Origin: Pristiophorus japonicus
Lineage: Eukaryota
Assembly: GCF_044704955.1 (NCBI RefSeq)
Contig: NC_091987.1
Span: 208,258,001 to 208,322,000, forward strand
Reading direction: 5' to 3'
DNA length: 64,000 bases
Shown: one piece after another, positions 1 through 64,000 of the stretch
Numbering within the stretch: the stretch's first letter is position 1
How the letters are laid out: each line of letters opens with the position of its first letter
The notes under the pieces: model-generated
Databases searched by the model: none
The model's input: only the letters and a program-made list of their open reading frames with translations
Told to the model about the DNA's origin: nothing
Made by a program: the position numbers and the translations under genes

Positions 1-733
1 GGATGACTTTGGAATACTATTGGCATTGATAAGATGTTACTGAACATTTTGCTGACAAGAACTACATTTCTTTGCAAACACCCACCCAAACTTATTCATT
101 CCATCAATAATAATGAGGTCTTGCCCTCAGGTAGAGTCTAGTATTCAGTAGAACCAGAACATTTTGGCTTCCTGAAACTTACGCTGTTTGAACATTCCCA
201 AATGCAGCAATAATATTCATGAGAATAATCAAGAATGAGGCTGTGTAATGGCCTTAGCCTTACATATTCCTGATAAAACATATCCACAGCTGGATCAGAA
301 TGCATCCTGATGCAACTCACGCATAATGGCAACTGTTAGTAGACCATTCACAGGCCTGGCAAATGTTACAAATATGGCTGCTCCAATTGGAGGCCAAACG
401 TTGAGAATTTTGTTTTAGATAACAAATCATAAAATAAATAAAAATTCAGTTATGTTTTTGTAGGGAATGCTGCAGTCAATGACTATATAGATCGATTTCC
501 TGATTTACCTAATTTCCTTTACCTCAACCCTGGTGGTGATTTTCCCTATGGCCTTCAACCCTTCACCTTTATTTTCTTAATAATGAAAACATTATCACGG
601 CGTTTTCCTTTAATTCCTATTTTTAAAGCTACATTTAATGGTGGCAGTAGGGTCACGGGTTCAGTTCTCTGTGCTATTGCGATCTTGATCTGAGTGTTGC
701 TGCTGTGAACAACACTGATGCCCTCACGATAGG

Positions 734-1010
734 TGTAATGTGTGCACCTGAGAGTACGCTCACAGGTTTGTAGAGCTATTGGGTTGGGAGTGGCTTAGCC
801 AGTCACGTGATGTTCACACGACTCAATAAAACCCCAGCCAGATGGATTCGGGGGATCCACGATGAGGCAGGTGGTTGTGAGCCTGGTAGATGAACTGGTA
901 ATGTGTAGTGTGATTGTTAAACCTTTTTTGCTAATAAACCAACTAGTTCTTAATAGCAAGGTGTTGCTATGAATTCTTAAGCAAAGAACCCATGAAGCAA
1001 ATACATTGCA
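734..1010 (+). mobile_element. Solo LTR (about 277 bp), uninterrupted copy
   Basis: Starts TGTAATGT and ends ACATTGCA (TG..CA, inverted termini). Contains AATAAA and a GTCACGTGA E-box. Flanks tagg/aagg may be an imperfect TSD. A homologous but interrupted copy lies at 51388-54822. Confidence 0.75.
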
Positions 1011-1169
1011 AAGGGAGACGGGGAAGGAATCAGATATAGAGCCAGTGCTGCGATAGTGTTGCACATTTCCTGGAGATAAAGGGCAGGATAACCTCTGAAC
1101 AGATTACCGGGTCACCCTTGCAGTTGCCCTCACACTGGGGGAATGAGCGGAACTACGTTTCTCTCTTAA

Positions 1170-1545
1170 TCAATTTTTCTCAGCCAATTTTCTCCCATCC
1201 TCTTCTCTGAAGGAAGTTGATTCCTTGCTGGGCGAAAGTTCCATCAACCTGCAACAGCTCACCCAGGCTCTTCTGGTCAGAGTCTTACCAATGAGTGTCT
1301 GTAGCCCATTACTAGGAACTGGAGAGGGCATCGTAGCTGAGCTCAATTCTGTCCTTACCCAACGGAGGTTGCTGGTTAGTGGTCAGGAACAGGAATCCTG
1401 GCTGATTTTCCTGTCCTTAACATGTGTACTGAGAACAATTGTACCGCTCCTACACAGAGTTAAGATTTTCTAAGGATTGAACTGGGGCCTCCTGGTTTGT
1501 GTGGGTCAACTAGTCATTGGATGTACTTGCTAAGTTGTTGGGGGA
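1170..1545 (-). mobile_element. Old tRNA-derived SINE-like repeat (family B), degenerate
   Basis: Reversed B-box-like ggattgaact near 1473 and a ggaatcctggctgattttcc motif shared with 43480-43800, 50525-50790 and 57360-57500. Confidence 0.4.
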
Positions 1546-1824
1546 CTCAAAATCAACATTTTGAAGCTGACTAGAGGCTCTCACAGGACTGTGACACCGC
1601 ATTATGTCAACACTTTATTAAACAGAGGCACATCTATGGGCCCGATAGCTAATATAAAATTCATGAAGGTGCAGGTGATACCTTCTTTAAGCTGTTAGAT
1701 TACAGTAATTACTCGGGATCTTGTAGCTTTTTTTTAAGTATTTCATTTGACCTACGAACATAAAGAAATAATATTTCAATCACTGTAGTCTGGGAGTGTT
1801 GTAATTTAAAGGCACTGTTAAAAT

Positions 1825-2950
1825 AAAGACATATATTTATATAGCGCCTTTCAGGACCTCAAGACCTCCCAAAGCACTTTACAGCCAATGAAGTACTTTT
1901 GAAGTGTAGTCACTGCTGTAATGTGGGAAACACAGCAGCCAATTTGCACACAGCAAGCTCCCACAAACAGCAATGTGGTAATGACCAGATAATCTGTGTG
2001 ACTGATGTTGGGTCAGAGATAATTGCTGGCCAGGACACTGGGGAAAATTCCCCTGCTTTTCTTCAAAATAGTACCAGGGGATCTTTTATATTCATCTTTA
2101 ATATTCACGGTTAAGAAAGAAAATGGCATGTTGGCCTTCATAGCGAGGGGATTTGAGTACAGGGGCAGGGAGGTGTTACTACAGTTGTACAGGGCCTTGG
2201 TGAGGCCACACCTGGAGTATTGTGTACAGTCTTGGTCTCCTAACTTGAGGAAGAACATTCTTGCTATTGAGGGAGTGCAGCGAAGGTTCACCAGACTGAT
2301 TCCCGGGATGGCGGGACTGACATATCAAGAAAGACTGGATCAACTGGGCTTGTATTCACTGGAGTTCAGAAGAATGAGAGGGGATCTCATCGAAACGTTT
2401 AAAATTCTGACGGGTTTAGACAGGTTAGATGCAAGAAAAATGTTCCCAATGTTGGGGAAGTCCAGAACCAGGGGTCACAGTCTAAGGATAAGGGGTAAGC
2501 CATTTAGGACCGAGATGAGGAGAAACTTCTTCACCCAGAGGAGTGGTGAACCTGTGGAATTCTCTACCACAGAAAGTTGTTGAGGCCAATTCACTAAATA
2601 TATTCAAAAAGGAGTTAGATGTAATCCTTACTACTAGGGGGATCAAGGAGTATGGCGAGAAAGCAGGAATGGGATATTGAAGTTGCATGTTCAGCCATGA
2701 ACTCATTGAATGGCGGTGCAGGCTCGAAGGGCCGAATGGCCTAATCCTGCACCTATTTTCTATGTTTCTATGTTTCTATCTGAGAGTCCAGACGGGGCCT
2801 TGATTTTAATGTCTCATCCGAAAAACTGTACCTCTGACAGTACAGTGCTCCTGCATTGGGAGTGTCAGCCTAGATTTATGTGCTCAAGTCTCTGGAGTGG
2901 AACTTGAACCAACAACCTTCTGACAGAAGCGTAGGTGCTACCCACTGAAT
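1825..2950 (-). mobile_element. SacSINE1-like DeuSINE split by a CR1 insertion
   Basis: The tail and Deu domain (1825-2100) and the head (2780-2950) align with the intact copy at 8768-9230. Confidence 0.8.
2108..2779 (+). mobile_element. CR1 LINE 3' fragment
   Basis: ORF2 C-terminus [15 protein letters not shown]...RRMRGDLIE and a (TATGTTTC)n tail. Confidence 0.92.
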
Positions 2951-3703
2951 GCAGGTCAGGATTTTGTGCTCATGGTTCTTGAGGCGAGAATGCTACCAAC
3001 TGAACCAGCATTTGCCAGTCTGAAATGTCTGGGTTACAATTATGGCTCTTTTTGCCTTTCTGCGGAAATGAGCAAGATTAATTACTCTGCTGTTAAATGT
3101 GTTAATTCCTTAAAGAGGAATTTATCGTTCTGCAAGTTTAGGTAATTAAACCTTAGTTAACATGGGGTTAAAAGGAAGATGAGATAGAACCATCGTAATT
3201 TGCTTTGTATGTGTAGCCATGGAGTTACTGCAGAGGTTGTAAAATATTTATTTTACTTTGGGTATAAAAATTAAGAATTAAGCATATTTACACGTTGCAA
3301 TCCATCATTGAACTGTGCCATCCCATTCTAGCAACTGAATAAAATATACTTCATTGGCTGTGAAGCGCTTTGGGATGTCCTGAGGTTGTGAAAGGCGCTA
3401 TGCAAATGCAAGTTCTTTCTTTCTTTGAATACGATAAGAATTATGAGCCCCATGGTACATTACGGTAGAAATAATAAAAAAGTCTATTCGAAGTAAACCT
3501 GCTCCTAAGTTTGCCCAGCACAGAGAGGGTAAAGTTAGATTGGCGTTCCAGTACTTAGTTGGATGTATTAAAGTATAATGGCAGCTAAAACCCTGAGCTT
3601 TTACATATGAGCACACATTAAAATGTTCCTAATATAAGGTACATGTTCATTCCGCAGGAGTGAAGATGGTGGGACTGATTCGAGTCCAGGCTGAGCTATA
3701 TCC

Positions 3704-3769
3704 CTAGGATGTAGCATTTCGCTGGTTTGAGCCCGAGTTAACTCTTCCTTTCTTCAAGAGATGCCTGAT
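3704..3769 (-). CDS. NFKBID: Nuclear IkappaB (IkappaBNS) last coding exon, IRHLLKKGRVNSGSNQRNATS*
   Basis: Acceptor ctttacag, phase 0 continuing the exon at 7123-7287, TAG stop at 3704-3706. Resembles the C-terminal LRQLLKR/IRRILKG of NFKBID/NFKBIZ. Confidence 0.8.
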   Translation of the reverse strand: MRHLLKKGRVNSGSNQRNATS

Positions 3770-3942
3770 CTGTAAAGCCATAAACATGTTCACAGTAAGC
3801 TTCAAGTCATAGAATAAATTCACTTTTTTTAATGTTTAAAAATACATTATAGTGCCGGAAGCATAACAAGCAAATCAATATTACAGTGTAGTGCTGCCAT
3901 CCATGTAGCGAGGGTAGCAAAAGTGAGTCTGGATCATCCTCT

Positions 3943-4245
3943 CACTCCAGAGACTTGAGCACAAACATCTAGACTCCAGTGCAGAGCTGAGGGAGCACTG
4001 CACTGTCAGCAGTGCCATCTTTCGGATGAGACATTAAAACCAAGGCTCCATCTGGCCTCTCAGATGAACATAAAAGATCCCATGGCACTATTTCGAAGAA
4101 GAGCAGGGGAGTTATCCCCGGTGTCCTGGCCAATATTTATCCCTCAACCTACATCACTAAAACAGACTATGGTCATTATCACATCGCTGTTTGTGGGAGC
4201 TTGCTGTGTGCAAATTGGCTGCCGCGTTTCCCACATTACAACAGT
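3943..4245 (+). mobile_element. SacSINE1-like DeuSINE, partial
   Basis: Deu-domain core AAAGATCCCATGGCACT..GAAGAGCAGGGG..CCCCGGTGTCCTGGCCAA. Confidence 0.8.
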
Positions 4246-4809
4246 AATCTATCTGTGCTGACAACAAGGGAGGCTGTTAGCACTGCATTTTGCAAAGTTA
4301 GTCCCTTTTGCTCAATGTAATAGGTTCCCTGCACATGAAGAACAGATGCAGAGAGCCTAGCAAGCAGCTGGATTGGCTGGGATGCAGGGAATCTGCACGA
4401 GGCAGCAGTTCTTAAAAGGCCTGCTGCTTGACCTTAGAGGTGCAATGCATTTTTGAAGTGGCAAAATAGTTTGGTCTCTGTCACAAGGAATGATTGCAGT
4501 TTCCAGAATTTGTGTAAACATACCTTGGGGATATGTGGCCTGCAGAAATGCTGTGAGGCCTAACGTGCTTACCAAGGAAGATTTAGAGGTCATGAGATAC
4601 AGCAGAGGACAATTGCCCTCTTGGCAGTGGAAGGGTATCCCTTTGTGAAAGCAGAGGTGGAGTCTGCCTGGTGAGAGGTAGCCCAGAAAAGGAATGTAAT
4701 CTGCCATATATACGGACATGGGAGAGGGGTGCGTGTGGGCAGAATGAGGAAGACCGTTTCTGATTATTTCAAGCACTGGCAAGGTATGTGTGCTCACGTC
4801 TGCACACAA

Positions 4810-5214
4810 GCATAGTGGTTATGTTACTGGATTATCCAGAGCCCTGAGTTCAAATCCCACCACGGCAGTTAGGGGATATAAATTCAGTTAATTAAATAAA
4901 TCTGGAAGAAAAAGCTAGGATCAGTAATGGTGACCATGATTGTCGTTAAAAAACAATCTGGTTCACTAATGTCCTTTAGGGAAGGAAATCTGCCGTCCTT
5001 ACCCGGTCTGACCTATAGGTAACTCCAGACCCACAGCAATGTGGTTGACTCTTAACTGCTCTCTGTAATGGCCTAGCGAGCCACTTAGTTGGACCAAACC
5101 ATCACACGGACTGCAGCAGTTCTAGAAGGCGGCTCACCACCGTCTTCTCAAGGATGGACAATAAATGCTGCCCTTGCCAGCGACGCCCACATCCCATGAA
5201 CGAATAAAAAAAAA
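4810..5214 (+). mobile_element. tRNA-derived SINE with poly(A) tail (distinct family)
   Basis: A-box-like catagtggtt, B-box gagttcaaatccc, and a 3' end aataaatgctg...cccacatcccatgaacgaat(A)n. Confidence 0.7.
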
Positions 5215-5561
5215 CGGGGGTGAAATGCAACATTAGCAAAAGGGCTGGTAGTGTATCAGTCGCCCGTTATAAAACCCCACCTGATTTACCTTTCCATTGA
5301 AGAATTGGTGGGGAAGATTGACCGGATTGGCCAATTCACTACCGCCCCTCATTCACCATCGCCGAAGTTGAATTTCATCACAATAATGCTACTGGGGAAT
5401 AGCACACATGGCAACAAGCCAGACCTGTGGGCTGCAGCTCGCTCAGGGAGGCCTCTTGCCAAGTAAGGAGGCAACCTTTCCCTCTTTTCTATGCCGTCTA
5501 TTATTGCCAAAATAGTTTGCGCTGTGACACATAAAGGTTGCAAGGTGTGCTTACAAACAAC

Positions 5562-6190
5562 AGGGCCTTCATAGCGAGGGGATTTGGGTACAGGGGCAGG
5601 GAGGTGTTATTACAGTTGTACAGGGCCTTGGTGAGGCCACACCTGGAGTATTGTGTACAGTTTTGGTCTCCTAACTTGAGGAAGGACATTCTTGCTATTG
5701 AGGGAGTGCAGCGAAGGTTCACCAGACTGATTCCCGGGATGGCGGGACTGACATATCAAGAAAGATTGGATCAACTGGGCTTGTATTCACTGGAGTTCAG
5801 AAGAATGAGAGGGGATCTCATAGAAATGTTTAAATTCTGACGGGTTTAGACAGGTTAGATGCAGGAAGAATGTTGGGGAAGTCCAGAACCAGGGGTAACA
5901 GTCTAAGGATAAGGGGTAAGTCATTTAGGACGAGATGAGGAGAAACTTCTTCACCCAGAGAGTGGTGAACCTGTGGAATTCTCTACCACAGAAAGTTGTT
6001 GAGGCCAATTCACTAAATATATTCAAAAAGGAGTTAGATGTAGTCATTACTACTAGGGGGATCAAGGGGTATGGCGAGAAAGCAGGAATGGGGTACTGAA
6101 GTTGCATGTTCAGCCATTAACTCATTGAATGGCGGTGCAGGCTCGAAGGGCCGAATAGCCTACTCCTGCACCTATTTTTCTATGTTTCTA
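5562..6190 (+). mobile_element. CR1 LINE 3' fragment
   Basis: Same ORF2 C-terminus and TATGTTTC tail as 2108-2779. Confidence 0.92.
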
Positions 6191-6198
6191 GAAACTGT

Positions 6199-6326
6199 GG
6201 GGGTGAATTCTCACGAGGGTTCACAAAGGGCTGCGGGAACCCTGGAAAAATGGACGGGTTTCCTGTGGTTCTTTTGTTGAAGCGACAGAGACTGAACGGG
6301 ACATTGCCCCATGGAAATTCACCCCT
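6199..6326. mobile_element. Small MITE (Harbinger-like TIR)
   Basis: GGGGTGAATT...AATTCACCCC termini, flanks tgt/tat. Confidence 0.55.
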
Positions 6327-6360
6327 TATATGTGTATTGCACTGGAATGCACTCGCTCAA

Positions 6361-6992
6361 TAAGAAAAGAAATAGGAGCAGGAGTAGGCCATTCGGCCCC
6401 TCGAGCCTGCTCTGCCATTCAAGAAGATCATGGCTGATCTGATTTTGGCCTCAACTCTCCTGCCTGTTCCCCATAACCCTTAACTCCCCTATGGTTCAAG
6501 GATGTATCTATCTCAGCCTTGAATATATTCAATGACTGAACTTCCACAGCTCGCTGGGGTAGAGAATTCCAAAGATTCTCGACCCTCTGAGAGAAGAAAT
6601 TATTCCTGATCACCATCTTAAATGGGTGACCCATTATTCTGAAACTGTGCCCCTAGATCTAGATTCCCCCATGAGGGGAAACATCTTCTCAGCATCTACC
6701 CTGTCTAGCCCCCTCAGAACCTTATATGTTTCAATAAGATCACCTCTTATTCTTCTAAACTCTAATTAGCACAGGCCCAACCTGCTCAACCTTTCCTCAG
6801 AAGATAACCCCTACATCCCATGAATCAGTCTCGTGAACCTTCTCTGAAATACCTCCAACGCAAGTATATCCCTCCTTAAAGACGGAGACCAAAACTGTAC
6901 GCAGTACTCCAGGTGTGGTCTCACCAGTGCCGTGTACAGTTGTAGCAGGACTTCTCTACTGTTATACTCCATCCCGCTTGCAATAAAGGCCA
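6361..6992 (-). mobile_element. CR1 LINE 3' fragment
   Basis: ORF 6811..7104 contains [19 protein letters not shown], followed by a CR1 3' UTR. Confidence 0.9.
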
Positions 6993-7122
6993 AAGGATAG
7001 GTGTAGGGAGGCATGGTACAGCAGCAATCATTGCACGAAATGGAAGAGTGATTAAAAAAGGGATGAGAGACAAATATTGCGACCAGCCCCAACAAAGGGA
7101 TCACACATCAGTTCTATCTCAC

Positions 7123-7287
7123 CTGATCTCCTTGTTCTCCGGGTTGCACCAGATGGGTCGGCTGCTCATTCTCCAGGTTTCGAATGCTGGGGTCTGCTCC
7201 ATGATATAAAAGCAGTTTAATTATTCTGTCCTGGTTTCTCTCATTTTGGAGACCAGCAGCCATATGCAAAGCCGTGTTACCATGAGC
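7123..7287 (-). CDS. NFKBID: Nuclear IkappaB exon (ankyrin repeat), AHGNTALHMAAGLQNERNQDRIIKLLLYHGADPSIRNLENEQPTHLVQPGEQGDQ
   Basis: 165 nt, phase 0/0, acceptor tttttactag, donor gtgaga. AHGNTALHMAA and RNLENEQP are hallmark NFKBID motifs. Confidence 0.93.
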
Positions 7288-7378
7288 CTAGTAAAAAGTG
7301 GAAAAAGTTTGGTTGAGATCTTGCTGGGTTTTTTTGTTTATGACTATTTCCTTAATTTTTAATCTGTTTTGTACATTT

Positions 7379-7740
7379 ATAGAATCACAGAACGGTTACA
7401 GCACAGAAGGAGGCCATTCGGCCCGTCGAGCCTGTGCCGGCTCTCTGCAAGAGCACTTCAGCTAGTCCCACTCCCCCGCCCTTTCCCCATAGTCCTGCAC
7501 ATTTTTTTCTTTCAGATACTTATCCAACTCTCTTTTAAAGCCACAATTGAGTCTGTCTCCACCACCCTTTCAGGCAGAGTCTTTGGTTCTTCTGCCAATC
7601 ACCTTAAATCTGTGTCCTCTAGTTCGCGATCCTTTCACCAATGGGAACAGTTTATCTCTAAACTACTCTGTCCAGACCCCTCATGATTCTGAACACCTCT
7701 ATCAAATCTCCTCTCAACCTTCTCTGTTCTAAGGAAAACA
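7379..7740 (-). mobile_element. CR1 LINE 3' fragment (ATAGAATC-tail subfamily)
   Basis: CR1 3' UTR and degenerate ORF2 end. Confidence 0.75.
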
Positions 7741-7912
7741 TGCACAGTAGACACGTGGCAGATTAAATTTAACGCAAAGTGATACATTTTGATAGAAAGA
7801 ATGGGAAGATGAAATATAACCTAACGGATACAATCCTAAAGGGGATTTCTTCAAGTGTTTTTCTCCTCTTGCCTATAGGTGCCCCAGCATTAAGAATCGC
7901 CCTTGAAAACAA

Positions 7913-8410
7913 GGGGGGTAATTTTAAACTTTGAGAGTGGAAAAGGGGTGATATTGCATTGCCTGCCAGTTATACACCTCTCCCAATTTCCCTTTTCATT
8001 TATGAAAATCATGGGAGATGATTATTAGGTTACCGATCCCATTTCACCCATTTTCCCGATGTTGGGGAAGTCCATAACCAGAGGACACAGTCTAAGGATA
8101 AGGGGTAAGCCATTTAGGACCGAGATGAGGAGAAACTTCTTCACTCAGAGAGTTGTTAACCTGTGGAATTCCCTACCACAGAGAGTCGTTGATGCCAGTT
8201 CATTGGATATATTCAAGAGGAAGTTAGATGTGGCTTTTATGGCTAAAGGGATAAAGGGGTATGGAGAGAAAGCAGGAAAGGGGTACTGAGGGAATGATCA
8301 GCCATGATCTTATTGAATGGTGGTGCAGGCTCGAAGGGCCGAATGGCCTACTCCTGCACCTATTTTCTATGTTTCTATGTTACACTATCGACAAAAGTTA
8401 ACATTACCCC
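7913..8410. mobile_element. Fold-back MITE interrupted by a CR1 (8052-8380, +)
   Basis: Left end GGGGGTAATTTTAAACTTT and right end AAAGTTAACATTACCCCC, related to 45118-45275. CR1 ORF 8059..8289 lies between them. Confidence 0.65.
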
Positions 8411-8767
8411 CAAAGAGCCACAGTTTCAAATTTCAGATATTTAAATTCAGACACCTAACAACTACAGTCTGCAATATTAGTATAAGAGTGCGCAGTGGAT
8501 TCATATGAGATTTCTTGGTCTGGCATTTTAATTGAGGCATTAACTTGTTTAAACTAAATAGCAGACAAAGTCATGCCAGAAGGATAGATTAAGCATTCAT
8601 AGATTCATATCAATCGCCATAAACTCTAGGCTGTAGATAGATCTGTAGATAAATATATTTAAATCAGAACTTTTAAGATTAAGAAATGAATCCTGTGCAC
8701 ACATGCTCGGCATGACTCATTGATGGGGATTCACTGTATCTCCTCCTAGTGAGGTGCAATGCATTAT

Positions 8768-9230
8768 AGCCGTGGCTTGTGGGTAGCACTCTTGCCTCTG
8801 GGTCAGAAGGTTGAGGGTTCAAGTTCCACTCTAGAGACTTGAGCACAGAAATCTAGGCTGACACTCCAGTGTAGTGCTGAGGAAGTGCTGCAGTGTTGGA
8901 GGTGCCGTCTTTCAGATGAAACGTTGAACTGAGGCCCCGTCTTCTCTCTCAGATGGATGTAAAAGATCCCATGGCACTATTTCGAAAAAGAGCAGGGGAG
9001 CTATCCCTGGTATCCTGGCCAATATTTATCCCTCCATCAACATCACTAAAAACAGATTATCTGGTCACTATCATGTTGCTGTGTGTGGGAGCTTGCTGTG
9101 CGCAAATTGGCTGCCACGTTTCCCACATTACAACAGCGACGACGCTTCAAAAGTACTTCATTGGCTGTGAAGCACTTTGGGATGCCCGGTGATCGTGAAA
9201 GGTGCTATATAAATGCAAGTCTTTCTTTTT
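8768..9230 (+). mobile_element. SacSINE1-like DeuSINE, near full length
   Basis: tRNA head (tggcttgtgggtagc...ggttcaagt), Deu domain, and L2-like tail gaaaggtgctatataaatgcaag. Confidence 0.88.
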
Positions 9231-9779
9231 CTCTATAGCCCCAGTGCAACGTGGCAGAGAATGGTGGGGCAGAGGTACACATCTGGCTTACAACCAGTAC
9301 TGACCCCAGCCATGCCAAGTGGTGGGCAGGTTTTTTTCCCCAGAAGGGGAAGTGAAAAGGGAAGTGAACTCAGGTACAGTCATCAAGTTTCATGAGGCAG
9401 CACATAAATGCAAAATAAAAATATCACCTCATGTGCTCCAGGATTGAAACCAACTTATATCAACCTGTTGCGACAGGTAGATATAGAATTTCAGCCAACA
9501 CAGCTCTTACAAGAGCAAACGTGTTAAGTGCGAGTGACTGGTGCTGGCCATCAGTCTCACCATAACTGTCAACATCAGAAATCAGATCCCACTTCCAACC
9601 AGTACTTCATAACTAATTGTTCGTTAATACCTTCAATTAGAGCGCAGGCAGCAATTTGAACTTGTGCCCATGGATTGGTGCCCCCAGGGTACTAATTCCT
9701 GTGGGGAATGCAGAGCTAGTGGGCATTCAGCCCCCCTACAAAATAGCATATCTAACAGCACTTTTAACAGTTTGATAGA

Positions 9780-10245
9780 AGAAAGAAAGACTTGGTTTAT
9801 AGAGTGCCTTTCACGACCACTGGACAACTCAAAGCGCTTTACAGCCAATGAAGTACATTTGAAGGGTAGTCACTTTTGTAATGTGGGAAACGCGGCAGCC
9901 AACTTGCGCACAGTAAGCTCCCACAAACAGCAATGTGATCATGATCAGATAATCTGTTTTTGTTATGTTGATTGAGGGATAAATATTGGCCAGGACACCG
10001 GGGCTAACACCCCTGCTCTTTTCTGAAATAGTGCCATGGGATCTTTTACATCCACCTGAGAGAGCAGACGGGGCCTCGGTTTACTGTCTCATCCAAAAGA
10101 CGGCACCTCTGACAGTGCAGCACTCCCTCAGCACTGCACTGGAGTGTCAACCTAGGTTTATGTGCTAAAGTTCCTGGAGTGGGACTTGAACCCATAACCT
10201 TCTGGCTCAGACACAAGTATGCTGCTCACTGAGCCACAGCTGACA
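9780..10245 (-). mobile_element. SacSINE1-like DeuSINE, near full length
   Basis: Reverse complement of the 8768-9230 family. Confidence 0.88.
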
Positions 10246-10291
10246 CGACATAGATTTCAACTAAAATATAAATCAGTCAATTCTGGTTGCC

Positions 10292-10816
10292 ATATTATAA
10301 AAAGGATATAGAGGCACTGGAGGGTGCAAAGACTTACAAGGGTGATACGAGAAATGTGAGGATATACATATCAGGAAAGGATGAACAGGCTTGGTCTTTT
10401 TTCTCTTGAAAAAAGAAGGCTGAGGGATGAACTAATAGAGCTCTTTAAAATTATGAAACGTTTTGTTAGAGTAGATACAGTGAGAGTTTCCACTTGTGGG
10501 AAAGAGCATAACTAGAGGCCATCAATGTAAGATAGTCACCAAGAAATCCAATAGAGGAATTCAGCTGAAACTTCTTTACCCAAGGAGTGGTGAGAATGTG
10601 GAACTCGCTACCACAGGGAGTGGTTGAAGCGAATAGTATCGATACATTTAAGGGGAGGCGAGACAAGCATATGAGGGAGAAGGGAATAGACGGTTACGTT
10701 GATAGATTTAGATGAGGAAAGACGGGAGGAGGCTCGAATGGAGCATAAACGCCGGTATGGACTGGTTGGGCCGAATGGCCTGTTTCTGTGCCGTTTATCC
10801 TATGTAATCCTATGTA
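10292..10816 (+). mobile_element. CR1 LINE 3' fragment
   Basis: Degenerate ORF2 end (gtggtgagaatgtggaactcgctacc) and a (CCTATGTAA)n-like tail. Confidence 0.8.
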
Positions 10817-11246
10817 ATTTAGCTGAGGTTGATCAGTACGGTGAATCGGTTTATGATTTTTCTGCTACACCAATGAGGTCATCCTCCTGCATTTGGTCTT
10901 CAATATGCTGCCTGGCAACTTAAACAAATCAGACAGTAATTGCCAGCATTTATTGGCTGGGTATGCAGTTTTTAATCTGTGAAATCTATGCACAGCATAT
11001 CGCAAATGCTCAGGCTGTGTTTTAACTAGCACAGCCCTGAATCAATCACTCACACCCACCCACACGCAACCAAACTAAATATTGCTGCTTTTTAAATCTG
11101 CAAAATGATTTTTGTTTGGTTTCTTTACACCTGTGCTCTGGGAAAGAGTAACCCACAGGTAAAAGCAGTTAAAAGTGAAGAATATGATTCAATCAGAATT
11201 AATTTGGTTGTTTGCTGAACTAGTGGTAATCAAATTTCAACCCATA

Positions 11247-11492
11247 TGAACATAAGAACAAAAGAAATAGGAGCAGGAGTCGGCCATTTGGCCCCTCGAG
11301 CCTGCTCCGCCATTTAATAAGATCATGGCTGATCTGATCCAGGCCTCAACTCCACTTCCCCGCCCGCTCCCCATAACCCTTGACTTCCTTATTATTCAAA
11401 AATTTGTCTATCTCCACCTTAAATATATTCAATGACCCACAGCCCTCTGGGGTAGAGAATTCCAAAGATCCACGACCCTCAGAGAGAAATTT
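11247..11492 (-). mobile_element. CR1 3' end
   Basis: (CATAAGAA)n tail and 3' UTR hairpin. Confidence 0.8.
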
Positions 11493-11915
11493 CTCCCCAG
11501 TCTTCACCTTGAGTTTTGTTTTCTTTTGTGGTGGATTTTCATTGCAGGAGATGTTTTTGGTTTTCAGATCTGTCTTGTAGATCAATTTCAGAATATCAGT
11601 AACCTTCAAGTAGAGCTTCGCAGGGCAATGAACTATTCTCAAAGAATGGCTAAATGTTAACTAGTTCATTATTACTTATTAGAATTTAAATAAAAAGAAA
11701 TTGCAACAAGAATCTTCGGAAATTCATTGGGAATCAGACAGTTTTATTGACAATAAATAGACCATGTAAAGTGTTTAATAACGAGGTATATTAATGCTGT
11801 GATCCATTCAAAAATTTAGTCCAAATATTTAAGGAGAATAACATTAATGTTTGGCATGCCTAACTGCATTTTAAGTTGGTAAGCCATCAGACCTCAAAGA
11901 GATTAGATCCCTAGA

Positions 11916-12350
11916 TACAACAACTTATATTTATATAGCGCCTTTAACATAGTGACACGGCCCAAGGCGCTTCACAGGAGTATTATGAGATTTTAAAAAA
12001 TTGACACCGAGCCGCATAAGAAGAAATTAGGGCGGGTGACCAAAGACTTGGTCAAAGAGGTAGGTTTTAAGGAGCGTCTTGAAGGAGGAAAGGGAGGTAG
12101 AGAGGCGGAGAGGCTTAGGCAGGGAGTTCCAGAGCTTGGGCCCTAGGCAACAAAAGGCACGGCCACCAATAGATGAGTGATTATAATCAGGGATGCTTAA
12201 GAGGGCAGAATTAGAGGAGCGCAGACATCTCAGGGGGTTGTGGGACTGAAAGATATTACAGAGATAGGGAAGGGCGAGGCCATGGAGGAATTTTAAAAAA
12301 AGGATTAGAATTTTGAAATCGAGGCATTGCTTAACCGGGAGCCAATGTAG
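11916..12350 (-). mobile_element. L2 LINE 3' fragment
   Basis: LHWLPV..FKIL..RAF..GPKLWNSLP..FKTLLKTYLF and a (TTG)n tail. Confidence 0.88.
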
Positions 12351-12421
12351 ATAAAGATTTAACAAGCAGGCAGGTCTTACAGAAACAAAATATGTTCCTT
12401 GGATATTCAGTGATTGGCACT

Positions 12422-13011
12422 CCACGCAGCGCGGAGGCCCTGACCTTAGAGGGAACGTCAGCGGCAAATCGGGGCCATAAAAGGAGCGATGAGCGGCGGC
12501 CATGGGCAGCGTGGAGGCGTGCCACTACCAGGTACAGCGCGAGCTGGTGCAGGAGGGCGACGGCTGTGAAGAGTGACATCATCAAGATCCAGGTCGGTGA
12601 TTGGAGCGTGGGCAGATACAGCAGGAGCGGCGAGGTCGGGGCGAGGGAGCGGCGAGAGACTGTGGAGGGAAGTGATCGGGGCCCAGGGGAGGCGCGAGTT
12701 CGGGGCCAGGAGCCCAGGGGCAGCATGGGCCCAGCCCACACTGCGATATGTGTACGCACTAGGTCTGTGCAGCAGAGCTGGTCTCCAGTTGTCTTGGGTA
12801 ATCCTTACCACTGGACCAAGACCTAGCTCTGTCAAGCCCGTGTCGTGGCTGGGGTGCAACAGGCACCCCACGTTAAACAAATACACGCACAGGCATCTTC
12901 CACCCTTCAGGATGTAGTTCGGGTCCATCATTGAAACACCTGTGAACTCGTCCTTTTTTTGGTGTGGAAGCAAGTCATGCTCGTTTCGAGGGACCGTCTA
13001 TGATGATGATA
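12422..13011 (+). mobile_element. Non-coding GC-rich retroposon with RTE-like (TGA)n tail
   Basis: TSD attggcact/atcggcact. Ends gtggaagcaagtcat..gagggaccgtcta(tga)n. Further copies at 18343-18661 and 33930-34267. Confidence 0.7.
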
Positions 13012-13240
13012 ATCGGCACTATCTACTCATGTGCAGAATGTAAGGAGATGTAATATTAACCTAGCCCTTTTAATGTGATTGTAATCTCAGGTGCCCTATT
13101 TAATTCACCGAGAATTACAAAAATTTCAACCAGTTGGGATCCATTCTATCAGTAAGGCTGCCACAGTGTTCTCTGGCTTAATGACCTACCTGAGTGTTTG
13201 TTTCCTGCCCTTAACCCTGGTACCTGAGCTCAGCTTCTTC

Positions 13241-16200
13241 TGTTGTGTTCCTAACACAGATGAGACTGCACACAGGGCGGTTAAAGTAACAGTGACCTTC
13301 GTCTTTATTAAGACACTTCAGAGTGAGTAACAGGCTTTAGGGGCTTATATACAGTGCTCCCAAGGGATGCTGGGATCCCTTGGGACTTCAGGGGATGCGC
13401 TCCCTGGTGGCGGAAAATGGGAGTGCATGCTTTACAGATACACAACATCACTCCTCCCCAAAGTCAAAGTGAAAACTATTTATAAGGTGAGGCGGTCGGG
13501 AGCCTTTCTTTCCCTGGTGGACCGCCTCGGTACAAATGTCTGTTCTGGTGTGTTGGCTGTGCCCTTGCTGGGCTGGCATGTTGTTGGCCCTGCAGGGCTG
13601 CTGGGTGAGCCTGGCCTTGCTGGGCTGTTGGGCGTGATGGGTTCGATTTCCTGGTCCGGCATGGTGTCGTTGATCCTTTGGGTGTGTGTTGAGGACTCGA
13701 AAAAGGCGGTGTCTGCTGTGGGTTGTTCAGGGCAGTCTGTGAACCGCAGCCTCGTTTGGTCCAGGTGCTTTCTGCAAATTTGTCTATTGTCTAGTTTGAC
13801 TACAAACACCCTACTCCCTTCTTTAGCTATCACCGTGCCCGCGATCCACTTGGGACCATGTCCATAGTTTAGCACATACACAGGGTCATTTAGATCAATT
13901 TCCCGAGACACAGTGGCGCGACCATCGTTTACATTTTGTTGCTGCCGCCTGCTCTCTACCTGATCATGCAGGTTGGGGTAAACCAGCGAGAGTCTGGTTT
14001 TAAGTGTACTTTTCATGAGTAGCTCAGCCGGGGCACCCCTGTGAGCGAGTGGGGTCTTATGCGGTAGCTGAGCAGTACTCAGGACAGGCGGGTTTGGAGT
14101 GAGCCTTCTGTGACTCGTTTGAGGCTCTGTTTGATGGTTTGTACTGCCCGATCTGCCTGCCCATTGGAGGCTGGTTTAAACGGGGCCGAGGTGACATGTT
14201 TGATCTCATTGCGGGTCATGAATTCTTTCAATTCGGCACTGGTGAAACATGGCCCGTTGTCACTGACCAGTATGTCAGGCAGGCCGTGGGTGGCAAACAT
14301 GGCCCTCAGGCTTTCAATGGTGGTGGTGGCGGTGCTTCCCGACATTATTTCACATTCAATGCATTTTGAAAAAGCATCCATCACCACCAGGATCATTTTA
14401 CCGAGAAACGGGCCCGCATAGTCGACATGGATCCTCGACCATGGTCTGGAGGGCCACAAACTTAGTGGTGCCTCTCTGGGCGCATTGCTCAACTGAGCAC
14501 ATACGCTGCATTGCCGTACACAGGACTCTAAGTCAGAGTCGATACCGGGCCACCACACGTGGGATCTGGCTATCGCTTTCATTATTACTATACCCGGGTG
14601 TGTGCTATGGAGATCCGAGATGAACGTCTCCCTGCCCTTTTTGGGTAGCATTACGTGGTTACCCCACAACAGGCAGTCTGACTGAATGAACAGCTCGTCC
14701 TTTCGCCGCTGGAACGGCTTGATTAGCTCTTGCATTTCACCGGGGATGCTGGCCCAGCTCCCATGCAGTACACAGTTTTTTACTAGGGACAGCAGAGGAT
14801 CTTGGCTGGTCCAAGTCCTAATCTGGCGGGCCATGACAGGTGATTTCTCATTTTCAAATGCTTCCATGACCATCAACAAGTCTGCGGGCTGCGCCACCAT
14901 CAACAAGTTTGCAGGCTGCACCATTTCCACCCCCGTGGTGGGCAATGGTAGCTGACTGAGAGCATCTGCACAGATCTCGGTGTCTGGCCTGTGGTGGATG
15001 GTATAGTTGTACGCTGATAGCGCGAGTGCCCACTTTTTATGCGGGCTGAGGCATTAGTATTTATCCCCTTGTTTTCAGCGAACGGGGATATGAGGGGCTT
15101 GTGATCGGTTTCCAGCTCAAATTTGAGACCAAACAGGTACTGATGCATTTTCTTTACTCCGAACACACACGCTAATGCCTCTTTCTCAATCATGCTGTAG
15201 GCCCTCTCGGCCTTGGACAAGCTCCTGGAAGCATAGGCGACAGGTTGCAACTTCCCCGCAACATTAGCTTGTTGTAATACACACCCGACTCCGTCGACGA
15301 CGCATCACATGCTAGCACAAGTCTTTTACACGGGTTATACAATACAAGCAGCTTGTTGGAGCATAAAATGTTTCTGGCTTTCTCAAAAGCAATTACTTGT
15401 TTTTTTTCCCCCCATACCCAGTTCTCACCTTTACGCAATGACACATGTAAGGGCTCTAAGAGGGTGCTTAACCCCGGTAGGAAGTTACCAAAATAGTTGA
15501 GGAGTCCCAGGAATGACCGCAGCTCCGTGACGTTCTGTGGCCTGGGCGCGTTCCTGATAACCTCTGTCTTGGTGTCTGTGGGCCGAATGCCGTCCGCCGC
15601 GATCGTTCTCCCCCAAAACTCCACTTCTGTTGCCATGAAGATGCATTTCGACCTCTTCAGCCACAGCCCTACGCGATCCAGTCGCTGGAGGACCTTCTCC
15701 AGCTTTTGTAGGTGCTTGACGGTGTCCCGACCCATGACCAATATGTTGTCCTGAAAAACCACCATGCGTGGTACCGACTTGTGTAGGCTCTCCATGTTTC
15801 TCTGGAAGATCGCTGCAGCCGACCGAATTCCAAACATCTGTTGTAGATGAACAGTCCCTTTTGCGTGTTTGTGTAGGTGAGACCCTTCGAAGACTCCTCC
15901 AGTTCTTGCGTCATAAAGGCCGAAGTCAGGTCGAGCTTGGTGAATGTCTTGTCTCCTGCCAGTGTCGCAAATAGGTCATCTGCCTTAGGTAGCGGGTATT
16001 GGTCCTGTAGCGAGAAATGATTAATAGTTACTTTATAATCGCCGCAAATCCTGACCGTGCCATCACTTTTGAGTATTGGAACAATCGGGCTGGCCCACTC
16101 GCTAAATTCCACTGAGGAGATGATGCCCTCGCGTTGCAGCCTGTCCAGCTCAATTTCCACTCCCTCTCTCATCATGTGAGGTACCGCTCGCGCCTTGTGG

Positions 16201-17807
16201 TGAATGGGTCGTGCCTCTGGGACCAAGTGGATCCGCAACTTCGCCCTGGAAAAGTTTCCAATGCCTGGCTCAAAAAGGGAAGGAAATTTGTTAAGAACCT
16301 GGGTACATGAGGCCTCATCGAGTTGTGATAGCGCTCGGATGTCATCCCAGTCCAGCGAATTTTGTCCACCCAGCTCCTTCCAAGCAGTGTGGGGCCATCG
16401 CCCGGGACAATCCAGAGTGGCAGGTCATGCAACGTGCCCTCGTAGGTGACCTTGACCATGGCACTGCCCAGGATAGTGATAAGCTCTTTGGTGTACATTC
16501 TCAGTTTCATGTGGATGGGGCTCAGGGCTGGTCTGAGGGCCTTGTTACACCACAGTCTCTCAAGCATCTTTTTGCTCATGATGGATTGGCTAGCGCCAGT
16601 GTCCAGTTCCATGGCTACGGGTAAGCCATTCAATTTTATGTTTAGCATTATAGGTGGACATTTCGTCGAAATGTGTGCACCCCGTGTACTTCAGCATCTG
16701 CCTCCTCTCGCTGAGGCTCGAAATTACTTTGATCCAACATGGACCGATCTTCCTCTGGTTAGCAGGTTTTGCAGAGCTTGCAGCTTGGCTGCAAGCTCAT
16801 TGGAGGTGCCCCATTGTTCCACAGCCCTTGAAAACATATCCTTTGAAGCGGCATGAATAGGCTGAATGGAAGCCTCCACAATGCCAACAAGGTGTGAATT
16901 GCCTTGCATTCATCCTTTTGTTGCGGACTCTGAGTCATCTGGGTGCAGACTCGTGGGTTCTGCCTGTACATTTCTGCTCGCAAACACAGTTCCAGTTAAT
17001 TTATGAACATTGCTAGCACTTGTGTGCTGAGAGATTTGTTTGGTGTTATCACTGGTGCTAAACAGTGTAAACACCTGTGCTATCGCAATGGCCTTACTGA
17101 GGGTCGGTGTCTCTACAGTCAGAAGTTTTCGTAGGATGGTCTCGTGGCCAATGCCCAGAGCAAAAAAGTCTCTGAGCATTTGCTCCAGGTAGCCATCAAA
17201 CTCACATTGTCCTGCAAGTCCCTTAGCTCGGCGATGTAGCTCGCCACATCCTAACCTTCAGATCGCTGGTACGTATAGAACCGATACCTCGCCATCAGCA
17301 CGCTCTCCCTCGGGTTAAGATGCTCCCGAACCAGTGTACACAGCTCCTCATACGACTTATCTGTGGGTTTCACCGGAGCCAGAAAATTCTTCATGAGGCT
17401 GTAGGTCGGTGCCCCACAGACCGTGAGGAGAACCGCTCTCCTTTTTGCAGCTCTTCCTTCTCTGTCCAGCTCGTTGGCTACAAAGTACTGGTCTAACCAT
17501 TCGACATAGGCTTCCCAGTCCTCACCCTCTGAGAACTTCTCCAGGATGCCCACAGTTTGCTGCATCTTTGCATTGGATTTGTGTTCTCGTCGCCAGTTGT
17601 TGTGTTTGTAACACAGATGAACTGCACACAGGGAGGTTAAAGTAACAGTGACCTCAGTCTTTAATAAGACACTCCAGAGTGAGGAACAGGCCTTAGAGGC
17701 CGGCTTATATACAGTGCTCCCAAGGGATGCTGGGATCCCTTGGGACTTCAGGGGATGAGCTCCCTGGTGGCGGAACATGGGAGTGCATACTTTACAGATA
17801 CACAACA
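13241..17807 (-). mobile_element. Full-length decayed Ty3/Gypsy LTR retrotransposon
   Basis: LTRs at 13241-13447 and 17598-17807 with TGTTGTGT..ACACAACA termini. PBS TGGCGACGAG just inside the right LTR and PPT GGGGAGGAGTGA before the left LTR. Domain order gag, protease (LDTGAS), RT, RNase H (LACDAS, TDHKPL), integrase (H-H-C-C, HVDYAGP, SDNGP). Multiple frameshifts. Confidence 0.96.
13480..17565 (-). pseudogene. Gypsy gag-pol, frameshifted
   Basis: ORF pieces 17251-17808, 16910-17179, 16172-16648, 15669-16238, 15190-15837, 14900-15250, 14079-14945 and 13480-14016 tile gag-PR-RT-RH-IN. The RT motif has decayed to FQDN. Confidence 0.9.
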
Positions 17808-18342
17808 CCTACGATAGAGATAACCTTCTTCTCAGCTTGTTCTAAGCCTCTGTTTCCTTTGCTCTTGCTCTCACCTCGCTGGTTCTACCGATTCTATATC
17901 TAGAACTTTTTTTCCAAGCTCCTTTCCCCAGCAATGCACTTTGTTTCACCATCCCCCGCCATGCAAACCTGCTTGCCCTGTCCTTCTCGAAGCGTGTTGT
18001 ACTGTGCTCTAACTCCCGTGCATAGAGGCACTGTGGAGTGGAATTTTCTGTGGCGCGTAACAAGGAGGTTATCCGCATGTTTTTGTGCGTCCATTTAGCC
18101 GATGTCTATTTATACCCAAATCTCCTGACAATCTCATTGGAACGCGCTCAAGCGCAATTCTGTGTAATTAGGGACTGAGGAATGGGCTGAACTCACACCG
18201 TATATTCCTGTTCTAAGTATGAAAGTGAAAATGTCAAACTATCTATCATTCATTCACATTGGGCACAACATGCTTTAGAACCTACAATCATGGAAGCTTT
18301 TCAATTTTTAATGCAACTTGCACTGATGCCATAATAATGCAT

Positions 18343-18661
18343 GAGGCGTGAGTTCGGGGCCAGGGGCCCAGGGGCATCACGGGCCAGCCCACACTGCGAT
18401 GTGTGCGCGCACTAGGTCAGTGCAGCAGAGCTTGGTCTCCAGTCGTTTTGGGTAATCCTTGTCACTGGACCAAGACCTAGCTCTGTCAAGCCCGTGTGGT
18501 GGCTGGTGTGCAACGGCCACCACACTTAAAAAACATCCACGCACAGGCACCTTCCACCCTTCAGGATGTAGTTCGGGTCCTTCATTGAAACACCTGTGAA
18601 CTCATTCTTTTTTGGCGTGGAAGCAAGTCATCCTCGTTTCGAGGGAATGCCTATGATGATG
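18343..18661 (+). mobile_element. RTE-tailed non-coding retroposon, 5'-truncated copy
   Basis: Matches 12689-13011. TSD-like atgcat on both sides and a (TGA)n tail. Confidence 0.75.
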
Positions 18662-18890
18662 AATATGCATTCAAAGAAACAGAACATAAAGGTCAGATCT
18701 CAGTCAGGGGATACATTTTTAAAAATCCCTCAACAAATTGCAATAAAACACCAGAAAAATGACTTGGTTTCCTAAAATTCTGGGCTCAATTTTACACCCG
18801 TGTGCCAGTAGGAATAACTCGTGTGCGGCTCGTTAGCCTGTGGGCAGGGCCTTTCTAATGACCCGAGATGTGTTCGGGCGCAGTGATCAA

Positions 18891-19298
18891 TAACAACAAC
18901 AACAACAACTTGTATTTATATAGCGCCTTTAATGTAGTGAAACGCCCTAAGGCGCTTTACAGGAGTATTATGAGATTAAAAAGAATTTGGGACCGAGCCG
19001 CATAAGTAGAAATTAGCATCGGTGACCAAAATCTTGGCCAAAGAGGTAGGTTTTAAGGAGCGCCTTGAATGAGGAAAGAGAGGTAAAGAGGCGGAGAGGT
19101 TTAAGCAGGGAGTTCCAGAGCTTGGGGCCTAGGCATGGCCACCAATGGCTGAGCGATTATAATCAAGGATGCTCAAGAGGGTAGAATTAGAGGAGCGCAG
19201 ACATCTCAGGGGGTTGTGGGACTGGAGGAGATTACAGAGATAGGGAGGGGCGAGGCCATGGAGGGATTTGAAAATAAGGATGAGAATTTTGAAATCGA
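18891..19298 (-). mobile_element. L2 LINE 3' fragment
   Basis: Near copy of 11916-12350, with (CAA)n tail on the + strand. Confidence 0.85.
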
Positions 19299-20499
19299 TA
19301 GAGCAAGGAAATTTAGGTGTAATGCAATTACATCCGTAACAAACTTGCGTCTGAGTTTCCTCACTCTTTTATGCCGGCTATTTGCTTTACACCCCAACTG
19401 CGCATGTATCTGGGTGCAAACACACAGCAACATCCCGCCCCCTGTAAAAACAAGATCACGAATGAGCTGCCCCAGGAGACAAGAAATGTTGTTTGATTAC
19501 TTGCACTGCCTAGAGGGGACACTGACTTTAATCTCTTGTATATTTTGAGTTGTTAATTAGGCTAATGCTGCCTTAGTAAACATCCAAGGTTGCCATTTGA
19601 CTGTGAAGATTACTGTAAGTTTGTAAATTTTCCTTTATAATAAGTCCAAAGTCTTTTAAGTGAAATGAATTTGGGAGCAGATTCAACCCAGTCCCTAACT
19701 GGCAGCAATCCACAGCAGATTTGTCGCAGATAAGCACTCTCATTTATAGAAACAGGAGGAAAGATTGGTTGCAGGCCATGAAAAATGGGAAATGCAAACT
19801 GGAACCGGGCTGTCACGGTATTAGAGTTAAGGAACAGCATTGGAACAGACTAGACGCAAGATTACATGCTTGTGAAGATTCTCATTTAGTTGCCATGTGG
19901 AGTTAATCGGATCAGTCTAGTTCCATTTTAAGCAAGTACTGATCAAGAACAACATGTAATATTGTATATTAATGTTAACTACTCAATGTTTTGATAGTAA
20001 ACAGACATGCTCCAGTCCATAATGAGCCTTTTATATAGATCCTATTACTGTCTTCCGAGCACATTGGATTAGGGCCAATCAATGGATTGTTTTATCCTTT
20101 CAGATCTGATTACTGTTTCACTAACAATCTGGATTAGTGCCAGGCTTGAATGGGACCGGTCTCTACAAGCTGATCATACACACCCTTCAACTTCTTTCTC
20201 TCTGGAACTCCATATTGCTGGTATCTCGTGTTCATGCTCCCTTGTTCATGCATGTTTCAAAAATGAACCAGTTTACCCATAACCACCAAACACACAAATG
20301 CGCTTCACACTGACTCAACGGGTGCCCTCATTCCACTATTACCACAGCTGTAATATACTGTCGGAAATACTACACAACTCATTTTCCATGGGCCTCAATG
20401 CCTTGGGGAAGGATTATTCTGATGCCTATCTGATGCCTTATAAAGAATTTCTTTGATCGGCTTTTTGATTCAAACCATAAGCACACACTAAACAGACAG

Positions 20500-20730
20500 G
20501 TTACATCGGATATACGGCACAGAAACAGGCCATTCGGCCCAACCAGTCCATACTGGCGTTTATGCTCCACTCGAGCCTCCTCCCATCTTTCCTCATCTAT
20601 CTCTATCAGCGTAACCCTCTATTCCCTTCTCCCTCATTTGCTTGTCTAGCCTCCCCTTAAATGCATCGATACTATTCGCTCCAACTATTCCCTGTGGTGA
20701 TGAGTTAACACATTCTCACCACTCTTTGGG
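20500..20730 (-). mobile_element. CR1 3' end
   Basis: Reverse complement of the 10580-10816 subfamily. Confidence 0.75.
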
Positions 20731-21972
20731 GTGGTTTACAGCTTTGCTGACCAGATGATCATTAACACATTCACCATGTTACTATACTGAGTGACCAGAG
20801 CAATTATTCCAACCCCCCCCCCCTCCCCCCGATTCTTTATATGATGTATATTAAAAGGGGAAGAGAATTGCCAAAATAGAAAGTATTAACATGGAAAGTA
20901 GTGGAAATGCACGGCAGGCCAGTCAGTAGCTGAAACATGAAGATATATTTTCTGATGAAGGATATAGAGAGGACGTAAAAACGGGAGGACTAATTAGGGA
21001 AAAAAAAGCATATGGGATCGTAGGTTTTATAAATAGAGGTACAAGGTATAAAAGGAAAGAGGTAATGGGAAACCTATGTGAATTATTGATTATGCCATTG
21101 TTAGAATACTTTTTCCTATTCTGTGCGTCTTATTTTAGGAAGGATGTCAAGGTCATGGTGAGGCCTCACTAAAACAGTACTAACGCTGAGAATTTGAGTT
21201 ATGGGGAGAGATTCAATAAAAAGAAGGTTAAGAGGGGGTCTGACAAGTGGATGATTTGTGTGGGGTTAGGGCGGGCATCTTGTGAGGTTGGATACTACAA
21301 ATAGCATTGACTCCTTTTAAAATATTTTAATAAAGTGAAATCTGATTTGGCGGCTTCCCATTTTGAGGCCCATTTGAAATTCGAGTCAAGCAAGTGTCAG
21401 GTAGTAGTTTTAAGAAATGTTTTTGTCTGAGCCTGCTCAAGGTTTCTTTTAATTTTTGTTTGGCTGTGCGGTCCGTTCAAACCTGCACGCAAGCGCGGTT
21501 TCTGCCTCGTGCAGCAGGCAAATGGCCGCGCAGCTCAACAGGAACATTGCTCCTTTTTAACAAAAGTTACAGAAACATTTTAATTTTTGAATCCTGTTCT
21601 CAAACATAAAACAGGAGGCAGAACTGTTGAAATCCCAGTTTTCCACGATTTTTGAGCATGAATGGGACGGTAAGATAGTGAAAATTGGCCCTGTCATGCC
21701 AACAAATGTAGAAATCTAGTAACGTATGGAACCAACCTGATAACCTGGCAAATCCTCGAGCGGCCGTGATCGCAGTTTGAAAACCTATTCTCTAGATTAA
21801 ACCAAGGGAATACTGGTGTTGCAGTTTAATGGCTTGCGAGGACATCAAAACTTACTAAAGGCTGATTCATCCTTGCAATTACGCCAATTAATTAAATTTC
21901 AGAAATTGAGATATTATTAAATTGTCTTAGAATCTAGCCAATGTATTATTGTGTCAACGTATGTGAAACATT

Positions 21973-22326
21973 CATAGAATCATAGACATTTACAGCACGG
22001 AAGGAGGCCATTTCGGCCCATCGTGTCCATGCTGGCCGACAAAGAGCTACCCAGCTTAATCCCACTTTCCAGCTCTTGGTCCATAGCCCTGTAGGTTACG
22101 GCAGTTCAAGTGCACATCCAAGTATTTTTTAAATGTGGTGAGGGTTTCTGCTTCTACCACCCTTTCAGGCAGTGTGTTCCAGACCCCCACCACCCTCTTA
22201 GTGAAAAAAATTCTCCTGAAATCCCCTCTATATCTCCTACCAATTACTTTAAATCTATGCTCCAGGTTGTTGACCTCTCTGCTAAGGGAAACAGGTCCTT
22301 CCCACCCACTCTATCTAGGCCCCTAT
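21973..22326 (-). mobile_element. CR1 3' fragment
   Basis: (CATAGAAT)n tail and CR1 ORF2 end. Confidence 0.78.
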
Positions 22327-22378
22327 CATTGATGTATCTTTTTTTAACGGATATAATCTCAAAACAAATCTCACAAAC

Positions 22379-22495
22379 CTTCATGTTGACAAATTCGTGT
22401 GACCTGCCGGCACTGAGCTTCAGGAAAAAATCCAGCAGCAGGAGGTTTCCTTCCTGGACCGTGAAGTGCACCACTGTTTTGTTGCTTTTCACATC
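22379..22495 (-). CDS. NFKBID: Nuclear IkappaB exon, DVKSNKTVVHFTVQEGNLLLLDFFLKLSAGRSHEFVNMK
   Basis: 117 nt, phase 0/0, acceptor aaacag, donor gtttgt. KSNKT..FVNMK joins AHGNTALHM exactly as in NFKBID. Confidence 0.92.
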
Positions 22496-22764
22496 CTGTT
22501 TACATAAAACAAAACTATTAAAATATGCATTTGCATTCAGGAATTTGGTGGTGAGGCCTTTCCTTGTGTAAAGTGCCACTCTAGAGTTGCCGTGTATTGG
22601 GACCTCGGAGTAGTGACTTGACTCGGTTGGTAGTGTGCTCGCCACTGAGATAGAGTGGCTTCAAGTCCCGCTCCTGGACTTGAGTGCAAAACCCAGACAG
22701 TGCAGTACTAAAGGAATGATATCTTGTTGGAGGTAAATGGTAAAAGACCATGACACAACTCAAA

Positions 22765-23225
22765 GAAGAAAAAGTTGCATTTATATAGCGCCTTTCACGA
22801 CCACTGGATGTCTCAAAGCACTTTACAGCCAATGAAGTGTTTTTTGAAGTGTAGTCACTTTTGTAATATGAGAAATGCAGCAGCCAATTTTCACAGAGCA
22901 AGCTCCCACAAACAGCAATGTGATAATGACCAGATAATATGTTTTTGTTATGTTGATTGAGGGATAAATATTGGCCAGGACACCGGGGATAACGCCCCTG
23001 CTCTTCTTCGAAATAGTGCCATGGGATCTTTTAAATCCATCTGAGAGAGCAGACGGGGTCTCGGTTTAACGTCTCATCTGAAAGACGGCACCTCCGACAG
23101 TGCAGCACTCCCTCAGTCCTGCACTGGAGTGTCAGCCTAGATTTATGTGTTCAAGTTTCTGGAGTGAGACTTGAACCCACAACCTTCTGATGCTGAGGCA
23201 AGAATGTTGCCTACTGAGCCACAGC
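22765..23225 (-). mobile_element. SacSINE1-like DeuSINE, near full length
   Basis: Head, Deu domain and tail all present. Confidence 0.88.
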
Positions 23226-23432
23226 AAGAATTCCTAACATTCATTCTTCCTTCAGCTATCCACCATCAAAAAGCAGGTGAAGTGATCGTTTGGCCCATTT
23301 CTGTCCATGGAACCTTGCTGTATGCAAATTGACTACTGCATTCTGCCAATGCAATAAAAGCGATTACACTCCAAAAGTAATTCATTAATTGTGAAGTGTA
23401 TTGGAGATTTTGAGGACATGGTAAGGTGCCAT

Positions 23433-23711
23433 ATAAGAACATAAGAACATAAGAATTAGGAACAGGAGTAGGCCATCTAGCCCCTCGAGCCTGCTCCGCC
23501 ATTCAACAAGATCATGGCTGATCTGGCCGTGGACTCAGCTCCACTTACCCGCCCACTCCCCGTAACCCTTAATTCCCTTATTGGTTAAAAATCTAACTAT
23601 CTATGATTTGAATACATTCAATGAGCTAGCCTCAACTGCTTCCTTGGGCAGAGAATTCCACAGATTCACAACCCTCTGGGAGAAGAAATTCCTTCTCAAC
23701 TCGGTTTTAAA
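23433..23711 (-). mobile_element. CR1 3' end
   Basis: (CATAAGAA)n tail. Near identical to 60451-60720. Confidence 0.85.
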
Positions 23712-24680
23712 TGCAATTTTTTTCTTTTTCCTCTTTCTTTCTCGAAAGGCAACGGGTTCCTGATCATGATCAGACTACTTGGGAACTTGCCCAGTGGAGT
23801 ATTTTCTCATAGGGTGGCAGAGAAAGGTTAGAGAATAGCTGAACTCAAACTGCTCTCGGTGATCTTGTGATTAGTTATAGAGCAGTAATAACAAAGCTGT
23901 GGGAGCAGACTGCCTATCTAGCTTCTTCTGAAGGTGTGCAATGTGCAGGACACAAAAGGGCAGACAAAATAGTTTTTAAAAAAATGGGGTACGATGAAAA
24001 TGCACAAACCTAAGTAATGTTCGTGAAGCCCATGTAGCTCTCCAACTAAGTTTTTCAGTTTCATCTTCTATAACTAGTTTGAAAATTACTGTCATTACTT
24101 TGTTTTGATGCAGGAAGTTCAAACTAAACCAAAATAACTCAATATAAGATTATAGTTGGAGTGCCTCTTGAGGATATATGCCTGCTGTGTTTGTCACCAC
24201 CTTGCATTTCGGTTCAGTGTGGTGCAGGCTCATTCATCCCAATTGTAAAAGTCAGAAGACACATTGGAAATTATATCTGTGACCTCTTCTCAATTCTCTT
24301 CAGCATTTCACAACTATAATAGTGGGGAGATAACTGCTGCCCAGATATTTGCCCATGCCGCTCTAGAACTTCCATTCCTAGCCTAGACTGCTGTAGCACT
24401 CCTATGTGGCTCAGTGGGTAGCCCTCTTGCTTCTGAATTAGAAGGTTATGGATTCAAATACCACTCCAAGGACTTGAGTATTATAAAAAGTGAATAAAAT
24501 ATTTTTTTGTTTCTAGCATAGGTGGAAATACACATACACAACGTTCAAAAGTGATAGGGCAAAGTATTCTTGTATATATAAATAAGTAAGACACACAATT
24601 ATTTCTAGAACAAAGTCTGAGAAAGAGTTAATCAACTTGTACTTTGTTGTACAGTGAGGCAGTTCTGGTAAACACGTTAC

Positions 24681-24850
24681 CTGGCTGGTTATCAAGGCTC
24701 CCATTTCAATCAGTAGTCTGATGCAGGACTGCAGTTGTTCAGCTTTGTACTGTAGCTCGTTCTGCCTTTGCGGCAACAGGGCATGGTCATAGCATCGTTC
24801 CCGGAAAACAGCGTTATGAGAAATGACTGCACAATGCAAAGGAGTAAGCC
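24681..24850 (-). CDS. NFKBID: Nuclear IkappaB exon, (G)LTPLHCAVISHNAVFRERCYDHALLPQRQNELQYKAEQLQSCIRLLIEMGALITSQ
   Basis: 170 nt, phase 1/0, acceptor tgtgtttcag, donor gtaacg. Ankyrin TPLH with the long insert typical of IkappaBNS/IkappaBzeta. Confidence 0.92.
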
Positions 24851-26599
24851 CTGAAACACAAGGAAAAGCAAGAAATAACCATGTGGCAGGCCGACTAGAA
24901 ATAAATAGTTTATGTTTGTTCTGTCCTGATTATTATTGATTGCACCTTTTTTTCAAAACTGATTTCCTGTCACAGAAGTACTTTTGCAGCCTTCCATGCT
25001 ATAACAAGGCTTCCATTTTATTATAAGGCTTTCTGTATAAACATTGTATCATTGTTTATTGGGCAGCTACAATTGAAGCCTTGTCTACTCAAGCCCATTT
25101 TTGGAGCCTTGCAAGTAAGGAGACATTCATTAATTCTTGTTATCTTACGTTTTATAGGAGTGTTTTAGGCAGGTCTGGAGTGCCAGTTACTGTGTGTGTT
25201 ATCTCAGATGAGATAATAAAGCTGTTATAATATGACCGTTTGGCTAAGACAAAGACCACGATTGTTGGGAAGTTATTCAAGCAAACAAGGTTAGTTAGTA
25301 CCACTTTTTCCAGTGCCGTTTCCTGTTCTCGCCCAGAACTGGAAGATGACATCAACTTGGCTTCCACCCTTCCCACGCCTTCACATGGTCCATCGATGAC
25401 TCTTCCCTTCCTCGACTTTTCTGTCTCCATTTCTGGTGATAGGATAGCGACCAAATTCCACGATAAGCCCACGGAATCCCACACCTACCTGGACTACACT
25501 TCCTCCCACCCCGCTTCCTGTAGGGATTCTATTCCATTGTCCCAATTTCTCCGTCTCTGTCGCATCTGTTCCAACGATGCCACCTTCCATACTAGTGCTT
25601 CCGATACGTCTTCCTTTTTCCTCAATCGAGGATTCCCCTCAGCTGTGGTTGACAGGGCCCTCGACCATGCCCATTCCATTTCCTGCATTTCTACTCTCAC
25701 CCCTTCCCCTCCCTTCCAGAATCACAACAGGGTTCCTCTTGTCTTCACCTTCCACCCCACCAGCCTCCATATTCAATGGATCATTCTCCCCATTTCCACC
25801 ACCTCCAGCGTGATCCTACCACCAATCACATATTTCCCTCCCCTCCCCTTTCAGCTTTCTGAAGGGACCGCTCCCTCTGCGACACCTTGGTCCATTCCGC
25901 AGTCACCCCCAGCACCCACTCCCCTTCCCAGGCACCTTCTCGTGCAAGCGCAGAAGATGCAACACCTGCCCTTTTACCTTCTCCCTTCCCACTGTCCAGG
26001 GCCCCAAACACTCCTTCCAGGTAAAATAGAGATTTACTTGTACTTCTTGCAATTTAGTATACTGTATTCGCTGCTCACGATGTGGTCTCCTCTACATTGG
26101 GGAGGCCAAGCGTAGATTGGGTGACCGCTTTGCGGAGCACCTCCATTCAGTTCGCAAGTGTGACCCTGAGCTTCCAGTCACCTGTCACTTTAATTCCCCA
26201 CTCCACTCTGACCTCGCCATCCTCGGTCTCCTGCACTGTTCCAATGAAGTTCAACGCAAGTTCGAGGAACAGCACCTCATCTTTCGTTTAGGCACTTTAT
26301 GGCCTTCTGGACTCAACATCAAGTTAAAAAATAACAGATTATAACCTCTGCCCCCATTTTATCCGACGGCCGCCTTTGCTGATGATTCTGCTATTCCCAT
26401 TTACGCCTCTGCTAGACCCATCTTTTGCTTCTATACTTGTCCCATTACCATCTCCTTTTGCCTCGCACCATCATCCCTTTTGTCATTTAATCTCTCCTGC
26501 CTTCCATCCCATCACAGACCTTCCCTTTTGTTTTTTTCTCCCCTTCCCCCTTTTCCTGCCTCTGTACTCGTGTAAAATCTGTTGTCTGTAACTTTTTCC

Positions 26600-26785
26600 A
26601 GTTCTGACGAAACGTCATCGACCTGAAAGGGAATTAAGGGTTACGGGGAGCGGGCGGGTAAGTGGAGCTGAGTCCACGGCCAGATCAGCCATGATCTTGT
26701 TGAATGGCGAAGCAGGCTCGAGGGGCTAGATGGCCTACTCCTGTTCCTAATTCTTATGTTCTTATGTTCTTATGAAACGTTAACT
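26600..26785 (+). ncRNA. Minimal type I hammerhead ribozyme of Penelope, disrupted by a CR1 insertion
   Basis: AGTT-CTGACGA-aacgtc-atc-gacct-GAAA | CGTT-A-ACT. The CR1 sits at 26629-26772 with a TGAAA duplication. Confidence 0.72.
26629..26772 (+). mobile_element. CR1 3' end inserted in the hammerhead
   Basis: CR1 3' UTR, (TTCTTATG)n tail and TSD TGAAA. Confidence 0.88.
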
Positions 26786-27085
26786 CTGTTTTACTCACCA
26801 GAGATGCTGCCTGGTCTGCTGAGTATTTCCAGCATTTTCTGTTTTTAGTTAAGAATAAGGGTGTCTTTTTTTAAATGTATTTAAGGAAGACGTAAAGCCT
26901 AGATTATGAGAACATTCTCAGAGCGGAACTGGACACGTACAAAGCAAGGCTCAGCAAGTCTGATCACCTCAGGATCTTGTGGTCCTCGTCAGGTTGTACT
27001 TCAACATCTTATTCATGGTGTTAAGTTTTGTATTTAACTTCTTTACTTGTCTTGTAGTTTCTTTTGTAACTGTAATAAACATTGT

Positions 27086-27508
27086 GTAGAATGGGCCTAT
27101 ATTCTCTGGCGTTTAGAAGAATGAGAGGTGATCTCATTGAAACATATAAGATGCTGAGGGGGATTGACAGGGTAGATGCTGAGAGGTTGGAGAGTTTTGA
27201 ACTAGGGGGTCACAGTGTCAGGATAAGGGGTCGGCCATTTCAGACTGAGACCAGGAAGAATTTCTTCACTCAGATGGCTGTGAATCTTTGGAATGCTCTG
27301 TCCCTGAGGGCTCTGGATGCTCAGTTGTTGAGTATATTCAAGGCTGAGATAGATAGATTTTTTGGACTCCAGAGGAATTAAGGGATTCTGGGCATCGGGC
27401 TGGAAAGTGGAGTTGAGGTTGAAGATCAGCCAAGATCTTATTGAGTGACTGAGCAGGCTCGAGGGGCGGTATGGTCGAATACTACTCCTAATTCTTATGT
27501 TCTTATGT
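27086..27508 (+). mobile_element. CR1 3' fragment
   Basis: RRMRGDLIETYK..NFFTQ..NLWN and a TTCTTATG tail. Confidence 0.88.
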
Positions 27509-28707
27509 ATTACTTTGGAACAAGACTCTAGTCTCTGAGTATCAAAGTCCGAATCTAATATAAATCACTTACATTTCCCTCTTTCTTTGGGATTCTAGTT
27601 GAGGTAGCAGGCTGCCAACTTTTGACAGCTTGCGGGTGAACTGTTGCTAATTATTTGGAGTTATACCAGCATGTCCTGAGATATATGCCGTATCCTTCAA
27701 TTAATCCCCCCTATCCTGCAGGACCAACTTGTATTGTAGGGAATGAGAGAAAATGCCACCTCCTATCACTCCGTATCAGATTATATTGACATACTGACTC
27801 ACAATGGCATTGAGCTGGTATACAAGTTCAACTCTAATCCATTCTCACCTCTGATTCACACCATGAGTTTAAGCCCCACTCCAGAACCTAGTTGAGGCTG
27901 ACACTGCGGTGCAGCGTTGAGGGAATGCCGCAATGTTGGAGACATTGGGGATAATTTTAATTGAACTGGCCAGGCAGGAAACCCATGGGATCGGACTTAA
28001 ATGTAGAGTAAAATCGGGCAAGGTGTGAAACCAGTGGTGCACCCAAATCTGTCAGTTCGCTGATGGGTGCGTTTAAAATTGCCCCGAGCTTGCAGATGCG
28101 ATATTAAACCGAGGATGTCTGTTCAGGTTGATATAAAAGATCCTACGGCATAATTTAAAGAAGAGAATTGAGTTCTCCTGCTGACCTGGTCAACATTTTT
28201 CCCTCAACCAATGCCACCAGTAATATTATCATTTATCTTATTTGTGGGATCTTGCTGTATGAAAATTAGCTGCTGCCTTTGCCTATATAACAAAAGTGGT
28301 TGTACTTCAAAATGAATGAATCACTTGTAAAGCACTCTGAAAAGTCCTGAGAACATGATAAGGTAATACAATAATTGTAGGTTTCTTTCTGTCTGTCTTG
28401 ACAATCGCTGCTTGAGATTTAGCTGCTCTCCAGGTACATTTTCTGCTGCCCAATGGGCAAGCCCACACTCCCTAGGAATTGAAATGTGACCTTTTGTGCA
28501 AGATCATCTGGAATATAGCATGATCCGGTGGACGTTTGACCCATTTACCATCGAGATGTGCACTGGAAACATTATGGAATGCCATCATATTCTGATCTCT
28601 CTGACTGATGGACAAATAACACTCTGAGGGACCAGGCTAAAAACTACAATTCAAGTTTATGAAGAAGTAATGAGATTAACAGAAGAAAAATAAAACAAAC
28701 ATCAGAT

Positions 28708-29321
28708 TGGCTTGCCTTTATTAGCCGAGGCATAGGATATAAGAGCAGGGGGGTTATGCTGGAACTGTATAAAACATTGGTTAGGTCACAGCCGGAGTAC
28801 TGCGCGCATTACAGGAAGGACGTGATTGCACTGGAGACGGTACAGAGGAGATTTACGAGGATATTGCTGGGAGTGGAGAATCTAAGCTATGAGGACAGAT
28901 TAGATAGGCTGGATTTGTTTTCATTGGAACAGAGGAGGCTGAGGGGAGAGCTCATTGAGGTGTATAAAATTGAGGGGCCTAGATATAGTGGATAGAAAGG
29001 GCCTATTCCCTTAGCAGAGGGGTCAACAACCAGAAGGCATAAATTTAAAGTAATTGGTAGAAGGTTTAGAGGGGATTTGAGGGGAAATTTCTTCATGCAG
29101 AGGTTGTGGGGGTCTGGAACTCGCTGCCTGAAAGGATGGTAGTGGCAGAAACATCACCACATTTAAAAAGTACTTGGATGTGCACCTGAAGTGCCGTAAC
29201 CTGCAAGGTTACAGACCTAGAGCCGGAAAGTGGGATTAGGCTGGATAGCCTCTTGTTGGCCGGCATGGACATGATGGGCCCAAATGGCCTTCTTCTGTGC
29301 TGTAAACTTCTTCTATTCTAT
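28708..29321 (+). mobile_element. CR1 3' fragment
   Basis: LYKTLVR..VQRRFTR..RRLRGELIEVYK. Confidence 0.85.
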
Positions 29322-29859
29322 AATACCTCACTTAATCTACAGCATCTTTCAAAACTATCATTTCTCATCACCTTAACACCTTTTGAGACTGATACTATCA
29401 GTTTGGACTAGGCATCTGGGATGAGAAGTATTAGCGGAGATTGAACCCCTACAGAGTTCTCATTATAGTTGGAAACTCATGAATGAGCAAAATCATATCA
29501 TATTTATGCCTAGATTTAAACTGCTTCTGGTTATAGAACTGTCAATCAAAATAGACTCCAGAGGTGGCAAAGCAGCCCCTCTATGAAAAATGTCTCTCGA
29601 CATTCACCCACATTCAGGACAAAACATACCACACTGCCATTTTCATCTTGCTACCACTCTATTGCTGTCCAAATAGAGTTGGGGGGGAGGGGGGGGGAGG
29701 AGGGGGAGTATGAATCAGCACCTGTGAATCATGTATAAGAACATAAGAACATAAGAAATTGAAGCAAGTGTAGGCCATTTGGCCCCTCAAGCCTGCTCTA
29801 TCATTCAATAAGATCATGGCTGATCTTGGAGTTTTGATCCAAATAATAAGTATAGTGAA

Positions 29860-30290
29860 TGAACTTGCATTTATATAGCAACCTTAGGATGTCCCAAAGC
29901 ACTTTACAGCCAATGAAGCACTTTTAAAGTGAAGTCACTGTTGTAATGCAGGAAACGCGGCAGCCAATTTGGACACAGCAAGCTCCCACAAACAACAATG
30001 TGATAATGACCAGATAATCTGTCCTTAGTTAGTTGAGGGCTCAATATTAAACCTGGACACTGGGGATAACTCTTCTGCTTTATCTTTGAAATAGTGCCAT
30101 GGGATCTTGTACGTCCACCTGAAAGGGCAGACGGGGCCTCGGCTTAATGTCTCGTCGGAAAAGCGACACGTCGGTACTGCACTGGATAGTCAGCTTAGGT
30201 TTTTTGCTCAGGTCTCGGGAGTGGGACTCTGAACCCAGAACCGACCGCCTCACAGGCGAGCGTGCTACCACTAAGCCACGGTTGACACCT
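29860..30290 (-). mobile_element. SacSINE1-like DeuSINE
   Basis: Tail, Deu domain and head present. Confidence 0.82.
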
Positions 30291-31414
30291 TAGTTGGTGC
30301 CGGTTGAAGATTGGACTTCGACAGATTGTTGGAGGTTGAGAAAATGGATTTTATGTTGCGTTGAACCCGCCTAACCTGGAAGCACTTGATGCGTGCAGTG
30401 GGTGCCTGAAATGGAAATTTCACCCATTCCCAGCACTAAAATCCCTCGTCTTGATCAGTGAGCAAGGAGATTAAACATTTTCTAAGAAATTACTTTCTCC
30501 TTGATTTTTATCTCCTGGCTGCCTTTCTCCAAATACCATGTTCCAAATGCCTAATTGCACATTCCACATACAGGTGCAGACATGCTGGGCCAACGTGTTT
30601 CAACAACAGTTGCTGCCAGTTCTGTGAATTTATGTTAAAGTTAAACTTCAGTTGTACGGGTGAATTGACTACTCCTGTGCTCCTAGTGGGGAGCCAGACT
30701 TGAAGTGAGAGGGGTGGGGGGAGTCTCAGAACTGGTGGTACCATGTCACAGTCCAATCTCTTCCCCGCGGGCACGACTTCCTTTTGTTCCAAGTGACTAA
30801 AAAACAATAAAGGCAGCACCCCGGGAAGTGGGGGGTCAATTTTAACCGAACTCGCTTGGATAGCACTATATAGAGGGATGGGCAGGGAATTATGGGAATT
30901 AGCCACTGTGAGTCATGGATATTGGAGTCAGTACCTCTGAAGGGGTGATGGGGGGGGGGGGGGGCGGAAGAGGGGTGTAATTATAAGTTTCCCTCGGCGG
31001 GAAACTGATGGCAGCCAATCGGCTGCCTGTTTTCCATCCCTTCTGATTTTAGTTTCCATCAAGGTCTATAGAAACTCAAATTGTGCGAGCTGCAAATCGA
31101 ACGGCTGATCCAATCCTCTCAGCTTCCCACCAGGCAGGTTAAGTAAAAATGACCCCTCCCCCACATGATTTTATTTTGCCTTGAGTACGGTAAGGTAATT
31201 ATTTTCAGGACAATTTTTCACTTCACTTTGATGGGTGTCTTTACAGGTAAGTGAAATCACTGTTAACCATTTAGGTCGAGAACAGAAATGGCCTCCTTCT
31301 TTCATCTTTTAAACTTTCAATTTCAAAATATTTCTGTTAATGCTCTCCTTACTATAGTCCAATACTCAACTGTTTGAGGGAGCACCAGTGAAACAGAGGT
31401 ACTGGAGTGTTGAA

Positions 31415-31860
31415 AAAAAGTGCATTTATATAGTGCCTTTTCACGACCACTGGATGTCCTAAAGCGCTTTACAGCCAATGAAGTAATTTTTGAAGTGTAG
31501 TCACTGTTGTAATGTAGGAAACGTAGCAGCCAATTTGCGCACAGCAAGCTCCCACAAGCAGCAATGTGATAATGACCAGATAATCTGCTTTAGCGATCTT
31601 GGTTGAAGGATAAATATTGTCCAGAACACCGGGGATAACTCCCCTGCTCTTCTTCAAAATAGTGGCATGGAATCTTTTAACGTCCACCTGAGAGAGCAGA
31701 TGGGACCTCGGTTTAACGTCTCATCCCAAAGATGGCACCTCCGACAGTGCAGTGCTCCCTCAGCACTACACTGGAGTGTCAGCCCAGATTTATGTGTTCA
31801 AATCTCTAGAGTGGGACTTGAACCCACGACCTTCTGACTCAGGCAAGGGTGCTACCACAA
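31415..31860 (-). mobile_element. SacSINE1-like DeuSINE
   Basis: Tail, Deu domain and head present. Confidence 0.85.
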
Positions 31861-31888
31861 GAAGCAAGACACAGAAGACCCACACAGT

Positions 31889-33235
31889 GGGCCCAAACTT
31901 GCCTAGGAGTTGCTCCGTTTTCTTTTGGAGCAACTTGATTTTTCTGGCGTATCTTAAAAACTCCCATTTTGCACATTTAATTTGCGCCTGTGTAAGTGAG
32001 TTAGTTAGGATTTTTTTAGTTTAGCTTTTTTTTTCAAAAGGGTGTGTTACCAGCTGTTTTTTGGCCATTTAAGCCAGATTGGACAGTTAATAGTTGCTCC
32101 AAATTAACTTAGACCAGTGTATGTGGCCACTTGTAGCCGCACAGAAAACAGTTGCGGAGAGTTAAGAAATCAGCGCAGGTAGCCAGAGATGGGGGGGGGG
32201 GGGGGAGAAGGGAAGCACAGAGGACTTTGCAAAGCACTAAACACCTTCACAACTACTAATACAGATCTTGTACTGTAACTTTTGCATAATTTACACATTC
32301 CACTATATAAAGCTTGATAAAATATGCACTTTTTAATATTATTTATATCAGAAGACAAAGAGTTTCATAAAACCGTTTATGAATAAAGTGAACAATGGTC
32401 ACTTGCGCAAGGTACCTGAGGGTGCACATGCAGTTACACCCCAATAAGGCACCCGTGGGTGCTGATGGATTGTTCCCAACAGGGTATCTACGGGCAGTTG
32501 TTCACTAAGAATTGGTGGGATTTAAAAAAAATTGACCTAAGTCATGATTACTACCAAAACAAAAGCCACGATCAATATTTGCTGGTACTGAGAGACCAAA
32601 CCTAAGGGAAGTTTTCTCTGGTCATTCTCACCTCTTAACAGTCAGTTGCATTGTGCCATTGAAAAAGACTTTTTCTAAATCATTTAAAGAAACTCTCCTC
32701 CTTTCTCCCCCCGCCCCCCCCACCGATCAAAACTCTTTCCCCCCCCTATCAAAAAACTCTTCCCCCTGCCACCCCCGATCAAAACTCTCCTCCCCCCCCC
32801 CCCCCACAATCAAAACTTCCCACCCCCCACCCCGGTCAAAAGTCTCCCCGCACCAACCCGTTTCTTGTAGCCCTCAGCGCGGGAAGGCAGTGGCCGGCCT
32901 GTGCGACAGGCCACTCAGCCAGGGATAGGGGCAGCGAACATCAGGTCGACCCTTCGGCCAGGGATAGGGGCGGCGAGCATCGGGTCTGGCTCACAGCCTG
33001 CAGGACACGCTGGGAGGGTGAGGAGCGACTGCGCAGGAGCGCAGCTGCCGGCACTGTTTTTGGCGCAGGGCCTGCCGCTCCACCCGCCACTCCACGAGAA
33101 GCGCCGCGCCAGGACCCGGGACACACAGCAGAGCGGCCAGATCGCTGGTAAGCTTTTTGGCGCTGTTTTGAGTGCACAAAGTCGGCGAATCTCGGGAGAG
33201 TGCGCCGGAAAAAAGGGTTGGGGAATTTTGGGCCC
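31889..33235. mobile_element. Non-autonomous PIF/Harbinger-type DNA transposon (1.35 kb)
   Basis: TIRs GGGCCCAAACTT / AATTTTGGGCCC with a perfect 3-bp TSD AGT. Confidence 0.75.
32700..32850. repeat. C-rich minisatellite, about 5 units of (C)n-GATCAAAACTCT
   Basis: Repeated cgatcaaaactct / atcaaaaaactct / atcaaaactt units separated by C runs. Confidence 0.7.
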
Positions 33236-33593
33236 AGTGCATCTACAGTACGAGGTCACTGAGGTTCTCCTATAACTTAAGAAGACTAATTACAAACCAG
33301 CTCAGTGATTTCTTTGTGCCAGCACTGAATGCCTGGAAATGCTTATCAGTGACAGTAGAAACTGCCAAGCAGCCCTCCCTCGTAATGCACACGTTATTTC
33401 ATATTCTATTACAAATGAACTGCGAAACAGAGGAAGAGTCTTCCTAAATGCTCTTAGTATAAAGATGCTTAATTTGAATGATCTAATTCAAATTGAAACC
33501 TGGAATTAAAAAAACATCTCGTGCTTTTTTTGTTAAAATTGCTTCTTCAATTTTTTTTTTTAAGCGCGGAACAATTTTGAATGAACATACGTA

Positions 33594-36078
33594 GGGCCTG
33601 AAATTGGTCAATGCATACGGTCCGCCCATTTCTCGCCAGTATGCCAGCGGTGCATCGTTTCAAACCACCGACATACCGCTGAGACTGAAGAGGACAAAAT
33701 TGGTCAATTTTTTTCGGCATTATGTCGGCGGTCTGCAGCGGGCGGTATGTAACAGTAATCGACTTTCCCTTTGATGGATGCTGTGGCACAGAACTGCGCA
33801 TGTGCGATTTTTTTTCCCTGTTTTTTTTACAGAAGTGTTTTACCCACGATTTCGGGGGCCAGGGTTCACCTGCGCATGCGCAGTGAGTTGAAGAGGAGGA
33901 AGAGAGAGTGAGAAGGAGCACAGGCTAGTCGATGGGCAGTTACTTTGCGACTGCAGCAAAGAGGGACGTCATCAAGGTCCAGCTCTGTGATTGGAGCGTG
34001 GCAGATACAGCAGGAGCGGCGAGACGTGTGCACACTGGGTCTATGCAGCAGAGCTGGTCTCCAGTTGTCTTGGATAACCCTTGCCACTGGACCAAGACCT
34101 AGCTCTGTCAAGCCCGTGTGGTGGCTGGTGTGTAACGGTCACCACACGTAAAAAAATCCACGCACAGGCATCTTCCATCCTTCAGGATGTAGTTCAGGAT
34201 CTGGAATATTAGGTCCTTCATTGAAACACCTGTGAACTCATCCTTTTTTGGCGTGGAAGCAAGTCATTTTACATTTAAGTAAGATTGCGATAAGTCACTG
34301 TACTATGTACTCATGTAACCCTGACTCCTCCCCTGGTGTCAAGCATTTTTAAATGTTGTTTTGTACTTCAGACCACACTGACACAAAAAGACCAGATGAC
34401 AGACCCACTGCCTACACCTCTGGCATCACCCAGTCCTCTCCCGACTTCACCACGGGCAGAGATGTGGAAGACGAAGAGGAAGAGCCGCTGATCCTGGAGC
34501 CAGTGGAGGTGGAGGTAGGGGTGGAGATGGAGGAGGATACACGAGCTCCATGTGGGCCAGCTGGAACATCCTCCACCACCGAGTCTGTATTCAGGGGATT
34601 CCCCCATGGCTCCTCTGATTCTGCCGGACCAAGCCGTGCGCAGCAAGGCACCCCCAGTGTTGCAGCGCTTTTGCCGCAGCGACAGAGGTTGCTGCAGTGT
34701 GTACCAAGGTCGGTTGCTGTTGGCGTGTACCAAGACATGGTGCGGTCTGTCACAGGCCAGCATCGATATAGGTCGAGAGCTGCTCAAGGCCATGACTACG
34801 ATAGCTGCAAAAACCGCGGTTCTATCAGAGCGGCAATCGGAGGATATGTCGCGTATGATCACCACGATGGAGCGGACTGCCGATGTCGTCGAAGCCATGG
34901 GGCAATCGACAGGATCGGGACATGGTGCGGAACCACCCCCCCACCCCCGTGCATAGTAGTCAGGTCGATAGCAGCTGAGGGTGGGGAGCTAACATCATCT
35001 TCCAGCCCTGTAGCCGTGCCTTCCACATCGCAAACTTTTCCTGAGGTCCCACTTATTGCACCTGCAATATCTGACCCCCAAAGACAGCAGCAGCACTCGG
35101 GGAGTGTCCGGGCTCAGGGGCAGTGGGTAAGGGAAGGGCGGGAGTAAGAAAGGAGGGAATAGTCCCAAGGGTGGTGTAGCATGTAGTCGAGGACGTGGTC
35201 GAGGACAGTAAAGGGTCTTTTGTTGTACTTGTTCATTGAATAATTGAAGTTTGATTTGTAAAAGTTTATTAAAGTTGTAAAAGTTTTGTTAAAGTTGTTA
35301 TTAAAATTGTTAAAATTTTGTTAAAGTTGTTATTAAAGTTTTTAAAGTTGTTACAGTGGTTTTATAGTTATAAGTTTTACAAAGTTTTGCAATTGTTGTA
35401 TATTTTTGACATTTTACATAAATGTTTGAATTGAATTTAAGCACTCTTGTACGGTGTCAAACTTTTGGGGTAACAGTCATCAGGGTTCCAAAATGCAGCT
35501 CTCCACATTCAAGCAAAGCATTCATTTATAAACCTTCTCACATCTGGTTCCTCCATTAGACAGGTAGCCAGCAATACAGGCTGAGATAGTACAGGCCCCA
35601 TTCTTCTTAAATCTCGACAATACTTTTCAATTAAAAAAAAATAACTAAAATGCCTTCTATCTTAATAAGTTACTCAGTACCAATAAAAATATCTTTTACA
35701 CTCTAAATCGTACTGTAAAGTCACTGTTCATCTCTGAAGTACAGAGGTGCTGCTATAGCCGACAGTTCTCAATTTCCAAAATGGCGGATCCGTGCACTCT
35801 GCCCATTCCCACCCACTTAACATCGCGCAAAATAACCTTTTCCAGGACGGTATGCAGCTCCGGTGTTATGTTGGCGGTATGCGATGAAAATCGAACTTTT
35901 TGGGCGGTATGCGGGCGGTCCTGCACGGCGGACAGTGTGCCTACCGCTCGGCGGTATGTCAATGGTGAATAATCCGCCGAGTGGTATGTTGGCGGTATGT
36001 AGGTGTTTTTTTGACCAAAATCGCATTTTTGGGCGGTACGCGGGGGTGGTGGGCGGTATGTCGACCAATTTCGGGCCG
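33594..36078. mobile_element. Internally deleted PIF/Harbinger transposon (2.5 kb)
   Basis: TIRs GGGCCTGAAATTGGTC / GACCAATTTCGGGCCG, TSD gta/gca, and subterminal GGCGGTATG arrays at both ends. It carries an acidic/coiled-coil ORF remnant (34370-35147, +) and a possible transposase C-terminus FINECFA* (35509-35532, -). Confidence 0.75.
33930..34267 (+). mobile_element. RTE-tailed non-coding retroposon fragment nested in the Harbinger
   Basis: Matches pieces of 12560-12978, with an internal deletion and no (TGA)n tail. Confidence 0.7.
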
Positions 36079-36120
36079 GCAGACTGCATGGCAAGAGTGT
36101 TAGGTTTGGTTTGGTACTGT

Positions 36121-37279
36121 AAACATAGGAATATAGAAACATAGAAAATAGGTGCAGGAGCAGGCCATTCAGCCCTTATTCAATATGATCATGGCTGATC
36201 ATGCAACTTCAGTACCCCATTCCTGCTTTCTCTCTATACCCCTTGATCCCTTTAGCCATAAGGGCCATATCTAACTCCCTTTTCAATATACCTAATGAAC
36301 TGGTCTCAACAACTTTCTGTGGTAGAGAATTCCACAGGTTCACAATTCTCTGAGTGAAGAAGTTTCTCCTCATCTCGGTCCAAATGGCCTACCCCTTATC
36401 CTTAGACTGTGACCCCTGGTTCTGTATTTCCCCAACATCGGGAACATTCTTCCTGCATCTAACTTGTCCAATCCCGTCAGAATTTTATATGTTTCTATGA
36501 GATCCCCTCTCATTCTTCTAAATTCCAGTGAATATAAGCCTAGTCGATCCAGTCTTTCTTCATATGTCAGTCCTGCCATCCCGGGAATCAGTCTGGTGAA
36601 CCTTCGCTGCACTCCCTCAATAGCAAGAAATTCCTTCTTCAGGTTAGGAGACCAAAACTGCACACAATACTCAAGGTGTGGTCTCACCAAGGCCCTGTAC
36701 AAGTAAGACCTCCCTGCTCCTATACTCAAATCCCCTCGCTATGAAGGCCAGCATGCCATTTGCTTTCTTTACTGCCTGCTGTACCTGCATGCCTACCTTC
36801 AATGACTGATGCACCATGACACCCAGGTCTCGTTGCACCTCCCCTTTTACTAATCTGTCACCATTCAGATAATATTCTGCCTTCCTGTTTTTGCCACCTC
36901 ACACTTATCATCATTATACTGCATCTGCCATGTATTTGCCCATTCACCTAACCTGTCCAAGTCCCCCTGCAGCCTCCTAGCATTCTCCTCACAGCTCGCA
37001 CTGCCACCCAGCTTAGTGTTATCTGCAAATTTGGAGATATTACATTCAATTCCTTCGTCTAAGTCATTAATGTATATTGTAAATAGTTGGGGTCCCAGCA
37101 CTGAACCCTGCAGCACCCCACTAGTCACTGCCTGCCATTCTGAAAAGGACCTGTTTATTCCCACTCTTTGCTTCCTGTCTGCCAACCACCTCTCTATCCA
37201 TGTCAATACATTACCCCCAATACCATGTGCCTTAAATTTGCACATTAATCTCTTGTGTGGGACCTTGTCAAAAGCCTTT
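36121..37279 (-). mobile_element. CR1 LINE fragment (RT region to tail)
   Basis: KAFDKVPH..QGSVLGP.LF.IYINDL..KFADNTK and a (CATAGAAA)-type tail. Confidence 0.92.
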
Positions 37280-37530
37280 TTAAATTCTATCTGATCTTTC
37301 TGGCAGAACATCTTCCAATCCATGCAGAACAGTGATTCACAAACTATGTGAGGCTGCACCTTACCAAAGAATTCTCGGGCTCTCTTGTCCAACTGCCTAT
37401 GTATACTGTGACAGTTATTGCAGACTTAAAGAGGAAGTATTATTTATTTAAACAACAACCCACAATTTGTTAGGTTGCTGTTTGGAGAGCTACTTTGTAG
37501 GTTATGGGGGCAGATTATATCAGACCTATT

Positions 37531-38050
37531 ATAGAATCATAGAATCATAGATTAGTACAGCACAGGAGGCCGTTTTGCCCATCGATTCTGTGCTGGCTCT
37601 TTCAATTAGTCCCACTGCCCCCGCTCTTTCCCATATCCCTGCCATTTTTTCTCCTTCAAATATTTATCTTTTGAAGGCTACTATTGAATTTGTATCCACC
37701 ACCCTATCAGACAGTGCATTCCAAATCCTAACCACTCGTTGCGTAAAGACATTTTTCCTCATGTCGCCTCTGGTTCTGTTGCCAATCACCTTAGCTCTGT
37801 GCTCTCTGGTTATCGGTCCCTCAGCATTGAAAACAGTTCTCTTTATTTACGCTATCTAAACCCTTCATGATTTTAAACACCTCCATCAAATCTCCTCTTA
37901 GCCTTCTCTGTTCTAAGGAGAACAACCCCAGCTTCTCCAATCTATCCACGTAACTGTAATCCCGCATCCCTGAAACTATTCTTGTAAATCTCTTCTGTGC
38001 CCTTTCCAAAGCATTCACGTTCTTCCTAAAGTGTGATGCCCAAAATTGTG
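37531..38050 (-). mobile_element. CR1 3' fragment
   Basis: ALERAQKRFTR..RRLRGDL and an (ATAGAATC)n tail. Confidence 0.85.
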
Positions 38051-38065
38051 CAGGTCCTTAAAGTA

Positions 38066-38240
38066 CAGGTGCAATGTCCTGAATCCGGGCTTCCAAAAAC
38101 CGGAATTATCTGAAAACCGGACATTTTGGCAAGTGGTGAGGAGCAGAGGATCGGCGGGCAGTGAGGTCCGAAATCCGGCAAAACCTGAAATCCGTCACGG
38201 ACACAGTCCCGAGAATTCCGGATTTCAGACCTTGTACCTG
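38066..38240. mobile_element. Tc1/mariner-pogo-type MITE
   Basis: TA|CAGGT..AATCCGG ... CCGGATT..ACCTG|TA, i.e. imperfect TIRs flanked by a TA TSD. Confidence 0.7.
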
Positions 38241-38468
38241 TACTTCCAATAGAAACTGAAGACGTAGACAATTCTGTTGGTCAACAATTGATGACAGAAA
38301 ATTCCTAAATATTATTCCTATCAATTAATGTTGTTTATTAATGACAGAGTTAATTGCTGTATGCTACAAAAAGCCATAGTATTGAGAAATAAATGTCAGT
38401 AATGTTATTTGTTAAAACATATTAAATATCCTATTCTTTCTGATATGTTAGGTGAATAGGGATCAGGT

Positions 38469-39081
38469 GGGGAGAAATTTGGTTCGCTAACATCCCTCAC
38501 AGGGGTGCTAAAGGCCATGAGCGCCGGCATTTGTGCCGCTTGGCAAATTCAGTGTGCCGGTACCAGCCGTGCTGAGGAGTATCACCCGGCAGCCTTGCGC
38601 CGTGTGCAATGCCCCCGGTATTAACACGGTTGCAACATTTGGTTTGCGCTGCACCCGTAGCGCCCCCTAGTGACCCCGCCAGAGAAAGCTGGCGTGCAGA
38701 ACTGTCCTGGGGTGCTATGGGAAGGAATGACTGCGTGAGGTAAGTGTGATCGATACTTTTTTCTTGAGGTTTAACTTTATTTGGGGTGATTAATGTACAG
38801 GGAATATTTTTGGTGTTTTTTTGTTCCGATTTTTTGTTGTTGCAAGTGAAGCCTCTCTTAGGAGCGCTATGAAGCCGGCTCTTTAGCTCGGGATATTCAG
38901 TTGCTCACCCGGCCTAGCGCCCTGAGAGAAGTGTGGAACATCTCCCTCAGCGCTCCATTCCACTCTCAGGGCACAACAACTGGATTTTGCTGATCCTGTC
39001 ACTAAAGATTTTCCGCCGCTAAATTTAGCGACCGCTCAACATTAGCGTCTTCGGAACCCGCCAACCTCATTTCTAACCCCC
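38469..39081. mobile_element. Degenerate GC-rich Harbinger-like non-autonomous element
   Basis: GGGGAGAAATT.. / ..ATTTCTAACCCC termini and a layout like 40143-40776. Confidence 0.45.
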
Positions 39082-39772
39082 TGGAAGTTCTTCCAAAATC
39101 TGGACTAACATTCTTTTTTGCACCCACCACATCAAGAACAGATTACCAGTGATTCATTTTACTTGTGAAGCACAATGACCCCAGAGCAGTGGGAGTGACG
39201 AGATTTCCATTTTTAAAATTTCAGTTCAGATAAACCAGCGATCAATGTATAACGTTTGCACAAGGAACCCATTGTGAATCACTTTGCTTGAGTGTCACCT
39301 TGGCTTAGGGGTAGCATTCCCATCTCTGAGTCAGAAGTTCAAGCCCTACTTCATCGATTTAGCACATTATCTGGGTGGAAACTTCAAAGCAATGCTGAGG
39401 GATTTTACTGCAGTGCTCAATGTGTGGACTTTTGGATCAGATCTTAAACCAATTGAGGTGAAGGTTTAAAGCCGCATAGCAAGAGGAGTAGGCCGTTCAG
39501 CCCCTGTTCCTTCATTCAATTAGATCATGGCTGATCTGTATCTTTTCAAAAAAAATTAGTGAGTTCTTCCAGTATGCAAGCTAACATTCCTTTTTCAACC
39601 AACAGTATCAAGAACAGTTTAACCCGCGATTCATCTTATTTGCTGTTTGTGGGAGCTTGCTGTGCATTATTGGCTGCTGCGTTTGCCTACACAACAACAG
39701 TGACCACAGTTCAAAAGGAATCCATTGGATAAAATGCATTTTATGATATTCTGAGGAAATAATAAGAACAAA

Positions 39773-40875
39773 AGAACATAAGAATTAGGAGCAGGAGTAG
39801 GCCACATGGCCCCTTGAGCCTGCTCCGCCATTCAATAAGATCATGGCTGATCTTCGACCTCAACTCCACTTTCCCGCCCAATCGCCATATCCTTTGATTC
39901 CCCTAGAGTCCAAAAATCTGTCTATCTCAGCCTTGAATATACTCAACGATTCAGCATCCACAGCCCTCTGGGGTAAAGAACTCCAAAGATTCACAACCCT
40001 CTGAGTGAAGAAATTCCTCCTGATCTCTGTCTTAAATGGCCGACCCCCTTATCCTGAGACTGCGGCCCCTAGTTCTAGAGTCTCCAGCCAGGGGAAACAA
40101 CCTCTCAGCATCTACCCGATCAATCCTCCCTCATGATCCTATGGGCTGGAATTTCCATTGGCTTAGCCTCCGGTTTTTGGGCGGTATTGGCCATTGAGGG
40201 CGATAACGAGGTGAGCGGGAAATATCCCCACCTGAGGCATGCCGGCGGTTTCGAGGTACCGCTGGGGAGCGGCCCGCCAGCACACACCGTCCACAGATCG
40301 CCCTGGCGCGATATCTGGGTCAGCGGTAAGTATGAAAAAAAACGCCCACGAGGATCAGCGGAGCTGGGCGGTCGGTGAGTACCTCTTCAAGAAAAGGGTT
40401 GGTAATTGTTTTTTTGCTCATTATTTTTAAATTCTGTTATGGTGATTTCGGTTAAAAGAATGTTTCACTGATTTTTTTATGTTCTGTGTTTTAAAAAAAT
40501 ATTTTTAGTATTTTTCTGCTCCTAGGCCCAACCTGCAGCCTTGGGGCAAATTTTTAGTGACTTTTTAAATTTATCGCCCAGTTTCTTTAGGAACCGCCCA
40601 ATCGACCCTAAATTCCACTTTTTCGCCGAGAATCGGGGTGCAACGCCCATTTTCTTCGTTGGGCGGATTTTAAAATTTTGGTGGGTGGCAAGTTTTTGCT
40701 GGCGATAGTCTTGGGAATCTTGGCGGTCTTTTGGGCAGCAATCGGGCGCTGGCAAGTTGTTGGGAAATTCTCGCCCTATATGTTTAAAATGAGATCACCT
40801 CTCATTCTTCTAAACTCCAGAGAGTAAAGGCCCATTCTACTCAATCTCTCCTCACAGGACAACCCTCTCATCCTA
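39773..40875 (-). mobile_element. CR1 3' fragment split by a MITE
   Basis: The CR1 resumes seamlessly at 40777 (gatcc-tat-atgttt). Confidence 0.85.
40143..40776. mobile_element. Harbinger-type MITE (634 bp)
   Basis: TIRs GGGCTGGAATTTCC / GGAAATTCTCGCCC, with TSD TAT verifiable against the interrupted CR1. Confidence 0.82.
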
Positions 40876-42043
40876 GGTAAAGTATTATATAAGCGCAATT
40901 TAAAAATAAATTCTTTCCATTAAAAATATTGGGGCCGAAATTGCCGCTTTTTTTTTTAAAGGCCCGTTACGCCTCTCAGAGGCTTTTCCACCCGGGGGCA
41001 GTGGAAACGGATTTCCGCCATGCCCCGTCTTTCCCACCCCGTTCGGCGCGCCGGCCGCTTTGCCCCATGGGGGCGCGGTCGGCGGTGGTTGGTGCCCCCT
41101 GACAGCTCCGTGGGGTGCAAAGCTGCCAGTGGTTGGGCGCTGTGACTGCTCTTAAAGGGGAGGGCGTACCGCCACGCCCGTCATTTTCTTTTAATTGGCG
41201 GCCGACTCCTGAGTAGGCCGACACCGGCGGCTACTGGTTCGGTCAGGCTGCCGACAGGCAGCCCCGGCACCCCACCTTTGGACCTTTGGTTAACAAGAAT
41301 CTATCAATCTCAGATTTAAAATGAACAATTGATCGAGCTTCAATTGCCGTTTGCGGAAGAAAGTTCCAAACTTCTACCACCCTTTGTGTATAGAAGTGTT
41401 TCCTATTTTCACTCCTGAAAGGTCTGCCTCCAATTGTTAGACTGTGACCCCTAGTCCTAGAATCCCCAATAGTCTAGGGGAGTGAGGGGTTTCCAAGCAT
41501 GAAGAGTGTGGAGAGTAATGCTAGTGATTTCAACGGCTGGAAACAACTTTTTGGAGTGATTATTTTGACATTCTATCTTTACAGCTTGTATATGCTACTC
41601 ACTGTTGCTAGGAGTCCCCGAGGCTCCCCAACCAGTGGAAAAAGTTTCTTTCTATCTATCCTATCTGTTGCTCTTAATAGCTTGAAATATGTTGCACCAT
41701 CTTCACTTTAGTCGCCATCTAACAGGGGCTCTCGGTTGCTCTGTCACTTGCCTTTACCTTGGGTTGCCTTTCTTTCATTTCTGCCTGCAACTTCCTAGTC
41801 CACTACCCCTTCAGCTTCGGCAAAGGATTCCATAATTTTTATCACCCTATGTTGACATTCTGCTTTAGTTGGTCCCATCATTTTACATCTTTACTTGTAG
41901 ATTTTGACTTTGTGTAATAATGTATAGCGGGTAATAGCCACTGGAAATAAAAATCGGGAGAGATGTAAATGGTCTGCCGATTCGCAATCACCCGTTTTAC
42001 ACTAGTGCACAAAGTCAGGTTATACACCCTAGTTTGCTCTCCA

Positions 42044-42419
42044 TATAAGATTCTGAGGGGGATTGACAGGGTAGATGCTGAGAGGATGTTTCTCCCTGGT
42101 TGGAGAGTCTAGAACTAGGGGACATAATCTCAGGATAAGGGGTCGGCCATTTAAGACAGAGATGAGGAGGAATTTCTTCACTCAGAGGGTTGTGAATCTT
42201 TGGTATTCTCTACCCCTAAGGGCTGTGGATGCTGAATCGTTGAGTATACTCAAAGCTGAGAGTGATAGACTTTTGGACCCTAGGGGTATCAAAGGCTATG
42301 GAGATCAGGTGGGAAAGTGGAGTTGAGGTCGAAGATTAGCCACGATCGTATTGAGTGGTGGAGCAGGCTCGAGGGGCTGTATGGCCTACTCCTGTTCCTA
42401 ATTTTTATGTTCTTATGTT
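42044..42419 (+). mobile_element. CR1 3' fragment
   Basis: RTRGH.LRIRG..RNFFTQRVVNLW and a TTCTTATG tail. Confidence 0.88.
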
Positions 42420-42933
42420 CCACCTGATGCTAAGTTAATGAGTTGACCTCGAAAAATTGGGTGCATCCAATTAGTCTATCCAAAACCTGCCAATAGCCAT
42501 TGTGGGTATAATTGCTTCTGGCCGGTAATGCAAAGTGGGCGATAGTGCATATGAAGCCTGTTTTTACACTCCACCTGCGTGGAAAAGAATATGGGGCAGA
42601 ATGTGTAAAGGGGTGCAAATTTGCTATCGCTGTTTGCATTACCATCTGAGAAGAATTCCACCCCCATTGGGTCTCAACTGCACCAACAGTGGAAAATCTA
42701 GGCTAGTGCTTGGAAAAGATGAACTTCGATTTTAAAAAGCAGACCATCGGTGCATGGATTACATTAAAACATTTTCATGCAACTCACCGGGAAACTGGAC
42801 CATCCCATCACTGAATAGACAGGCGACGGCTGTAATCTGGGTCATGTCACACAGAACAGCAATAAAGGTCAACGAGGGGGTTTCATACAGCCAGTGAAGG
42901 CAACACAATCATGATTGAGCACTAATTACATAC

Positions 42934-42985
42934 CTTCAAAGTCCCTTGCTTCCAAGTTCACTAATGTGTCAGCTGCGATGACCAT
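42934..42985 (-). CDS. NFKBID: Nuclear IkappaB short exon, MVIAADTLVNLEARDFE(G)
   Basis: 52 nt, phase 0/1, acceptor tttttgcag, donor gtatgt. LEARDFEG-LTPLH matches NFKBID and the phase fits the next exon. Confidence 0.88.
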
Positions 42986-43884
42986 CTGCAAAAACAGACA
43001 AGTTTGACTGAGGATCGGAACTGACAGAACAGAAAACATTTCTTTGTGCTTTCCATGGAAGCAGTCAGCTTTCAATCTACGCAACCTCCCATCCCAGGAA
43101 TGTGATCCCACCCTGTCCATCTCATTCCAAGAATGTAATCCCATGTGTCTAAAGGCCATGCCAGTAGTTCCTGCATTTCACTTGCCTTCTTTTGAAGAGC
43201 AGCACTCTGGAGGCGAGACTATTTGCAGCAATATTGAAAGTTCTTTGCTAAGACTATAGCTGTTATGGTTTTGATAGAAGCGAGTGGCTACTGCTACGGG
43301 TAAGTTCTGTGTCGACAATTGTCTTTGGTTTCTTTCGCTGGGGTGAGAGAAAAAAACTCACAAATCCCACAAGACAAAGGATAAAAATAAGGGAGAAAAT
43401 GAGGGAGAGAGAAAAAGTCCCAAAGAAAAAAAGAGAGAAGCCAATATAATCTCACTGACTATCTCCTGCCCATGTGCAACAGCTCGCCTAGTTTTCTCAT
43501 CAATAATTTTCTCCCCTCCTCTCAGTCTTGGGCTCACTGACTAGGTTGGGTCCCATGAGCACTGGTTGTCTTCCAGTACATAATCCAAATAGACGTTAGT
43601 CATCTGTGCAACGTGACAGTGAGTGCGAGCAAGTTGTTCAAATATAGGCAACGTCACAGCAAAGTCCAACCTCACCGTCAACTAAGCACAGTACTTCCAA
43701 CAGGAGTCGCTGGATAGCAAAGAGGATCAGGAATCCCAGCGATCTGCCTTCCCTTAGCCAGGAGACTCTGAGGCTAATTGTAGCTGTGCCCCATACAAAC
43801 GCAGGGCTTGTAACACCTGCCCATTTACTTCCTCCCATATCAGTGTCCAGGGTCGCATAACATTCCTCCTGCATGAGATCGCAA

Positions 43885-44125
43885 ATTACGCGTACTTCTT
43901 CCAATCTAACATATCGTATTCCCTGCTAGTGCTGTGGTCTCTTTTACATTGGGGAGACCAAATGTAGAACAGGTTGCCGTTTTGCCAAACACCTCTGCTT
44001 TGTCTGCAACCGTGACCCTCCCAAGATCCCTATGTCTCACCGTTTTAACTCCCTCAACCATTCCCACTCTGACCTCTCTGTCATTGGTCCTATACACAGG
44101 TCCATCAAAGCTCAACGCGAGCTTC
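43885..44125 (+). mobile_element. Degenerate Penelope GIY-YIG fragment
   Basis: Similar to 26020-26270 (tgtggtctcttttacattggggagaccaaa..). Confidence 0.65.
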
Positions 44126-44213
44126 AAGATCTTGCTGGAGCAGGACAACTCACAGCGTATACTGTTAGTTAGACTTTGTCCTGCACCCTTCAGCTTATTG
44201 ATTATCGCATTAA

Positions 44214-44720
44214 GTTAGGGCTGGAATGTAACAGCATAAGTAGCTTTTAACAACACGATAATTGTTCGTGCAATGCCAATCAACCTCTTTAGCCCAAAAA
44301 ATAAATCTAAAGATTATTGTGCTGTAACTTGCTGGAAGTCCGAGCTTATAACGGGGCATCCGGGACTTTCGTGAACAGCGGGATCAACTGTGCATCTCCT
44401 TCACCAATGAGATCGAAGGATTGAGAAAGAAACAGAGGAATGATAGCGAAGGAAGTTAACTCAAGTACAGAAAGAGAAATAAAGAGAAAGAAAGAAAGAT
44501 CGGATTAAGAGAGCAAAAAGAGACAGAAAGGAAAATAAGAAAACAATTGAAAATTAAAAAGGTGACATTTTTAAAATCTCCAAGAAGAATTTACTACATG
44601 CAGGAATGAGACTTAACAGTTTAAATTGTTCCTTTTCTGGGCTAAAGAGGTTGATTGGCATTGCACGAACAATTATCATGTTGTTAAAAGCTATTTATGC
44701 TGTTAAATTCCAGCCCTAAC
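44214..44720. repeat. Long inverted repeat (about 85-bp arms, about 330-bp spacer)
   Basis: 44214-44299 versus the reverse complement of 44634-44720, differing at about 4 positions. Confidence 0.85.
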
Positions 44721-45117
44721 ATTCTGCGGTGAGTCTAATGGGCAATTAATGTAAAAATCCAGCAAGTTCTTAAAAATAATGAGAAGGCTAAGGGCAAGAT
44801 GCCGTTTGTGCAAAGTAAATCAACCAGTGAGTTCTGGAGATGCGTAACTCACGCCGTATCTCTTAATCCCCTGAACTTGCTGGCCGATTTGCACACTAAA
44901 AGCCGTGTGTGCCGTTAACTTGCCATATTGTCCCAGCCCTATCGCTTGTCTTTCTCCTGGGCAAAGCCTGAACATTGACTTTGCTAACTCCCGACTTTAG
45001 CTATATTCTAATTTTCAATCCTGCTGTAACCCCACACCCAACCCCAGATTTTCTAGCTCTCCCTTCTCCTTGCATTTTCCCAGGTCTCTTACCTTTTTGG
45101 GCACTTACCCGGCGGGC

Positions 45118-45275
45118 GGGGGGTAATATTGACTTTGGGTGATAGTGTGAAATGGTCGATATTGATTCAGTCGCCATTGGAAGTCAATGAAAATTAAAAT
45201 GGGGAGAGATGTGTAACTGGCAGCTAAATCAATATCACCCGTTTTACACTATCGCCCTAAGTCAAAATTACCCCC
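45118..45275. mobile_element. Fold-back MITE (about 155 bp)
   Basis: GGGGTAATATTGACTTTGGGTGATAGTGTGAAA / TTTTACACTATCGCCCTAAGTCAAAATTACCCC arms. Confidence 0.75.
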
Positions 45276-45364
45276 TCTGTCTTTTTAATGTTTGATGTTT
45301 CTGACTGAGCGTACATTGTGATATCTCCCTGTGGTTGTTTATTTCTTTTAAAACAAAAAGTAAA

Positions 45365-45695
45365 GAAAGACTTGGATTTATATAGCGCCTTTCACTACCT
45401 TGGGACATCCCAAAGCACTTTACAGCCAATGACGTACTTTTTGAAGTGTAGTCACTGTTGTAATGTAGGAAACACGGCAGCCAATTTGCGCACAGCAAGC
45501 TCCCACAAACAGCAATGTGATAATGACCCAGATAATCTGTTTTTTGTTCTGTTGATTGAGGGATAAACATTGGCCTGGACATCGGGGAGAACTCCCCTGC
45601 TCTTCTTCGAAATAGTGCCATGGGATCTTTTACGTCCACTTGAGAGAGCAGACGGGGCCTCGGTTTAGTGTCTCATCAGAAAGACGGCACCTCCT
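45365..45695 (-). mobile_element. SacSINE1-like DeuSINE, 5'-truncated
   Basis: Tail and Deu domain present. Confidence 0.85.
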
Positions 45696-46707
45696 AAAGT
45701 CATAGTTGGCACCATCAGAGGTGTGAAGGTTCACCATACTTTCATTAGACCAAGTCATTATAAACTGAATATTGATTCCAAGGTGACCTTATTCTCACCT
45801 TTCAGCTGCAACTATCAGTCACCCCCCTGCACTTTAATTTAAGCGCGCAACATTCTTTCCTGATGTGAGCTCAAATCCACACTCCACTTATAACCCGGCT
45901 CCAGAGAATAATGCTCGGTGAAGATGTGCATGAGTCTACTCACATGCCAGCAGTAGCTGAGGCTAACCGTCCTTTCGTCAAAGGCACAGAGACATTTTTC
46001 ACCATGTTTTAAAAAAAATAATCATTGCCAACTGCTAATATGCTTTTTCATCTCCGCACCTTCGAAGATTTCATATTTATTGCTGATGTTCTTCTTTGTA
46101 CTGATCATAACCGCGACCCTGCTTCATATACACAGGATAATAGAGTCGGGTGATGTGTTTACAATGGATGAAACTCAGTGAAGCCTTTCTGATGGTGTCA
46201 TAAACCCTGACAGTAGATTTAAGCACTTGCTGAGCATCAGGAGAACTGTAAGATTGAATTGCAGCCTGAAGCGCTCCAGCAAACACTTACTGTTCTTTAT
46301 ATGAGGCAGTCTCCATTTTAATAAATAATAATTGAAGTTACTTTATGAGTGTGTGTTAGCTGAAATGAGCATGGAAGAGATGACATGACAGGGTCAATAG
46401 ACCCGTAATGTGGAGCCTGAAGGTATATGAATCACTTCAATGTATATTTCTCTTGCACCTGTGCTAGATTTTTTCAATTTTTGATAGCTATAACACTGCT
46501 TGACTGTTAGAAAACTTTACGGGTTCGATTTTAAATCCTGGACGGGAGTGTGGCCTAGAAATTGGGGAGGCCCAGTCAATTTAAACCACCGGGCCTGGTT
46601 AGCATTCCAGAGACCATTCCTCTGTCAACTGTTTTAACAAGAGTGCTAACCCATTTGTCGGACAGAAGCCCATATTAAAATAGCAGATAAGGCAACTTCA
46701 TAGGAAC

Positions 46708-47035
46708 ATGTTGGGGAAGTCCAGAACCAGGGGTCACAGTTTAAGGATAAGAGGTAAGCCATTTAGGACCGAGATGAGGAGAAACTTCTTCGCTCAGAGA
46801 ATTGTCAACCTGTGGAATTCTCTACCACAGAAAGTTGTTGAGGCCAGTTCGTTAGATATATTCAAAATGGAGTTAGATATGGCCCTTATGGCTAAAAGGA
46901 TCAAGGGGTATGGAGAGAAAGCAGGAAAGAGGTACTGAGGTGAATGATCAGCCATGATCGTATTGAATGGTGGTGTAGGCTTGAAGGGCTGAATGGCCTA
47001 CTCCTGCACCTATTTTCTATGCTTTCTATGTTTCT
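46708..47035 (+). mobile_element. CR1 3' end
   Basis: ORF 46708..46938 and a TATGTTTC tail. Confidence 0.88.
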
Positions 47036-47131
47036 AAGTGTTTGTAGCACGTAGCACAATTTCTACTCCTTGGTGACAAAGGCTTCCTGTGGCCTCCATA
47101 GTTACTGGGAGGAAGTGAGGCAGTTGGGGGA

Positions 47132-47755
47132 AAACATAAGAACATAAGGAATAGGAGCAGGAGTCAGCCATTTGTCCCCTCAAGCCTGATCTGCCATTCA
47201 ATAAGATCATAGTTGATCTGATCTTGGCCTCAACTCCACTTTCCCACCCGCTCGCCATAACCCTTGACACCCCTATCTGTCTATCTCCACCTTAAATATA
47301 TTCAAAGACCCAGCCTCCACAGCTCTCTGGGGTAGAGAATTCCAAAGATTCATGACCCTCTGGGCTAAGAAATTCCTCCTCATCTCCGTTTTAAATGGGC
47401 GACCTCTTATTCTGAAACTATGCCCCCTAGTTCTAGATTACCCCACGAGGGGAAACATCCTCTCTGCATCTACCCTGTCAATCCCCCTCAGAATCTTATA
47501 TAAGATATATAAGATCACCTCTCATTCTTTTAAACTCCAATGAGTATAGGCCCAACCTGCTCAACCTTTCCTCATAAGACAACCCCTTCATCTCATGAAT
47601 CAACCTCGTGAAGCTTCTCTGAACTGCCTCCAAAGCAAGTATATCCCTCCTTCAATAAGGAGACCAAAACTGCATGCAGTACTCCAGGTGTGGTCTCACC
47701 AACGTCCTGTACAGTTGTAGCAAGACTTCTCTACTTTTATACTCCATCTCCCTTG
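47132..47755 (-). mobile_element. CR1 3' fragment
   Basis: [13 protein letters not shown] and a CATAAGAA tail. Confidence 0.88.
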
Positions 47756-47869
47756 CACCTGGAAATCTCAGGGACATGGGGGTCCTACCACATCTAACGC
47801 CAGGGGGCCTCGTTGTTATTTTCTTCTTTGGTTCCCCGCCCAACAGCCAGCCAGATTGCCAGGCCGGTC

Positions 47870-49328
47870 GGTAACCCCACTTTTAAAAAAAGGAGGGAGA
47901 GAGAAAACAGGGAATTATAGACCGGTCAGCCTGACCTCAGTAGTGGGTAAAATGATGGAATCAATTATTAAGGATGTCATAGCAGCGCATTTGGAAAGAG
48001 GTGACATGATAGGTCCAAGTCAGCATGGATTTGTGAAAGGGAAATCATGCTTGACAAATCTTCTGGAATTTTTTGAGGATGTTTCCAGTAAAGTGGACAA
48101 AGGAGAACCAGTTGATGTGGTATATTTGGACTTTCAGAAGGCTTTCGACAAGGTCCCACACAGGAGATTAATGTGCAAAGTTAAAGCACATGGGATTGGG
48201 GGTAGTGTGCTGACATGGATTGAGAACTGGTTGTCAGACAGGAAACAAAGAGTCGGAGTAAATGGATACTTTTCAGAATGGCAGGCAGTGACTAGTGGGG
48301 TACCGCAAGGTTCTGTGCTGGGACCCCAGCTGTTTACATTGTACATTAATGATTTAGACGAGGGGATTAAATGTAGTATCTTCAAATTTGTGGATGACAC
48401 TAAGTTGGGTGTCAGTGTGAGCTGCGAGGAGGATGCTATGAGGCTGCAGAGTGACTTGGATAGGTTAGGTGAGTGGGCAAATGAATGGCAGATGAAGTAT
48501 AATGTGGATAAATGTGAGGTTATCCACTTTGGTGGTAAAAACAGAGAGACAGACTATTATCTGAATGGTGACAGATTAGGAAAAGGGAAGGTGCAACAAG
48601 ACCTGGGTGTCATGGTACATCAGTCATTGAAGGTTGGCATGCAGGTACAGCAGGCGGTTAAGAAAGCAAATGGCATGTTGGCCTTCATAGTGAGGGGATT
48701 TGAGTACAGGGGCAGGGAGGTGTTGCTACAGTTGTACAGGGCCTTGGTGAGGCCACACCTGGAGTATTGTGTACAGTTTTGGTCTCCTAACCTGAGGAAG
48801 GACATTCTTGCTATTGAGGGAGTGCAGCGAAGATTCACCAGACTGATTCTCGGGATGGCGGGACTGACCTATCAAGAAAGACTGGATCAACTGGGCTTGT
48901 ATTCACTGGAGTTCAGAAGAATGAGAGGGGACCTCATAGAAACGTTTAAAATTCTGATGGGTTTAGACAGGTTAGATGCAGGAAGAATGTTCCCAATGTT
49001 GGGGAAGTCCAGAACCAGGGGTCACAGTCTAAGGATAAGGGGTAAGCCATTTAGGACCGAGATGAGGAGAAACTTCTTCACCCAGAGAGTGGTGAACCTG
49101 TGGAATTCTCTACCACAGAAAGTAGTTGAGGCCAATTCACTAAATATATTCAAAAAGGAGTTAGATGAAGTCCTTACTACTCGGGGGATCAAGGGGTATG
49201 GCGAGAAAGCAGGAATGGGGTACTGAAGTTTCATGTTCAGCCATGAACTTATTGAATGACGGTGCAGGCTAGAAGGGCTGAATGGCCTACTCCTGCACCT
49301 ATTTTCTATGTTTCTATGTTTCTATGTT
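47870..49328 (+). mobile_element. Young 5'-truncated CR1 with an uninterrupted RT-containing reading frame (about 450 aa)
   Basis: NYRPVSLTS, QHGF, LDFQKAFDKV, GVPQGSVLGP, YINDL, FVDD, open to the natural stop at 49226. (TATGTTTC)3 tail. Confidence 0.95.
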
Positions 49329-49759
49329 TTAAAGTCTGCGGCAGGAGGCTGCAGCCGGGGATCGCTGGGGACATTCTCTGACAATCGGAAAAGAAGGAGG
49401 CTTGGTGGGCGGGGGAGTTGGAACCCGGCAATTGGGAGTGAAAGATCCAGGCTTGCGGGGTGGGGGGGGAGGTTGGGTAGGTGGTTTTGGCTGATGGCGG
49501 CAGTGAGGAGAAGCCACGAGGCAGAGGGGGCGTTGAAGGTTTGTTTGAGGGGCTGGTGAGGTGGGGAGGTGGCGGGGTGGGGGGGGGGGGTGGGCGCGGA
49601 GCACTCCTGCTGTCCCTGGCCCACAAGCAATGCTCTAAAAACTGTTTTATCTGCTGCAGCTGACTGCTCCCGTCTCCATTTCGCTGCCGGGTTTCCCGAG
49701 CCCTGGAAAACCAGGCTGGCAATTGTTAAATTTAAATCAGTCTCCCAGCTGCACATGAG

Positions 49760-49928
49760 ATTTAAGGTCTCATCTTAAAGACAGCACCTCCGACAGTGCA
49801 ACAGTCCCTTAGTACTGCACTGCCGTGCCAGCCCGGGATAATGTGGTCAAGTCTCTGGTGTGCGGCTTGAACCCACGACCTTCTGACTCGGAGACAAGGC
49901 TGCTACTAACTGAGCCACGCCTGACACC
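49760..49928 (-). mobile_element. DeuSINE head fragment
   Basis: ttgaacccacgaccttctgactc..actgagccac, a reversed tRNA head. Confidence 0.7.
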
Positions 49929-51436
49929 AAAAAGTATCTCTGATTGAGCCACGAGGTAAGGTGGGTCACTAGAGATCAGATGCATAAGCGGCTTGACACA
50001 CTCTGGGCCACCAAATTGAAAAGATAATGGTAGGGCTCCCACAAACCTTAGTTTGTGAAGGAACTGTGCATTCCTAAGCACACAGACCAGGAAAGACCCA
50101 CATTGGATAGGGTTCCCAGTTCAATGCCAGGAAGTTGTTCTTATCCCAGAGAATAGTGGACCTCTGGGACAGGTTGGCATCTCGTGCAGTGGATGCTGAC
50201 CCTGCACTGAATTGTGTCGAGCGAGAGCTGGACCTGTTTCTGACTGGGGCGGAGAGCGCCTCGTACAGAAGGTAGGTACTGCAGGGAACTCAGGGCCAGT
50301 GTGCTCTCCTGGACTCGGTTCGATCGCCATGATGGGTTTAATGAGGAATCTCCCAGATCATTTCCCCCAAAGTTGGAATGTATTTTTTGGGGTCTCTCCC
50401 AGGAGATCACATGGTTTCGGGTGGGGCGAGGAGTTTTTATATTGTGATACACAAGGTATGGCAATCGTGTGGGACGGGCTGGGTGGATTGAAGGGTCTTT
50501 GCCTGTCCGTCATTGTCCGTAGTCAACCTTCAGTCTGCGCTGAGTTCACTGGTTTCAGCCAGTGGGCCAATTGGCCTCATTTTCCCTTAGCTAACGAAGG
50601 GAAAGATGCAGCCAGTGTCCCTACTGCTGGTCACAGAACGGAGCATGTGTGGATGTCAAATGTGGATGATGTTGGACTTGGCTGTGATGCCCCCCCTCCC
50701 ATAGCCGAATAACGTACCGACAAGCTTCGAAGTAGAAGCCAGAGGCTGCTGGTATCCATAGACATTCCCCTCAGCATCATTCAGTCCCTTCCATGAAAAA
50801 GGGGTCACTTTCTTTGGTTGCAGCTTCAGTTACAAGCAAATATTTGCATAAATTCCAGTGATAAATAGCCTTTAACTGGTATAGGTATAGTCAGAATGGA
50901 GACAGTTGCTCCCAAAGCAAAGTCACAGTATACCTTTCAAGGAAGTATTGCATAAAAATCTCTTAAACCATAAGCCCTCATTTCCTGTAATTTATTTTTT
51001 ATCGTAACCTGGGGCACAGATATAAAATTTGAGCTGGTATCATTTGCATTAAACTGAATGTTACTGAATGTGTCCTTAGAACACATTAGAAGTTTTCCCG
51101 CTAAAAATATAGATAGCGAAGCAAGATGCATTTGCAGAGTTGCCAAGAAGAGATGTTGCATATTTCAAGGTGTCCTGCCCTGTAGTAAAGAAGGTTTGTA
51201 ATTAAGAGTAATGATGATTTAATCACATTGCTGATTACAAGTGCTGCTTTGAGGGGCCGCAGTTGCCCGTTTTTATAGCTCCGTTAACGCCTCCGGGGGG
51301 CGCTAACGGGCGTAATGGCATTTTCGTCCGGGGAGTGGGGCGCTACTACATATAGGTTCAGGGAAGGACGAGCTTGTCTGTGATAGCTGTAACATATGCA
51401 TCTGTGACTACGCTCACAGGTTTATAGAGCTGTTGA

Positions 51437-52610
51437 TGATGGTGGAGGAGCGGGCTGGATGGCGCCAGAGGAGCTGGCACGGTGCCTATCCTGGGCCGAC
51501 ATCTGGCGCGAGGCCAATGCCATCGAGTCGCTAAAAACAGCTCTGGGCCCTGACTCCGTTAGGTGTGTGGAGGAGGCTCAAGCACGTGGGGAGCTCTCGT
51601 CCGAACTGACCCCCGTCCGGACGGAATTCCTCATCGGCGCCAAGCCCCGAAGCCTCCCTCGGGAGCCGGCGCCTCACAACTTGAGCCGCCTCGGGGAAAT
51701 CCCCTCCGTGCCTTTCAGTTCTGCGCAGAGGGGTTTCCTGTACGGGCTGCTCCTGCACACTCTCCACCTTGCCATCCTCGCCTGCCGTCCGGATACGCCA
51801 TGGCGCACCATCTTGCCATCCGGAGGAGGCGAGGGTCCCCGATGGAGCGCACTCTACGCGGGAGTCCTCCCACTATTTATCAGGGAACTTGGCCTGGAGG
51901 GTGGTGCATGGAGCAATCCCGTGCAATAAATTTTTAAGCCGGTTCACGGGCTCCCAGGCCGCCTGCAATTTCTGCGGCCTGGAAGAGTCCGTGTTCCACG
52001 TTTTTATTGAATGCACGAGGTTGCAGCCCCTGTTCCAATATTTGAAGGGGCTGCTCCTCAATTTCTGGCTGCACTTCAGTCCCACACTCCTGATCTTTGG
52101 GCACCCTGTGCGGAGGGGAGCGGGTAGGTCCGAGAGCCTCCTCGTAGGACTGCTCCTGGGCACGGCCAAGAGTGCCATCAGCCGGTCCAGGCAGCGAGCG
52201 GTCGAGGGGGTCGTTCAGCCCGACTGCCTGCCTCTCTTCCGCGCGTACATCCGGGCCAGGGTGTCCCTGGAGATGGAGCACGCGGTGTCCACCGGTACGC
52301 TGGCGGCCTTCCGCGAGAGGTGGGCGCCGGAGGGACTGGAGTGCATCATCACCCCCGGCAACCAAATTTTAATTTGATTTTTTATGTTTTAAAGTTTAAT
52401 TTGTTTTAATTGCCGGGTTTTAGTGTCCTTCTCAATAGGGGGCACTTGTAAAATTTATGGTTTTAGTGCCCAAAAAAAAACCCAAAAAGAAACACAAAAA
52501 ATCACCAAAAAAAAACATACAAAAAAAGGGCACTTGAAAAGTGTTTAGAGTGTCCCCCAGATCAGGGGGCACTTGATTTAATTGATTTATTGTTTTACGG
52601 CCAAAAAGAG
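51437..52610 (+). mobile_element. Tx1-clade LINE 3' fragment A
   Basis: LAWRVVHGA..CNFCGLEESVFHVFIEC (C-x2-C-x8-H-x4-C zinc finger) with one frameshift. 3' UTR with ggggcact repeats. Bounded by 15-bp duplications. Confidence 0.85.
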
Positions 52611-52625
52611 TTGTGGAGCTGTTGA

Positions 52626-53657
52626 TGGTGAAGGAGCGGACTGGATGGCGCGAGAGGAGCTGGCACGGCGCATATTCTTGGCCGACATCTGGCGCGAGGC
52701 CAATGCCATCGAGTCGCTAAAAACAGCACTGGCCCCTGACTCCATTAGATGTGTCGAGGAGGCTCAAGCAAGTAGGGCGATCCCGTCCGAACTGACTCCA
52801 GTCCGGACGGAATTCCTCATCGGCGCCAAGCCCCGAAACTTCCCTCGGGAGCCGGCCCCTCACAACTTGAGCCTCCTCTGGGAAATCCCCTCTGTGCCTT
52901 TCAGTTCTGTGCGGAGGGGTTTCCTGTATGGGCTGCTCCTGCACACTCTCCACTTTGCCATCCTCGCCTGCCGTCCGGACACGCCATGGCGCACCATCTT
53001 GCCGTCTGGAGGAGGCGAGGGCCCCCAATGGACTGCTCTCTACGCGGGAGCACTCCCTTTATTTATTGGGGACTTGGCCTGGAGGATGTTGCATGGAGCA
53101 GTCCTGTGCAATAAGTTTTTAAGTCGGTTCACAGACTCCCAGGCCGCCTGCAATTTCTGCGGTGAAGAGAAGTCCGTGTTCCACGTCTATGTAGTACGTG
53201 TGAGGTTGCAGCCCCTCTTCCAATATTTGAAGGGACTGCTCCTCAAATTCTGGTTGCACATCAGTCCCACACTCCTGATCTTTGGGCACCCTGTGCAGAG
53301 GGGAGCGGGCAGGTCGGAAGGCCTCCTCCTAGGTCTGCTCCTGATCACGGCCAAGGTGGCCATCAACCAGTCCAGGCAGCGGGCGGTTGAGGGGGTCCTT
53401 CAGCCCAAAGGCCTGCCTCTCTTCTTCAGTTACATCCGAGCCAGAGTTTCCTTGGAAATGGAGCACGTGGTGTCCACCGGTACGCTCGCAACTTTCTGCG
53501 AGAGATGGGCACTGGAGGGACTGGAGTGCTTCGTCACCCCTGGCAACAAAATTTTAATTTAATCCTTAATGTCTGAAGTTTAATTTGTTTAAGTTTATCG
53601 GTTTTAGTGCCCCCCTTTAATCAGGGGGCACTTGATTTATGGTTTCAACTGAAATAG
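52626..53657 (+). mobile_element. Tx1-clade LINE 3' fragment B
   Basis: Open frame of more than 300 codons homologous to copy A, ending at 53562. Hairpin agtgccccc..gggggcact in the 3' UTR. Bounded by 15-bp duplications. Confidence 0.85.
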
Positions 53658-53830
53658 TTGTAGAGCTGTTGAGTTGGGAGTGGCTTAGCCAGTCACGTGA
53701 TGTTCACAAGACTCAATAAAACCCCAGTCAGTTGGGTTCGGGGGATCCACGATGAGGCAGGTGGTTGTGAGCCTGGTGGATGAACTGGTAATGTGTAGTG
53801 TGATTGGTAAACCTTTGCTAATAAACCAAC

Positions 53831-54762
53831 AAGTTTGCAGATGACACTAAACTGGGTGGCGGTGTGAGCTGTGAGGAGGATGCTAACAGGCTGCAGGGTG
53901 ACTTGGACAGGTTAGGTGAGTGGGCAAATGCATGGCAGATGCAGTATAATGTGGATAAATGTGAGGTTATCCACTTTGGGGGCAAAAACATGAAGGCAGA
54001 ATATTATCTGAATGGCGGCAGATTAGGAAAAGGGGAGGTGCAACGAGACCTGGGTGCCATGGTTCATCAGTCATTGAAAGTTGTCATGCAGGTACAGCAG
54101 GCGGTGAAGAAGGCAAATGGTATGTTGGCCTTCATAGCGAGGGGATTTGAGTATAGGAGCAGGGAGGTCTTACTGCAGTTGTACAGGGCCTTGGTGAGAC
54201 CACACCTGGAGTATTGTGTACAGTTTTGGTCTCCTAATCTGAGGAAGGACGTTCTTGCTATTGAGGGAGTGCAGCGAAGGTTCACCAGACTGATTCCCGG
54301 GATGGCAGGACTGACATATGAGGAGAGACTGGATCAACCAGGCCTTTATTCACTGGAGTTTAGAAGGATGAGAGGGAATCTCATAGAAACATATAAGATT
54401 CTGACGGGACGGGACAGGTTAGATGTGGGTAGAATGTTCCCGATGTTGGGAAGTCCAGAATCAGGGGACACAGTCTTAGGATAGTGGGCAGGCCATTTGG
54501 GACTGAGTTGAGGAGAAACTTTTTCACTCAGAGAGTTATTGACCAGTGGAATTCCATGCCGCAGAGTGTTGTTAATGCCAGTTAATTGGCTATATTCAAG
54601 AGGGAGTTAGATATGGCCCTTACGGCTAAAGGGATCAAGGGGTATGGAGAGAAAGCAGGAAAGGTGTACTGAGGGAATGATCAGCCATGATCTTATTGAA
54701 TGGCGGTGCAGGCTTGAAGGGCCGAATGGCCTACTCCTGCACCTATTTTCTATGTTTCTATG
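53831..54762 (+). mobile_element. CR1 3' fragment inserted in the LTR
   Basis: Runs from KFADDTKL to a TATGTTTC tail, with aagtt microhomology at the 5' junction. Confidence 0.92.
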
Positions 54763-54931
54763 TAATAGCAATGTGTTGCTATGAATTCTTAAGCAAAGAA
54801 CCCATGAAGCAAATTCATTACGATACCCATCCCCAATGGTTGGAGCGCCTGCTAGCACTCATCACCTAGGCTCTTGTATGAAGAATGCAGAGGACCCAAT
54901 TTTGATTCACTACTTTCAGGAGAGGAGGAAG

Positions 54932-55215
54932 CATAGAAACATAGAAACATAGAAATTTACAGCGCAGAAGGAGGCCATTTCAGCCCATTGTGTCCGCGCC
55001 GGCCGACAAAGTGCTACACGGCCCTCGGTCAGCAGCCCTGAAGGTTACATATAAACCTATGAACAATGAACAATGCCGGAAAGGTAAAGAGCACCCAGCC
55101 CAACCAGTCTGCCCCACACAACTGCGACACCCCTGGCACTGAAACATTCTACACTCCACCCCAACTGGATCTCCTGGGAGAGGCAAAAAACAGATAAAAA
55201 CCCAGGTCAATTTAC
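54932..55215 (-). mobile_element. CR1-type 3' UTR fragment
   Basis: (CATAGAAA)3 tail and gaggccattt..gccc hairpin. Confidence 0.65.
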
Positions 55216-55281
55216 AGGTCAAAATTAACAAAATAATAACCAACTTTAAGAACTTTAATTCTACCAGTATTAAAGGAACAA

Positions 55282-56070
55282 GCGGCCTAAATTCAGATGC
55301 ACAAGAAATCTGGCGCACCTACGATTTTCTGCCTGTTTTTACCGCCGGGAGAGTGGAGGCGGCTGTCCGATCAATTTTCAGGTGATTGAAGCTTTTTTTC
55401 CGTTGGACCGGAAACCGGTCATGAAGGGAGCTGAAGTGTGGTGGCAAGTGAGACTGAGGGGCTGAATTTGGATCGGGATCGGGACTCCGCCCCTGTCAAT
55501 CAGCTGTGTAGCGGTGGTGATGTCACGGCGCGTGTGAGTCACCACGCTCTCTCCCCTCTGTTAAAGGGGAGAGAATCGGGCATTTTTAAACTTTGGACCA
55601 CTGGGCCACCAGGGAGGGTTTCGGCCTACCCAACGGCTTGGCACCCAAGATTGGGTTCCAGGCTGCCTATTGGCGGCCTGGCCGAACCTGGGGGGGGGGG
55701 GGGGCACAATAGTCCGGCCGACAAAAAAAATCCTATGGTGGCCATGGCATTCGGCCCTCCCCTTTAATTTCCACCGCAACGCCAGGGCCGAAAGAGAGGA
55801 GGCACGGTGCACCGGCAGAAAAAGCTGTCGGGGCACCGTGTGGCGGGGCATCGATTTTTTACCTGAATTTCGGTCGGTGCATTTTTCAGGTGAGGGAGAG
55901 CAGGCGGCGCGCATTTCGATGATGCGCTTGCGGTGGTCATCAGCATCGGGCCGAAAAACCCCCGACCTGAATTTGGGTCGGGTCGGCCAGTTGTCCACAA
56001 AGCGGCGGCCACAAGATTCCGCTGCAAACGGGAAGTAATGGGTCTTTCCGAGACCCTGAATTTCGGCCCC
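55282..56070. mobile_element. Harbinger-type MITE (789 bp)
   Basis: TIRs GCGGCCTAAATTCAG / CTGAATTTCGGCCCC with TSD CAA. Confidence 0.78.
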
Positions 56071-56414
56071 CAAGTGTTTATACTAATATTTAACCAGAGG
56101 AAGATTTTGCAGCAGGAAATGATCATAAACAAAAATTGGTGCAAGCTTGTACACATTTCCCAAGGAATGTGCTGTACAAGCCTGTACAAAATCACTTATA
56201 CAAATATTTTGCGAGACTAACACCATCCTGGCAACCTCAATCACATGGGAATGCATTTGCTTTTGTTTTCCAGCTATTGCTGTTAGCAAATTTTGATTCA
56301 GGTACGGAAAGTCCCCTAGCTGCTCTGCTTCTCACAGAAAGCCTGACACACAGCACGCAGTTCGAGGGAGAAGCATAAGAATTTTAAAAAAACGTTGGCC
56401 CCTTTCCCCTTGAT

Positions 56415-56840
56415 GTTAGCTGTGACCCAGTTAATAGCACTCTCGCCACTGCCCCACTCTAGAGGCTTGAGAACATAATCCAGGCTGTACTGAGTGCTGC
56501 ACTGTCAGAGGTGCCGTCTTTCAGATGAGATGTTAAACTGAGGCCCCTCCTGCCCCCTCAGGTGGACCTAAAAGATCCCATGGCACTATTTCGAAGAAGA
56601 GCAGGGGAGTTATCCCCGGTGTCCTGGCCAATATTTATCCCTCAATCAACATCACTAAAACAGATTATCTGGTCATTATCACATTGCTGTTTGTGGGAGC
56701 TTGCTGTATGCAAATTTGCGCCCGCATTTCCCACATTACAACAGTGACTACACTTGAAAAAGTACTTCATTGGCTGTAAAGTGCTTTGGAATGTCCTGAG
56801 ATTTTAAAAGACGCTATATAAATATAAGTTCTTACTATTT
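56415..56840 (+). mobile_element. SacSINE1-like DeuSINE
   Basis: Head remnant, Deu domain and tail. Confidence 0.85.
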
Positions 56841-56984
56841 TTCTTTCTTTTTCTATTCTTCTACCTCGAAATCCCTGAATCTTGCAGCTCTGTGGACACT
56901 GACAGACATTTGGTACCTCACCCAAGTGATTATTCATTGTATATGAATCTAGACAGTGAGTTGTTTATTTCTGATTCTTGTACT

Positions 56985-57345
56985 CAAAATGGCCTCGCTC
57001 CTCCCTATCTCTGTAATCTTCTCCAGCCCTGCAACCCAACAAGATCTCTGCGTACCTCCAATTCTGGCCTCTTGCGTATTCCCAATTTTCTTCGCTGCAC
57101 CTTTGGCCTTCAGCCGCCGAGGAGCTAAGCTCTGGAATTCCTCCTTAAACCTCTCCGACTTTCTACCTCTCCGTCCTCCTTTAAGACCCTGCTTAAAACC
57201 TACCTCTTTGTCCAATTTTTGTCACGTGTTCTAATATCTCCTTATGTAACTCGGTGTCAAATTTTGTTTGATAAGCATCCTGTGAAGCGCCTTGGGACGT
57301 TTTACTACACTAAAGGCACTATATAAATGCAAGTTCTTGTTGTTA
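56985..57345 (+). mobile_element. L2 LINE 3' fragment
   Basis: GLAPPYL..RSLRTS..KLWNS..LKPT and a (TTG)n tail. Confidence 0.8.
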
Positions 57346-57702
57346 CTATTCAACCACCTAAGGCATCTCACTCGACGGCCACAGAGGTGGACCTTCCAGT
57401 TTGGGTCGCAGGCCAGCAGTAACCCTGGCAGATCTTTCTCCCGCCCTAATTGCTGCTCTAACTGAAGTCAGCTAGCTCAACACAGACTGGAGATTGTATC
57501 TGAGAACGTACGGGAATGATTTTCTGCTCACGAGCACCCCGATTCTCAGAATGTTACTGAGACGAAAATGAATAAAAAGACCCGCTGCCAATTTCCCACC
57601 ATTGTAAGGTATTTGGCTTTTGTAATGTTACAAAAGTTGCGGTGCCTGTTCACCAAGAATGGATTCTACACATAGTCAAACGCTTGACGATATAGTGAGG
57701 GT

Positions 57703-58775
57703 TAGAACCATAGAAATGTACAGTGCAGAAGGAGACCATTCGGCCCATTGTGCCTGTGCCAGCTCTCTACAAGAACAGTTGTGCTTAGTCCCACACCACC
57801 CGCTCTTCTGTTTCTATCCCTGTAGGGTGCCCATTCGCAAGTACTTGCCCAACTCCCTTTTAAAATTACTGATGGAATCAGCTTTTCAGACAGAGCATTA
57901 CATCACGTGACTTTTATTGTATTTACAGCAGCAGTTGCATTACCACAGTAGTGCACCAGGTGGCGCTCTATATTATACAGATCCCCACAACTCTGAGTGA
58001 AAACAACCCCTCTAGATCTTTTGCAATGATTTTGAATCTATGACCTCTGGTTATTGACCCACTCACTAGAGGGAATATTTTTCTCTCTCTACTCTATCAA
58101 AACCCCTCATCATCTTGAAAATCTCTAATAGGCGACTTCTTAACCATGGAGAACAGTCCTAACTTTTCCAAGCTCGCCTCATAACTGAAGCCCCTCATCC
58201 CTGGCAACATCCTGGTAAACCTCCTCTGTACCCTTTCTAAGGCCTTTATATCTTCCCCGGTGTGGTGCCCAAAATTGTCCACAATACTCCAGCTGAGGTC
58301 AACCAGTGATTTATAAAGTTCTACAATCATCTCTTTGCTTTTATATTCTATTCCTCGAGTTATAAACCCAAGAAACCCATGTGCTTTTTTGACCACCGTA
58401 TCAACTTGCCGTGCCAGCTTTAAAGATTTGTGTTTACAGACACCAAGGTCTCTCTGTTCATCTATACTTTACAAAATCATGCCATTTATAGTAAACGGTC
58501 TTTCCGTATTAGTCCTCCCAAAGTGCATCACTTTACACTTCCCCATATTGAACTCCATCTGCCACACTTCTGCCCATTTCACCACCCCGTCTATGTCAGC
58601 CTGACGCCTCAAACCAGCCTCATCACTATCTGCTACTTTGCCAAGTTTCGTATCATCTGTAAAGTTTAGAATTCTGCTCCCTGCACCCGAGTCTAGGTTG
58701 TTTCTAAAAATTGAAAAGAGTAATGGATCCGAAACCGACCTTTGAGGAACGCCACTGCAAACCACCTCCCTATGT
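57703..58775 (-). mobile_element. Old CR1 fragment
   Basis: SGVPQ.SV..LLF..FTDDTKLG..KALERVQRRFTR. Confidence 0.82.
57936..57968 (+). promoter_or_regulatory. Candidate CTCF site (upstream motif plus core)
   Basis: TGCATTACC-acagta-GTGCACCAGGTGGCGCT fits the core CCASYAGRKGGCRS with one mismatch, plus the upstream TGCAGT-type motif. Confidence 0.5.
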
Positions 58776-58843
58776 TCCCAAAGTTGCACAAAAAGCGCAA
58801 GTTTAGCTTAGAAATGCCTGAGAATATAACGAAGCCTGCAGTT

Positions 58844-60110
58844 CATAGAATCATAGAATGATACATCGGGAGGCCATTCTGCCCATCGTGCCTGTGCCAG
58901 CTCTTTGAAAGAACTATCCACTTAGTCCCACTCCCCTGCTCATTCTCCAGAGCCCTGCAACTTTTCCCCTTCAAGTAGTTATTCAATTTCCATTTGAAAG
59001 TTACTATTGAATCTGCCCTTTCAGGCAGTGCATTCCAGATCATAACAACTCGCTCGTAATTTCTCCTCAGCTCACCGCTGGCTCTTTTGCCAATTACCTT
59101 AAATCTGTGTCCTTTGGTTACAGACTCTTCTGCCACAGGAAGCAGTTTCTCTTTACTTACTCTATCAAAAACCCCTCATGACTTTGAGCACATCTATTAA
59201 ATCTCTCCTTAACCTTCTCTGCTCTAAGGAGAACAATTGCAGCTTCTCCAGTCTCTCCATGAAATTGAAGTCCCTCAACCCTGGTACCATTGTAATAAAA
59301 CTTCTCGACACCCTCTCTAAGGCCTTGACATCCTTCTGAAAGTGCGGCCTCAGAATTGGCCAGAATGCTCCAGCTGGGGCCTAGCCAGTGATTTGTAACG
59401 GTTTAGCATAACTTCTCTGCATTTGTACTTTATGCTTCTCTGAATGAAGCCAAGAGTCCTGTATACTTTTTTTTTAAAACAGTCTTTTCAACTAGCCCTG
59501 TCACCTTCAAAGACTTGTGTACATAGATGCCCAGGTCTCTCTATTCCTGCACCCCCTTTAAAAAAGCACCATATTGTTTATATTGCCTCTCTTCATCCTT
59601 CCTACTAAAATGCATCACTTCTTTGCATTAAATTGCATCTGCCATGAGTCTGCCCATTTTACCATCAACCCATGTCCTCCTGAAGTCTGTTACTCTCCTC
59701 CTCATTATTTACTATGGTTCCGAGTTTCGTGTAATCTGCAAACTTTGAAATTGTGCCCTGTATACCCAAGTCCAGGCCTTTAATTATATATCAAAAAGCG
59801 CAGTGGTCCTAATACCCACCCCTGGGGATCACCATTATATACTTCTCTCCAGTCTGAAAAACAAACATTCACCACTACTCTGTGTTTTCTGTCCCTCAGC
59901 CAATTTCATAACCATGCAGCCACTGCCCCTTTAATCCCAATTTTGCTAACGTGTCTTATTATATGGTACTTTATCAAATGCCTTTGAAAGTCCGTATGCA
60001 CAACACCAAACGTACTATAGCCATCAAACCCCTCCCTGCCCCCCCGGATTCATCAAATAACTCAATAAAGTTGAGCAAACAGGATTTGCCTTTCATCTGC
60101 GCTGGCTGTC
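58844..60110 (-). mobile_element. Old CR1 fragment
   Basis: (CATAGAAT)n tail and degenerate ORF2. Confidence 0.78.
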
Positions 60111-60450
60111 ATATATTGATTCATGTTCCAATTAATTTTGCCAGTTGGGGTGATAAGAAGAATCTAAATGTAAACACATGGCAGCTGCCCTTGGAGACGG
60201 CTGCAATAATCTTTTATACAGATCCATGATCAGTCTTTCAATGTTAGGGTTTTGAAACAACAGAAGTAATCTAAGATAAAATATGTAATTATTTTGAGTG
60301 AAACGGTTCCCCTTGCCAGCTCTCAATCTAAATCTCTCATGCCTTCTTAGCATTTGTTGCAATTTTGGAGTGGCCAGGGGCTGTTGGTGAGAGCTGTTGG
60401 GGGCTTCTTTACTGCCTGCAAACCAGTGCGCCACCATGCAACATTGGAGG

Positions 60451-61083
60451 CATAAGAACATAAGAATTAGGAACAGGAGTAGGCCATCTAGCCCCCCGAG
60501 CCTGCACCGCCATTCAAAAAGATCATGGCTGATCTGGACGTGGACTCAGCTCTACTTACCTGCCCGCTCCCCGTAACCCTTAATTCCCTTATTGGTTAAA
60601 AATCGATCTATCTGTGACTTGAATACATTCAATGAGCTAGCCTCAACTGCTTCCTTGGGCAGAGAATGCCACAGATTCACAACCCTCTGGGAGAAGAAAT
60701 TCCTTCTCAACTCGGTTTTAAATTGGCTCCCCCGTATTTTGAGGCTGTGCCCCCTAGTTCTAGTCTCCCCGACCAGTGGAAACAACCTCTCTGCCTCTAT
60801 CCTGTCTATCCCTTTCATTATTTTAAATGTTTCTATAAGATCACCCCTCATCCTTCTGAACTCCAACGAGTAAAGACCCAGTCTACTCAATCTATCATCA
60901 TAAGATAACCCCCTCATCTCCAGAATCAGCCTAGTGAATCGTCTCTGTACCCCCTCCAAAGCCAGTATATCCTTAAGTAAGGTGACCAAAACTGCACGCA
61001 GTACTCCAGGTGCGGCCTTACCAATACCCTGTACAGTTGCAGCAGGACCTCCCTGCTTTGTACTCCATCCCTCTCGCAATGAA
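60451..61083 (-). mobile_element. CR1 3' fragment
   Basis: ORF 60552..61079 and a CATAAGAA tail. Confidence 0.9.
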
Positions 61084-61089
61084 GGCAGT

Positions 61090-61576
61090 TCCGTAAAGGC
61101 TCACGAGGCTGATTCCTGAGATGAAGGGGTTGTTTTATGAAGAAAGGTTGAGCAGGTTGGGCCTCTACTCATTGGAGTTAGAAGAATGAGATGTGATCTT
61201 ATTGAAATGTATAAGATTATGAGGAGGCTTGACAGGGCAGATGCAGAGAGGATGTTTCCCCTCGTGGGGGGATCTAGAACTAGAGGGCATAGTCACAGAA
61301 TAAGGGGTCGCACATTTAAAACGGAGATCAGGAGACATTTCTTCTCTCAGAGGGTCATGTATCTTTGGAATTCTCTACCCCAGAGATTTGTGGAGGCTGG
61401 GTCATTGAATATATTTGTGGAGATAGACAGATTTTTGAATGATAGGGGAATCAAGGATTATGGGGAGCGGGCAGGGAAGTGGAGTTGAGGCCAAGATCAT
61501 AATAGCCATATTCTTATTGAATTACGGAGCAGGCTCGAGGGGCCAAATGGCCGACTCCTGCTCCTATTTCTTATGT
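61090..61576 (+). mobile_element. CR1 3' fragment
   Basis: ORF 61186..61488 and a CR1 3' UTR. Confidence 0.88.
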
Positions 61577-61849
61577 GCATAGTGCCCCAATGCCATTTTA
61601 AAGTTAAGATGCATGGCACCCTTGCAAATCGCGCCATGGGGGTCTCCTAAAGGGATTGCTGGAGGCTGCTCCCGAAAGGCCAGTTACAGGTGAGAAGCGG
61701 ATTTTTTTTTTGGGGGGGGAAGGTGGGGGAGCAGGAGGCCCTCGAATGCGTTTCCTGTGCCCTCAGCAAAATCCTCCTGACCGCTGCTGTCCTTTCTGCT
61801 GCTCTCCCCTCCCCTCACTCACCAATTTACCTGTCTCGATTCCTTTAAG

Positions 61850-62295
61850 AAAAGAAAGACTTGCATTTATATAGCGCCTTTCACTACCACTGGATGTCCT
61901 AAAGCACTTTACAGCCGTTTAAGTAATTTTGAAATGTAATTCTCTGTTGTAATGTAGGAAACGCAGCAGCCAAATTTGCACACAGCAAGATCCCACTAAC
62001 AGCAGTGTGATAATGACTCAGATAATCTGATTTTGTTATGTTGATTGAGGGATAAATATTTTCCAGGACACCGGGGATAACCCACCTGCCCTTCTCCAAA
62101 ATACTGCCATGAGATCTTTTATGTCTACCTGAGAGGGCATCCAAAAGACGGCACCTCTGACAGTGTTGCGCTCCCTCAGCACCGCACTGGAATGTAGGCC
62201 TAGATTTTATACTCAAGTCCCTGGAGTGGGTCTTGTACCCACAACCTTCTGACTCAGAGGCGAGAGTGCTACCCACTGAGTCAGTGGCTGACACT
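61850..62295 (-). mobile_element. SacSINE1-like DeuSINE
   Basis: Tail, Deu domain and head present. Confidence 0.85.
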
Positions 62296-62566
62296 TAAGG
62301 GTCCTCTGCCCGCTTGGCTTCGTGGACGGGCAACTCCGGATTTCCCGCCCCCTTCCCACCGACTGGCAGCCTTACCTATCCACGTCCGCTTGGCACTGGC
62401 AGTTCACCGCTTTTATTGCTGCGAAGCTTGATTGATGAAAACCTGTTCTGGCCTTGGCCAGGTTTCATCAGGCACGTGGGGTGGACACCCCACTCACTGG
62501 CCCTACACTCCAGGCCAAAGTCCATCCCATAGCATGGGGGTACTTGTGCTTGAACCACAATAGGAT

Positions 62567-63248
62567 AGTATGCAGGTACAGCAAGTGATCAGGAAGGCCA
62601 ATGGTATCTTGGCCTTTATTGCAAAGAAGATGGAGTATAAAAGCAGGGAAGTCTTACTACAGCTATATAAGGTATTAGTGAGGCCACACCTGGAATACTG
62701 CGTGCAGTTTTGTTTTACATATTTACGAAAGGATATACTTGCTGTGGAGGCAGTTCAGAAAAGGTTCACTCGGTTGATTCCGGGGATGAGGGAGCTCACT
62801 TATGAGGAAAGGTTGAATAGGTTGGGCCTCTACTCATTGGAATTCAGAAGAATGAGAGGTGATCTTATCGAAACGTATGAAGATAATGAGGGGGCTTGAC
62901 AGGTGGATACAGAGAGGATGTTTCCACTGATGGGGTAGACTCGAACTAGAGGGCACAATCTTAGAATAAGGGGCCGCCCATTTAAAACAGAGATGAGGAG
63001 AAATTTCTTCTCTGAGAGTTGTGAATCTGTGGAATTCGCTGCCTCAGAGAGCTGTGGAAGCTGGGACATTGAATAAATTTAAGACTGAAATAGACGGTTT
63101 CTTAATCGATAAGGGGATAAGGGGTTATGGGGAGTGGGCGGGGAAGTGGAGCTGAGTCCATGATCAGATCAGCCATGACCTTATTGAATGGCAGAGCAGG
63201 CTCGAGGGGCCGTATGGCCTACTCCTGCTCCTATTTCTTATGTTCTTA
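62567..63248 (+). mobile_element. CR1 3' fragment
   Basis: ORF 62570..62899 and a TTCTTATG tail. Confidence 0.9.
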
Positions 63249-64000
63249 TCATTTGTTTGCCTCAAGTCCAGACCAGGTGTTATCTTTACCCACTAGGCTA
63301 TTCCGGTCCACTGGCAGTTAGAACAATGATTTATTTTATACAAAAATTAAAACTTTTTCTCCATTTTTTTGGCACAACCTGATCATTCTAAAGTGCAATT
63401 TTGATTTCTGCACTGGAATCTTTAAATTGTCGGCAAATATTGTAGACACTCATTTAAAACCGAATCCTTCTACCATTAAAATAATTGCTTGAAGCTCCAA
63501 TACCTTGATGGAAGCACTAGTTATACATACATATATATATCAAAAAAAACCTATCCCTTGGCTGCCAGGGGTGTTGCTATTGGAAACCCAGGTGGCCTTG
63601 GAGTATTTACAGTGCAGATCATTTCAGTCTGTCACTATGCAAATACCCTCGTAATCTGATTGCTCTGAAGAACAGAAGGATTCTGATACATACTGAGTTA
63701 TTGGCTAGAGCATATGCTAAAGATTTCCGGCTCAGTTAGACGGGTGGAGAAGCAGGGGCTGTCTCGATCACATGGCTTTGTAGCATGTTGGGATGTGCTT
63801 GGAACGCACTTAGCGTGTCAACCTTTGGAACTTTTAATATTCAATCTCCCGAAAGACTAACATTGCCTCTATCCAATTTTCTACAAGATCTAATCCATTT
63901 AGGCGATCTAGTTGGGCATAATTCTCATTCCCTTGTGTTCTAGCGTCAATGTCCCTCAAGGCTTTTATTTTGGACTTCAGCAGAACTTTTAGATGGCTGA

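Follow-up and report, generated by a model that had tools for sequence, protein, structure and literature searches.

The described systems closest to the locus examined here are retroelements that favor particular repeats as insertion sites, and our statements about them are limited to extracts of the cited papers. Tx1L of Xenopus laevis targets another mobile element, the transposon Tx1D (PMC1950540), and the extracts of that paper make no mention of inherited 5′ ends. Among crocodilian repeats, Kojima (2015; PMC4494074) described Tx1-8_Crp, Tx1-4_AMi, Tx1-Mar, and SINEU-3, and treated a family as target-specific when one repeat makes up over 20% of its flanks. Tandem SINEU-3 copies sandwich a target site duplication (TSD) and were interpreted as sequential insertions; common truncation points in the crocodilian tandems are not mentioned in the extracts (PMC4494074). 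In R1 arrays of Drosophila 28S rDNA, neighboring tandem copies are separated by a 14-bp TSD (Stage and Eickbush 2009, PMC2718515), and the extracts of that study contain no mention of a truncation point inherited from the resident.

Work on other LINEs bears on how 5′ junctions are formed. At the ‘anneal’ 5′ junctions of R2, the cDNA pairs with homologous target DNA, for which as little as 11 bp is enough (PMC11331408), and in templated L1 insertions, DNA close by can serve as the template for the L1 cDNA in an SDSA-like step (bioRxiv 10.1101/2024.08.27.596794). In a described double insertion, distinct truncations were taken as evidence of independent insertion (PMC5932611). How LINEs complete the 5′ end and the second strand is still debated. 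Chimeras of L1 with a resident L1 have reportedly been seen in cultured cells.

Layout of the locus

The window is a stretch of 64,000 nucleotides from the 5.9 Gb genome of the shark Pristiophorus japonicus. It contains two Tx1 LINE fragments, here called copy A and copy B, stacked within one solo LTR. The relevant features, in window coordinates, are as follows.

734..1010, + strand: uninterrupted sibling solo LTR, with an empty target site at 768-782
51383..51387, + strand: ATAGC, the left 5-bp duplication flanking the host solo LTR; the right copy, ATACC at 54823-54827, has one mismatch
51388..51421, + strand: Gypsy-type solo LTR, left 34 bp, matching sibling LTR positions 1-34
51422..51436, + strand: target site, upstream copy of the 15-mer
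51437..52610, + strand: copy A, a younger 5′-truncated Tx1 LINE with the ORF2 C-terminus, a long 3′ UTR, and a GAG-type end
52611..52625, + strand: target site, middle copy of the 15-mer
52626..53657, + strand: copy B, an older 5′-truncated Tx1 LINE with the ORF2 C-terminus, a short 3′ UTR, a TAG-type end, CpG decay, and derived sites
53658..53672, + strand: target site, downstream copy of the 15-mer
53673..53835, + strand: first piece of the host LTR's right part, 93% identical to sibling 768-948
53836..54762, + strand: unrelated LINE 3′ fragment inside the host LTR, 87% identical to 48383-49319, which overlaps an RVT_1 frame
54763..54822, + strand: right end of the host LTR, 96% identical to sibling 951-1007

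The preliminary description of this DNA had reported the three 15-mers and the empty site, and all four positions match. It had also called A and B head-to-tail Tx1 3′ fragments; both encode the C-terminus of an ORF2 like that of Xenopus Tx1L, matching residues about 980-1292. The substitutions and unlike 3′ UTRs it noted are likewise present, with A and B 86.4% identical over 1039 columns. The host LTR reaches 54822 and is split a second time by the LINE fragment at 53836-54762, which we take to be CR1-like. Other solo LTR copies are, like this one, bordered by 5-bp duplications.

Two further features of the window deserve mention. The 3′ UTR has apparently been lengthened by repeats of a GGGCACTTG module, present once in B (53560-53657) and three times in A (52376-52610). 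A separate Gypsy-type element lies on the minus strand at 11917-19298, with direct repeats at 11917-12322 and 18902-19298 that are 87% alike and with broken RT, RNase H, and integrase frames.

The LINE and its host

The preliminary description had called for recovery of a full-length element, and one was found: locus L226 contains a copy of 6,445 bp with a target site on either side. Its ORF2 (2328-6197) aligns with Tx1L residues 1-1292, at 45% identity in the endonuclease and 60% in the RT region, and open frames lie upstream. The RT of a longer copy matches the Xenopus TX1 149-kDa protein at 56%, the sole family-named match among 19, and an RVT_1 domain was also found, with a weak Exo_endo_phos match in L066. 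These similarities place the LINE in the Tx1 clade, close to Xenopus Tx1L, with a predicted ORF2 that joins an N-terminal APE endonuclease to an RT and with a putative ORF1 before it. L061 was considered as a full-length Tx1 and rejected, as an unrelated Gypsy insertion lies inside it; this different Gypsy element occupies approximately 808-5400, within the 3′ UTR of a Tx1 copy.

Most copies of the host are 276-bp solo LTRs with 5-bp duplications, and the preliminary description's view that the host is a real LTR element is borne out by full-length copies with two LTRs and a Gypsy-type domain order. In L164, two LTRs surround an internal region that has a primer site (TGGCGAC) behind the 5′ LTR and also carries a purine tract. 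A search with a primer site pattern gave 30 matches, mostly chance flanks, and one of the 15 retrieved led to an internal region. Pfam found no domain in nine short frames of L164, and domains were therefore located by tblastn, which recovered the order gag/PR-RT-RH-IN in four of eight further internal regions (L233, L234, L235, and L237, 25-58% identical to the Gypsy frames of L061 and the window). By similarity, then, the host is probably a Ty3/Gypsy-type LTR retrotransposon; BEL elements have the same domain order as Gypsy.

Target preference

Two genome searches used Tx1 3′ ends only, scoring 40 of 4,938 and 40 of 2,975 candidates. Each gave 30 loci, one of them the window, which left 58 other loci for assessment. 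The target, with at most 3 mismatches, follows 45 of these 58 3′ ends (41 found by script, 4 by eye), and the LTR is present at 41. Another 13 of the 58 are off-target insertions, one of which, a 2-mismatch look-alike, is also within the 45; L057 is ambiguous. Random 3′ flanks, named beforehand by the preliminary description as a refuting outcome, were thus not seen, and its proposal of a site-specific, LTR-targeting Tx1 family stands as a strong preference, though not as an absolute one. With the same repeat found at the same position and in the same orientation at 41 of 58 loci, the LINE is target-specific by the 20% rule of Kojima (2015).

Genome-wide counts give the scale of this preference. 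Exact junctions of the element's end with the target number 6,830 of the TAG type and 2,670 of the GAG type. The preliminary description had proposed counting occupied against empty LTRs; among 1,367 exact sites comprising the target plus the right LTR, the element's AG precedes 900, although exact-pattern counts overlook mutated copies and may over-represent occupied sites. A sample drawn with the LTR as query gave 29 parsed sites, 11 occupied and 18 empty. Thousands of insertions of the LINE lie at a single 15-base site of the LTR, where its copies pile up.

Single insertions duplicate 14-15 bp in 20 of 24 cases. At four off-target sites (L004, L014, L017, and L050), the downstream copy of the duplicated sequence starts with TT and the upstream copy is without one or both T, suggesting that the first TT of the downstream site may be encoded by the element. 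The 15-mer is a duplication whose downstream copy apparently takes its first one or two T from the element.

We also asked how far these counts could arise with a LINE that has no site specificity, if the LTR element had simply spread one LTR carrying a chance insertion. Tx1 pieces do lie in both the 5′ and 3′ LTRs of full-length Gypsy copies, as such spread would produce, yet we count 157 distinct combinations of locus and start, the solo LTRs that serve as hosts have 5-bp duplications of their own, and the sites in the LTR-query sample are mostly empty. Off-target insertion sites, moreover, also begin with TTG. We therefore regard this explanation as extremely improbable.

Other observations concern individual sites. 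Two off-target insertions, L035 and L050, have similar 3′ flanks, possibly from a second repeat that serves as a minor target; L050 also carries a stack with a common start, at a site outside the LTR. L008 is an insertion with its own duplication in a putative SINE head, which we presume to be tRNA-derived. Across L089-L118, the 15-mer seems more altered in empty sites than in occupied ones, a comparison that is based on a small sample and confounded by the element-encoded TT. At L106, L238, L267, and L051, insertions of 12-19 bases, comprising the element's 3′ tip only, lie between full target copies.

Shared 5′ starts

On the reference element, copy A starts at 2197 and copy B at 2200, a feature that the preliminary description did not report. 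The two starts are no more than 3 bases apart, and no other start among the 157 mapped falls within 25 bases of them. At first sight, this common start favors duplication. It is also common elsewhere: both starts could be mapped in 158 adjacent pairs, and they lie within 3 bases of each other in 93 of these, in 60 of 70 arrays, versus 95 of 16,930 pairs (0.6%) in a cross-locus control. Complete arrays contain 1 to 9 copies.

These counts include a sample of 60 GAG-junction loci on contig C1, 58 taken in list order, skipping two already included, and 2 hand-picked for clustered matches; 13 overlapping locus-strand entries were removed before pairs were counted. The C1 sample gave the same start in 62 of 100 pairs, and in 52 of 88 by hand count when the hand-picked loci are left aside. 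A separate sample of 40 TAG-junction loci, also in list order with five already included skipped, gave the same start in 5 of 11 pairs and in 3 of 7 multi-copy loci. An assembly artefact was rejected as the source of the arrays, since their units are mostly 85-96% alike and not near-identical.

Could independent insertions break off at the same place, at a hot spot resembling the target? Microhomology priming is known for R1 and R2 (PMC2718515), and the microhomology at reused starts is slightly longer than at other starts (0.60 vs 0.35 bases, p 0.15). The match to the 14 target bases, on the other hand, averages 3.75 at reused starts, 3.37 at single-use starts, and 3.49 over all positions (p 0.11), the 60 reused starts are spread over 52 different 4-base bins, and different loci share starts only at the control rate given above. 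A hot spot is accordingly highly improbable. Both this explanation and the spread of a single LTR were tested and are rejected for most pairs.

Where starts differ, the direction of the difference is informative. In pairs that adjoin the left LTR, 35 upstream copies begin where their neighbor does, 10 are shorter, and 3 are longer; capture of a cDNA once it has come to the start of the resident would give this pattern. Across all 158 pairs, the upstream copy is shorter in 42 and longer in 23, and internal sites are therefore also used.

Some loci are arranged differently. In L224, L269, L009, and L066, arrays or LTR halves face each other in inverted arrangements, with the two strands sharing a start in L224 and L269. 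L257 and L258 lie ~10 kb apart with a common start at 4363, and are possibly a single array split by a large insertion.

Probable independent insertion and age order

Plain tandem duplication, whether by slippage or by unequal crossover between the 15-bp repeats, would give identical starts, junction bases included, and would make neighbors nearest relatives with equal divergence. The starts are as it predicts; the relationships and divergences are not. Of 62 testable pairs, only 10 have the downstream neighbor as the closest relative of the upstream copy, and the end class, a coarse three-letter label, differs in 36 of 79 same-start pairs. In the window, B is no closer to A than are 28 of the 32 copies elsewhere, against the preliminary description's second refuting outcome, in which A and B would be each other's closest relatives. 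B has A as its closest match, though only narrowly (87.7% vs 87.4%), and forcing A and B together costs 36 log-likelihood units at a p-AU of 0.057, which falls short of formal rejection. The divergences are unequal, with 87 derived differences in B versus 26 in A (p 7e-9) and CpG decay of 23 versus 7.

A few pairs resemble real duplicates, such as L037, whose units are 95.8% alike, versus 92.4% for the best match outside, and share 12 of 18 rare alleles along their length. Pairs at L037, L195, L202, and L205 share alleles far inside, and true duplication or later gene conversion therefore also occurs. Plain duplication thus holds for a minority of pairs and is contradicted for most, the window pair included; as the general explanation of shared starts, we judge it very unlikely.

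The arrays also have a consistent age polarity. In 52 arrays whose first and last copies were compared, CpG decay is lower in the upstream copy in 31 and higher in 14, with 7 ties (p 0.016), and its rare alleles are fewer in 34 and more numerous in 15, with 3 ties (p 0.009). End classes of adjacent copies follow the order GAG-TAG in 48 pairs and TAG-GAG in 7, with the same class in 100. The newer copy thus stands 5′ of the older, as in R1-type stacking, with a polarity that is not strict given the 7 reverse-order pairs.

What neighbors do share is concentrated at their 5′ ends. An initial sliding-identity test was weak, with 2-4 points over control in the first 80 bases, and a test based on rare alleles was clearer. 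Across 81 same-start pairs, we scored rare non-CpG alleles of the downstream copy that are also found in the upstream copy: 31 of 55 are shared at offsets 1-10, 8 of 33 at 11-20, 31 of 172 at 21-100, 44 of 450 at 101-400, and 21 of 409 beyond. In the window, A and B are 93% identical over the first 100 bases, where B is 84% identical to others, and 7 of the 11 minority alleles common to A and B lie within the first 72 of 925 bases, 4 of these 7 at CpG sites. It is likely that the first ~75 bases of copy A were copied from B.

Age polarity and chimeric upstream copies are also what one would predict if duplication came first and the upstream 3′ part was then overwritten with a younger subfamily, either by gene conversion or by another insertion attempt made afterwards at the middle site. 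Patches of shared alleles in mid-body, as in L202 and L195, are consistent with this. Overwriting should spread the switch points along the copies, yet sharing collapses after about 10-100 bases; it also needs two events per unit, and of the many un-overwritten duplicates it would leave behind, few are seen. We consider such a history unlikely.

A model of stacked insertion

We consider it likely, with good confidence, that A and B are separate insertions at one preferred site of a Gypsy-type LTR, and that the later copy A took its 5′ end from the resident B. Beyond the observed preference for site and orientation, duplication length, common starts, 5′-biased shared tract, and age polarity, we infer the position of the nick, the pairing of the RNA with the primer, and the annealing of cDNA to the resident top strand from fossil copies that are 85-95% alike. 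The first step would be an endonuclease nick in the bottom strand, at the target's left edge, after which the 3′ TT of the RNA would pair with the primer and start cDNA synthesis. Where the site is empty, a cut in the top strand 14-15 bases downstream would yield an ordinary duplication, with the truncation point left to chance. Where the site is occupied, insertion at its upstream duplication would find, in the top strand past the target, the resident's 5′ end, which would be complementary to the cDNA. The cDNA might then anneal to the resident top strand, which would prime the second strand.

The duplication would thereby extend into the resident, mostly by under 20 bases, often by up to 100, and at times through a whole short stub, and the new copy would therefore start at the old copy's start. 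Such extension through a stub into the resident would also yield the repeated stub and site found in L051, L077, L172, L179, and L201, where the stubs have near-identical 3′ ends and the long copies behind them differ at the 3′ side, and in L267, where a 12-base stub is repeated in the same manner. With repeated rounds, arrays would grow in which the age of the copies increases from the 5′ end to the 3′ end. Capture of the resident top strand could come about by a late nick in that strand, by strand invasion, or by a template jump, and the three would look alike in the resulting copies.

More generally, we think it reasonably probable that stacked insertions of this LINE arise mainly through homology-guided 5′ joining to the resident, and that thousands of LTR sites then act as ordered recorders, which gain newer subfamilies at one end and keep the founder's truncation point. 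The top strand then need not be cut at +15, and capture could take place hundreds of bases downstream.

Comparison with known systems

Targeting of LTRs by Tx1 elements and stacking at the upstream duplication are both of kinds already published, the first in crocodilians and the second for R1. LTR targeting alone is therefore a new example of a published habit, and the inherited 5′ end is the less usual feature. Within the searchable literature, to which subscription papers and Repbase Reports do not belong, we found no report of inherited truncation points or of shared truncation in tandem LINEs. A common start would ordinarily be read as duplication, and the arrays weaken both that reading and the rule of thumb that takes distinct truncations as the sign of independent insertion. 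Ordered arrays could also provide a direct chronology of subfamilies.

Tx1L (ORF2 = YTX2, P0003) is likewise a two-ORF APE-RT LINE, similar to the shark LINE to the degree given above for endonuclease and RT region, but its target is the DNA transposon Tx1D, whereas the shark LINE targets a Gypsy LTR. The crocodilian Tx1 families resemble it by described habit, inserting preferentially in specific LTR retrotransposons (PMC4494074). New R1 copies enter the TSD at the resident's 5′ end (PMC2718515), as newer copies mostly seem to do here; the R1 target is rDNA and the shark target an LTR. In the R2 and L1 systems, the homology that cDNA can use is engineered, upstream, or rare, and here it would be supplied by a resident sibling downstream of the nick. 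The arrays amount to a natural experiment over very many loci, suggesting that what guides the junction is a stretch of 10-100 bases of homology lying downstream of the nick. Unlike in R2 and L1, resident homology appears to be used in about half of the stacked insertions, and its use builds ordered arrays.
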